IMG/VR virus record: IMGVR_UViG_2636415418_000006
Coordinates: 1-10,715 of that record
Length of the DNA: 10,715 bases
DNA from: a virus
Lineage: Duplodnaviria > Heunggongvirae > Uroviricota > Caudoviricetes
Reading direction: 5' to 3' (one strand)
Shown: positions 1-10,715 of the stretch, piece after piece
Layout: every line of letters starts with the position of its first letter
How positions within the stretch are numbered: position 1 is the stretch's first letter
Translations under genes and position numbers: made by a program
Notes under the pieces: model-generated
The model's database searches: none
What the model was told of the DNA's origin: nothing
Seen by the model: only the letters and a program-made list of their open reading frames with translations

Positions 1-633
1 TTATATTAATTCGTATAATTTGGCGTAGTCGATAAGCTCTACAATTGAATGCAAACCTAGCTTGCCATAAATATTAGATTTATGCGCACTAACTGTTTTA
101 TTGCTAAGTAATAACTTATCGGCAATTTCTTTATTAGATAATCCGCTAACCAGATAACGTAATATGGTCACTTCACGATTAGATAGCACAGTGATCGTTG
201 AACTATTCGTACTACATTTATTGCTTTTTATATAGTTAAGCGTTTCGCTAGGAAAAAACGTGTATCCGGAGAGGATCATCTGAACGGCATGAAAAATATC
301 ATTCTGATCATTGCATTTACTGACAAAACCGTTAGCACCAGCTTGTATCGCTCTGCCAGCATAAAAGCATTCTGATTTCGATGATAAAAATAACACTTTC
401 ACTGTGCTCTGGATTTGTTTGATCCTTTTCAGGAAGGTAAAACCGTCTGTTCCGGGCAAGTCTATATCCATAATGATTAAATCAACAGGACGGGTTCGGA
501 GATAATCGATGGTTATGCGGTAATCATCCGTTTTCAGGACAATCTGCAATTCACTGTTTTTTTGCAACAGAACTTCAATAGACATTCTGATGATAGGATG
601 AGTATCCATAATGATCACCGACGTTGGTTTCAT
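1..633 (-). CDS. fimZ: LuxR/NarL-family two-component response regulator FimZ (receiver domain plus C-terminal HTH)
   Basis: The minus-strand ORF 1..696 translates to a protein that matches, from MKPTSVIIMDTHPIIR onward, my recollection of E. coli FimZ (210 aa). The ATG at 631-633 gives exactly 210 codons; the ORF-track start at 696 is probably an upstream in-frame ATG. The stop codon sits at 1-3. Confidence 0.88.
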   Translation of the reverse strand: MKPTSVIIMDTHPIIRMSIEVLLQKNSELQIVLKTDDYRITIDYLRTRPVDLIIMDIDLPGTDGFTFLKRIKQIQSTVKVLFLSSKSECFYAGRAIQAGANGFVSKCNDQNDIFHAVQMILSGYTFFPSETLNYIKSNKCSTNSSTITVLSNREVTILRYLVSGLSNKEIADKLLLSNKTVSAHKSNIYGKLGLHSIVELIDYAKLYELI

Positions 634-816
634 AGTTACCAGTCTCATAGGAGCGGACAATTTTCCGTTAGGGCGGTAAATTGTACTTTGATACATGAAA
701 ATACGGGTTTTCTTGATTCAGACGCGCAGCGGTGTGCGTTTGTTTGCCACTATAGCGAAATAAATCAGAAAATCAGACGCGGTCGTTCACTTGTTCAGCA
801 ACCAGATCAAAAGCCA

Positions 817-844
817 TTGACTCAGCAAGGGTTGACCGTATAAT
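817..844 (+). promoter_or_regulatory. Sigma70 promoter for argU tRNA: -35 TTGACT (817-822), 16-nt spacer, -10 TATAAT (839-844), GC-rich discriminator
   Basis: Both hexamers match consensus exactly, with a 16-bp spacer, and sit about 30 nt upstream of the mature tRNA 5' end. The GC-rich discriminator tcacgcg after the -10 is typical of stringently controlled tRNA promoters. Confidence 0.65.
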
Positions 845-875
845 TCACGCGATTACACCGCATTGCGGTATCAAC

Positions 876-952
876 GCGCCCTTAGCTCAGTTGGATAGAG
901 CAACGACCTTCTAAGTCGTGGGCCGCAGGTTCGAATCCTGCAGGGCGCGCCA
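876..952 (+). tRNA. argU: tRNA-Arg (anticodon UCU, 910-912), 77 nt with encoded CCA; attachment site of the prophage
   Basis: The sequence folds as a cloverleaf: acceptor stem GCGCCCT/AGGGCGC, D-arm, anticodon stem CGAC/GTCG with loop CTTCTAA, T-arm GCAGG-TTCGAAT-CCTGC, discriminator G and CCA at 950-952. It matches my recollection of E. coli argU, the known DLP12 integration site. Confidence 0.92.
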
Positions 953-967
953 TTACAATTCAATCAG

Positions 968-1360
968 TTACGCCTTCTTTATATCCTCCATAATTCCAGA
1001 GTGGGACATATTTGGGACATTATCACCAAAAATGTCGTCTATTTTCCTCGCATGCTCTGTCAAATGATTAGGCGCAAGGTGAGCATACCTACGAACCATT
1101 TCTATGGACTCCCATCCGCCCATTTCCTGAAGCACTGATAATGGGACGCCTGACTGAATCAGCCAGCTTGCCCAGGTGTGTCTGAGGTCATGGAAACGGA
1201 AATCTTCAATTCCTGCACGACGACAAGCTGATAGCCATGATGTCTTGCTGTCGATGCGCATCTTCCTGACCGCAGGCGTTGATGTTCCATCTGCTCGCTT
1301 AGCCGCCTTGGTATGTACAAACACCCATTTGTGATGCTTGCCTATTTGATCACGCAACAC
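968..1360 (-). pseudogene. intD: Tyrosine integrase, C-terminal catalytic fragment only (about 130 aa; N-terminal two thirds deleted)
   Basis: The ORF carries the integrase catalytic signatures HDLRHT (His-x-x-Arg box) and RRYAHL (catalytic Tyr region). It ends 16 nt from the tRNA 3' end, as expected for a tRNA-targeting integrase. A full-length integrase would be about 390 aa, but the 5'-truncated exo fragment sits directly upstream, so the N-terminus and xis are gone. The intD symbol is by position and analogy to K-12. Confidence 0.75.
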
Positions 1361-1397
1361 TTTACAGGCGGTACCCGGATATTATCGTGAGGATGCG

Positions 1398-1934
1398 TCA
1401 TCGCCATTGCTCCCCAAATACAAAACCAATTTCAGCCAGTGCCTCGTCCATTTTTTCGATGAACTCCGGCACCATCTCGTCAAAACTCGCCATGTACTTT
1501 TCATTCCGCTCAATCACGACATAATGCAGGCCTTCACGCTTCATGCGCGGGTCATAGTTGGCAAAGTACCAGGCATCTTTTCGCGTCACCCACATGCTGT
1601 ACTGCACCTGGGCCATGTAAGCCGATTTTATTGCCTCGAAACCACCGAGCCGGAATTTCATGAAATCCCGGGAGGTAAACGGGCATTTCAGTTCAAGGCC
1701 GTTGCCGTCACTGCATAAACCATCGGGAGAGCAGGCAGTGCGCATATTTTCGTCGCGATAGATGATCGGGGATTCAGTAACATTCACGCCGGAAGTGAAT
1801 TCAAACAGGGTTCTGGCGTCGTTCTCGTACTGTTTTCCCCAGGCCAGCGCCTTAGCATTAACTTCCGGAGCCACACCGGTGCAAACCTCAGCCAGCAGGG
1901 TGTGGAAGCCACGGTGCAATCTGGAATAACCCAC
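1398..1934 (-). pseudogene. exo: Lambda-type exonuclease (Exo/YqaJ family), 5'-truncated: the C-terminal ~170 aa are conserved and the native stop is retained
   Basis: From [37 protein letters not shown] to the terminal GFVFGEQWR the translation is near-identical to lambda Exo as I recall it. The first ~55 lambda codons are missing, and the ORF-track N-terminus MGYSRLHRG is non-homologous junction sequence. Homology begins near position 1907. Confidence 0.8.
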
Positions 1935-2254
1935 CGTACAGCAATATCAGGCCGTGGGTGGAAAAAGCCGCTGAGCAGTGCATACAACAGCGACAGACGG
2001 TAGTTATGCTTGTGCCAGAGGATATGTCAGTCGGATGGTTCAGCAAGGCTCTGGAGAGTGTCGACGAAGTTCGCATTATCACTGATGGACGGATTAATTT
2101 TATCGAACCATCGACAGGGCTGGAGAAGAAGGGAAACAGCAAAGGCTCCATGCTGCTGATTTGGCGACCGTTCATCAGTCCTCGACGGATGTTTACTACC
2201 GTATCCAAAGCGGCATTGATGGCGTTCGGGCAGGGCGTCAGGAGGGCGGCATGA
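1922..2254 (+). pseudogene. Phage DNA N6-adenine methyltransferase-like fragment (5'-truncated; begins at the NPPY catalytic motif)
   Basis: The frame containing ORF 1958..2254 stays open upstream to 1862 and encodes W-N-N-P-P-Y-S at 1922-1942, the [DNS]PP[YFW] motif IV of amino-methyltransferases. This is followed by VVMLVPEDMSVGWF and [11 protein letters not shown], which resemble the conserved C-terminal blocks of phage Dam-type enzymes. Sequence upstream of the motif is antisense exo, so the gene is cut at a deletion junction. The stop overlaps the ninE start in an ATGA arrangement (2251-2254). Confidence 0.4.
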
Positions 2255-2427
2255 GGCGACAGCGACGAAGTTTCACCGACATCATCTGCGAAAACTGCAA
2301 ATACCTTCCAACGAAACGCTCCAGAAATAAACGCAAGCCAATCCCAAAAGAATCTGACGTAAAAACCTTCAATTACACAGCTCACCTGTGGGATATCCGG
2401 TGGCTAAGATATCGTGCGAGGAAATGA
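2251..2427 (+). CDS. ninE: NinE family protein (58 aa)
   Basis: [58 protein letters not shown] matches lambda/DLP12 NinE as I recall it. A GGAGGG Shine-Dalgarno lies at 2241-2246. The ORF-track entry 2161..2427 is the same frame extended upstream. Confidence 0.85.
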
Positions 2428-2771
2428 CAATGGATTATTCACAGTTAAGTGATTTTGAAATTAACAGAATGGTAGGAGACATAATTTTTAAAGGCCTTTG
2501 GGCAAGTAAACCGGAAACATCAGGGAATAACACCAACAAATGGTATTACGGAAATGCTGATACAACTTTTGAGCCATTAAATCATTTGCCTGACTACTGC
2601 AATGATCCGAGCGCTTCATGGCCGATTATTGAGAAATACAGGATTTCTATCTTAGACCAGTTAACTGAATGGTGTGTGGATGCAAAAGGCGTAAGCCCAA
2701 TATTTGATACCAGACCTCTCCGCGCCGCCATGATTGTCTTTCTCCTGATGCAGGAGGCCAATAATGCTTAG
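2424..2771 (+). CDS. Hypothetical nin-region phage protein (115 aa; possibly DUF2591/NinX-like)
   Basis: The ATG at 2424 overlaps the ninE stop (ATGA) and is preceded by a GAGGAA Shine-Dalgarno at 2417-2422, which suggests translational coupling. It has an acidic, Trp/Tyr-rich globular sequence. The family assignment is a weak recollection only. Confidence 0.6.
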
Positions 2772-2981
2772 CCCATCTCAATCCCTTCAATACCTGAAAG
2801 GAAGCATAGAGCGGGCTTCAATGTGCACAGAGTGGATTCTATCTAGGTTTAGCGCATACAGAAGATTGCCGGTAAAGGGCATGCCAAGCAAGTCGATGCT
2901 GCATATGCAAAAGAATGCGCGTTGGAAGGTATGGCGAGAACGCAGGTTATCTGGCTGAAAGAGGGGGTAATTAAGGCGTGA
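2764..2981 (+). pseudogene. Chimeric remnant: ninF-like 5' end (about 20 codons) fused out of frame to the 3' end of a ybcO-like (DUF1364) gene
   Basis: Frame 1 starts [18 protein letters not shown], which matches the lambda NinF N-terminus as I recall it, and then diverges. Frame 3 from about 2853 encodes [38 protein letters not shown], which resembles the YbcO C-terminus and ends in a GTGA overlap with the rusA start. Neither part has a complete reading frame. Confidence 0.45.
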
Positions 2982-3340
2982 ATACTTACCACATCACACT
3001 ACCCTGGCCGCCGAGCAATAACCGCTACTACCGCCATAATCGAGGGCGCACGCACGTCAGCGCAGAGGGGCAGGCATACCGCGATAACGTCGCCCGAATC
3101 ATTAAAAACGCAATGCTGGATATCGGCCTGGCTATGCCTGTGAAAATCCGCATTGAGTGCCACATGCCGGATCGCCGTCGCCGTGACCTGGATAATCTGC
3201 AAAAAGCCGCTTTTGACGCACTCACTAAAGCAGGTTTCTGGCTGGATGATGCTCAGGTCGTTGATTACCGCGTTGTGAAGATGCCTGTTACCAAAGGTGG
3301 GAGGCTGGAACTGACCATCACCGAAATGGGGAATGAATGA
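2978..3340 (+). CDS. rusA: Holliday-junction resolvase RusA (120 aa), GTG start
   Basis: The translation [44 protein letters not shown]...[11 protein letters not shown] is essentially identical to E. coli RusA as I recall it, full length. Confidence 0.9.
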
Positions 3341-3477
3341 TGTTTGAGTTTAATATGGCAGAACTTCTTCGCCACCGCTGGGGGCGTCTGCGCTTATATC
3401 GTTCCCCCGGTTCTGTTTTGACCGATTACCGAATACTGAAGAATTACGCCAAAACCCTGACAGGAGCAGGAGTATGA
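3337..3477 (+). CDS. ylcG: Small protein YlcG (46 aa), absent from the supplied ORF track
   Basis: The ATG at 3337 overlaps the rusA stop (ATGA). The translation [46 protein letters not shown] matches my recollection of DLP12 YlcG, and the gene sits in the same place as in K-12, between rusA and quuD. Confidence 0.6.
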
Positions 3478-3562
3478 AGTCAGAGATAACAATCAACTAA
3501 TACTGTTTTGTTGATTTTTGCTTGTAATTGGCGTTCTGGCCTGATTTTTGTGGAGTAAGTTG

Positions 3563-3946
3563 ATGCGTGATATTCAGATGGTTCTTGAGCGTTGGGGAGC
3601 GTGGGCGGCTAATAATCATGAAGATGTGACCTGGTCGTCCATTGCCGCCGGTTTTAAGGGATTAATTACTTCAAAAGTAAAATCTCGCCCGCAATGTTGT
3701 GACGATGACGCGATGATTATTTGCGGGTGCATGGCCCGTCTGAAAAAGAACAACAGCGATTTGCACGATTTATTAGTAGATTATTATGTAGTCGGTATGA
3801 CATTCATGTCACTGGCAGGTAAGCATTGCTGCTCTGATGGTTATATCGGGAAAAGGTTACAGAAGGCTGAGGGCATAATTGAAGGGATGTTAATGGCATT
3901 AGATATCCGGTTAGAGATGGATATCGTTGTTAATAACTCTAATTAA
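3563..3946 (+). CDS. quuD: Late-gene antitermination protein Q homolog (127 aa)
   Basis: [34 protein letters not shown]...DIVVNNSN matches DLP12 QuuD as I recall it. A GGAG Shine-Dalgarno lies at 3552-3555. The ORF-track start at 3548 is an upstream TTG in the same frame. Confidence 0.88.
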
Positions 3947-3979
3947 TATGCCAGTTGTTTACTAAAAATTATTAAAAAT

Positions 3980-3997
3980 GGGGCGTTGCAACGCCCC
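3980..3997 (-). terminator. Perfect 18-bp palindrome GGGGCGTTGCAACGCCCC flanked by A/T runs; candidate terminator for nmpC (minus strand), possibly bidirectional
   Basis: The hairpin and its flanks are read directly from the sequence. On the minus strand the stem is followed by ATTTTTAAT. It lies about 140 nt downstream of the nmpC stop. Confidence 0.4.
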
Positions 3998-4085
3998 CAA
4001 AAATAAAGGGTAATATATAACAGAAGGTTTATATAGTTAGAAGCAAGGTTGTGCTCCTAAAGGAAGTGGCTTGAGGGAGCCACTT

Positions 4086-4125
4086 ATATGTTGGGGAGGC
4101 AAAGCCTCCCGCAACATATCTTTTT
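4086..4125 (+). terminator. Rho-independent terminator (about 15-bp stem with one bulge, then CTTTTT); candidate tR'-like terminator of the Q-dependent late leader
   Basis: ATATGTTGGGGAGGC-AAA-GCCTCCCGCAACATAT is followed by TTTTT at 4121-4125, about 180 nt downstream of the quuD stop. This matches the lambda Q / pR' / tR' layout. A second hairpin (AAGTGGCT/AGCCACTT) lies at 4064-4085. Confidence 0.55.
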
Positions 4126-4135
4126 CGTAATCAGA

Positions 4136-5233
4136 TTAGAACTGGTAAACCAGACCTACAGCAACGATGTCATCAGTGCTTACACCGAGTGCTTTAGTGA
4201 AGTCATTTTTGTCAAGCAGGTTGATTTTGTAATCAACGAAAGTAGACATATTTTTGTTGAAGTAATAGGTTGCACCTACATCAACATATTTGACTAAGTC
4301 CTGATCGCCCCATACTCCAAGATCCTTACCTTTAGATTGCAGGTAAGCAACGGACGGACGCAGACCGAAATCGAACTGATATTGTGCAACAGCTTCGAAG
4401 TTTTGAGCTTTATTAGCAACGAAGTGATCAGCAAATACAGTCATATTCTGGGTTTCAGAATAGGTAGTGGCCAGGTAAATGTTGTTAGCGTCATATTTCA
4501 GACCTGCGGCCCAAACTTCTGCATTTTTACCGGAAGCAAATACTTCAGGAAGAACTTTCCCTGCATTAACTTGAGTGTCGGTACGATCAGATTTCGCATA
4601 AGTTGCACCGATACCGAATCCTTCGTATTCATAGGTAGCAGAGAAACCGAAGCCATCACCGTTACCTTCGGTGTAGTTATCGAAATCGCTACGATCGTTT
4701 TTGCCTTGGTACTGAGCAGCAAAGTTCAGACCATCAACCAGACCAAAGAAGTCGTTGTTACGATAAGTTGCAACACCAGTGGTGCGACCAGTCATGAACA
4801 CATCTGTTTGGGTCCAGGTATCGCCACCGAATTCTGGCAGAACGTCAGTCCACGCACCGATGTCGTATGCTACACCGTAGTTACGGCCGTAATCGATGGA
4901 GCCGTAGTCACCGAATTTCAGGCCAGCGAAGGCAAGACGGGTTTTATCTTTGGAGGAACCTTGAGATTCAGCGCGGTTGCCTTTGAATTCATATTCCCAC
5001 TGACCGAAACCAGTCAGTTGATCGTTGATTTGGGTTTCACCTTTGAAGCCAAGACGGGCATAAGTAGTATCACCATCATCTGCATCATTAGAGGAGAAGT
5101 AGTGCTTAGCATTAACTTTCCCGTACAGATCCAGCTTGTTACTGTCTTTATTATAAATTTCAGCTGCCTGAGCAGACATCGCCATCAGTACTGATGCAGC
5201 TACAGCAGAAATTGCCACTGTTAATTTTTTCAT
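4136..5233 (-). CDS. nmpC: General outer-membrane porin of the OmpC/OmpF/NmpC family (365 aa, intact, with signal peptide)
   Basis: The signal peptide [23 protein letters not shown] is followed by AEIYNKD, and the protein ends in the typical porin C-terminal F. It is full length, unlike the IS5-disrupted K-12 nmpC, and sits antisense between Q and the lysis genes exactly as in DLP12. Confidence 0.85.
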
Positions 5234-5806
5234 CGTGAGCCCTTTTTTTTGAACTATTATTAAAAAATGATGTCACTGCGCGATAAATATTCATCTAATC
5301 AATATGATTATTTCAAGATGTAAGTTTTGGTTTCTCGTTTGATTTGTGAAGTAGATCTCTATTTTTATCTGAACTTTTTTCTATCGAATCCTATTCATGG
5401 CTCTTGGCTGAATAAAAATAAATCTATTAGCCAATTTATATTAACGGTTGTTATTTATAAGTGCTCTATGATTTGAAGGTTCAATTTAAATCGGCTAAAA
5501 ATAACACTGGGAATTATTTGTTGGTTATTTGTTGAGATTTGCTTATGTATTTGTAGTGGTGTTTTCAATACTCGGTAGCATTCTCGCAAATATCATTTAG
5601 TGGTTTACGTACGTAAAAAATTGGTTATGCTGTTAAGAGTGGTTACTTCGTCACACAGCTTAAACCCGCCGTCGAGTGGGTTTTTCCATTTTTTGAGTCT
5701 CGATATTAGCTGATAACCCAATACCTGAGTTATTCACTGACTCCGAGTCTGTTACGTTTCGTAGTATTCCCTCAATTTACACCCGCTTTGTCTGCGAGGT
5801 GGGGTT

Positions 5807-5905
5807 ATGAAATCCATGGATAAGTTAACAACGGGTGTCGCCTATGGCACCTCAGCAGGTAGTGCCGGGTATCTGCATCATCGTCTGCCTGTCATGGGCT
5901 GTTAA
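5807..5905 (+). pseudogene. essD: Class I holin (lambda S / EssD-like), N-terminal 22 codons only, then frameshifted into Rz sequence
   Basis: [22 protein letters not shown] matches the EssD/lambda S N-terminus as I recall it. After that the frame reads [10 protein letters not shown] and stops, because the DNA from about 5873 is Rz coding sequence in another frame. Confidence 0.7.
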
Positions 5906-6293
5906 TCATTACCGTGATAACGCAATCGCCTACAAAGAGCAGCGCGATAACAAGGCCAGTGAACTGGAGAAGGCGAACGCCACCATCGCTGACATGCGGA
6001 AGCGTCAACGTGATGTAGCAGAACTCGACGCAAGATACACAAAGGAGCTTGCTGATGCTAACGCGACTATCGAAAGTCTCCGTGCTGATGTTTCTGCTGG
6101 GCGTAAGCGCCTGCAAGTCGCCGCCACCTGTGCAAAGTCAACGACCGGAGCCAGCGGCATGGGCGATGGAGAAAGCCCAGGACTTACAGCAGATGCTGAA
6201 CTCAATTATTACCGTCTCCGAAGTGGAATCGACAAGATAACCGCGCAGGTTAACTACCTGCAGGAATACATCAGGACGCAATGCCTGAAATAA
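5844..6293 (+). CDS. rzpD: Inner-membrane spanin subunit Rz (i-spanin) with a chimeric N-terminus; transmembrane helix [11 protein letters not shown] retained
   Basis: From [26 protein letters not shown] to the C-terminal QCLK the protein aligns with lambda Rz as I recall it. The first ~12 codons (MAPQQVVPG) come from holin DNA read in the Rz frame. The start at ATG 5844 (or GTG 5835) is uncertain. Confidence 0.7.
6055..6240 (+). CDS. rzoD: Outer-membrane lipoprotein spanin Rz1 (o-spanin), embedded in the +1 frame of Rz
   Basis: An AAGGAG Shine-Dalgarno at 6041-6046 lies 8 nt before the ATG. The protein has a lipoprotein signal peptide with lipobox GVSAC, a proline-rich mature part ([14 protein letters not shown]) and lies wholly inside Rz. 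This is the classic embedded spanin arrangement. Confidence 0.75.
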
Positions 6294-6324
6294 TTTTTTT
6301 GCTAATCACAAAGTCCATTTAATG

Positions 6325-6349
6325 AGCCTCGCGATGCGGGGCTTTTTTT
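6325..6349 (+). terminator. Rho-independent terminator after Rz/Rz1 (8-bp stem AGCCTCGC/GCGGGGCT, loop GAT, seven T)
   Basis: Hairpin plus T-run are read directly, 32 nt downstream of the Rz stop. Confidence 0.6.
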
Positions 6350-6498
6350 ACATCTGAATTTCACAGCGCATCTCACGCGCATATTACATCACCCGAGCCT
6401 TTCAGAAAGTTGAGCCTGAGAACTGCCGTATATGGTGGCGACCATCTCGGGGCGGCTTTTCTGTGAGACAGGCTCACTTTCTAAAAGGTAAAGACGCT

Positions 6499-6987
6499 AT
6501 GAACCAATTAGAAGAAAAGCTTCAAAGAATGATTTCCTTATACAAGGAAGATAACTGCCAAAAAGTTCCTGAAAACATCGCAGAGTTAATGGAATTGGCA
6601 AGTGAATTTTCTGGCATGCTTAAGTCGTCAGGTGTTCGGTCAGCGTTCTTTGTTGAAATGCTGATGCACGGCGGACTTATGGCAACAATGAGACGTGTAA
6701 TGGAAGACCAGAGAAAAGAACCTCCTCAGGTATACGTTTTGTCATCGAAGAAAACTGGGCTAACCAAAATTGGGTATTCATCCAACATTCCACAACGCAT
6801 CAAATCGCTTGGCAACTCTGGACCAGACTGCTTGAAGCTTGAGTGCCTGATCCCTGGTGGAAGAGAAACTGAAAACATGCTTCATCGCAAATTTGCCGCA
6901 AAGAGAAAGCACGGTGAATGGTTCGCCCTGTCCAAGGATGACATTGAGGGATTGAAATCTGTAGCGATTACTTCTGATGGCTATTAA
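6499..6987 (+). CDS. T5orf172 (GIY-YIG-like) domain protein of 162 aa: helical N-terminal region of unknown function plus C-terminal T5orf172 domain; moron in the slot occupied by bor in lambda
   Basis: The C-terminal half (VYVLSSKKTGLTKIGYSSNIPQRIKSLGNSGPDCLKLECLIPGGRETENMLHRKFAAKRKHGEWFALS) follows the T5orf172/MUG113 pattern (hydrophobic-Y-V-L ... KIGyT ... R ... E ... LH ... GEWF). An AAGG Shine-Dalgarno precedes ATG 6499. The DNA is unrelated to lambda at this position. Confidence 0.7.
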   Translation: MNQLEEKLQRMISLYKEDNCQKVPENIAELMELASEFSGMLKSSGVRSAFFVEMLMHGGLMATMRRVMEDQRKEPPQVYVLSSKKTGLTKIGYSSNIPQRIKSLGNSGPDCLKLECLIPGGRETENMLHRKFAAKRKHGEWFALSKDDIEGLKSVAITSDGY

Positions 6988-7026
6988 TGCTTGTTTAGAG
7001 CAATTTTCATAACAACTCTTCATTAC

Positions 7027-7056
7027 AAAGCCCATCTACTGGTGGGCTTGATAATG
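7027..7056 (+). repeat. Hairpin AAGCCCA-(8 nt)-TGGGCTT followed by GATAATG; copy 1 of a repeated stem-loop motif
   Basis: Read directly from the sequence, 40 nt downstream of the T5orf172 stop. No T-run follows the stem. Confidence 0.4.
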
Positions 7057-7301
7057 AAACCGTGATTTACATCCCCACAATCCGGGTATGTAAAAGATAG
7101 TTCAGGCGAGAACGGATTTAACTAAATCTGTGCGCCACCAGTTAACGGCAGTACCACGAAACAACCCAAGCCAGTAAGTGGGGAAATAACACCGGCAGCC
7201 ACTGAAAGATGAACCTCCTGCCTTATGGCAAAAAAGATTCTTTGTGGTGGCGGACTGATGGAAAGACATCCTAATTTCAGCCAAACATTGAAGGAGTTGT
7301 T

Positions 7302-7373
7302 ATGTCAGCAGAAGGTTTCAATAACCCATCAAAATTCCGGGATGAGTGGGATAGCAGCGTAAAGAGTAAGTGA
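7302..7373 (+). CDS. Candidate small ORF (23 aa, MSAEGFNNPSKFRDEWDSSVKSK) with a strong Shine-Dalgarno
   Basis: A consensus AAGGAG at 7291-7296 lies 5 nt upstream of the ATG. There is no homology evidence, and the ORF is bracketed by the two repeated hairpins. Confidence 0.2.
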   Translation: MSAEGFNNPSKFRDEWDSSVKSK

Positions 7374-7383
7374 TGCCATCACA

Positions 7384-7417
7384 AAAGCCATTCCCTACAG
7401 AGTGGCTTTGATAATGG
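7384..7417 (+). repeat. Hairpin AAAGCCA-(12 nt)-TGGCTTT followed by GATAATGG; copy 2 of the repeated stem-loop motif
   Basis: It has the same architecture and the same 3' flank (GGCTT(T)GATAATG) as the hairpin at 7027-7056. Confidence 0.4.
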
Positions 7418-7665
7418 CTTATACCCTACACGGGATAACTTAACTGATATCCCTTTTAAAGGATAAAGGTATTCAAGCCTGACACATCATGCGCTGTATC
7501 GTCGCCGTATTCCAGTATTAACAGAGACCGTAGCCCGACGGGGAACTCCTTCTGCGCGAGTGTGCGGGAATAATCAAAAACGATGCACACCGGGGTTACC
7601 GGGTACACATATTTCATCATGCCAGCGAGTCCGGTTCTGGCACGGAAGAAACCGGACGTTATGAT

Positions 7666-8076
7666 TTAGTGCGGAAATATTTGTGTAGTGTTCTGAATGT
7701 TCTCAGTAAAGAGTAATGAATTATCAAAGGTATAGTAATACCTTTTGTTTTCGTGGATATTTGTAATCCATCTGAAAACCCCTGCTGTAGCAAGATTTTT
7801 CCTGTATTCGTAAAATGATAACTCTCCTGATTTGAATCCTTTTAATGTGGCTTCTATAAGGCATTTATTTTTTGAAAATCTTACATTTACAACCTTACCC
7901 TGTCCTTTTATTAAAACCGTATTATCGTTTTCAAGAACAAGATGAATATTCTCTGTGGCTAAATAGTAAATGTAATGTGAGACATTGTGACGTTTTAGTT
8001 CAGAATAAAACCAGTGATAGTTTAAATTATTTCGCACTTTATCGAATATTTGTTTAAAAATGGCAACCTGAGCCAT
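7666..8076 (-). CDS. ybcV: DUF1398-family prophage protein (YbcV-like, 136 aa)
   Basis: [17 protein letters not shown]...[24 protein letters not shown] resembles DLP12 YbcV and the equivalent lambda right-end ORF as I recall them. A GGAAGG Shine-Dalgarno precedes ATG 8076. The gene is AT-rich. Confidence 0.7.
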
Positions 8077-8133
8077 TGTAGTACCTTCCATGTGATATGA
8101 GGGTACCTAGTCTGCACGATTATCTAAATTGCT

Positions 8134-8367
8134 TCAATCTGGTCTGACCTGCTTTCTGAGCAATTCAGTAATGTCACTCTTTTCTTTGTTTGCTTCAGGC
8201 GAAACTCTTTTTTCTGAGCACAGTCTTCGGCGGCAGGCTTCAATGACCCAGGCTGAGAAGTTCCCAGACCCTTTTTGATCAAGAGCGATGTTAATTTGTT
8301 CAATCATTTGGTTAGGAAAGCGGATGTTGCGGGTTGTTGTTCTGCGGGTTCTGTTCTTCGTTGACAT
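8134..8367 (-). CDS. ylcI: Small ribbon-helix-helix-like DNA-binding protein (YlcI/DUF3950-like, 77 aa)
   Basis: The N-terminus MSTKNRTRRTTTRNIRFPNQMIEQINIALDQKGSGNFSAWVIEACRRRL has an Arg-rich beta-strand followed by helices, as in RHH proteins. Its position just upstream of cos matches DLP12 and lambda. Confidence 0.65.
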   Translation of the reverse strand: MSTKNRTRRTTTRNIRFPNQMIEQINIALDQKGSGNFSAWVIEACRRRLCSEKRVSPEANKEKSDITELLRKQVRPD

Positions 8368-8544
8368 GAGGTTGTCCCGTATTCAGTGTCGCTGATTTGT
8401 ATTGTCTGAAGTTGTTTTTACGTTAAGTTGATGCAGATCAATTAATATGATACCTGCGTCATAATTGATTATTTGACGTGGTTTGATGGCGTAGATGCAC
8501 GTTGTGACATGCAGATGATAATTATTATCATTTTGCGGGTCCTT

Positions 8545-8755
8545 TCCGGCGATCCGACAGGTTACGGGGCGGCGACCTCGCGGGTTTTTGCTATTTATGA
8601 AAATTTTCCGGTTTAAGGTGTTTCCGTTCTTCTTCGTCGTAACTTAATGTTTTTATTTAAAATACCCCCTGAAAAGAAAGGAAACGACAGGTGCTGAAAA
8701 CGAGCTTTTGGGCCTTTGTCGTTTCCTTTCTCTGTTTTTGGCCGTGGAATGAACA
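8545..8755 (+). other. Complete lambda-type cos site: cosQ side, cosN (12-nt cohesive end GGGCGGCGACCT at 8567-8578) and cosB up to the Nu1 start
   Basis: GATCCGACAGGTTACG|GGGCGGCGACCTCGCGGGTTTT...GAAAGGAAACGACAGGTGCTGAAA... is almost base-for-base the joined right and left ends of phage lambda as I recall them. Confidence 0.85.
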
Positions 8756-8944
8756 ATGGAAGTCAACAAAAAGCAGCTGGCTGACATTTTCGGTGCGAGT
8801 ATCCGTACCATTCAGAACTGGCAGGAACAGGGAATGCCCGTTCTGCGAGGCGGTGGCAAGGGTAATGAGGTGCTTTATGACTCTGCCGCCGTCATAAAAT
8901 GGTATGCCGAAATCTGGCGGATCCGGCGCGTGAGTTCACCATGA
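8756..8944 (+). pseudogene. nohD: Terminase small subunit Nu1, N-terminal 52 codons only (DNA-binding region), then junction
   Basis: MEVNKKQLADIFGASIRTIQNWQEQGMPVLRGGGKGNEVLYDSAAVIKWYAE is identical to lambda Nu1 residues 1-52. Homology stops at 8911, and the frame then reads IWRIRRVSSP and a stop. Confidence 0.85.
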
Positions 8945-9009
8945 TTCAGTCAGCACCGCTGATGCTGCTGGCTGACCCTGATGAGTTCGTGTCCGTACAA
9001 CTGGCGTAA
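8912..9009 (+). pseudogene. Major capsid protein E, last ~30 codons only
   Basis: A different frame ending at TAA 9007-9009 encodes ...REFTMIQSAPLMLLADPDEFVSVQLA, which matches the lambda gpE C-terminus as I recall it. It is joined directly to Nu1 codon 52, which implies deletion of Nu1 3', A, W, B, C, Nu3, D and most of E. Confidence 0.6.
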
Positions 9010-9011
9010 TC

Positions 9012-9036
9012 ATGGCCCTTCGGGGCCATTGTTTCT
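9012..9036 (+). terminator. Stable hairpin ATGGCCC-TTCG-GGGCCAT followed by a U-rich tract, between the E stop and FI
   Basis: A 7-bp GC-rich stem with a UUCG tetraloop, read directly. It is followed by TGTTTCTCTGTGG. Confidence 0.45.
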
Positions 9037-9050
9037 CTGTGGAGGAGTCC

Positions 9051-9449
9051 ATGACGAAAGATGAACTGATTGCCCGTCTCCGCTCGCTGGGTGAACAACT
9101 GAACCGTGATGTCAGCCTGACGGGGACGAAAGAAGAACTGGCGCTCCGTGTGGCAGAGCTGGAAGAGGAGCTTGATGACACGGATGAAACTGCCGGTCAG
9201 GACACCCCTCTCAGCCGGGAAAATGTGCTGACCGGACATGAAAATGAGGTGGGATCAGCGCAGCCGGATACCGTGATTCTGGATACGTCTGAACTGGTCA
9301 CGGTCGTGGCACTGGTGAAGCTGCATACTGATGCACTTCACGCCACGCGGGATGAACCTGTGGCATTTGTGCTGCCGGGAACGGCGTTTCGTGTCTCTGC
9401 CGGTGTGGCAGCCGAAATGACAGAGCGCGGCCTGGCCAGAATGCAATAA
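9051..9449 (+). CDS. FI: Lambda DNA-packaging/head-assembly protein FI (132 aa)
   Basis: MTKDELIARLRSLGEQLNRDVSLTGTKEELALRVAELEEELDDTDETAGQ...MTERGLARMQ is near-identical to lambda gpFI as I recall it. A GGAGG Shine-Dalgarno lies at 9041-9045. Confidence 0.88.
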   Translation: MTKDELIARLRSLGEQLNRDVSLTGTKEELALRVAELEEELDDTDETAGQDTPLSRENVLTGHENEVGSAQPDTVILDTSELVTVVALVKLHTDALHATRDEPVAFVLPGTAFRVSAGVAAEMTERGLARMQ

Positions 9450-9460
9450 CGGGAGGCGCT

Positions 9461-9814
9461 GTGGCTGATTTCGATAACCTGTTCGATGCTGCCATTGCCT
9501 GCGCCGATGAAACGATACGCGGGTACATGGGAACGTCAGCCACCATGACATCCGGTGAGCAGTCCGGTGCTGTGATACGTGGTGTTTTTGATGACCCTGA
9601 AAATATCAGCTATGCCGGACAGGGCGTGCGCGTTGAAGGCTCCAGCCCGTCCCTGTTTGTCCGGACTGATGATGTGCGGCAGCTGCGGCGCGGCGACACG
9701 CTGACCATCGGTGAGGAAAACTTCTGGATAGACCGGATTTCGCCGGATGATGGCGGAAGCTGTCATCTCTGGCTTGGGCGGGGCGTACCGCCTGCCGTTA
9801 ACCGTCGCCGCTGA
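9461..9814 (+). CDS. FII: Lambda head-tail joining protein FII (117 aa), GTG start
   Basis: MADFDNLFDAAIACADETIRGYMGTSATMTSGEQSGAVIRGVF...GRGVPPAVNRRR is near-identical to lambda gpFII as I recall it. A GGGAGG Shine-Dalgarno lies at 9451-9456. Confidence 0.88.
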   Translation: MADFDNLFDAAIACADETIRGYMGTSATMTSGEQSGAVIRGVFDDPENISYAGQGVRVEGSSPSLFVRTDDVRQLRRGDTLTIGEENFWIDRISPDDGGSCHLWLGRGVPPAVNRRR

Positions 9815-10715
9815 AAGGGGGATGTATGGCCATAAAAGGTCTTGAGCAGGCCGTTGAAAACCTCAGCCGTATCAGCAGAACGGCGGTGCCCGGTGCCGCC
9901 GCAATGGCCATTATCCTCGGTGGTTTGTTCTCCTTGTCGCAGAGCGCCGTGTCCTCACCGGCTTCCGGGAAATCCACATCTTTTTTGATTTCGCCACGCC
10001 CGCCCACCATGGTGGCAAACTCCATTAATACCGGACCGGCGGGAAACAGAAGCGATGCGCCGGCGCTGACGAGATCCATAAAACCGGCATTGCTTTCCGT
10101 CAGGGTGATAACAGCGTTCCCCCAGGCCTTCGCCAGTGGTACTGCTTTTTCCGCTGCCGATTCAAGCAGGTCAGTGGCAATATCACCCCATGAGGGTTCC
10201 CCCTGTGGGATTTCAGGTATTGCTCCAGGTGGGGGAGGAGGGGGAAGGGTGACGGCGGCCCTTGCAGCGGGCTTTCCGTTAATGTTTACATTTTCAGAAC
10301 CGGTATTGATGGCGCCGTCCGTGTCACAAAAGCTGTTTATCCATGATTCAAGCTGGTTCTGTTTCTCCTCCACATAATCACTCGCCTTATAGCTGGCATA
10401 CATCAGCGCAGGCACCAGAACCAGCGCATAAGGGCCGGTGGCGCAGGCGGCCATAATCAGGCAACCTTCTGCGATGGTCACTATCGCCCCCAGCACGGCC
10501 CCTGCCAGTGCCCCCAGAAAACTTTTATGCTGAATTTCATCGCCCAGCCTGGCGGCAGGTGGGCCGGACTTCTTTGCTGCCAGCATCTGTGCAATGGCTT
10601 TGTCGTTGGCTGCCCGTTTCATCTGGCTGGCGACCATCGCCTGCTGTGACAGCATTCGCATTGCCAGCGTACCGCCTGCGGTCGCTCCCTGTGGCCCGCC
10701 TGGTCCTTCACTCAT
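9798..10715 (-). CDS. Hypothetical membrane protein with a prePAAR-like motif (AARLGDEIQH), a two-helix hydrophobic hairpin, a PAAR-like motif (NVNINGKPAAR) and a poly-proline linker; candidate T6SS-type effector N-terminal module whose 3' end runs into antisense lambda DNA
   Basis: The long minus-strand ORF is GC-rich with E. coli-like codon usage. Residues 51-60 fit AARxxDxxxH, residues about 66-108 are hydrophobic (FLGALAGAVLGAIVTIAEGCLIMAACATGPYALVLVPALMY), and residues about 141-149 are GSENVNINGKPAAR followed by PPPPPP. The last ~40 codons (position 9912 and below) are antisense to lambda Z and FII, so the native C-terminus is missing. The start may be an internal ATG (10584-10586, MLAAKKSGPPAAR...). 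Confidence 0.5.
   Translation of the reverse strand: MSEGPGGPQGATAGGTLAMRMLSQQAMVASQMKRAANDKAIAQMLAAKKSGPPAARLGDEIQHKSFLGALAGAVLGAIVTIAEGCLIMAACATGPYALVLVPALMYASYKASDYVEEKQNQLESWINSFCDTDGAINTGSENVNINGKPAARAAVTLPPPPPPGAIPEIPQGEPSWGDIATDLLESAAEKAVPLAKAWGNAVITLTESNAGFMDLVSAGASLLFPAGPVLMEFATMVGGRGEIKKDVDFPEAGEDTALCDKENKPPRIMAIAAAPGTAVLLIRLRFSTACSRPFMAIHPPFSGDG
9826..9912 (+). pseudogene. Tail protein Z, first 29 codons only
   Basis: MAIKGLEQAVENLSRISRTAVPGAAAMAI matches the lambda gpZ N-terminus, after which the frame diverges into sequence that is antisense to the minus-strand gene. The remaining ~150 aa of the ORF-track entry 9826..10377 are not Z. Confidence 0.75.

Follow-up and report, generated by a model that had tools for sequence, protein, structure and literature searches.

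A heavily deleted lambda-like prophage at argU of Escherichia coli and the junctions left by its deletions

When a prophage is found with some of its genes in pieces and others with full-length reading frames, the question arises as to whether the intact genes are held in place by selection, or are simply the part that decay has not yet reached. The locus considered here, a window of 10,715 nucleotides, is the fimZ-argU region of an E. coli strain and differs from strain W21 by a single mismatch; the stretch from fimZ through argU to the integrase fragment is 99.5% identical to K-12. The argU tRNA-Arg gene lies at 876-954 (+ strand; tRNA annotation of W21), and its 3′ 50 bp (905-954), which are identical to K-12, form attL. 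The interval 955-9913 is a prophage remnant comprising 8,955 of 45,336 bp (20%) in five blocks, and is very probably what remains of a 45.3-kb lambda-like prophage of the DLP12 family at argU after stepwise deletions.

Relationship to DLP12 and other lambdoid phages

DLP12 is the cryptic lambdoid prophage of E. coli K-12 at argU (Lindsey et al., 1989, as cited in PMC6379469), and has been reported at that locus in 74% of 638 strains (PMC6379469). Elements of this type carry a duplicated argU 3′ segment of ~47-50 bp at both ends. W21 has one copy of this attachment repeat, and K-12, Res13 and EM18-18-42 have a second; attR is absent from W21 because it was deleted with the right end of the prophage (junction J6, below). 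The other hallmarks are present: an intD-type tyrosine integrase gene adjoining argU on the opposite strand (968-1372), a colinear ybcO-rusA-ylcG-quuD-nmpC-essD block (2892-5871; 98.2-98.5% identical to K-12, the IS5 of K-12 aside), and defectiveness, with excision, replication, virion assembly and lysis functions missing. Complete modules between two att sites, as in an inducible prophage, were not found. The window contains no functional int, xis, repressor, O/P, terminase, portal, capsid, tail, holin, or endolysin gene and no attR. The original prediction that the element has lost repressor, integrase and terminase, and is immobile and unable to lyse the cell, thus holds, and the list of losses extends to the replication genes, holin, endolysin and attR. 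The remnant is therefore unable to excise, replicate, package or lyse.

The DLP12 prophage of K-12 shares with the window its integration site, its integrase type, a cos-nohD region at 96.6% identity and the fact of being defective through internal deletions, and both adjoin appY-ompT in less-deleted relatives. The breakpoints, however, all differ, apart from the right endpoint of the K-12 xisD′/exo junction. K-12 keeps a whole intD, essD-rrrD-rzpD, nohD and attR, the last of which is missing from the window; it also carries emrE-ybcK-ybcLM, IS3 and IS5, and has scars of its own (xisD′/exoD′, exoD′/peaD and aaaD′/tfaD). Conversely, exo′, dam′, ninX, a GIY-YIG gene in the place of bor, and E′-FI-FII-Z′ are retained in the window, whose Rz and ybcV regions reach no more than 81-83% identity with those of K-12. 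Lambda (NC_001416) has the same gene order, and the shared segments are close at the nucleotide level (exo′ 97.2%, ninE 95%, cos/Nu1′ 94-97%, E′-FI-FII-Z′ 98.0%), but it uses a different integrase, which inserts it at attB between gal and bio, has a different Q, and lacks nmpC, rusA, ninX and the GIY-YIG gene. Phages ev099, mEp332, 1H12 and Lambda_2E9 have the methyltransferase-ninE-ninX-rusA-Q-porin-lysis-cos order in common with the window. These phages and the prophage of strain EM18-18-42 measure 45-50 kb and have their recombination, immunity, replication, lysis, head and tail modules in full, whereas the window retains 20%.

The EM18-18-42 prophage (NZ_CP063473), a near-complete 45.3-kb element at argU, served as the parental reference. 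Every fragment in the window lies inside a full-length gene there; four retained blocks are 99.7-100% identical to it, and the E′-Z′ block is 96% identical. As this head segment has more in common with lambda (98%) than with EM18-18-42 (96%), the actual parent was unlike the reference in that segment, and recombination with other lambdoid phages may have figured in the history of the remnant.

Six junctions and the genes between them

Breakpoints were mapped base by base against the parental sequences. All six junctions of the original prediction are present, within a few bp of where it had placed them, and five (J1, J2, J4, J5 and J6) are deletion scars acquired in the chromosome, confirming a lambdoid prophage reduced by multiple deletions. 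At the exact junctions the microhomology amounts to 0-3 bp. Among 5,426 genomes, 19 carry J1, four J2, eight J4, 11 J5 and three J6, and the eight with J4 carry it as one uninterrupted 100% match; since identical junctions occur in 3 to 19 independent complete genomes, they are not assembly artefacts. In the PGAP annotation of W21, the int, exo, methyltransferase, DUF1364/ybcO, essD, Nu1, E, Z and Rhs genes are partial pseudogenes.

At the left end, int′ (968-1373, − strand) is the 3′ 406 nt of an intD-type integrase gene, 135 C-terminal codons of 387; it covers positions 75-171 of 172 of the Pfam Phage_integrase profile, and differs from K-12 intD at one of 405 nt. J1 joins it to exo with a TA crossover at 1372-1373 (int exact to 1373, exo 3′ flank exact from 1372). 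The deletion spans 2,210 bp relative to the near-complete prophage and took the 5′ part of int, xis, and the genes between int and exo. The exo′ segment (1374-1908, − strand), consisting of 24 nt of 3′ flank and the 3′ 511 nt of a lambda-type exonuclease gene (170 of 226 codons), matches the EM18-18-42 prophage at 100% identity and lambda 31322-31858 at 97.2%. J2, with microhomology AAG at 1906-1908, joins it to dam′ (1907-2254, + strand). This fragment matches positions 60-167 of the 169 in the Pfam Dam profile and encodes the last 115 aa of a phage N6-adenine methyltransferase, whose gene is complete at 528 nt in EM18-18-42 and in the sister strain Res13. Measured against Res13, the J2 deletion amounts to 4,521 bp, and against the near-complete prophage to 8,161 bp. 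It had been taken for a single event that removed bet/gam, immunity and replication. That is contradicted by Res13, in which an older N′/ninB deletion of 4,268 bp (immunity-replication) and an IS1 insertion lie inside the later 4,521-bp span.

Beyond the intact ninE (2251-2427, + strand) and ninX (2430-2771, + strand) lies J3 (region 2764-2981, + strand), in which ~21 codons of ninF′, with NinF similarity stopping at ~2826, are followed by ~50 nt of unassigned sequence and the last ~30 codons of ybcO′ from ~2877 (YbcO Pfam match 2877-2969, profile positions 62-92 of 92). The same 251 bp around J3 are 97-99% identical in 27 phage records, and the joint is also found in the near-complete EM18-18-42 prophage. 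The junction is therefore real, but inherited, and stands outside the decay of this prophage, of which it had been proposed as a step.

The rusA, ylcG and quuD genes (2978-3946, + strand) equal their K-12 counterparts in length, have no internal stops, and are 98.2% identical to K-12 DLP12; the nmpC porin gene (4136-5233, − strand), which is split by IS5 in K-12, is intact at 365 aa. The essD′ fragment (5807-5871, + strand) comprises the first 21 codons of the holin gene, and is joined to Rz′ (5872-6293, + strand) by J4, a TA crossover at 5870-5871. This 681-bp deletion took out the remainder of essD and the entire endolysin gene rrrD, together with 35 nt at the 5′ end of Rz, which, by alignment with the reference and lambda Rz, thereby lacks its first 12 codons. 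The lost codons are replaced by out-of-frame essD sequence; the Pfam Rz domain (Phage_lysis) is complete, and the 149-aa "lysis protein" annotated by PGAP begins at an ATG at 5844 within essD′. A frame for an Rz1-like lipoprotein (6055-6240) is embedded in Rz. The predicted full-length frames of ninE, rusA, ylcG, quuD, nmpC, FI and FII are confirmed and free of internal stops, but that of Rz is 5′-truncated. The GIY-YIG/T5orf172 gene (6499-6987, + strand), ybcV/DUF1398 (7666-8076, − strand) and ylcI/DUF3950 (8134-8367, − strand) are intact.

The joined cos region is retained on the right, with cosN (GGGCGGCGACCT) at 8567-8578 (+ strand); window 8205-8564 matches lambda 48141-48500, and 8567-8912 matches lambda 1-347. 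Nu1′ (8756-8912, + strand), codons 1-52 of the gene for the small terminase subunit, is identical to lambda nu1 over 153 nt. J5, a 6,722-bp deletion, joins Nu1 (exact to 8912) to E (exact from 8920) through a 7-nt filler, TCTGGCG (8913-8919). The filler is templated from E: extended by the bases on its flanks, it corresponds to 10 nt of that gene (lambda 6433-6442) within the deleted stretch. The last 90 nt of E (E′, from 8920, + strand) are followed by intact FI (9051-9449, + strand), intact FII (9461-9814, + strand) and Z′ (9826-9913, + strand; 29 codons), and the whole E′-FI-FII-Z′ segment (8920-9913) is 98.0% identical to lambda 7071-8076. Z had been described as cut after codon 29, and so it is (29.3 codons); the cut is not confined to the prophage, however, as J6, a TA crossover at 9912-9913, extends beyond attR into host genes. 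It is a deletion of 18,164 bp when measured against the sister strain and of 32,994 bp against the near-complete reference; it took the rest of Z, U, the tail fibre genes, ybcY, appY, ompT, attR, envY, ybcH, nfrA and nfrB, as well as the 3′ part of a PAAR-Rhs gene. What follows is Rhs′ (9912-10715, − strand), the N-terminal 268 codons of a T6SS Rhs effector gene with prePAAR and PAAR motifs, which is host DNA outside the prophage.

Order of the deletions and the intactness of the retained genes

Strains Res13, 300081 and ES2 carry J1, J4 and J5 with undeleted DNA at J2 and J6, and BKQ37E carries J2 with intact Z-U. IS1-adjacent deletions explain the loss of the region in two of the three fetched strains that have J1 without J5, and in one of the three with J5 and without J4. 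The cross-strain ordering that had been suggested could be obtained in outline. The early events were J1 (2.2 kb), J4 (0.68 kb), J5 (6.7 kb), the N-to-ninB deletion (4.3 kb) and the IS1 insertion, with J1, J4 and J5 not separated among themselves; the 4.5-kb exo-methyltransferase deletion (J2) came next and wiped out the N/ninB scar together with IS1; the 18-kb deletion joining Z to the Rhs gene outside the prophage (J6) was the final event. The ancestral prophage already had the ninF′/ybcO′ fusion, like free phages of its lineage, and the chromosomal copy then probably lost DNA through separate RecA-independent (illegitimate) deletions between sites sharing 0-3 bp, each loss presumably neutral or mildly advantageous to the host.

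It is highly improbable that the fragments are instead full-length genes of another lambdoid phage, or mosaic joints from phage-phage recombination. J3 is such an inherited joint, and Rz, at only 81-82% identity to the Rz of K-12 and lambda, points to module exchange in the family. Yet on both sides of J1, J2, J4, J5 and J6 the sequence can be followed, at 96-100% identity, in a single uninterrupted near-complete prophage or in a sister strain that has the genes whole, and int′, dam′ and ybcO′ have partial Pfam domain coverage. The alignments rule this reading out for five of the six junctions, and it holds for J3 only. We also consider it unlikely that purifying selection keeps the retained genes (ninE, rusA, ylcG, quuD, nmpC, FI, FII and others) for the benefit of the host, i.e., that the prophage was domesticated by deletions that trimmed only useless or harmful parts. 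Such a history would fit the clean frames in all 11 uninterrupted genes, the intact nmpC as opposed to the IS5-disrupted copy of K-12, the removal by every deletion of functions dangerous upon induction (lysis, replication), and low dN/dS values against K-12 or lambda (rusA 0.10, FII 0.21, no nonsynonymous change in quuD). However, the dead exo′ fragment has a dN/dS of 0.10, equal to that of rusA, and the ratios therefore reflect the history of the genes in working phages; the proposed comparison of intact genes with fragments gave no support for selection. Nor was the claim that selected modules are spared borne out: only 12 positions separate the remnant from the near-complete relative, and 7 from a sister strain, and 7-12 substitutions in ~8.9 kb since the deletions are too few for chance inactivation of genes, so intact frames are the neutral expectation. 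Moreover, close relatives carry a frameshift in quuD, a nonsense codon in ylcI (W40*) and an IS (ISEc52) in the GIY-YIG gene, or have lost the whole block via IS1-adjacent deletions, and FI, FII and Rz1 are useless without heads, tails or holin. On present evidence the remnant is an ordinary, heavily deleted lambda-like prophage, in which the surviving genes would be intact because decay is recent and not through protection by selection.

TA crossovers at deletion junctions

An exact TA crossover is found in 10 of 21 IS-free deletion junctions of argU and Rac prophages, mostly as GG(T)TA, and some endpoints are reused. The sample is ad hoc (six argU strains and the K-12 Rac prophage), and some of its events are not independent of one another; five of the six argU-family strains measured show the pattern, as does K-12 Rac. 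A tentative explanation is that the junctions were made by a break-and-rejoin activity with a 2-nt stagger at TA, preferring GG(T)TA / TA(A)CC, whose hybrid sites stay active and are reused. Consistent with this, exact TA crossovers occur at J1, J4 and J6, at K-12 xisD′/exo and exoD′/P, at CFSAN061772 int′/bet and essD′/stf, at 14EC033 hyp/rusA-upstream and at K-12 Rac ydaW/rzpR, as well as at Res13 N′/ninB after a 1-nt register correction by eye. Of the 14 two-base microhomologies, 10 are TA, where 2.6% would be expected (p = 1.3e-13, for this ad hoc sample of partly non-independent events), and among 16 sites G stands at −2 in 12 (p = 2.5e-4) and at +4 in 11. On the other hand, J2 (AAG) and J5 (filler) do not fit, nor does any of the three MRE162 junctions (AA, CTG and CTGA); gyrase, with its stagger of 4 nt, would not produce the observed pattern, and Rpn nucleases lack sequence specificity; and our literature search found no support for a TA break-and-rejoin activity. 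One case of reuse is also explicable by ordinary slipped mispairing, given the similarity of TACCCGGA and TAACCGGA. That an undescribed or unrecognised activity of this kind makes about half of the IS-free deletions in E. coli lambdoid prophage remnants is rather doubtful. If true, prophage decay would be partly sequence-directed instead of random, and hybrid products would remain substrates, leaving single endpoints common to different strains. In coordinates of the near-complete reference prophage (REF), the exo-flank endpoint 3312 is used by both K-12 (xisD′/exo, right endpoint) and W21 (J1), and the int endpoint 1103 by both W21 and CFSAN061772 (int′/bet, left endpoint); such sharing is not predicted by purely random breakage.

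A lambdoid prophage remnant at argU

The whole window was compared by megablast with 5,426 complete E. coli genomes. It was found at full length in three of them, and a total of eight carried 80% or more of it at a single location. The best match, W21, differs from the window at a single base (C versus T at position 923, in the argU tRNA gene), where K-12 agrees with the window. The W21 annotation runs from fimZ and tRNA-Arg (argU) through phage genes, many of them marked partial (integrase, lambda exonuclease, N6-adenine methyltransferase, DUF1364, EssD, DNA-packaging protein, capsid C-terminal piece, and tail protein), to a partial Rhs gene; beyond the window lie a DcrB-related gene, vgrG, and cusS. 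This annotation identifies the interval as a cryptic lambdoid prophage inserted at argU, where K-12 carries DLP12. In a published survey, DLP12 was present at the argU locus in 74% of 638 strains (PMC6379469). As a new deletion variant in a very familiar class of elements, the remnant represents textbook prophage decay at a well-known locus. Its value lies in offering a clean, stepwise series: complete genomes exist for a near-complete parent, for several intermediates, and for the end state, which allows each deletion to be sized and the deletions to be partly ordered.

We compared the window at the nucleotide level with phage lambda, the K-12 DLP12 region, the sister strain Res13-Lact-PEB20-37-A (Res13), in which less has been deleted, and the argU prophage of EM18-18-42. 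The latter measures 45,336 bp from attL to attR and retains int, exo-bet-gam, N, repressor, cro, cII, O, P, and the nin region, as well as Q, the porin, lysis genes, cos, and every head and tail gene; it is marked as defective only by a stop codon within int and by frameshifted quuD and portal genes. We refer to it as the near-complete prophage. The window aligns to it in five colinear blocks that sum to 8,955 bp, four of which are 99.7–100% identical. The fifth, E′–Z′ (primes denote truncated genes), is 96% identical to EM18-18-42 versus 98% to lambda.

The interval contains no intact integrase, excisionase, repressor, replication, or large terminase gene, and no intact portal, capsid, tail, holin, or endolysin gene; attR is also missing. 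The alignments and annotation therefore bear out the original prediction that this is a reduced lambdoid prophage that is immobile and unable to lyse the cell. The joined cos site is complete (8555–8590, with cosN, GGGCGGCGACCT, at 8567–8578) and is followed by what is left of Nu1, its first 52 codons. In principle, a lambdoid phage that superinfects the cell could still have its terminase cut the chromosome at the retained cos.

Deletion junctions and their order

Every junction was compared base by base with both parental sequences. At the int′/exo flank junction (J1; 1372–1373), the crossover is TA and 2,210 bp were lost. The exo′/methyltransferase′ junction (J2; 1906–1908) has the crossover AAG, with a loss of 4,521 bp relative to the sister strain and 8,161 bp relative to the near-complete prophage. 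The essD′/Rz′ junction (J4; 5870–5871) again has TA and lost 681 bp, and the Z′/Rhs′ junction (J6; 9912–9913) also has TA, with 18,164 bp lost relative to the sister and 32,994 bp relative to the near-complete prophage. Overlapping BLAST matches had given microhomologies of 9 bp at J2 and 14 bp at J6, which the base-by-base check reduced to 3 and 2 exact bases in patchy similarity. The Nu1′/E′ junction (J5; 8912/8920), where 6,722 bp were lost, has no crossover homology and instead contains a 7-nt filler, TCTGGCG. Together with its flanking bases, the filler forms ATCTGGCGGA (8912–8921), which matches gene E over 10 nt (lambda 6433–6442). Since this site lies within the deleted DNA, ~630 nt upstream of the right breakpoint, the filler suggests a template switch during the deletion. 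At ninF′/ybcO′ (J3), the similarity to NinF stops near 2826 and the Pfam match to YbcO starts at 2877, with ~50 nt in between matched to neither. All six junctions that had been called from the sequence were thus confirmed, each to within a few bases, and the mapping was notably accurate.

When 200-bp queries centered on the junctions were searched in the 5,426 genomes, J1 was found in 19, J5 in 11, J4 in 8 (each one unbroken 100% match), J2 in 4, and J6 in 3. Since they are present in independent assemblies from several continents, the junctions are not assembly artefacts. Neither an IS sequence nor a target duplication is left at any of the five chromosomal scars (J1, J2, J4, J5, and J6), and we therefore rejected an IS-mediated origin for them. 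Neither the window nor the initial 7 kb of the EM18-18-42 reference sequence contains a Chi site.

The history of several junctions differs from that originally proposed. J3 had been counted as a step in the reduction, but the same 251 bp occur at 97–99% identity in 27 phage records of 45–50 kb (including ev099, mEp332, 1H12, and Lambda_2E9) and in the near-complete prophage, so that J3 is not part of this decay. Similarly, J2 was not a single event that removed immunity and replication genes, since the sister strain carries an older N′/ninB junction (4,268 bp lost). Res13 also has an IS1 insertion; J2 later took out both the N′/ninB junction and IS1, and with them bet, gam, kil, cIII, and ninB.

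J6, which had been described as a cut in Z, proved to leave the prophage and reach host genes when compared with the sister. The losses comprise the remainder of Z, together with U, a tail fibre gene, ybcY, appY, ompT, attR, envY, ybcH, nfrA, nfrB, and the 3′ part of a PAAR-Rhs gene, of which 268 N-terminal codons are left. This last deletion shows that prophage decay can remove neighboring host genes, here ompT, appY, envY, the genes for the phage N4 receptor (nfrA/nfrB), and the larger part of a type VI secretion effector. Stop codons or frameshifts are present in nfrA and/or nfrB in four other strains that we examined (L010, L012, L013, and L015), which suggests repeated loss of nfrA/nfrB in nature. 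The truncated PAAR-Rhs frame (9798–10715, minus strand; 268 codons) has prePAAR and PAAR motifs, crosses J6, and continues through ~38 antisense codons of Z′/FII to a stop. A toxin-less PAAR protein, encoded next to vgrG, could still be made.

The intermediate strains allow the deletions to be partly ordered, as the original prediction had proposed. Res13, 300081, and ES2 have J1, J4, and J5 and still carry exo-bet-gam-kil-cIII and Z-U, while BKQ37E has J2 and still carries Z-U and the tail fibre gene. These gene states place J1, J4, and J5 before J2, and J2 before J6, and this is the only order that we keep from the comparison. The nested genome counts (19 > 11 > 8 > 4 > 3) look like a perfect series, but are unsafe for J1, J5, and J4, because PCN061 and strain 127 (J1 present, J5 absent) and 13P484A (J5 present, J4 absent) lost the respective regions by deletions starting at IS1. 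The relative order of J1, J5, and J4 therefore does not follow from the counts. In relatives, many of the larger losses end at an IS1 or ISEc52 copy (L005 16547–17314; L009; L016; L018; L019), and some of the deletions that start at IS1 extend to cusS. IS-adjacent deletion is a second, separate decay route at the argU locus.

TA crossovers at IS-free junctions

The crossover is exactly TA in three of the five chromosomal scars of the window (1372–1373, 5870–5871, and 9912–9913), and we measured junctions of other strains against the same reference. TA was again found at K-12 xisD′/exo flank and exoD′/P, CFSAN061772 int′/bet and essD′/stf, and 14EC033 hyp/rusA-upstream, as well as at Res13 N′/ninB, where the automated call was a 4-nt filler and TA emerged after a one-base shift of the right-hand parent. 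Outside the window, the pattern lies at 2225–2226, 2529–2530, and 17812–17814 in K-12 (L006), 9101–9102 and 13789–13790 in CFSAN061772 (L011), and, in two further sequences compared, at L013 18072–18073 and L020 14701–14702. K-12 aaaD′/tfaD has TAT and Res13 nfrB/Rhs has GGTAGC. As an outside control, K-12 Rac was compared with a fuller Rac-type prophage; one of its three junctions has CGG-TA and the others AA and CA. The deletions in PK8217 (Rac) and JNE170426 (argU), which were also examined, are IS-bounded.

Overall, 10 of 21 IS-free junctions in the argU family and K-12 Rac are exactly TA. In this sample, which was assembled ad hoc, TA accounts for 10 of the 14 two-base microhomologies versus 2.6% expected from prophage composition (p = 1.3e-13, or 9e-11 with possibly dependent events dropped). 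The exceptions to TA are J2, J5, and all three MRE162 junctions. The flanks are also biased, in that G occupies −2 in 12/16 sites (p = 2.5e-4) and +4 in 11/16, and most sites read GG(T)TA, or TA(A)CC on the opposite strand. Moreover, endpoints are reused: K-12 xisD′/exo (2225–2226) and window int′/exo (1372–1373) share the same base in the exo flank, and window int′/exo and CFSAN061772 int′/bet (9101–9102) share the same base in int. Two of the reused sites, TACCCGGA and TAACCGGA, are alike at 7/8 positions.

At every TA junction, the base preceding TA is that of the left parent and the base following it that of the right parent, so that the pattern fits a 2-nt stagger, rather than the 4-nt stagger of DNA gyrase. 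A GTAC/TA step has been located at the center of a gyrase-bound segment (PMC13284261), but with a 4-nt stagger the breakpoints would fall one base to the left or right of the observed positions, and we rejected gyrase as the TA cutter; the Topo-Seq paper yielded no usable gyrase core motif. Rpn (YhgA-like) nucleases were ruled out by their reported lack of sequence specificity (PMC5350276). Integrase acting at pseudo-att sites is a lead, given that the exo-flank and Z sites look like the end of the att repeat (GCGCC..TA and GCCATTA), although their partner sites have no such likeness. Our search of the literature on TA-biased deletion junctions returned nothing relevant, and we came upon neither an enzyme nor a paper to explain the pattern. 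If upheld by a systematic survey, the strong excess of TA, mostly GGTA, and the repeated use of endpoints would indicate that illegitimate deletions in E. coli have a specific mechanism behind them, and this is the sole lead here of possible wider importance.

Retained genes

The original prediction held that selected modules had stayed intact between the scars. The genes it took to be full-length are intact with the exception of Rz, which has lost the 12 codons at its 5′ end that encode part of the membrane anchor; the 149-aa protein annotated by PGAP starts at an ATG in essD′, in a different frame. The spanin genes are functionless anyway, as there is no holin and no endolysin. That the retained genes were selected is without support. 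Only 12 positions separate the window from the near-complete prophage, and 7 separate it from the sister strain, so that intact frames are what recency would lead one to expect. The proposed comparison of dN/dS between intact genes and fragments, made against K-12 or lambda, gave the same value, 0.10, for intact rusA and truncated exo′, with FII at 0.21 and the Z′ stub at 0.31, and is uninformative on selection because the divergence is older than the decay; these ratios mirror evolution in working phages. Among relatives, quuD is frameshifted, ylcI has acquired a nonsense codon, ISEc52 interrupts the GIY-YIG gene, or the whole block has been lost by IS1-adjacent deletions. Some selection on the retained genes may have occurred, but we see no evidence for it here.

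The nmpC porin gene is intact in the window (4136–5233; 365 aa), in contrast to the well-known K-12 copy, into which IS5 has inserted. At 6499–6987, where lambda and K-12 DLP12 carry bor, the window has an intact GIY-YIG/T5orf172 (MUG113) gene; the near-complete prophage has this gene too, and in BKQ37E an ISEc52 interrupts it.

Follow-up and report, generated by a model that had tools for sequence, protein, structure and literature searches.

In phage lambda, the Q gene adjoins the constitutive late promoter PR'. Transcription from PR' terminates early, at tR' beyond the 6S RNA, and Q-dependent read-through leads into S, R, and Rz. Phages 933W and Sp5 have a Q933W-PR'-StxS-tR' cassette, in which the end of the 933W Q gene and PR' overlap (the gap is ~10 bp). 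In Sp5, the start identified by dRNA-seq and the 3' end identified by Term-seq are 258 nt apart (PMC7547250). Lambda's Q belongs to PF03589, which is unrelated to PF06530, the family named Q21/Q933W (bioRxiv 10.1101/651190).

In phage PA-2 and in the DLP12 (qsr') prophage, a porin gene (lc or nmpC) lies between Q and S, in the opposite orientation. The literature already covers the porin with its promoter and IS5 allele, the small RNA from its 3'UTR, and the DLP12 lysis cassette under Q control. The small RNA, IpeX, is 167 nt long and is processed out of the transcript of the DLP12 phage porin (PMC12197685; PMC5069750). [quoted passage not shown] Expression of nmpC is thermoregulated and is 16.5-fold higher at 37 C. 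According to work cited in PMC7918800, a Q-type antiterminator and RpoE control the DLP12 lysis operon.

We analyzed a 10,715-nt stretch of DNA (the window), which is a decayed DLP12-type prophage remnant of E. coli at argU. Our preferred explanation, to which we assign a probability of roughly 80%, is that the porin Lc/NmpC and IpeX form a reverse-oriented lysogenic-conversion cassette between Q and its own PR', and that late transcription starts beyond the porin.

The porin and the genes on either side of it

The window contains an intact porin gene on the minus strand (4136-5233). Its product has 365 amino acids, with a signal peptide (MKKL...AQA/AE), a full-length Porin_1 domain (residues 29-365; E = 1e-156), and a C-terminal phenylalanine (YQF). 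It matches structures of OmpC and OmpK36 (E = 1e-135), and it is identical to Lc of phage PA-2 at 363 of 365 positions. Given also its antisense location between Q and S, this gene is the long-known phage porin Lc/NmpC of the OmpC/OmpF family. The flanks resemble those in PA-2 and DLP12 as well, and the AT-rich block upstream of the porin is nearly identical. Two claims of the first-pass annotation, that an intact antisense porin moron separates Q from the lysis genes and that nmpC of K-12 is disrupted by IS5, were both correct; in K-12, IS5 is inserted 58 bp before the stop codon. Like the lambda morons bor and lom, the porin gene is accessory, brings along a promoter and a terminator, is expressed from the prophage, and has a lower GC content than its neighbors. 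Unlike them, it sits between Q and PR', and the cassette adds a regulatory 3'UTR RNA.

On the Q side is quuD (3563-3946, plus strand), which starts at ATG 3563 or TTG 3548. QuuD belongs to PF06530 (E = 3.5e-53), is 78% identical to Q of 933W, and is a distant match to the structures of Q21 (6jnx and 6p18). When quuD is aligned with related Q genes, the homology stops at ~3925, which places the stop codon and the ~7 codons before it in an inserted block. Compact Q-PR' cassettes, for example that of 933W, lack this porin block (3926-5603), and other phages have unrelated inserts in its place. The left junction of the block comes from the alignment of the 3' ends of Q genes, and the right junction is at the -35 box of PR'.

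On the other side, the holin start (ATG 5807, with a second start at 5816) is where the first-pass annotation had placed the lysis genes. These genes are only partly there. Translation and alignment to K-12 show that essD' (5807-5905, plus strand) retains ~21 native codons up to a junction at ~5870/5871, runs on out of frame, and stops after 32 codons; RefSeq lists it as a pseudogene. A deletion of ~680 bp has taken out the endolysin and fused codon ~21-22 of essD to Rz. The open reading frame for the Rz-type spanin (5835-6293, plus strand; Pfam Phage_lysis, E = 2e-39) has Rz1 embedded within it at 6049-6240. With the holin cut and the endolysin gone, the lysis genes in the window are a remnant, and the Q circuit has no target here. 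The lysis cassettes of PA-2 and K-12 are complete. The first-pass annotation had overlooked both this deletion and the nature of the spacer between quuD and nmpC, which we discuss below. In favor of our preferred explanation, the plaque-forming phage 434B carries the Q, late promoter, and lysis segment of DLP12, with IS5 inside the porin.

The AT-rich region and the late promoter module

The first-pass annotation described a 570-bp AT-rich block before the holin. Its GC content is not uniform. The description is accurate for 5234-5603 (29.7% GC) and does not apply to 5604-5806 (42.9% GC), which includes a conserved promoter and terminator module. The suggestion that the AT-rich block carries the porin promoter agrees with the published PnmpC (PMC11677980), whose regulatory region corresponds to 5234-5443 on the minus strand (-1 to -210 from the ATG; 28% GC). 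At its threshold, our promoter scan reported no sigma70-like site in the AT-rich block, so we take the location of PnmpC from the literature. The first of the CAP sites in the annotation of the PA-2 record corresponds to 5342-5362. The other "CAP site" in that record, from 1986, corresponds to 5638-5658. We rejected it as a CRP site for the porin because the sequence is kept in phages that lack the porin; the left half of this site is also a poor match to TGTGA. As for H-NS, we found 12 matches to its motif in the AT-rich block where 14 were expected, so there is no enrichment, and one site at 5280 has two mismatches. Given the AT richness of the block and the thermoregulation of nmpC, targeting by H-NS is a plausible guess and no more.

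The module begins with a homolog of PR' on the plus strand (5604-5637), with TTTACG (5604-5609) as the -35 box, TATGCT (5626-5631) as the -10 box, and a predicted start at A 5638. Next is a strongly conserved core, TAAGAGTGGTTACTTCGTCACACAGC (5634-5661, plus strand), which is common to all 83 unique variants of the module that we collected; its first 13 bases served as the search pattern and so could not vary. This core is likely to be the region of Q loading and pausing, and the annotated qut of 933W falls within the homologous segment. The last conserved element is a tR'-like hairpin, AAACCCGC/GTGGGTTT, with a T-run (5662-5695, plus strand). The terminator scan identified it as the only terminator before S, and conservation stops just past the T-run. 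Overall, 5603-5685 matches the annotated pR', qut, and terminator of 933W. The promoter is thus homologous to the experimentally mapped PR' of the family and is followed by an intrinsic terminator.

The predicted start is consistent with the data from Sp5. In Sp5 of strain Sakai, the distance from the predicted start (7 nt past the homologous -10 box) to the last T of the second terminator is 258 nt, inclusive, which equals the distance between the mapped ends. On the other hand, the mapped 3' end in Sp5 is at the second terminator, 258 nt downstream, and not at the conserved hairpin, which counts against our preferred explanation. So do two features of the module itself. The -10-like sigma pause element in the core is unconvincing: it is TACTTC here and TACATT in 933W, with no clear TANNNT. 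And the hairpin (about -10 kcal/mol) is weakened by a G-U pair where K-12 has G-C.

The unit does not immediately follow Q. It lies ~1.66 kb past the stop codon of quuD and ~110 nt before the start of the holin, an interruption of the cassette that is shared by many relatives. In comparison to 933W and Sp5, the -35 box, the -10 box, and the first ~50 transcribed nucleotides, including the hairpin and the T-run, are homologous, but here 1.66 kb of reverse-oriented cassette intervenes between Q and PR'. The cassettes also differ downstream: in 933W, the second terminator at +258 is followed by sense-oriented cargo (tRNAs and stx), while here S is ~110 nt past the hairpin.

We predict that QuuD would act in trans on RNA polymerase that started at ~5638, and would allow it to read through 5662-5695 into the late genes, by the same logic as in lambda. 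We infer the start site, the dependence on Q, and the termination at 5662-5695 from homology. If transcription starts at ~5638, then Q-dependent late transcription would begin past the porin and head away from it. As far as the sequence can tell, late transcription probably need not cross the porin. The porin itself would be transcribed leftward during lysogeny, with the AT-rich block supplying a sigma70 promoter of its own.

A different start has been published for the lysis operon. The primer coordinates of the reporters in PMC7918800 put a +1 at ~5282, just after TGAACTA-N16-TCACT, and we infer from these coordinates that the sigmaE-type promoter essDp (GAACT...TCACT) is at 5250-5282 on the plus strand. 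This published start is an observation against our preferred explanation. The Q-responsive lysis promoter could then be essDp, 49 bp from the nmpC ATG, with 5604-5695 as a mere leader terminator. In PMC7918800, the regulatory region runs from -121 to +650 (with Rueggeberg 2015 as its source), and the control by a Q-type antiterminator and RpoE that the paper cites would fit. But the essDp site is in porin-cassette DNA that most phages with the same family of Q do not have, so it cannot be the Q target of the family. Also, loading of Q21-family proteins requires a sigma70 complex that is paused beside the Q-binding element (bioRxiv 10.1101/651190). The cited fragment includes the 5604-5695 module as well, so the reporters do not discriminate between the two sites. 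We consider essDp to be an unlikely site of Q action.

The spacer between quuD and nmpC

The first-pass annotation reported that the quuD stop is followed by about 180 nt with an 18-bp palindrome and a hairpin with a T-run, and this holds. The spacer is 189 nt (3947-4135) and has four differences from the corresponding sequence of DLP12 in K-12. The palindrome, GGGGCGTTGCAACGCCCC (3980-3997), is perfect and is the only such palindrome in the window. Its T-run (ATTTTTAATAATTTTT) is on the minus strand, and the terminator scan scored it as a minus-strand terminator. In K-12, the loop is GAGA instead of GCAA, which makes the "perfect" palindrome one allele of a hairpin whose stem is 7 bp and whose loop is 4 nt. 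Together, the scan, the fold (-13.9 kcal/mol), and the palindrome check identify 3964-3997 on the minus strand as the intrinsic terminator of the nmpC/IpeX transcript, with the palindrome as its stem and the T-run going from 3979 down to 3964.

Read on this strand, the spacer is the structured 3'UTR of nmpC, and it fits the published IpeX. From the nmpC stop codon (4138) to the T-run (~3972) is ~167 nt, which matches the length of IpeX, and this equivalent of IpeX (3972-4138, minus strand; ends approximate) has five stem-loops and a folding z-score of -8.0. As in DLP12, it adjoins the 3' end of nmpC, shares the strand of that gene, and extends to an intrinsic terminator. At the level of sequence, what is shown is near identity to the K-12 locus; the terminator loop differs, as described above. 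We looked for covariation in 35 unique variants of the IpeX region and found no compensatory pairs, as the divergence is too low, so the argument for the structure is its folding energy. With Rfam (E ≤ 1), the only hit in the window was tRNA-Arg, and no family matched the spacer, the IpeX region, or the PR' leader.

The other structure is a hairpin at 4086-4119 on the plus strand, followed by CTTTTT to 4125 (-22.7 kcal/mol; z = -6.1). We read 4086-4125 as a terminator of rightward (nin/Q) transcription. On the other strand, the same sequence is the first stem-loop of IpeX. The first-pass annotation took this hairpin to be tR' and had Q-dependent late transcription running antisense through nmpC. 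Under that proposal, PR' would be right after quuD, as in lambda, Q-modified polymerase would cross the porin, and Q and the porin would interfere with each other. The textbook cassette does have PR' next to Q (bioRxiv 10.1101/651190), and the spacer does have a strong plus-strand terminator ~140-180 nt past the Q stop. There is even a weak candidate promoter (TTGCAA at 3986-3991, a 19-nt spacer, and TAATAT at 4011-4016). However, no sigma70-like site in 3947-4135 passed the threshold of the promoter scan. The core motif of PR' occurs once in the window, within the module, and is absent from the Q-proximal spacer. Similarly, an nhmmer profile of the 83 unique modules has a single match in the window (5598-5696; E = 1.8e-28) and none in 3947-4135. 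Thus, the qut-like element or promoter that was expected downstream of quuD was not found in 3947-4085 by any of the three approaches, and, lacking a PR' upstream, 4086-4125 was rejected as tR'. It is not the counterpart of lambda's tR'; the late promoter module of the family is on the far side of the porin.

Published reporters and other phages point the same way. The DLP12 lysis-operon reporters, as mapped from the primers in PMC7918800, cover ~5161-5928. They leave out the spacer and include the module, and they served as the regulatory region of the lysis operon. Among phage records, the spacer was present in only 36, the same number that contain the whole AT-rich block on the porin side, while the promoter module was present in 355. 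Since the spacer occurs only where the porin-side block does, it travels with the porin and not with Q. And where a related Q is followed by some other insert, the common parts are Q and the downstream module only. A lambda-like arrangement of PR' in the spacer is therefore highly improbable.

Under our preferred explanation, the porin transcript would end at the palindrome terminator, with its last ~167 nt giving rise to IpeX, and the rightward quuD transcript would stop at 4086-4125. The two terminators would close the cassette on the Q side, back to back. Because they are convergent, each transcript would pass the other's terminator. The quuD mRNA (ending at 4125) and the nmpC/IpeX RNA (ending at ~3972) would overlap by ~150 nt with full complementarity, and they might affect each other's stability or termination. 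Also, in intact relatives, N-antiterminated early transcription could continue into the porin and cross it antisense, a point that counts against our preferred explanation as well. But this remnant lacks N and pR, and when an rrnB terminator was placed in the nmpC/quuD spacer of K-12, it had little effect in the only assay reported, which was of IS5 transposition (PMC11677980). Interference at the 3' ends seems rather improbable, with somewhat better prospects than the two alternatives above.

The Q-PR' junction in other phages

A search for related loci with QuuD found 79 loci with an identical Q and one at 99% identity. Given this lack of diversity, we substituted a DNA-pattern scan for the PR' core. 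At 182 of the 205 loci with the core, a QuuD/Q933W-type Q is upstream on the same strand. The gap between Q and the core at these loci is either 0-40 bp or 400-3,000 bp, and it is filled with unrelated DNA. The revised reading is useful for annotation. In phages with Q21/Q933W-type Q, the search for the late promoter should be guided by the conserved module instead of the distance from Q, and tR' should not be the default label for a hairpin past Q.

The cargo at these junctions includes porins, lipoproteins, candidate defense genes, and many sets of two unknown genes. Of the other inserts, PADLOC and Pfam could name just a few: PDC-S20, an HNH/PDC-M68A protein, and NA37.

We tentatively propose, at slightly less than even odds, that the Q-PR' junction in lambdoid phages of the Q21/Q933W type is a dedicated slot for reverse-oriented accessory cassettes, with the porin and IpeX as the founding example. 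The cargo would be expressed during lysogeny and spared head-on late transcription, since transcription from PR' heads away from the slot and the Q side is shut off by terminators; such closing terminators were seen for the porin cassette only. If the rule is general, it would explain how the timing of late genes is undisturbed despite such cargo, and it would make cargo that is expressed in lysogeny, new defense genes among it, simple to find in thousands of E. coli prophages. The stx genes are the contrasting case: they are sense-oriented cargo past PR', and they depend on Q.

The prophage remnant and its porin gene

At the argU tRNA gene, the window contains a DLP12-type prophage that is short and decayed. 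After fimZ (1-696, minus strand) and tRNA-Arg(TCT) (876-952) come fragments of integrase, exonuclease and methyltransferase genes, then ninE, ninX, rusA, ylcG, quuD, the porin gene and a lysis remnant. Further right lie a GIY-YIG nuclease gene, ybcV/ylcI-like genes, packaging and head fragments, and an Rhs/VgrG island. The nuclease gene (6463-6987, GIY-YIG/T5orf172 type) lies just after Rz, in place of the borD of K-12 DLP12. At the end of the remnant, a tail-gene fragment abuts a truncated Rhs gene and the VgrG island (9798-10715), so the right end of the prophage has been replaced. Positions 3400-6400 are 100% identical to E. coli W21. Of 5426 complete E. coli genomes, 2283 have a match that covers at least 80% of this stretch, as do 35 phage records.

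The elements described in the first-pass annotation are all there: the end of quuD (3946), a 189-nt spacer (3947-4135) with a palindrome and a hairpin plus T-run, a 365-aa porin on the minus strand (4136-5233), and the holin start (ATG at 5807). The porin domain is complete, and the protein is identical to Lc of phage PA-2 at 363 of 365 positions. In K-12 DLP12, nmpC and both its flanks are nearly identical to the window's, but the gene is interrupted by IS5, as the annotation had stated; the element lies 58 bp before the stop codon. The same Q-porin-S arrangement is found in the viable phages ev099, ev243, mEp332, the PhiR series, and 434B, which took up a DLP12 segment with IS5 still within the porin.

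The lysis cassette in the window is dead. The essD (holin) frame stops after 32 codons, and this stub is a pseudogene in the RefSeq annotation of an identical genome. Relative to K-12 DLP12, a deletion of ~680 bp runs from essD codon ~21-22 to the beginning of Rz and takes the endolysin gene rrrD with it. The deletion junction (~5870/5871) shows TA microhomology; the affected stretches are 5807-5905 and 5835-6293. In seven more genomes (H2, H3, H5-H8, and W21 itself), the 3001-bp match is likewise undivided and has no rrrD beneath it.

Upstream of the porin, the annotation had described an AT-rich block at 5234-5800. Positions 5234-5603 are indeed AT-rich (29.7% GC), but the last 200 bp are 43% GC and contain a conserved module. 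That the block carries the porin promoter agrees with published work: PnmpC function is lost when -199 to -1 (from the nmpC ATG) is deleted, and a second construct replaced -210 to -1 (PMC11677980). PnmpC, whose start was confirmed by 5'-RACE, is of the sigma70 type and carries two CRP sites as well as OmpR, IHF, and MprA sites (PMC11677980). The nmpC transcript level increases 16.5-fold when the temperature is raised from 23 to 37 C. A motif search found no enrichment of the H-NS motif in the block; control by H-NS is plausible.

A homolog of the late promoter beyond the porin

The first-pass annotation proposed that late transcription would have to run antisense through the whole of nmpC, and suggested a search for a qut-like element downstream of quuD. 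The conserved module probably places the late promoter elsewhere. QuuD (3563-3946, plus strand) is a member of Pfam PF06530 (E = 3.5e-53). It shares 78% identity with Q of 933W and matches the Q21 structures distantly. Proteins of this type form the Q21/Q933W family, in the naming of the Ebright group, whose mechanism involves loading of Q at a sigma70 pause (bioRxiv 10.1101/651190).

When we used the nmpC-essD intergenic region as the query, 355 phage records matched, and only 36 of these covered the whole region. Most of the others match only 5603-5685, which is the site of the annotated pR', qut, and first terminator of 933W. In the alignment of the window to 933W, a -35 box (TTTACG) and a -10 box (TATGCT in the window, TATCAT in 933W) are 16 nt apart, followed by the common run TAAGAGTGGTTAC..CAC.CAG and a hairpin with a T-run. 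A profile of 83 unique modules has one match in the window (5598-5696, E = 1.8e-28) and none in the Q-proximal spacer, and the 13-nt core has a single occurrence in the window with up to two mismatches allowed. Conservation among the modules begins ~25 nt ahead of the core and ends sharply past the T-run.

The start site can be predicted from Sakai Sp5, whose PR' region is identical to that of 933W. In Sp5, the primary PR' start is 258 nt from the 3' end of tR' (PMC7547250). The Sp5 sequence from the A that lies 7 nt past TATCAT to the last T of the second terminator is also 258 nt, inclusive. This agreement implies that the mapped promoter is homologous to 5604-5631 of the window, and the PR' start would be A5638. 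The argument from spacing is independent of the offset between two Sakai RefSeq versions, which we presume from the stx2A coordinates.

Sp5 has a conserved hairpin with seven Ts at +26 to +48, and its mapped 3' end is at the second terminator, at +258 (positions 671-693 and 868-903 of our Sp5 locus, L089). Either the mapping missed very short RNAs or the first hairpin does something else. In DLP12-type loci, no second terminator precedes S. The window's hairpin (5662-5695) has a G-U pair where K-12 has G-C. The window's transcribed core holds no clear -10-like pause element, with TACTTC where 933W has TACATT. In the 1986 record for PA-2 (J02580), the second annotated "CAP binding site" (1730-1750) corresponds to 5638-5658 and coincides with the PR' core. 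The CAP assignment is probably wrong, as the core is conserved in phages that lack the porin.

A sigmaE-type essD promoter has also been published. The regulatory region of the lysis operon was given as a fragment from "-121 to +650", and control by a Q-type antiterminator was cited as well (PMC7918800, with the fragment attributed to Rueggeberg 2015). The primers map to ~5161-5928 (768 bp in K-12), which puts the +1 near 5282, and this position is preceded by a sigmaE-like TGAACTA-N16-TCACT. The fragment includes the module at 5604-5695 and excludes the Q-proximal spacer, which counts against a late promoter next to quuD, but its contents do not distinguish the sigmaE start from the PR' homolog. 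Because the site lies in porin-cassette DNA that is absent from most phages with this family of Q, we consider it an extra promoter at most. The site (5250-5282) is 49 bp from the nmpC ATG, inside the region published for PnmpC, and is oriented the opposite way.

We favor the PR' homolog at 5604-5631, which is past the porin. Late transcription would start at 5638, QuuD would override a terminator at 5662-5695, and quuD transcripts would end at 4125. With this layout, late transcription would never need to cross the porin. The arrangement as first annotated is known biology (Lc/nmpC in qsr'/DLP12, IS5 in K-12, PnmpC, IpeX, and control of the DLP12 lysis cassette by Q). What we correct is the layout: the Q/PR' cassette is split, with PR' beyond the porin.

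Inserts between Q and PR'

We searched IMG/VR for the core and combined these matches with our existing set of loci. A QuuD/Q933W-type Q lies upstream on the same strand in 182 of 205 core-bearing loci, and in most of the other 23 the upstream DNA is too short. From the Q stop to the core there are 0-40 bp in 25 loci; the other distances fall into about twenty size classes of 400-3000 bp. Q from 933W, PhiR40_1, and the window can be aligned up to ~3925 and diverges beyond it. Similarity resumes at the -35 box, so the stretch in between (3926-5603) was inserted between Q and PR', and it includes the 189-nt spacer. This spacer is present in 36 phage records only, as many as contain the whole porin-side AT-rich block.

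We excluded the 400-bp class, whose ORF is a second Q gene, which left 18 classes of insert (0.6-3 kb; 31 to 45% GC). In 15 of the 17 classes other than the porin (from loci L004, L008, and L093-L196), the minus strand carries the main ORFs; with the porin, the figure is 16 of 18. The other cargo includes a PDC-S20 KAP-type NTPase, an HNH protein (PDC-M68A), pairs with NA37 domains, lipoproteins, and several unknown two-gene sets. This by-product of the analysis may be less familiar; a shallow search of the literature found no statement of a rule for reversed inserts.

A probable IpeX equivalent and the convergent terminators

The sequence 3980-3997 (GGGGCGTTGCAACGCCCC) is a perfect 18-bp palindrome, the only one of its kind in the window. 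Its T-run is on the minus strand, which makes it a leftward terminator. On the plus strand, a hairpin at 4086-4119 is followed by CTTTTT (-22.7 kcal/mol predicted, z = -6.1), and the likeliest role of 4086-4125 is to stop rightward transcription that has passed through quuD.

The minus strand of the spacer is the 3'UTR of nmpC. It is predicted to fold into five stem-loops (-64.2 kcal/mol, z = -8.0) and ends in the palindrome's hairpin and then AUUUUUAAUAAUUUUU, with ~167 nt from the nmpC stop to this T-run. [quoted passage not shown] The spacer has four differences from the K-12 locus, three of them in hairpin loops. The position, length, and near identity of the 3'UTR fit an equivalent of IpeX. 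No Rfam model matched the spacer, and the 35 unique copies vary too little for a covariation test of the structure.

Within 3964-4125, the quuD and nmpC/IpeX transcripts would each pass the other's terminator. As for the suggested interference between Q and the porin, what is left is the hypothesis that these convergent transcripts overlap by ~150 nt, with fully complementary 3' ends. Also, N-modified early transcription might read into the porin in intact phages.

Follow-up and report, generated by a model that had tools for sequence, protein, structure and literature searches.

The question raised by this locus is what became of the lysis genes of a decayed lambdoid prophage, in which the beginning of a holin gene is followed at once by spanin sequence, and whether anything that is left of them can still act. 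The window, that is the whole stretch of 10,715 nucleotides analyzed (IMG/VR record IMGVR_UViG_2636415418_000006), differs from E. coli strain W21 by one base. It spans fimZ, a tRNA-Arg gene (876-949), the sole match when the window was scanned with Rfam, and a DLP12-like lambdoid prophage in an advanced state of decay. This assignment is based on profile matches of an integrase fragment, RusA, Q and porin and on the RefSeq annotation of W21. The tRNA-Arg gene adjoins fimZ and is followed by integrase, rusA, ylcG, quuD, porin and essD, as in a DLP12-like prophage at argU, and the argU site next to fimZ is shared with DLP12 of E. coli K-12 (essD-ybcS/rrrD-rzpD/rzoD). The gene order of K-12 DLP12 and of lambdoid cassettes, which is Q antiterminator, porin, holin, endolysin and Rz/Rz1, is also recognizable, with quuD upstream, then the porin gene in reverse orientation and then what remains of the cassette (Table 1). 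The porin gene is intact in the window, which distinguishes it from the one in K-12, interrupted by IS5. Phages 434, PA-2, mEp332 and Kati have the 573-bp spacer between porin and holin (5234-5806) at 94-99% identity.

A first-pass annotation of the locus had proposed that one deletion of about 0.8 kb removed most of the holin, all of the endolysin and the first 12 or so codons of Rz, and had suggested that the breakpoint be placed by alignment to lambda or DLP12 and that sibling strains be compared. The breakpoint could be placed with strain HKUOPY1, which has window-like flanks at 99.7% identity and an intact cassette composed of essD (216 nt), rrrD (498 nt) and Rz (459 nt). The HKUOPY1 locus without its positions 7223-7903 (681 bp) is the same as the window over 660 bp, with a single mismatch at 6303 that lies downstream of the Rz stop, is non-coding and is unrelated to the deletion; in other words, over this region HKUOPY1 is the window plus exactly 681 bp. 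What is absent is essD codons 23-71, all 165 rrrD codons and Rz codons 1-12, and essD codon 22 is joined to Rz codon 13. At the level of sequence this reconstruction proves that a single deletion accounts for the loss of most of the holin, of the entire endolysin gene and of Rz up to codon 12, and as regards the deletion itself it is the proposed size that had to be corrected. The sequences at the two breakpoints (marked by a slash) are GCCGGGTA/CTGG in essD and CTCTGGTTA/TCTGC in Rz. Their microhomology consists of TA alone, situated inside GGGTA in essD and GGTTA in Rz, and the event can therefore be described as an illegitimate deletion with minimal homology. A longer direct repeat was considered as the breakpoint, but the candidate, CTGGTT, sits just inside both ends of the deletion and was not used by the junction.

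Table 1. Positions of the lysis remnant, its signals and neighboring genes in the window.
Feature	Position	Strand	Remarks
quuD, Q-family late antiterminator, intact	3548-3946	+	PF06530, 178.8 bits, full length
Porin gene, intact, lc/nmpC type	4136-5233	-	365 aa; Porin_1 PF00267, 522 bits
Terminator-like hairpin and T-run	5662-5683	+	essD starts about 125 nt further downstream
essD' pseudogene	5807-5905	+	22 true holin codons (5807-5872), 10 out-of-frame codons from Rz DNA, TAA 5903-5905
Deletion junction	5871-5872	+	681 bp absent relative to intact siblings; TA common to both breakpoints
Rz' i-spanin, N-terminally truncated	5844-6293	+	PF03245; 149 aa from ATG 5844; GTG 5835 as alternative start
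Rz1 o-spanin	6042-6240	+	Shine-Dalgarno AAGGAG 6042-6047, ATG 6055, 61 codons, stop 6238-6240; PF06085
Terminator-like hairpin and T-run closing the lysis operon	6324-6354	+	hairpin 6324-6344; 30 nt after the Rz stop

The consequences for the reading frames are simple. Rz is read in the +1 frame with respect to essD, and because the length deleted, 681 = 3 x 227 bp, is a multiple of three, the junction is out of frame. Translation from the holin ATG continues past the junction for 10 codons in the wrong frame before it meets TAA, while the Rz frame is blocked by stop codons upstream of 5835. The statement that the 5' end of the holin runs into Rz is thus correct for the DNA, which is contiguous, and incorrect for the protein, since the two do not share a frame. 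An in-frame holin-Rz chimera, tried as a candidate product, is ruled out by the translation.

As for the holin itself, the DNA of the 5' part of essD is base for base the same as in intact siblings up to the junction, and its opening codons, ATG AAA TCC ATG, preserve the MKSM dual-start motif (Met1/Met4). The essD start has a Shine-Dalgarno pairing of -7.9 kcal/mol. The 22-codon holin peptide matches positions 1-19 of 64 of the Pfam profile PF04971, "Bacteriophage P21 holin S" (E=1.4e-5). Its score of 25.4 bits does not reach a full-length family match and is just below the gathering cut-off of 26, as expected because only a fragment is present; the intact 71-aa EssD of a sibling scores 121 bits over profile positions 1-63. 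The identity to essD of intact siblings and the match to PF04971 together confirm that 22 genuine holin codons begin at ATG 5807 and that this start does not belong to a coincidental open reading frame. They do not agree with the "lambda S" type given in the first-pass annotation: by its profile match the retained fragment is of the phage-21/EssD pinholin type, and the 22 residues kept, MKSM included, fit the N-terminus of the P21 holin profile as those of the phage 21 pinholin S21 do. The difference from the S21/R21 pair of phage 21 (PF04971, PF00959) is that here only these 19 of 64 profile positions are left, below the cut-off, and that the endolysin is absent. The predicted product of essD' is 32 aa long, of which 22 are holin-derived, and not the two-TMD product of about 70 aa (TMD1 and TMD2) of a complete pinholin. 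PGAP labels essD in strain W21 as "incomplete, missing C-terminus".

No endolysin had been recognized anywhere in the window at first, and this held in three respects. A tblastn search of the window with the sibling RrrD gave a best E value of 0.93, Pfam scans of 28 ORFs of the window detected no lysozyme, amidase or peptidase family, and no endolysin is annotated by RefSeq in strain W21, which is nearly identical to the window. The families that were detected in the 28 ORFs are FimZ, fragments of an integrase, an exonuclease (YqaJ) and a Dam methylase, NinE, NinX, RusA, the Q antiterminator, porin, GIY-YIG/T5orf172, DUF1398, DUF3950, a Nu1 fragment, FI, FII, a fragment of tail protein Z and a prePAAR/PAAR Rhs fragment. 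An endolysin hidden elsewhere in the window was accordingly rejected, with no muralytic family among the ORFs and no better tblastn match than the one mentioned. The RrrD of the intact sibling has a Gly/Ala-rich N-terminal segment of the kind typical of signal-anchor-release (SAR) endolysins, and with this SAR-like N-terminus it resembles R21, the SAR endolysin of phage 21.

Of the two spanin genes, Rz is the one that was hit by the deletion. Residues 13-152 of the sibling Rz align to 5871-6290 at 100% identity (tblastn), so that Rz' is identical to intact Rz from I13 on. It matches PF03245 with 135.2 bits over profile positions 1-125 of 126, which means that the periplasmic coiled-coil domain is complete as in lambda Rz, and the N-terminal sequence beyond the truncation also resembles that of lambda. 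What Rz' lacks compared with lambda Rz is residues 1-12, and with them the start codon, the ribosome-binding site and about half of the membrane anchor. As the deletion took the original ATG together with the Shine-Dalgarno site of Rz, the only starts available in the Rz frame are GTG 5835 and ATG 5844, both situated in essD-derived DNA within the essD' ORF. Their anti-Shine-Dalgarno pairing is -3.1 and -3.8 kcal/mol, respectively, in comparison with -8.4 kcal/mol for the native Rz start, and of the 20-mers sampled from the window 41% pair at -3 or better and 23% at -4 or better. A GGGTG element is found 6 nt upstream of ATG 5844, and low-level translation of Rz' may take place from there.

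The anchor is affected as well. The N-terminal apolar run is reduced from 20 residues in intact Rz to 15 in Rz', Arg3 is lost, a Pro-Gly pair is now located inside the run, and the highest Kyte-Doolittle average over 19 residues is 1.60 in Rz' as against 2.63 in intact Rz. Over the 15 apolar residues alone the Kyte-Doolittle mean amounts to 2.48, and on this prediction the stretch could still insert into the membrane. In lambda Rz residues 1-24 form the transmembrane domain, a membrane anchor in type II topology, and the substitutions M1K, C14R and L19P each abolish lysis (PMC5295617). Taken together, these features suggest that Rz' is translated poorly if at all and that its membrane anchoring is doubtful; any Rz' made from ATG 5844 would probably be scarce and poorly anchored. 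PGAP nevertheless calls a CDS from ATG 5844, the 149-aa WP_023281832.1 named "lysis protein", and users of this annotation should be aware that the protein it describes is a shortened Rz whose N-terminus is artefactual.

Rz1, which lies within Rz in the +1 frame, is in a different state. Its sequence is the same as that of the intact sibling, it matches PF06085 with 72.5 bits, and it has a lipobox (V-S-A-C) with Cys20 and a proline-rich mature part; its Shine-Dalgarno AAGGAG is 7 nt ahead of the ATG, with a pairing of -7.9 kcal/mol. Every o-spanin feature that can be tested on sequence is thus present, lipidation being predicted. The embedded +1 frame, the lipobox Cys at position 20 and the proline-rich Rz1 are likewise features of the lambda Rz/Rz1 spanin (PF03245, PF06085; PMC5295617). 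The Rz1 described at first, with its own AAGGAG and a lipobox, is therefore correct, but the description of both Rz and Rz1 as complete applies to the full-length Rz1 only. The related suggestion, that a pair of spanins with a changed N-terminus might still be expressed, is weak: Rz' follows an out-of-frame junction and has the two poor starts, and only Rz1, of the pair, looks fully expressible from any transcript crossing it.

With regard to transcription, the hairpin that follows Rz has a 9-bp stem with 6 GC pairs and is followed by TTTTTACATC, and the one upstream of essD may be a tR' equivalent of the late operon, which would then be read through by QuuD. A scan of 3900-6600 for promoters detected none of the sigma-70 consensus type upstream of essD on the + strand, and the RNA fold of 5600-5700, the candidate late-leader/terminator region, was unremarkable (z = -0.51). 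Directly downstream of Rz a gene of a GIY-YIG / T5orf172 (MUG113) nuclease family is situated (6496-6984, + strand), at the place that is occupied by a bor/iss lipoprotein gene in the K-12-type cassettes of strains Res13-Lact-PEB01-20 and LR-46.

To what extent the deletion is shared can be seen from complete E. coli genomes. A 100-nt probe centered on the junction matched end to end in 8 of 5,426 of them, whose hosts are human, pig, chicken and frog. No genome other than these 8 covers at least 80% of the 10.7-kb window, and the 8 are at least 99.9% identical over the aligned 87-100%. This identity indicates that the junction is probably a single event inherited by one E. coli lineage; a recurrent origin of the exact junction was rejected on the same grounds, all 8 carriers having flanks that are at least 99.9% identical. 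The exact 149-aa Rz' product is found on 330 public contigs. The same flanks, at 95-99.7% identity, are present with the 681 bp in place in more than 100 complete genomes. Among lambdoid phages the intact type of cassette is known from ev099, in which it is 94.6% identical to that of the sibling, from PhiR49_1 and from the Stx phages 1717 and 2851. One carrier of the junction, the O9:H10 strain PEB20-37-A, still possesses exo-bet-gam-kil-cIII, ninB, dam and the tail genes Z and U, which means that the lysis deletion is older than the exo'/'dam and Z'/Rhs deletions of the window. The Rz/Rz1 coding sequence of the window shows no differences from the intact sibling beyond the deletion and no inactivating mutation, and the deletion must therefore be recent; for the same reason the intactness of these genes is uninformative about selection.

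Compared with the DLP12-type cassette, the window has an identical essD 5' end and Rz and Rz1 of the same families, and differs in the 681 bp gone, which contained the holin transmembrane domains, the endolysin and the Rz start. The Rz/Rz1 allele is distinct from K-12 rzpD: in K-12-type genomes the match, at about 90%, does not go beyond the first 455 bases of the 751-base query. Other strains have lost parts of the same interval in different ways. In 19 complete genomes, Res13-Lact-PEB01-20 (locus 1100-1715) among them, a deletion of about 340 bp, a size taken from match spans, extends from the middle of rrrD (codon ~56) to just inside the beginning of Rz, leaving essD intact and the endolysin a pseudogene, and strain LR-46 has a variant of it that is about 10 bp shorter. 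In FG92-1 (NZ_CP142677.1, adjoining trkG; locus 885-1457) EssD(1-43) is fused in frame to Rz(8-end); the product of 190 aa, named "phage holin" by PGAP, would consist of the first transmembrane domain of the holin, after which come the anchor and the periplasmic domain of Rz. None of these breakpoints is like that of the window, where essD is destroyed too. As the breakpoints differ among strains, the deletions were independent events, and their comparison reveals at least four deletion alleles of separate origin in the holin-endolysin-Rz interval across E. coli. To judge by these alleles, the boundary between endolysin and Rz is repeatedly struck by deletion. In Shigella the DLP12 lysis module has reportedly been lost (PMC7918800).

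In lysis of the phage 21 type the pinholin depolarizes the membrane, upon which the SAR endolysin is released and activated, and the spanin complex disrupts the outer membrane only once murein has been degraded. Since spanins come into play only when holin and endolysin have done their part, we infer that the locus is unable to lyse the cell, whatever Rz' and Rz1 do, and in this the original view that lysis is disarmed is supported by the loss of holin and endolysin in the HKUOPY1 reconstruction. It is highly probable, in our opinion, that the cassette was killed by the single 681-bp deletion and that the remnant is debris of neutral decay. According to this model, a cryptic DLP12-like lambdoid prophage at argU by fimZ holds a dead lysis cassette, in which one illegitimate deletion, with TA as the only microhomology, joined essD codon 22 to the DNA of Rz codon 13 and took away the membrane domains of the pinholin, all of rrrD and, from Rz, codons 1-12, start codon included, together with the ribosome-binding site. 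The well-initiated essD start yields only the 32-aa peptide, Rz is without its native start, and Rz1 is untouched, its lipoprotein possibly still being made from read-through transcripts, with no known role. The remnant would represent neutral debris, left by a recent decay of the prophage and passed on within a single lineage of E. coli.

Could the arrangement instead be an artefact of assembly or sequencing, or a natural alternative architecture of the cassette? Nothing specific favors either. Eight independently assembled complete genomes carry the junction base for base, the exact truncated protein recurs on the 330 contigs, and the 681 bp are present between the same flanks in more than 100 genomes, all of which speaks against these readings; their probability is close to nil. 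Equally negligible is the chance that the window gives rise to an in-frame holin-Rz chimeric membrane protein. Holin and Rz sequence do adjoin at the DNA level, and the fusion in FG92-1 demonstrates that a true in-frame junction of the two can arise in another strain, but in the window the essD frame ends after its 10 out-of-frame codons, stops ahead of 5835 block the Rz frame and on reading the sequence, with no dedicated search, no frameshift signal is apparent at the junction.

A more serious alternative to neutral decay is that the remnant is a domesticated spanin module, in which Rz', with the new N-terminus MAPQQVVPG from ATG 5844, and Rz1 are expressed from a Q- or RpoE-controlled late transcript and kept for envelope maintenance, vesiculation or biofilm. 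The undamaged coding sequences of Rz' and Rz1 could be read in this way, as could the intact quuD, the preserved operon terminator, the 149-aa CDS called by PGAP and the persistence of the allele on 330 contigs. As noted above, however, identity to the intact siblings is a sign of a recent deletion and says nothing about selection; the Shine-Dalgarno pairing of the new starts is at background level and the starts themselves lie within the translated essD' ORF; and the anchor is halved and its N-terminal Arg gone. Spanins are not known to have any activity in the absence of an endolysin, which counts against domestication. That other strains lose the Rz start in different ways fits random decay. 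The lysis module of K-12 DLP12 is reportedly transcribed, under the control of Q, RpoE and Hha, and of influence on vesicle production and envelope phenotypes (PMC7918800), which favors a domesticated module, but an engineered K-12 essD-ybcS double mutant was near wild type in vesicle production (PMC7918800), which does not. On balance we regard domestication as unlikely. A still fainter prospect is that a "defused" cassette is kept for a host-beneficial envelope role of orphan Rz1, with or without weak Rz', such as vesiculation or outer-membrane stress signalling; if that were true, the recurrent deletions that remove the endolysin would reflect selection to disarm lysis while keeping the spanin genes. 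Nothing in the analysis supports a host role of the remnant.

Neutral decay of this sort is ordinary prophage decay, known in kind, and the essD pseudogene is already annotated by RefSeq/PGAP. No new mechanism is opened and the importance of the locus is small. Its value is that of a base-resolved case in which a cryptic prophage lost its killing function through one 681-bp deletion with minimal homology, and possibly that of a natural holin-and-endolysin-deleted allele for studies of the roles of DLP12 in the envelope and in vesicles.

Several other decay junctions are visible in the window. An integrase C-terminal fragment (968-1360) adjoins the exonuclease fragment (1398-1934), which in turn abuts a C-terminal fragment of Dam methylase (1958-2254); in the O9:H10 sibling the complete exo-bet-gam-kil-cIII, ninB and dam are still situated in between. 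Further downstream, a fragment of the terminase small subunit Nu1 (8756-8944, + strand), comprising the first 52 of 164 profile positions, is directly followed by FI and FII, and genes for the large terminase, the portal and the head are absent. In the last part of the window (approximately 9826-10715) a lambda-Z-like tail fragment, 27 residues of PF06763, meets a minus-strand prePAAR/PAAR Rhs fragment near 9925, beyond which DcrB-like and VgrG genes are situated in W21. This boundary between tail Z and Rhs is a deletion junction between prophage and T6SS island and is present in three of the eight genomes with the lysis deletion.

Follow-up and report, generated by a model that had tools for sequence, protein, structure and literature searches.

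Does a gene that stays intact in an otherwise dead prophage reveal a benefit to the bacterial host? The question is raised by the window studied here, a 10,715-nucleotide stretch of DNA from a phage of the Caudoviricetes, in which a 162-aa open reading frame (ORF) lies between the lysis genes of a defective E. coli prophage and cos. A sequence-only reading had picked out this ORF, placed a T5orf172 domain in its C-terminal half, and taken its survival as a sign that its function, possibly in superinfection exclusion, abortive infection or DNA-binding regulation, was under selection. The ORF is real and starts with an ATG (Table 1). The new result is the slot that it occupies, the lambdoid rha locus, which separates the lysis cassette from the packaging genes. 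There, interchangeable genes with one common ATG follow a conserved leader of 175 bp.

Table 1. Coordinates of features in and around the slot, in window positions
Feature	Position	Strand	Evidence
Rz spanin gene, last lysis gene, upstream slot boundary	5835..6293	+	Pfam Phage_lysis, E 2e-39; RefSeq annotation; BLAST against K-12 DLP12
Rz1, embedded in Rz	6049-6240		
Intrinsic terminator, hairpin GAGCCTCGC/GCGGGGCTT then T7, start of the conserved leader	6324..6350	+	Terminator scan
Small GCGC...GCGC palindrome/hairpin, conserved	6366..6380	+	RNA fold; four of four pairs kept in 63 distinct leaders
Long imperfect leader hairpin	6397..6489	+	MFE -50.5 kcal/mol, z -3.75; none of 200 shuffled sequences equally stable
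CDS, T5orf172/GIY-YIG nuclease family protein, slot cargo	6499..6987	+	WP_016245257.1, 162 aa
N-terminal domain, aa 1-72, acidic three-helix bundle, pI 5.3	6499..6714	+	
C-terminal T5orf172/MUG113 (GIY-YIG) domain, aa 76-155	6724..6963	+	
7-bp hairpin AAGCCCA/TGGGCTT, cargo 3′ untranslated region	7029..7050	+	Read from the sequence; no call in terminator scan
Downstream flank block	7131..7270	.	95-99% conserved with the phages and prophages examined; BLAST to HK106, epsilon34, Chlobot and IMG/VR loci
Second downstream flank block	7400-7467		

The cargo gene and its two domains

Base composition sets the gene apart from its surroundings: its GC content is 42.9%, compared with 53% for Rz and 53–57% in the neighbouring late genes, and this deviation, together with variable presence among related genomes, is characteristic of a moron. 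An alternative GTG start at 6463, which would give a protein of 174 aa, was rejected because single-base indels in homologous leaders introduce an in-frame stop codon. Searches of NCBIfam and of PDB sequences with the 162-aa protein returned no match. Pfam, on the other hand, bears out the T5orf172/GIY-YIG assignment with two families above their curated cut-offs, MUG113 (PF13455; E 6e-15, aa 90–151, 56 bits against a cut-off of 22.3) and T5orf172 (PF10544; E 2.8e-10, aa 78–150, 41 bits against a cut-off of 20), and the motifs quoted in the sequence-only reading are all present (VYVL, KIGYS, R100, E..LH and GEWF). The C-terminal domain has the GIY-YIG alpha/beta fold, with the SLX1 structure-specific nucleases as its best structural matches. 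Across 18 relatives, with identities down to 20%, there is no variation at Tyr79, Arg100, Glu125 or His129; K90-I91-G92 and E140-W141-F142 are further invariant motifs of the domain. Two observations count against an active enzyme: the second tyrosine of the YIG motif, Y93 here, varies, the family showing Y, F, T, V, A or R at this position, and no conserved catalytic or metal-site asparagine was identified. Odn (Gp88), the origin-directed nuclease of Vibrio phage ICP1, likewise departs from the canonical GIY-YIG motif (PMC8263062). Glu125 aligns with E180 of Odn, and the Odn E180A mutant has lost cleavage both in vitro and in vivo (PMC8263062). On balance, the sequence comparison suggests that the window protein belongs to the T5orf172 subfamily of GIY-YIG endonucleases and is capable of catalysis.

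The N-terminal region had been described as helical and left without assignment. Structure prediction with AlphaFold2 resolves its approximately 72 residues into three helices (3–20, 23–43 and 49–71; pLDDT 87). Residues 1–72 have no match in Pfam and none in PHROG beyond the protein's own family; there is no Cys/His zinc motif in the domain, and its sequence diverges rapidly across the wider family. We infer that the acidic bundle serves for oligomerisation or for sensing a partner, and not for reading DNA.

A slot with one leader and many cargoes

The gene sits where K-12 DLP12 carries borD, as the comparison with lambda bor had implied, and the window from 6104 to 7490 has no similarity to K-12. 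The prediction that variable cargo would be found after the lysis genes held in a survey of E. coli genomes and phages, which yielded bor, iss, Rha, KilA-N, ANT, Gp49, DUF6979 and the T5orf172 gene. Conservation of the leader itself extends over 224 phage records, and 120 IMG/VR contigs were surveyed as well; the genes linked to it are Rha (the most common), KilA-N, ANT and the T5orf172 nuclease, all from the same start codon. Together with the two downstream blocks, the leader brackets the swappable cargo, and E. coli prophages carrying Rha, KilA-N or Gp49 match the window from 5870 to 7467 in separate pieces. The window-type allele is mostly tied to one leader type (8/9 intact copies). A single conserved, structured leader driving at least four unrelated types of cargo makes this a defined place in which to seek phage conflict genes. 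Upstream, the lysis cassette of the remnant is broken: near 5871 the start of essD has become joined to Rz. The downstream blocks contain small ORFs for which PHROG has no match, and an Rfam search of the leader, including its long hairpin, and of the downstream blocks gave no family and no C4/isrK-type RNA. A weak match to Proteo-phage-1 at 7165–7200 fell far under the Rfam threshold.

The leader begins with a strong terminator (stem 6324–6344, 9 bp with 6 G-C pairs, followed by a T run), which aligns with annotated rho-independent terminators in HK106, phi80 and epsilon34. The gene had been called terminator-insulated; this is correct for its upstream side, but the downstream hairpin is not a canonical terminator because no T tract follows it. 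Within the long leader hairpin, the inner part (6425–6456) is followed by UUUUCU (6457–6462) and resembles a second terminator, and the 3′ strand at the base pairs with the Shine-Dalgarno sequence AAAGG (about 6484–6488). In a consensus structure from 64 leaders, 99.9% of cells are paired, with compensatory changes in 2 pairs; covariation support is thin because most pairs are invariant and the search pattern itself held part of the 3′ arm constant. Variants of the small palindrome with a longer stem occur in leaders L050 and L056.

A promoter for the gene alone had also been claimed. This is unsupported, since a consensus scan restricted to sigma-70 found no promoter on the plus strand between 6345 and 6498. 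The best candidate found by hand, TTCACA-N16-TATTAC at 6360–6387, lacks the T at −7 and is not conserved across the other leader types, and the HK106, phi80 and epsilon34 records annotate no promoter at the leader; a weak promoter, or one for another sigma factor, may nonetheless lie there. The phi80 record describes rha, which fills this slot in phi80, with the words 'DNA synthesis inhibition in IHF- hosts', which indicates that a product of the slot acts in lytic growth and is harmful if unchecked. For rha of phi80 and P22 (Henthorn and Friedman 1995), the slot product reportedly acts in lytic growth and needs tight control. The link of rha to IHF is untraceable in the sequence, as the sole IHF consensus match in the leader, overlapping the ATG, is at chance level. 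Judged from its sequence, the leader looks built for keeping the gene off in the lysogen, and post-transcriptional gating of a late gene that may be toxic can be put to the test in this slot. In P22, the late transcript does not stop at the right end of the genome map but extends into the opposite end (PMC2629481).

Relatives, distribution and selection

The cargo is an already-known phage gene and is not special to the dead prophage. It belongs to PHROG 4284, is 99–100% identical to genes of phages Chlobot and HK106, the latter being gp64, and is 33% identical to epsilon34 gp68. Eighty E. coli genomes carry it, and in 63 of these the configuration of the remnant is the same, which fits recent common descent rather than selective retention. 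Decayed copies of the gene were also found. The argument that a gene kept in a dead prophage has been selected there finds no support in these observations, and an intact nuclease gene in such a setting is not in itself evidence of a defence that benefits the host. Purifying selection is nonetheless real: dN/dS is 0.14–0.15, equal in both domains, and the selection acts in the phage lineage. All relatives at 30–87% identity have lysis genes on one side and terminase genes on the other, including those with a different leader, and in every relative examined the gene is directly upstream of the packaging genes. The family was found only in this phage slot and not in defence islands.

Competing accounts of the nuclease

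Low constitutive expression from the prophage could make the protein a single-gene, restriction-like or abortive-infection nuclease that protects the lysogen against incoming phage DNA. We regard this as fairly unlikely, although the slot carries the lysogenic-conversion genes bor and iss in other prophages, the low GC content is moron-like, the gene is intact in the remnant of 63 genomes, and PADLOC returns a weak match to a candidate system, PDC-S57 (E 7e-6). That match spans the shared domain only (aa 73–146 against profile positions 3–83 of 212; PADLOC-DB 2.0), and no model of an established anti-phage system in PADLOC-DB 2.0 matches the protein. The PADLOC models for PD-T4-3 give no match either. 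PD-T4-3 from E. coli O157:H7 (PDB 9u75, 248 aa), a GIY-YIG restriction endonuclease specific for 5hmC, differs in architecture and has a known defence function. The precedent of the slot is also imperfect: lambda bor, DLP12 borD and iss occupy the same Rz-to-packaging region in related prophages, but they are lipoprotein genes expressed in the lysogen from the opposite strand under their own control, with neither the shared leader nor a nuclease domain, whilst the nuclease gene is co-oriented with the late operon. Constitutive expression is hard to reconcile with two terminator-like hairpins, a sequestered Shine-Dalgarno sequence and no detected promoter, and a defence role sits poorly with the family's restriction to the phage slot; near-identity with the Chlobot and HK106 genes explains the intactness without selection in the host. 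An immunity gene would not be needed if the target were modified DNA. Nothing in the analysis shows that the gene defends the host. The same domain could alternatively serve a DNA-binding regulator or antirepressor-like factor, akin to Rha, KilA-N or ANT, that acts by binding DNA or a partner protein and uses its nuclease-like site to bind and not to cut. According to PMC8096241, T5orf172 was first defined in the Bro/KilA-N/Rha domain-swapping network, and I-TevI, cited there, is also an autorepressor; T5orf172 is not included in the list of Bro-network Pfam families in PMC10111431. Every other cargo of the slot belongs to that network, and a natural fusion, P0030, joins a T5orf172 domain to an N-terminus that is Rha-like by sequence reading, not by profile search. 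As the other cargoes (Rha, KilA-N and ANT) are of DNA-binding or antirepressor type and are not nucleases, the slot may select for regulators. Even so, we consider a regulator unlikely: the four catalytic residues (Tyr, Arg, Glu and His) do not vary at all across deep divergence, the one biochemical test of a T5orf172 protein showed an active nuclease (PMC8263062), and the domesticated repressor CapR is the counterpart of the zinc-finger domain of such proteins and not of the T5orf172 domain (PMC8096241).

The cargo might instead spread as a free-standing homing endonuclease, cutting genomes that hold another allele of the rha slot and being copied during repair from the conserved flanks, which would be ideal repair templates. 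T5orf172 genes are documented candidates for homing at recombination boundaries, often near terminase (35% of neighbourhoods; PMC10448857), and the T5orf172 homing endonucleases of ICP1-, T5- and VpaJT-like phages share with the window gene the nuclease domain, variable presence, near-terminase recombination boundaries and occasional decay (PMC10448857). The decayed copies and the linkage of the window-type allele to one leader type fit as well. In DNA recognition they differ: 87% of the homing endonucleases surveyed have zinc-finger DNA-binding domains, usually one or more CapR, DUF723 or DUF4397 fingers (PMC10448857), whereas the window protein has none and its N-terminus is acidic. Their hosts are lytic phages with many copies; here a temperate phage has one copy, and what stands in its place elsewhere is another gene at the identical ATG and not an empty site. 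Steady purifying selection does not favour homing, and the retention of the position in relatives of 30% identity with unrelated leaders suggests function rather than recent invasion, which leaves homing quite unlikely. A position immediately upstream of the packaging genes in all relatives examined, and top structural matches to SLX1 enzymes, would suit a late structure-specific endonuclease that helps DNA maturation by debranching concatemers or aiding terminase, comparable to HK97 gp74 HNH or junction resolvases. Such a helper is highly unlikely given that the gene is dispensable, most related phages having Rha or KilA-N instead; HK106 already has an HNH gene and NinG, and the nuclease gene is carried both by HK106, in whose record an HK97-type HNH gene precedes the end of the genome, and by epsilon34, which is P22-like.

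We tentatively favour an active, tightly controlled nuclease that is expressed mainly by late read-through and used in conflicts between mobile elements. The gene, whose nuclease domain is joined to a small acidic bundle, is one of several interchangeable accessory cargoes of the lambdoid rha slot. The terminator, the second terminator-like hairpin and the stem that sequesters the ribosome-binding site would hold the product off in the lysogen, so that expression would come mainly through Q-antiterminated late transcription, and the enzyme would then act on DNA during lytic growth against co-resident or co-infecting phages and satellites. Against this reading, the element has no immunity partner that would account for the sparing of its own DNA. 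A bolder form of this proposal, which we think rather doubtful, makes the rha slot a plug-and-play cassette in which a riboregulatory leader gates effectors for phage–phage and phage–satellite conflict, the bundle of the nuclease binding or sensing a protein of the rival and thereby licensing cleavage. If true, the T5orf172 protein would be a previously uncharacterised single-chain effector with a fast-evolving bundle.

Two more known systems stand close to the window gene. The rha genes of phi80 and P22 share with the window gene the slot, the conserved leader (88% identity) and the position of the ATG, but Rha is a Phage_pRha and ORF11CD3 protein with no relation to the nuclease in sequence or fold. 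Work on phage T5orf172 nucleases has until now been confined almost entirely to the Vibrio ICP1 system. The present genes form a compact family in E. coli and Salmonella whose accessory domain is of another kind, and the phages that carry them (HK106, Chlobot and epsilon34) are open to laboratory culture. Odn, which is directed against a satellite, has proven nuclease activity (PMC8263062). It differs from the window protein in host, phage type and genomic position, and overall similarity is weak (hhalign probability 35%); its N-terminal part is a RepA_N domain that binds DNA and was copied from the target of Odn, where the window protein has an acidic three-helix bundle without relatives. Both proteins nevertheless place an N-terminal accessory domain before a C-terminal T5orf172 domain, and their motif residues pair as Y127/Y79, R148/R100, E180/E125 and H184/H129 (Odn/window protein).

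A conserved leader with interchangeable cargos

The main new result is a slot in which different genes follow one shared leader; the variable-slot idea of the sequence-only reading was right. From the terminator to the ATG (~6325–6500) the sequence is 85–94% conserved in 224 phage records whose following genes differ, and in alignments this conservation extends to ATGAA and ends at codon 2 or 3. A search pattern based on the leader's 3′ portion retrieved at least 120 IMG/VR contigs, and the cargos starting at the conserved ATG were Rha with ORF11CD3 (at least 72 contigs), KilA-N with or without ORF11CD3 (at least 13), the T5orf172 family of this gene (at least 12, plus at least one truncated copy), a longer Rha protein (at least 5), an ANT/KilAC protein (at least 2) and proteins of unassigned family (at least 3). 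The rha gene of phi80 occupies exactly the same site, and its record carries the note 'DNA synthesis inhibition in IHF- hosts'. Henthorn and Friedman reportedly found in 1995 that phage growth in IHF mutants is blocked by the rha products of phi80 and P22; an IHF consensus was sought in the leader and none is present.

Two blocks downstream of the gene are 95–99% conserved with phages HK106, epsilon34 and Chlobot and with the IMG/VR relatives, and in E. coli prophages with Rha, KilA-N or Gp49 the match continues out to position 7467. Conserved sequence on both sides thus delimits the cargo as a cassette of ~630 bp (6499 to ~7130) with recombination-friendly flanks. The domain-swapping proteins of the Bro network include Rha, KilA-N, ANT and ORF11CD3 (PMC10111431), and two domains of this network, Bro-N and KilA-N, are frequent companions of T5orf172 (PMC8096241).

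The upstream terminator seen at first reading is a strong intrinsic one. The other elements of a separately promoted, insulated unit did not hold up: there is no sigma-70-type match on the plus strand from the terminator to the ATG, and the hairpin beyond the stop codon has no T tract. The best promoter candidate picked out by eye is without the −7 T, and homologous leaders do not preserve it. The stretch 6345–6510 is predicted to fold into a long imperfect hairpin (−50.5 kcal/mol, z −3.75), a stability equalled by none of 200 shuffles, and the basal 3′ strand of this hairpin pairs with the Shine-Dalgarno sequence AAAGG in the predicted fold. The inner hairpin and the bases after it resemble a second terminator. 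This structure, taken with the lack of a promoter match, suggests a leader that holds expression of the cargo off until antitermination occurs and the hairpin is opened. In the consensus structure of 63 distinct leaders 99.9% of cells are paired and the one-sided changes all keep the pair; compensatory changes occur at two pairs only and the 3′ arm is partly fixed by the search pattern, so that the covariation evidence is thin. The leader matched no Rfam family. Conserved and structured ahead of Rha, KilA-N, ANT and T5orf172 cargos, it is a candidate cis-regulatory RNA, and it is the part most deserving experimental follow-up. A GCGC palindrome also lies within 6325–6498.

Features of the prophage remnant and the cargo slot, in window coordinates
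Feature	Position	Strand	Remark
Integrase, exonuclease, methylase gene fragments			first in prophage order
ninE, ninX, rusA, quuD			after these fragments
nmpC-like porin gene	4136–5233	−	between Q and lysis genes; intact, 365 aa
Broken lysis cassette	~5835–5871		essD (holin) start fused to Rz near 5871; endolysin gene absent
Intrinsic terminator	6324–6344		followed by T run
TTCACA-N16-TATTAC	6360–6387	+	best promoter candidate by eye
Long imperfect hairpin	6397–6489		
Inner hairpin	6425–6456		followed by UUUUCU
T5orf172 cargo gene	6499–6987	+	162 aa; next after lysis cassette
Hairpin after stop codon	7029–7050		
AAGCCCA..TGGGCTT hairpin (that after the stop codon)	7028–7056		GATAATG after it
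AAGCCA..TGGCTT hairpin	7385–7416		GATAATG after it
Conserved downstream blocks	7131–7270; 7400–7467		
Small ORFs	7102–7284; 7456–7620	−	
23-aa ORF	7302–7373	+	strong GAAGGAG ribosome-binding site; hairpin next
DUF1398 (ybcV-like) and YlcI genes		opposite to cargo	3′ of cargo
Truncated Nu1, FI, head-tail joining genes			after YlcI, in this order
Rhs-family gene fragment	9798–10715	−	truncates right arm past head-tail joining gene
Rhs/VgrG island			cuts off rest of prophage

The nuclease-family protein

The cargo gene is a new, uncharacterised phage member of the T5orf172/GIY-YIG nuclease family with an unusual accessory domain. The ORF and the domain proposed for it both stand: Pfam T5orf172 (E 2.8e-10, aa 78–150) and MUG113 (E 6e-15, aa 90–151) match above their curated cut-offs, and RefSeq names the product 'GIY-YIG nuclease family protein'. 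A GTG-initiated form of 174 aa was rejected because 1-nt indels in related leaders bring an in-frame stop codon. AlphaFold2 (pLDDT 87) recovers the expected helical N-terminal region (helices 3–20, 23–43 and 49–71), followed by an alpha/beta domain. When this domain was modelled separately (aa 72–162, pLDDT 82), its best structural matches were all GIY-YIG nucleases: SLX1/HIGLE (score 5.6–5.8), EF2693 (4.9), the I-TevI catalytic domain (4.9), the E. coli 5hmC-specific restriction enzyme PD-T4-3 (4.3), UvrC (3.7), T4 EndoII (3.4) and Eco29kI (3.3).

Across 18 full-length relatives, with identity down to 20%, Y79, K90-I91-G92, R100, E125, L128-H129 and E140-W141-F142 are invariant and the second tyrosine of the YIG motif is variable. 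Profile alignment with the ICP1 nuclease Odn equates Y79, R100, E125 and H129 with Odn Y127, R148, E180 and H184, and an E180A substitution leaves Odn unable to cleave, whether in vitro or in vivo (PMC8263062). A comparison with an allele that is 87% identical in amino acids gives a dN/dS of 0.14–0.15, equal in both gene halves. From these observations we infer that the protein is very probably an active nuclease. In the representative of cluster P0002, assigned to Salmonella by one source, G replaces E140.

In a profile search the nuclease domain was found in 38,349 of 1.84 billion cluster representatives, and the full-length architecture in only ~14 clusters at 50% identity. The N-terminal 72 residues have an acidic pI of 5.3, where that of the nuclease domain is 9.4, and are scarcely conserved in sequence over the wider family; they match no family besides their own PHROG, contain no Zn-binding motif and resemble only generic helical bundles in fold. 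A DNA-reading role seems unlikely for this region, which we interpret as a module for oligomerisation or for binding a partner. In the relative P0030, an N-terminus that by eye reads as Rha-like is naturally fused to a C-terminal T5orf172 domain; domain shuffling would thereby connect the nuclease domain with its Rha slot-mates.

Possible roles of the cargo gene

Our preferred reading, held tentatively and with rather less than an even chance of being right in all its parts, is that the gene would encode an active GIY-YIG nuclease whose production depends mainly on Q-antiterminated late transcription and is tightly controlled by the leader, and which acts in conflicts between mobile elements as one of a set of exchangeable accessory effectors. 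In P22, late transcription does not stop at the right end of the genome map but carries on into the opposite end (PMC2629481). A defence gene expressed in the lysogen seems rather unlikely: bor and iss hold the same region in other prophages, the cargo has a low GC content (42.9% versus 53–57%) and PD-T4-3 is a precedent for a GIY-YIG defence nuclease, but the leader architecture and the co-orientation with the late operon argue against it, and the gene matches no established defence model.

The nature of the slot-mates would fit a regulator, yet the catalytic residues are invariant and we consider this unlikely. Homing, a known behaviour of T5orf172 genes (PMC10448857) that the conserved flanks might suggest, is a still weaker candidate, since the cargos are swapped at a shared ATG rather than inserted into an empty site, the position is kept in deeply diverged relatives and the protein has no DNA-binding module, whereas 87% of surveyed homing endonucleases carry Zn fingers (PMC10448857). 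That the product helps in packaging or debranching is very improbable, as HK106 possesses the HNH gene and NinG anyway and this gene is dispensable.

Distribution and prophage setting

This is a phage gene. Chlobot carries it at 100% protein identity and HK106 (gp64) at 99.4%, with epsilon34 gp68 and g341c gp64 at 33%; PHROG 4284, with no function assigned, matches over the full length (E 9e-88). In HK106 and epsilon34 the homologue comes after Rz and an annotated rho-independent terminator, and IMG/VR relatives at 87%, 49% and 30–36% identity are all flanked by a lysis cassette (endolysin, spanins) on one side and by both terminase genes, small and large, on the other, with unrelated leaders despite the same gene position.

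The window covers the fimZ/tRNA-Arg (argU) region of the E. coli chromosome and then a defective DLP12-type lambdoid prophage, and is 100% identical to strain W21. K-12 differs in that its nmpC is split by IS5 and its DLP12 retains the endolysin gene; borD occupies its equivalent stretch, in the opposite orientation to the cargo, and no similarity to K-12 was found over 6104–7490. The whole gene is present in 80 of 5426 complete E. coli genomes, and 63 of these 80 share the remnant configuration of the window over 5600–7700, broken lysis cassette included. A stop at codon 25 interrupts 2 of 43 close IMG/VR copies. Variant and decayed alleles (P0010–P0012 and P0015, IMG/VR loci L165 and L080) occur as well: some prophage copies have this stop or a frameshift (95 aa), and several truncated protein clusters have many members. 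Selection within a dead prophage, as first proposed, is therefore unsupported: the shared configuration and decayed copies indicate that the intact state here reflects recent common descent, and it is not evidence of host selection for the gene.

In W21, DcrB-related and VgrG genes come next after the Rhs fragment, which puts a type VI secretion island directly beside the phage remnant. The small ORFs of the downstream blocks, among them the two minus-strand ones annotated as hypothetical in Chlobot, matched no PHROG; the 23-aa ORF (MSAEGFNNPSKFRDEWDSSVKSK) matched no family. The two similar AAGCC-type hairpins may be a repeated element or processing site. In Lyz12581Vzw (L010), a Sepvirinae phage that the leader search listed with the Stx-converting phages, the lysis cassette itself holds an antirepressor gene (788–1357), placed between R and Rz; this is a second accessory position near the rha slot.

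Follow-up and report, generated by a model that had tools for sequence, protein, structure and literature searches.

The window (the whole stretch of DNA analysed, 10,715 nucleotides) is a degraded DLP12-like lambdoid prophage located at argU. Late transcription follows the plus strand from the lysis genes through a hot spot of interchangeable accessory genes to the packaging genes. The features considered here are:

6499–6987, plus strand: variable "slot 1" accessory gene for a GIY-YIG/T5orf172 protein (RefSeq annotation; Pfam T5orf172/MUG113)
7019–7058, plus strand: hairpin 1 (fold; covariance model, 52.5 bits)
7070–7130, plus strand: 61-nt indel segment, in some relatives and not others (19 of 127 loci)
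7131–7270, plus strand: conserved noncoding core (homologue alignment)
7271–7377, plus strand: variable "slot 2", here an AAGGAG and a 23-codon ORF (comparison with relatives)
7375–7418, plus strand: hairpin 2 (fold; covariance model, 58.7 bits)
7410–7467, plus strand: conserved "tail" 3' of hairpin 2 (81 of 127 loci)

The gene upstream of hairpin 1 matches Pfam PF10544 (T5orf172/GIY-YIG) with an E-value of 2.8e-10, and slot 1 is occupied in relatives by KilA, Rha, hkbL or other genes. On the 3' side of hairpin 2, the genes of the window (a DUF1398 gene and a 54-codon ORF) lie on the minus strand; in P22-, HK620-, Sf6- and HK97-like phages, the genes neighbouring the hairpins are all on the plus strand. 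Of 5426 E. coli genomes, 2580 contain the block from 7021 to 7467, as do 218 phage records (HK620, Sf6, P22, HK544 and HK106 among them), and the block is always located between Rz and the packaging genes.

An earlier note on this DNA had described two look-alike hairpins, and both folding and a covariance model of the hairpin family bear this out for the plus strand. The inner stem of hairpin 1 has 9 bp (7028–7036 / 7041–7049, AAGCCCATC / GGTGGGCTT) and encloses a TACT loop. Its outer stem pairs TTCATTA (7019–7025) with TAATGAA (7052–7058), and the internal loop can be drawn either as 2x2 (CA/GA) or as a C-G pair with two bulged A residues. Hairpin 2 has a 10-bp inner stem (7384–7393 / 7400–7409, AAAGCCATTC / GAGTGGCTTT) with the loop CCTACA, followed by an internal loop and an outer stem of GCCAT (7375–7379) and ATGGC (7414–7418). 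The inner stems are spaced 356 nt apart. Both hairpins are far more stable than shuffled sequences (−22.2 kcal/mol and z −7.4 for hairpin 1; −21.1 kcal/mol and z −5.1 for hairpin 2), and these are the only two sites in the 10.7-kb window that match the family model. The ends given for the hairpins in the earlier note are correct, but the strings quoted there begin at 7025 and 7381 rather than at 7027 and 7384, and the stem sequences, said to be the same, are similar but not identical. The common 3' flank G(G)CTT(T)GATAATG is confirmed, as are the different loops, and no T-run follows either hairpin on the plus strand.

More than 150 further sites carry the motif; they belong to P22-, HK97- and lambda-like phages and to prophages throughout the Enterobacterales. 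The family consensus is CATTAC-A-[AAGCC..TC]-loop-[GA..GGCTT]-G-A-TAATG, of which CATTACA..GATAATG is common to hairpins in many unrelated flanks. The upper stem comprises 9–10 bp (AAGCC..UC / GA..GGCUU), with a U-A pair and a U·G wobble adjoining the loop-closing pair; below it come a small internal loop or two bulged A residues and then a lower stem of 5–7 bp (AUUA / UAAU). Among 73 distinct copies, in an alignment fitted to the model, 96.7% of pair cells are paired, compensatory double changes occur at 9 of 16 pairs (128 cells), and the covariation score is 0.376, which 0 of 500 shuffles reached and which compares with at most 0.116 for slid partners. One copy (L056) carries a fully compensated stem, CAGGCATTC/GAGTGCCTG, and the hairpin 2 variant of HK620 and P22 likewise keeps its structure through compensatory changes.

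The wobble is informative about strand. It is kept (pair 17-33) in 59 of the 73 copies and the adjacent U-A (pair 18-32) in 51; hairpin 1 keeps the U·G pair and is missing the U-A pair. Read on the other strand, the U·G wobble would turn into an A·C mismatch. Moreover, in 50 of 109 distinct contexts the hairpin lies no more than 10 nt past the end of a co-oriented ORF of 60 aa or longer, and in none does an ORF in the opposite orientation end so close. This pattern of conservation indicates that the family hairpin acts as a sense-strand RNA element. The assignment rests on the family as a whole. The folding energies of the copies in the window do not separate the strands; hairpin 2 folds slightly better on the minus strand (−24.0 versus −21.1 kcal/mol).

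All copies examined are situated in phage or prophage regions, between lysis and packaging genes. Arrays also occur, with up to three hairpins spaced 190–660 bp apart. The motif is common, as a REP-like chromosomal repeat would be, yet it is tied to one position, between the lysis and the terminase genes. We rejected a REP/BIME identity given 2 copies in the 10.7-kb window, a single match in the whole P22 genome and none in the K-12 prophages DLP12 and Qin, both of which were scanned. In an Rfam scan of the whole window (E ≤ 1), a tRNA alone was matched, with no match at the hairpins or in their region.

Each accessory gene or noncoding unit of the hot spot has a hairpin of ~40–45 nt at its 3' end, typically 1–15 nt past the stop codon. 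Homology of the window with other phages begins at 7011–7026, that is, at hairpin 1, and mosaic breakpoints coincide exactly with the hairpins at both edges. In relatives such as L068 and L011, a single hybrid hairpin unites the stem of hairpin 1 with the 3' flank of hairpin 2, and 7050–7410 is missing, so this segment comes or goes as a unit. The hybrid hairpins and the breakpoints support the suggestion that the hairpins are the ends of a small inserted cassette. In the 158 instances, 45 clusters of upstream flanks are joined to 31 clusters of downstream flanks. Cassettes such as 7050–7410 are gained, lost and swapped exactly at the hairpins, which mark sites of gene-cassette exchange among these phages; a sequence of ~40 nt that recurs between unrelated genes therefore provides short homology for recombination. 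At least 45 different flanks precede the hairpins, with KilA, Rha, spanin, Acb2-like and hkbL genes among them. Given this variety of upstream genes, the hairpins have no specific link to the T5orf172 gene, to which the earlier note had thought they could be functionally tied.

The DNA bracketed by the hairpins is itself composite. The 61-nt indel segment includes a small hairpin (7066–7094). Within the core, 7131–7161 is variable and 7162–7270 is near-invariant in 41 distinct homologues; this latter part is also present in P22 and is nearly always bracketed by hairpins. ORFs starting at 7209 and 7225, as well as minus-strand ORFs, were rejected as genes on account of frequent nonsynonymous, stop and frameshift variants and of 61-nt and 1-nt indels. 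A long-range pairing of 7133–7141 with 7247–7255 was discarded, as it is not conserved in relatives. The known prophage sRNAs AgvB, AsxR, STnc100 and Esr41 have Rfam families, which gave no match here, and the Pas sRNAs are ruled out by their location between Q and the holin gene rather than in this region. It is conceivable, although we consider it improbable, that the ~110-nt core at 7162–7270 is a new phage late ncRNA, excised by cuts at the hairpins on either side and stabilised by the hairpin at its 3' end. The hairpins could then be, with the same low probability, maturation signals of a conserved RNA that about half of E. coli genomes share with P22, HK620, Sf6 and HK97-like phages.

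In slot 2, the AAGGAG (7291–7296) and the 23-codon ORF (7302–7373) lie exactly at the coordinates first reported. Slot 2 is filled by a 381-bp Phage_gp49_66 gene in Sf6, Huey and phiKp_30 and is empty in HK620, HK106, P22 and Chlobot. The slot-2 segment of the window is rare, being carried by 4 phage records and by 129 of the 5426 E. coli genomes, and the ORF is confined to near-identical copies in those 129 genomes and in phages HK544 and Emek; the Emek copy has 2 substitutions, both synonymous. The ORF itself is plausible, if rare and weakly supported. An 11-nt complement at 7008–7018 spans the Shine-Dalgarno sequence and start codon of the ORF, a complementarity that is probably due to chance given that this segment is also joined to different upstream flanks, as in HK544. 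Beyond hairpin 2, the tail corresponds in P22-like and HK97-like phages to the 5' leader of the DUF2560 (hkbM/orf80) gene or the HNH gp74 gene. It is joined to 15 different upstream flank clusters and includes a weak terminator-like hairpin (7431–7452) followed by TTTT.

Covariance-model and alignment scans run in both directions connect the hairpins with the T7 RNase III sites R1.1, R18.5, R0.5, R1 and R1.3. When the model of the hairpin family was run over the whole T7 genome, its best plus-strand matches were 36830–36853, the upper stem of the hairpin that precedes gene 18.5, and 5861–5884, that of the hairpin preceding gene 1.1. The T7 intergenic regions ahead of genes 0.3, 0.5, 1, 1.1, 1.3, 4.7 and 18.5 fold into a common AAGGYC..GRCCUU-UAUGAU hairpin. 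A second model, built from these 7 T7 hairpins alone, returned hairpins 2 and 1 as its four best matches in the window (E 0.02–0.12, strands not distinguished), and it also matches the P22, HK620 and Sf6 copies. Of the 16 T7 loci that scored best in plain local alignment, 5 are at RNase III sites. The T7 genome records consulted do not annotate RNase III sites as features; the site names and positions used here are reportedly those of Dunn & Studier 1983, corroborated only by gene adjacency and folds. Across both models and the alignment scans, the similarity to the T7 signals exceeds chance, with the cross-model E-values individually weak (0.02–5).

Hairpin 2 and R1.1 agree at 8 of 10 upper-stem pairs, including the UA/UG "distal box", which is a positive recognition determinant in R1.1 (Pertzev & Nicholson 2006, PMC1540722). 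The UA/UG order relative to the loop-closing C-G is also the same in both. RNase III substrates require at least 11 bp between the loop and the cleavage site, and internal loops restrict the enzyme to a cut in one strand that leaves a protective 3' hairpin (PMC1540722). The total helix of the hairpins, 16–18 bp with bulges, is above this minimum and below the ~20–22 bp typical of RNase III substrates. The agreement in the proximal box (G-C, A-U/U-A, A-U, A-U/U-A) is partial: in the inferred R1.1 register, hairpin 2 reads A-U, A-U, A-U, bulge, C-G, so that positions 2 and 3 fit and position 1 is A-U, not G-C. A C-G pair at position 4 of this box is a catalytic antideterminant, and a bulge-helix-bulge can permit binding without cleavage (PMC1540722). 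Since the C-G at position 4 is flanked by bulges, the site may be bound rather than cut. Published K-12 RNase III cleavage maps (PMC6212723, PMC5371410) are not applicable because DLP12 and Qin lack the element, and a literature search on RNase III in lambdoid late transcripts and on HK620 "boundary sequences" returned nothing relevant.

Because the reciprocal scans tie the hairpins to T7 RNase III sites, we favour, at about an even chance of being right, the explanation that they are host RNase III processing or 3'-stabiliser sites that insulate interchangeable cassettes, with recombination as a by-product. Host RNase III would recognise the hairpin much as it does the single-cut processing signals of T7, and would cut, or possibly just bind, its 3' side near the junction of GGCUUUGAU and AAUG. 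The mRNA of the upstream cassette would be left with a protective 3' hairpin, and the downstream message would gain a defined 5' end whatever cassette lies upstream. RNA-processing sites had been among the possibilities listed in the earlier note and are the one we prefer, as a prediction from likeness to the T7 sites; attenuator-like structures, also listed there, found no support. The confinement of the hairpins to one late-operon region, with one match in all of P22, is unexplained by a general punctuation role.

An RNA site for some other factor is a rather unlikely alternative. The hairpin could be bound by a phage or host RNA-binding protein, by RNase III acting as a binder only, or it could serve without protein as a 3'-exonuclease barrier or translational insulator. 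The conserved unpaired and flanking ATTACA / GATAATG and the bulged A are in keeping with such a factor, as is the match of the bulge-helix-bulge and of the C-G at the presumed scissile position to features that uncouple binding from cleavage (PMC1540722). P22 also has an annotated stem-loop after its major capsid gene to which no nuclease is assigned. However, a common phage-encoded factor is unlikely because the carriers (P22-, HK97- and lambda-like) differ greatly in gene content, neither conserved flanks nor a conserved wobble would be required of a pure exonuclease barrier, and the sole specific similarity found is to the T7 RNase III signals.

We give a somewhat lower probability to the hairpins being boundary or linker sequences at the DNA level, kept for homologous recombination between unrelated modules and having no role in RNA. 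The mosaic breakpoints at both hairpin edges, the hybrid copies and the combination of so many upstream and downstream flank clusters would all be expected of linkers, and there is a precedent in the "bsq" boundary sequences annotated in Sf6, which reportedly were originally described for HK620. A linker needs sequence identity rather than pairing, yet compensatory changes maintain the stem and just one of the strands keeps the specific U·G wobble. In addition, the hairpins are always in sense orientation just past stop codons, and the annotators of Sf6 did not mark the hairpin sites as bsq.

Far less probable is that the hairpins are single-stranded DNA recombination sites of a cassette-exchange system, comparable to attC or to the ends of IS200/IS605 elements, with the intervening segment as a mobile cassette. 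Look-alike hairpins with different loops and bulged bases do bracket all-or-none units, TTAC lies directly 5' of the stem, and the arrays contain as many as three hairpins. Against this, no recombinase or HUH transposase is consistently nearby, the attC R-box consensus and IS608-type spacing are lacking, orientation is tied to gene sense and stop codons, and the conserved pairs are G·U rather than Watson-Crick, which favours RNA. The least probable reading, that the hairpins are intrinsic terminators that end minus-strand transcripts of morons in reverse orientation (in this window, the DUF1398 gene and the 54-codon ORF), draws on the UUU(U)GU after each stem on the minus strand, the −24.0 kcal/mol fold of hairpin 2 on that strand and the minus-strand genes downstream of it, but the minus-strand sequence of most family members is GGCTTCTGTAATG and lacks a T-run, the conserved wobble becomes a mismatch there, the neighbours in P22-, HK620-, Sf6- and HK97-like phages are all on the plus strand, and none of the hairpins has the end of an opposite-strand ORF within 10 nt. 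A promoter and terminator scan gave nothing at the hairpins on either strand, and a Rho-independent terminator was rejected on the blank scan, the absence of a plus-strand T-run and the lack of one on most minus strands of the family.

If the favoured explanation of RNase III processing or 3' stabilisation holds, a portable RNase III-type hairpin of temperate enterobacterial phages would cap each interchangeable accessory gene, many of them anti-defence genes, and the packaging genes downstream would gain a context-independent mRNA start. Such an element would be a natural counterpart of the RNA "insulators" of synthetic biology, would explain how the hot spot recombines cleanly between unrelated phage lineages, and would offer annotators a simple marker of cassette boundaries. 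The work also draws attention to a noncoding segment, very widespread and very strongly conserved, that is carried by classic phages such as P22.

Several known systems resemble the hairpins in part. The bsq sequences of the lambdoid phages HK620 and Sf6 are likewise short and conserved, lie where homologous DNA gives way to non-homologous DNA, and have been proposed as foci of recombination; in contrast, the hairpins are not among the bsq features of Sf6 and are structured, strand-specific and maintained by covariation. Each integron cassette likewise ends, on its 3' side, in an attC site that forms an imperfect hairpin with bulged bases and a variable loop, but here there is neither an integron integrase nor an RYYYAAC/GTTRRRY core, and the conserved G·U pairs point to RNA. 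The promoter-early stem-loops (PeSLs) of T4-type phages, like moron terminators, are regulatory hairpins that occur repeatedly beside small accessory genes, in hyperplastic regions where cassettes are shuffled. The hairpins described here differ in belonging to another phage group and in having no associated promoter or T-run, and processing is likelier for them than termination.

The comparison with the T7 signals involves differences as well. Cleavage of the hairpins is predicted only, their total helix is shorter, and position 1 of the proximal box is A-U. The asymmetric loop of T7 is replaced by a 2x2 loop or by two single-A bulges around a C-G pair. The hairpins are confined to one region of temperate-phage late operons and are transcribed by Q-modified host RNA polymerase, not by T7 RNA polymerase. 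In both systems, however, intercistronic hairpins stand in a long polycistronic phage transcript, with an upper stem of 9–11 bp that starts with AAG(G/C)YC and ends with GRCUU. A small internal loop and then a lower stem follow in each, the 3' flank being U(A)UGAU in T7 and UGAUAAU in the hairpins, and R1.1 and hairpin 2 share the U-A and U·G pairs adjoining the loop-closing C-G.

The earlier note had described two look-alike hairpins sharing a 3' flank. Both are present on the + strand (hairpins 1 and 2 in the list below). The starts given for them were off by 2-3 nt; the common flank, the absence of a + strand T-run at either hairpin, and the positions of the intervening AAGGAG (7291-7296) and small ORF (7302-7373) were all given correctly. 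Each hairpin is much more stable when folded than shuffled sequence (z = -7.4 for hairpin 1 and -5.1 for hairpin 2), and the folding energies of these two copies alone do not discriminate between strands. A DLP12-like cryptic prophage of E. coli W21, adjoining fimZ and tRNA-Arg, is 100% identical to the window, and the gene order places the hairpin region in the hot spot where lambdoid phages carry accessory genes, between the lysis genes and the terminase genes.

Features of the window in + strand order; subdivisions between 7011 and 7467 derive from BLAST breakpoints and alignments.
First in order: nin region, Q (quuD), then a reverse-oriented porin gene
5844-6293: Rz-like gene, within a truncated lysis cassette
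6499-6987, + strand: GIY-YIG/T5orf172 gene (Pfam)
7011-7026: left boundary of the block, the 5' edge of hairpin 1
7019-7025/7052-7058, + strand: hairpin 1 outer stem, TTCATTA/TAATGAA
7028-7036/7041-7049, + strand: hairpin 1 inner stem, loop TACT
7070-7130: optional 61-nt piece
7131-7270: core
7271-7377: variable slot (slot 2)
7375-7379/7414-7418, + strand: hairpin 2 outer stem, GCCAT/ATGGC
7384-7393/7400-7409, + strand: hairpin 2 inner stem, loop CCTACA
After hairpin 2, to 7467: conserved tail
7666-8076, reverse-oriented: DUF1398 gene, 3' of the hairpin region
8134-8367, reverse-oriented: YlcI gene
After the YlcI gene: packaging and head gene remnants

The prophage is heavily decayed: essD, a nohD-like packaging gene and a tail gene are truncated pseudogenes (5807-5872, 8756-9009 and 9826-9948), the last adjoined by an Rhs fragment. 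A 54-codon minus-strand ORF (7456-7620) without a Pfam match lies in the interval from hairpin 2 to the DUF1398 gene; the phage Chlobot annotation lists it as a hypothetical protein, and RefSeq leaves it unannotated in E. coli. Segment 7468-7700 is common to 22 of the loci retrieved.

A pattern scan of viral contigs and a scan of one genome per species recovered the hairpin motif from many unrelated flanking contexts, the species-scan matches lying in prophages of Enterobacter, Klebsiella, Kosakonia, Pantoea, Buttiauxella, Phytobacter, E. albertii and others. Nearly all matches carry the left flank CATTACA, although it was outside the first search pattern. With a covariance model of the family (R1), the window yields two sites and no more, and P22 a single one genome-wide; phage loci have one to three, ~190-660 bp apart. 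In an alignment of 73 distinct copies, pairing holds in 96.7% of pair cells, a value somewhat inflated because the alignment was fitted to the model; an independent MAFFT alignment gave the same picture. Compensatory double changes occur in 9 of the 16 pairs (128 cells), as in AAAGCC/GGCTTT to GAGGCC/GGTCTC, ATTAC/GATAAT to ATTGC/GACAAT (HK620 and P22), and CAGGCATTC/GAGTGCCTG in a viral contig (L056). The covariation score was 0.376, compared with at most 0.116 for slid partners, and was matched by 0 of 500 shuffles.

The annotated P22 'orf25' (L133 40329-40406) starts within the hairpin loop and runs through the 3' arm, and is likely a spurious gene call. An enterobacterial-type hairpin directly 3' of a Rha-like gene in an assembly labelled Chryseobacterium sp. 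18061 (L147 4449-4484) may reflect contamination or mislabelling.

The strand can be assigned at the level of the family. A U·G wobble, which would become an A·C mismatch on the opposite strand, is kept in 59/73 copies, and the adjoining U-A pair in 51/73. In 50 of 109 distinct contexts, the hairpin is preceded by a co-oriented ORF, 60 aa or longer, that ends no more than 10 nt upstream; an opposite-strand ORF ending within 10 nt on the other side was found in none of the 109. Among the genes upstream are Rha, KilA, spanin, Acb2/Tad1-like and DUF2560 genes; downstream, a small terminase or DUF2560 gene often starts 10-60 nt past the hairpin. We are highly confident that the element is a conserved RNA hairpin of the sense strand, placed at the boundaries of cassettes. 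In L056 (6389-7322), an Acb2/Tad1-like (anti-CBASS/anti-Thoeris sponge) gene lies 5' of the first of three hairpins, ~290 nt without a convincing ORF separate hairpins 1 and 2, and hairpins 2 and 3 bracket a DUF2560 gene.

Block 7021-7467 has counterparts in 2580 of the 5426 complete E. coli genomes and in 218 phage records (Salmonella, Escherichia, Shigella, Klebsiella, Enterobacter), including P22-like HK620, Sf6 and P22 and HK97-like HK544 and HK106, always between Rz and the packaging genes. Its anatomy thus puts a variable unit directly 5' of each hairpin. Slot 2 differs in content: the window, HK544 and Emek have a Shine-Dalgarno sequence and the 23-codon ORF there, Sf6, Huey and phiKp_30 have a Phage_gp49_66 gene of 381 bp, and HK620, HK106, P22 and Chlobot have nothing. 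The tail also contains a weak terminator-like hairpin (7431-7456; GGGATA..TATCCC then TTTT), which in P22-like phages falls within the leader of the DUF2560 gene.

Across 158 hairpin instances, 45 upstream and 31 downstream flank clusters are joined in 64 combinations, and the tail by itself is found behind 15 different upstream flanks. Several loci (L068, L011, L032, L047 and others) have a single hybrid hairpin, with the hairpin 1 stem and loop fused to the hairpin 2 3' flank and tail, and nothing equivalent to 7050-7410; the tail occurs without the core in 38 loci. The inter-hairpin segment therefore occurs whole or not at all, which supports the earlier suggestion that the hairpins could be cassette ends. 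The crossover falls within the shared hairpin sequence, and the hairpin also serves as a mosaic boundary. A functional link to the T5orf172 gene, also suggested earlier, is not supported because the upstream genes vary so much.

The 23-codon ORF has a good AAGGAG Shine-Dalgarno 5 nt before its ATG, and its sole two substitutions, in Emek, are both synonymous (TCA to TCC, CGG to AGG). The segment is rare (4 phage records and 129/5426 E. coli genomes, almost all identical), unannotated by RefSeq and without a Pfam match. On this thin evidence, a micro-gene in slot 2 is plausible. Positions 7008-7018, in the GIY-YIG 3' UTR, are perfectly complementary over 11 nt to its Shine-Dalgarno-spacer-ATG (7294-7304), probably by chance, because the complementarity is not kept where slot 2 follows other upstream genes.

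Within the core, 7162-7270 (~110 nt) hardly varies among 41 distinct homologues, has variable flanks and contains no conserved ORF; 7131-7161 varies, and half of the sequences carry a 1-nt indel there. Small ORFs starting at 7209 and 7225 were ruled out as genes, since core variants are nonsynonymous, stop or frameshift changes for them, and the core is therefore noncoding. It matched no Rfam family and contained no promoter-like site. Hairpins bracket it in ~90% of cases (upstream 44/49; downstream 45/49, 23 of these only 4 nt away), and the P22 copy (NC_002371 40181-40308) is directly 3' of rha. One reading, which we consider rather unlikely, is that the core gives a late noncoding RNA whose maturation takes place at the hairpins.

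Because the architecture of the hairpins is reminiscent of the RNase III processing signals of phage T7, the likeness was examined in four ways. The names and coordinates of the T7 sites, reportedly from Dunn & Studier 1983, are corroborated here solely by where the sites lie, ahead of the genes after which they are named. When R1 was run over the complete T7 genome with filters off, the best + strand matches were 36830-36853 and 5861-5884, the upper stems of the hairpins before genes 18.5 and 1.1. Folding the intergenic regions before genes 0.3, 0.5, 1, 1.1, 1.3, 4.7 and 18.5 revealed a common hairpin, (C)UC-AAGGYC..GRCCUU-UAUGAU, whose counterpart in hairpin 2 is ACA-AAAGCCAUUC..GAGUGGCUUU-GAUAAUG. 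Reciprocally, a model built from the seven T7 hairpins only (R2) had hairpins 2 and 1, on both strands, as its top four matches in the window (E 0.02-0.12) and also matched the P22, HK620 and Sf6 copies. By plain local alignment, RNase III sites account for 5 of the 16 best T7 loci. Each score is weak alone; the weight is carried by reciprocity and ranking.

RNase III recognition is positively determined by a distal box that contains UA and UG pairs, reactivity needs no more than 11 bp between loop and cleavage site, and one-strand cutting is imposed by internal loops, leaving a 3' hairpin that protects against exonucleases (Pertzev & Nicholson 2006, PMC1540722). Hairpin 2 and T7 R1.1 have 8 of 10 upper-stem pairs in common, the distal box included, and by analogy RNase III would cut near the GGCUUUGAU/AAUG junction. 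Against this, the helix is short (16-18 bp), proximal-box position 1 is A-U, and a C-G pair with a bulged A on either side occupies what is presumed to be position 4, resembling features reported to permit binding without cleavage. It is therefore possible that RNase III binds without cutting or that another factor acts here, and we regard RNase III as the acting factor as an evenly balanced call. The T7 hairpin closest to the family (36830-36853) lies between the small terminase gene and an Rz-like spanin gene, a setting of the type also seen in the temperate phages. The T7 likeness supports, as a prediction, the earlier reading of the pair as RNA-processing sites, and the hairpins are best classed with a known kind, as predicted phage intercistronic RNase III-type processing or stabiliser hairpins.

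Follow-up and report, generated by a model that had tools for sequence, protein, structure and literature searches.

The locus in E. coli W21

The window (the whole stretch of DNA that was analysed, 10,715 bases) matches a segment of the E. coli W21 chromosome (NZ_CP163122.1) with 100% identity. At the left end, the annotation gives fimZ and a tRNA-Arg, followed by three truncated genes, for an integrase, an exonuclease and a methyltransferase. The next block reads ninE, ninX, rusA, ylcG, quuD, a porin, a truncated essD, a lysis protein and a GIY-YIG protein, and the cos-proximal block reads a DUF1398 (ybcV-like) protein, a YlcI/YnfO protein, a truncated 'DNA-packaging protein', a 30-codon fragment, FI, FII and a truncated tail protein. 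The right end, on the opposite strand, consists of a truncated rhs gene, then a DcrB-related gene, vgrG and cusS. The tRNA-Arg is argU, the sole match in an Rfam scan of the entire window, and fimZ lies upstream of it. This argU and fimZ side is that of the K-12 DLP12 integration site, and the appY/ompT side is deleted in W21. Comparison of the annotations with K-12 also recovered the DLP12 late-region order, rusA-ylcG-quuD-porin-essD...ybcV-ylcI-cos-nohD. Judged by integration site and gene order, the window is the argU/DLP12 locus of W21, and the host prophage is a defective member of the DLP12 family.

Three further observations concern the middle of the window. The nmpC-like porin gene is intact here, whereas IS5 splits the copy in K-12 DLP12. 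The gene of the GIY-YIG nuclease family occupies the position of bor in lambda and K-12 DLP12. The interval of ~680 bp that comes after it carries neither an annotated gene nor an Rfam match.

Elements of the cos site

A full lambda-type cos lies in the cos-proximal block, with lambda bp 1 at window 8567 (Table 1). It comprises cosN, cosQ at the lambda spacing, I2 with its spacing, and cosB in the arrangement R3-I1-R2-R1. The lambda counterpart of cosQ is 48473–48479. The 16-bp cosN follows the definition in PMC9026076, and R3 and its critical bases follow PMC9026076 and PMC4669245; cosQ is a 7-bp element required for termination of packaging, and R1 is an accessory site (PMC4669245). A 231-bp cos segment is 96–100% identical to phages and prophages (best phage, 98.7% over 231 bp), and we judge the match to be one of homology, not chance. 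Scanning for promoters and terminators round cos gave counts close to the shuffle expectation, and one predicted 'terminator' near cos is the cosN palindrome with a run of T.

Table 1 Positions of the features discussed in the text (window coordinates; canonical lambda base numbers where given).
Feature	Window position	Strand	Remarks
argU (tRNA-Arg)	876–949		Rfam
Deletion scar against the sister prophage	1372/1373		
Deletion scar against the sister prophage	1900–1908		
nmpC-like porin gene	4136–5233	-	intact
Deletion scar against the sister prophage	5867–5875		
GIY-YIG nuclease family gene	6499–6987		
Interval after the GIY-YIG gene	6988–7665		
Full lambda-type cos	8537–8731		
cosQ heptamer GGGTCCT	8537–8543	+	30 bp ahead of the top-strand nick; lambda-identical; invariant in 7/7 aligned sequences
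cosN, 16 bp, CGGGGCGGCGACCTCG	8565–8580	+	lambda-identical
Cohesive-end 12-nt GGGCGGCGACCT	8567–8578	+	inside cosN, 2 flanking bp per side
I2 segment, lambda bp 18–50	8584–8616	+	single change, bp 23 C>T (window 8589)
I2 critical bp 30–35, TATGAA	8596–8601	+	unchanged from lambda
cosB R3, lambda bp 50–65	8616–8631	+	single change, bp 53 C>T (window 8619)
I1 region, R3-R2 interval	8632–8674	+	putative IHF site; differs from lambda at bp 73 and bp 102
cosB R2	8675–8690	-	inverted relative to R3 and R1; 16 bp lambda-identical
Place of G138 of NC_001416	8703–8704		extra G absent
cosB R1	8716–8731	+	first base changed, canonical bp 151 C>T (window 8716); other 15 bp lambda-identical
Nu1 ATG	8756	+	
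Truncated Nu1 (TerS) ORF, 62 codons	8756–8944	+	residues 1–52 of the lambda winged helix-turn-helix domain, then IWRIRRVSSP and stop (8942–8944)
Deletion junction Nu1 codon 53 / E codon 311 (scar)	8912–8916		~6.7 kb lost; few bases of uncertain origin
Major capsid gene E, last 30 codons and stop	8917–9009	+	
FI	9051–9449	+	intact; left-over head-completion gene, packaging side of cos
FII	9461–9814	+	intact; left-over head-completion gene, packaging side of cos
Tail gene Z, first ~29 codons	9826–9911	+	ends at the ~33 kb deletion joining Z to mid-rhs
rhs/Z junction	about 9909–9914		
Rhs effector, N-terminal ~268 codons	9798–10715	-	prePAAR and PAAR motifs; fused to Z (~29 codons)

Sister prophage and decay history

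Strain EM18-18-42 carries at argU a nearly complete lambdoid prophage that runs from integrase to tail fibres with nohD and terminase A intact; its damage lies in int (an internal stop), quuD and the portal gene (a frameshift). The window aligns to this sister prophage in five blocks, with 99.7–100% identity left of the Nu1 break and 96.4% right of it. Within the cos-containing block of 3,046 bp the two differ at 4 bases, none in cos and none less than 1 kb from it, and the cos of the window is base for base that of the sister. The allele with T at bp 23, 53 and 151 was thus once in use in a prophage whose terminase was complete. Since the sister has a frameshifted portal and an internal stop in int, it gives no proof that the shared cos allele supports growth.

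Five deletions separate the window from the sister. They run from int to exo (~2.2 kb), from exo to the methyltransferase gene (~8.1 kb), from essD through rrrD (~0.7 kb), from Nu1 codon 53 to E codon 311 (~6.7 kb), and from about codon 29 of Z to the middle of the rhs gene (~33 kb). The last one took the tail genes, appY, ompT, envY, ybcH, nfrAB and the rhs toxin end, so that W21-type strains lost the Rhs toxin end, the small downstream genes and OmpT in one event. The ancestor was, in our reconstruction, a lambdoid prophage of ~45 kb with nohD (Nu1) and terminase A, of which the five deletions left ~9 kb, or ~20%; cos sat between deletions and has had too little time to mutate. With ~9 kb of ~45 kb left, any 200-bp site would have had about one chance in five of surviving regardless of its function. 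The sequence-only reading had described the cos as kept, which implies selection. We read its intactness differently: cos is intact because the decay is recent, as the same allele is found in a near-complete sister with nohD and A. Based on this recency and on the surviving fraction of ~20%, the intact cos is, by our reconstruction, due to recent decay rather than to selection.

Several details of the scars may be recorded here. The flanking alignments overlap by 9 bp at two of the four scars listed in Table 1, which suggests microhomology-mediated deletion. The start of essD is fused to the end of an Rz-like lysis gene. To the right of the Nu1/E junction, window 8916–9913 matches segment 28413–29406 of the EM18-18-42 locus at the 96.4% given above, and the head genes of the window are the more lambda-like. 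From the contrast with the identity on the left, either the W21 lineage took its head-completion genes from another mosaic segment, one closer to lambda, or recombination has since altered the sister. At the far right, the rhs gene of EM18-18-42 has 1,505 codons, with appY, ompT, envY, ybcH, nfrAB and IS elements between it and the prophage. What remains after the ~33 kb deletion is an orphan vgrG-DcrB-rhs' cluster.

As a whole, the account that we consider highly probable is that of a sequence-competent orphan cos in a DLP12-family remnant, left by recent deletions, where a helper phage would bring about dead-end packaging and recombination.

Frequency of orphan cos sites

We surveyed 5,426 complete E. 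coli genomes with 231-bp query segments. The cos segment matched at 8,572 places in 4,549 genomes, 3,982 of them with at least 80% coverage. For the 3' half of Nu1 there were 6,013 places in 4,047 genomes (4,030 at this coverage), and for a mid-gene segment of A 4,707 places in 3,331 genomes (3,322). From the genome counts of cos and A it follows that at least 660 genomes (at ≥80% coverage), and up to ~1,200, have a lambda-type cos without a lambda-type A, a difference to be read with the fact that megablast would miss divergent A genes. K-12 is one such genome, its DLP12 having cos and a full nohD and only ~100 codons of A (truncated aaaD). Orphan lambda-type cos sites in decayed DLP12 are thus common and already described; that of W21 is neither specially preserved nor new.

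The exact junction of Nu1 and E was found in 11 of the 5,426 genomes, each time 100% identical, and on this distribution we regard it as a recent, lineage-restricted event; 11 identical copies have no power to detect selection in either direction. Seven of the 11 have two or three lambda-type cos places, so some members of the lineage probably harbour another lambda-type prophage, a potential helper.

The counts of cos and A give a rough measure of the potential targets of trans-acting terminase in E. coli chromosomes, and such counts bear on phage-prophage recombination and on tests of whether cos phages mobilise flanking DNA. The locus itself adds one further decay allele of DLP12 and is minor as a discovery. 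It is a clean worked example, where a near-complete sister lets every deletion be mapped and where 'intact without its enzyme' can mean 'recently deleted'.

Possible action of a helper terminase

TerS binds R3-I1-R2-R1 and positions TerL for the cosN nick, after which the enzyme remains on the cosB end and moves along the DNA in that direction (PMC4669245). For the window cos, the cosB/Nu1 direction from cosN is rightward. Helper terminase acting in trans cuts the cos of repressed chromosomal prophages, and the DNA between two cos sites is packaged, giving 1–4 virions per cell (PMC4669245). We propose that a superinfecting or co-resident phage of lambda specificity would supply TerS and TerL in trans, and that this helper terminase would bind R3-I1-R2-R1 and nick cosN, leaving a double-strand end that would stimulate recombination with the phage. 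Between infecting lambda and the DLP12 cos region, recombination occurs at high frequency and about half of the junctions (10/19) adjoin cos (PMC3945230). Trans cutting and recombination with phage at the window cos are plausible, being published for the DLP12 family, and we infer them for this allele. The suggestion that the site could recombine with an incoming phage was therefore well placed.

Translocation would run rightward through the remnants of Nu1 and E, FI, FII and the start of Z into rhs' and vgrG, cusRS-CFBA, pheP and the ent/fep cluster. Termination requires cosQ and cosN at the next cos (PMC4669245), and the sequence-only reading had proposed a look for a second cos in the same orientation 38–52 kb downstream. 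There is none in the 64.5 kb downstream, and no cosQ-cosN pair stands about one head-full away. The 16-bp cosN finds its best match there at +45.4 kb, with 3 mismatches and without a cosQ; with ~0.24 matches of 3 mismatches expected by chance per strand in 64.5 kb, it is about at chance level. The W21 chromosome has one lambda-type cos place in total, and no second place in W21 matches any part of the window, so that no co-resident lambda-type module of cos, Nu1, FI and FII is visible. Without a downstream cosQ-cosN the packaging run cannot be terminated. The expected product would be dead-end filled heads with one cohesive end, resembling the doc particles of lambda, and mature transducing particles are not expected, since no second cos lies within the 64.5 kb or elsewhere in the chromosome. 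The proposal of the sequence-only reading, helper cutting followed by rightward packaging of the neighbouring DNA, stands for cutting and the start of packaging, in keeping with the known action in trans (PMC4669245), and fails for productive packaging of the neighbouring genes.

A stronger version holds that the orphan cos is a working launch site from which lambda-type helpers meaningfully mobilise rhs'/vgrG, cus and ent/fep, as a cos-driven counterpart of lateral transduction. Every cos subsite is intact, initiation at a chromosomal cos and translocation along the chromosome are established for helper terminase (PMC4669245), for Fels-1 a step in coverage has been described on the downstream side of the prophage cos (PMC8008629), and the seven junction-bearing genomes with extra cos places may hold a potential helper. 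Against this, the terminating cos is missing both from the 64.5 kb downstream and from the rest of the W21 chromosome, and no co-resident module of lambda type is visible in W21 itself. A cos terminase makes its final cut only at a second cos, and protruding DNA that is left uncut keeps tails from joining (PMC6687093); lateral transduction is moreover stated not to be carried out by cos phages (PMC12829572). We consider meaningful mobilisation from this site very unlikely.

A broader conjecture extends this to the population. Orphan cos sites, present without a lambda-type A gene in 12% or more of the complete E. coli genomes, would during lambdoid phage infection be directional hot spots for terminase-fed recombination, with an occasional transfer of ~48 kb when a single-cos run is matured by nonspecific breakage; as a sub-variant, the Nu1(1–52) fragment would modulate this process or interfere with phage packaging. 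If this were true, vgrG/rhs', cus and ent/fep would pass from strain to strain at a higher rate than other parts of the chromosome. We hold it to be very unlikely, and keep to dead-end packaging with recombination at the break as the preferred outcome at the window cos.

Differences from lambda and probable competence for cutting

Against bp 1–190 of NC_001416 the window has 8 substitutions, at canonical bp 23, 53, 73, 102, 134, 145, 151 and 176, and lacks G138, with no further indel. The extra G of NC_001416, in the R2-R1 interval, is absent likewise from the resequenced lambda PV340536.1, K-12 DLP12 and three phages. As resequenced lambda and every aligned relative lack it, G138 is a peculiarity of NC_001416, on account of which canonical lambda coordinates right of bp 138 run one above the simple window offset. 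Since there is no other indel, the cosN-cosB spacing, which is critical (PMC9026076), is that of resequenced lambda and the same in every aligned relative. All substitutions lie outside cosQ, cosN, I2 bp 30–35, R3 bp 55–63 and R2, which bears out the earlier description of cosN and cosB as essentially lambda-identical. Five of the 8 are common to phage PhiR42_1, and the changes at bp 73 and bp 102 in I1 are common to the deposited phages PhiR42_1, PhiR26_1 and 2H10. The PhiR phages do not stem from the lambdoid-phage paper in Genome Research (2025), and the case for their viability therefore rests solely on their deposition as phage genomes for which a propagation host is named.

Point changes that disable cosN or cosB had been named as what would overturn helper cutting, and the C>T changes at bp 23, 53 and/or 151 might be thought to abolish terminase binding or nicking, leaving a dead relic. 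Bp 53 lies inside R3, in the CGTTTCC core common to lambda R1, R2 and R3, and R3 is the most sensitive R site (PMC9026076). However, T53 is also found in the isolated phage 2H10 and in K-12 DLP12, and lambda recombinants with DLP12 DNA across cos, including those with the DLP12 nu1, were all viable (PMC3945230). T23 was absent from every deposited phage that we aligned, but bp 23 falls in the block of I2 (bp 18–29) that is wholly replaceable without yield loss, whereas bp 30–35 are essential and their replacement is lethal (PMC4856287). T151 is shared with phages PhiR26_1 and 2H10. Positions for which phenotypes are known, namely bp 56, 58 and 59 within the R3 contact segment bp 55–63 (PMC4669245, PMC9026076) and I2 bp 30–35, keep the lambda base. 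A dead site is highly improbable, since every changed base either is tolerated in phages or falls in a segment that can be replaced. The cos of the window is, by contrast, sequence-competent, and a helper terminase could plausibly nick here.

Truncated Nu1 and surviving head genes

Up to and including residue 52, Nu1 is 100% identical to lambda; the break is at codon 53. The earlier statement that Nu1 is cut at codon 52 was right about the truncation and one codon off in its position. The fragment covers positions 1–52 of the 164 of the Pfam Phage_Nu1 profile, and the ORF is an annotated pseudogene. The ~6.7 kb lost at the junction comprised the remainder of Nu1, the genes A, W, B, C/Nu3 and D, and the greater part of E. 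When the Nu1, A, W, C, D and E proteins of the sister were searched with tblastn against 88 kb of W21 round cos, the matches were Nu1 1–52 and E 312–341 only; A, W, C and D were not found, which agrees with the claimed absence of the terminase large subunit. An origin of the junction bases TCTGGCG as filler DNA was considered and rejected: an alternative E allele, that of strain EC5502, accounts for most of them, so at most a few junction bases are of uncertain origin.

The fragment raises the idea of a defence or decoy, in which a putative 62-residue Nu1' product or the chromosomal cos itself interferes with incoming lambda-type packaging, either by Nu1' occupying cosB or by cos titrating terminase or provoking cutting of the chromosome. 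Nu1' approximates the DNA-binding domain of TerS without the parts for oligomerisation and TerL binding. Its residues 1–52 are 100% identical to PDB 7LW0 and 1J9I, the former being the solved structure of a 56-residue N-terminal construct. The ORF retains its native start and upstream region, and the Rpp proteins of PICIs are small proteins related to the TerS DNA-binding domain that are able to redirect packaging. Residues 53–68, which Nu1' lacks, may be needed for dimerisation of this domain. The DNA-binding-domain construct of 1J9I reaches residue 68, and the domain is a tight dimer (PMC4669245). The tail of the ORF consists of 10 out-of-frame residues created by the deletion. The ORF is a pseudogene that occurs in only 11 identical genomes, and the decay process that produced it left four other scars; a defence or decoy role is very improbable, and we return to the decayed remnant with an orphan, sequence-competent cos.

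Comparison with known systems

Gram-negative PICIs share with this locus a chromosomal element without its own terminase, a lambda-like cosN and packaging via a lambda-type helper. They differ in that they excise and replicate, carry a cosB sequence of their own and encode Rpp, which redirects TerS. A reading of the window as a PICI or satellite was rejected: rpp and a replication module are both missing, the integrase is truncated, and cosB is lambda's own, not PICI-specific.

Lateral transduction of the pac type likewise starts in situ at a prophage packaging site and packages the flanking chromosome in one direction. It relies on headful cutting, whereas cos terminases need a second cos (PMC6687093) and are reported not to carry out the process (PMC12829572). 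With no headful nuclease and no second cos, the window cos was also rejected as a lateral-transduction platform.

Closer in mechanism is the passive tandem prophage assay of the Feiss laboratory, where the terminase of a heteroimmune helper cuts a repressed chromosomal cos and then translocates (PMC4669245). This assay works because a second cos sits one genome length downstream; W21 has none.

The lambda doc particles of Sternberg and Weisberg (1975) reportedly arise by single-cos packaging into host DNA and end as dead-end filled heads. They share with the situation proposed here one chromosomal cos, terminase from a lytic programme and one-way packaging into host DNA without a terminating cos. 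That excision-defective lambda prophages give immature particles is credited to the same work in PMC8008629. The prophage in that case supplies its own terminase and replicates in situ. The W21 remnant has neither terminase nor replication module, and all would therefore come from the helper and the substrate would be single-copy.

The nearest relative is DLP12 of K-12. The two share the argU site next to fimZ, the late-region order from rusA to cos and the Nu1 homologue, a lambda-type cos with T53, and the lack of a functional terminase large subunit. In K-12 a full-length nohD and ~100 codons of A are followed by tail-fibre fragments, appY and ompT; in the window Nu1 matches only as far as codon 52 and then runs into the end of E, FI and FII are still present, and the 33-kb deletion leads into rhs. 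The moron content differs as well, with the GIY-YIG gene in the window and bor in K-12 DLP12. Both belong to one family, and the cos region of the K-12 member is known to recombine with infecting lambda (PMC3945230).
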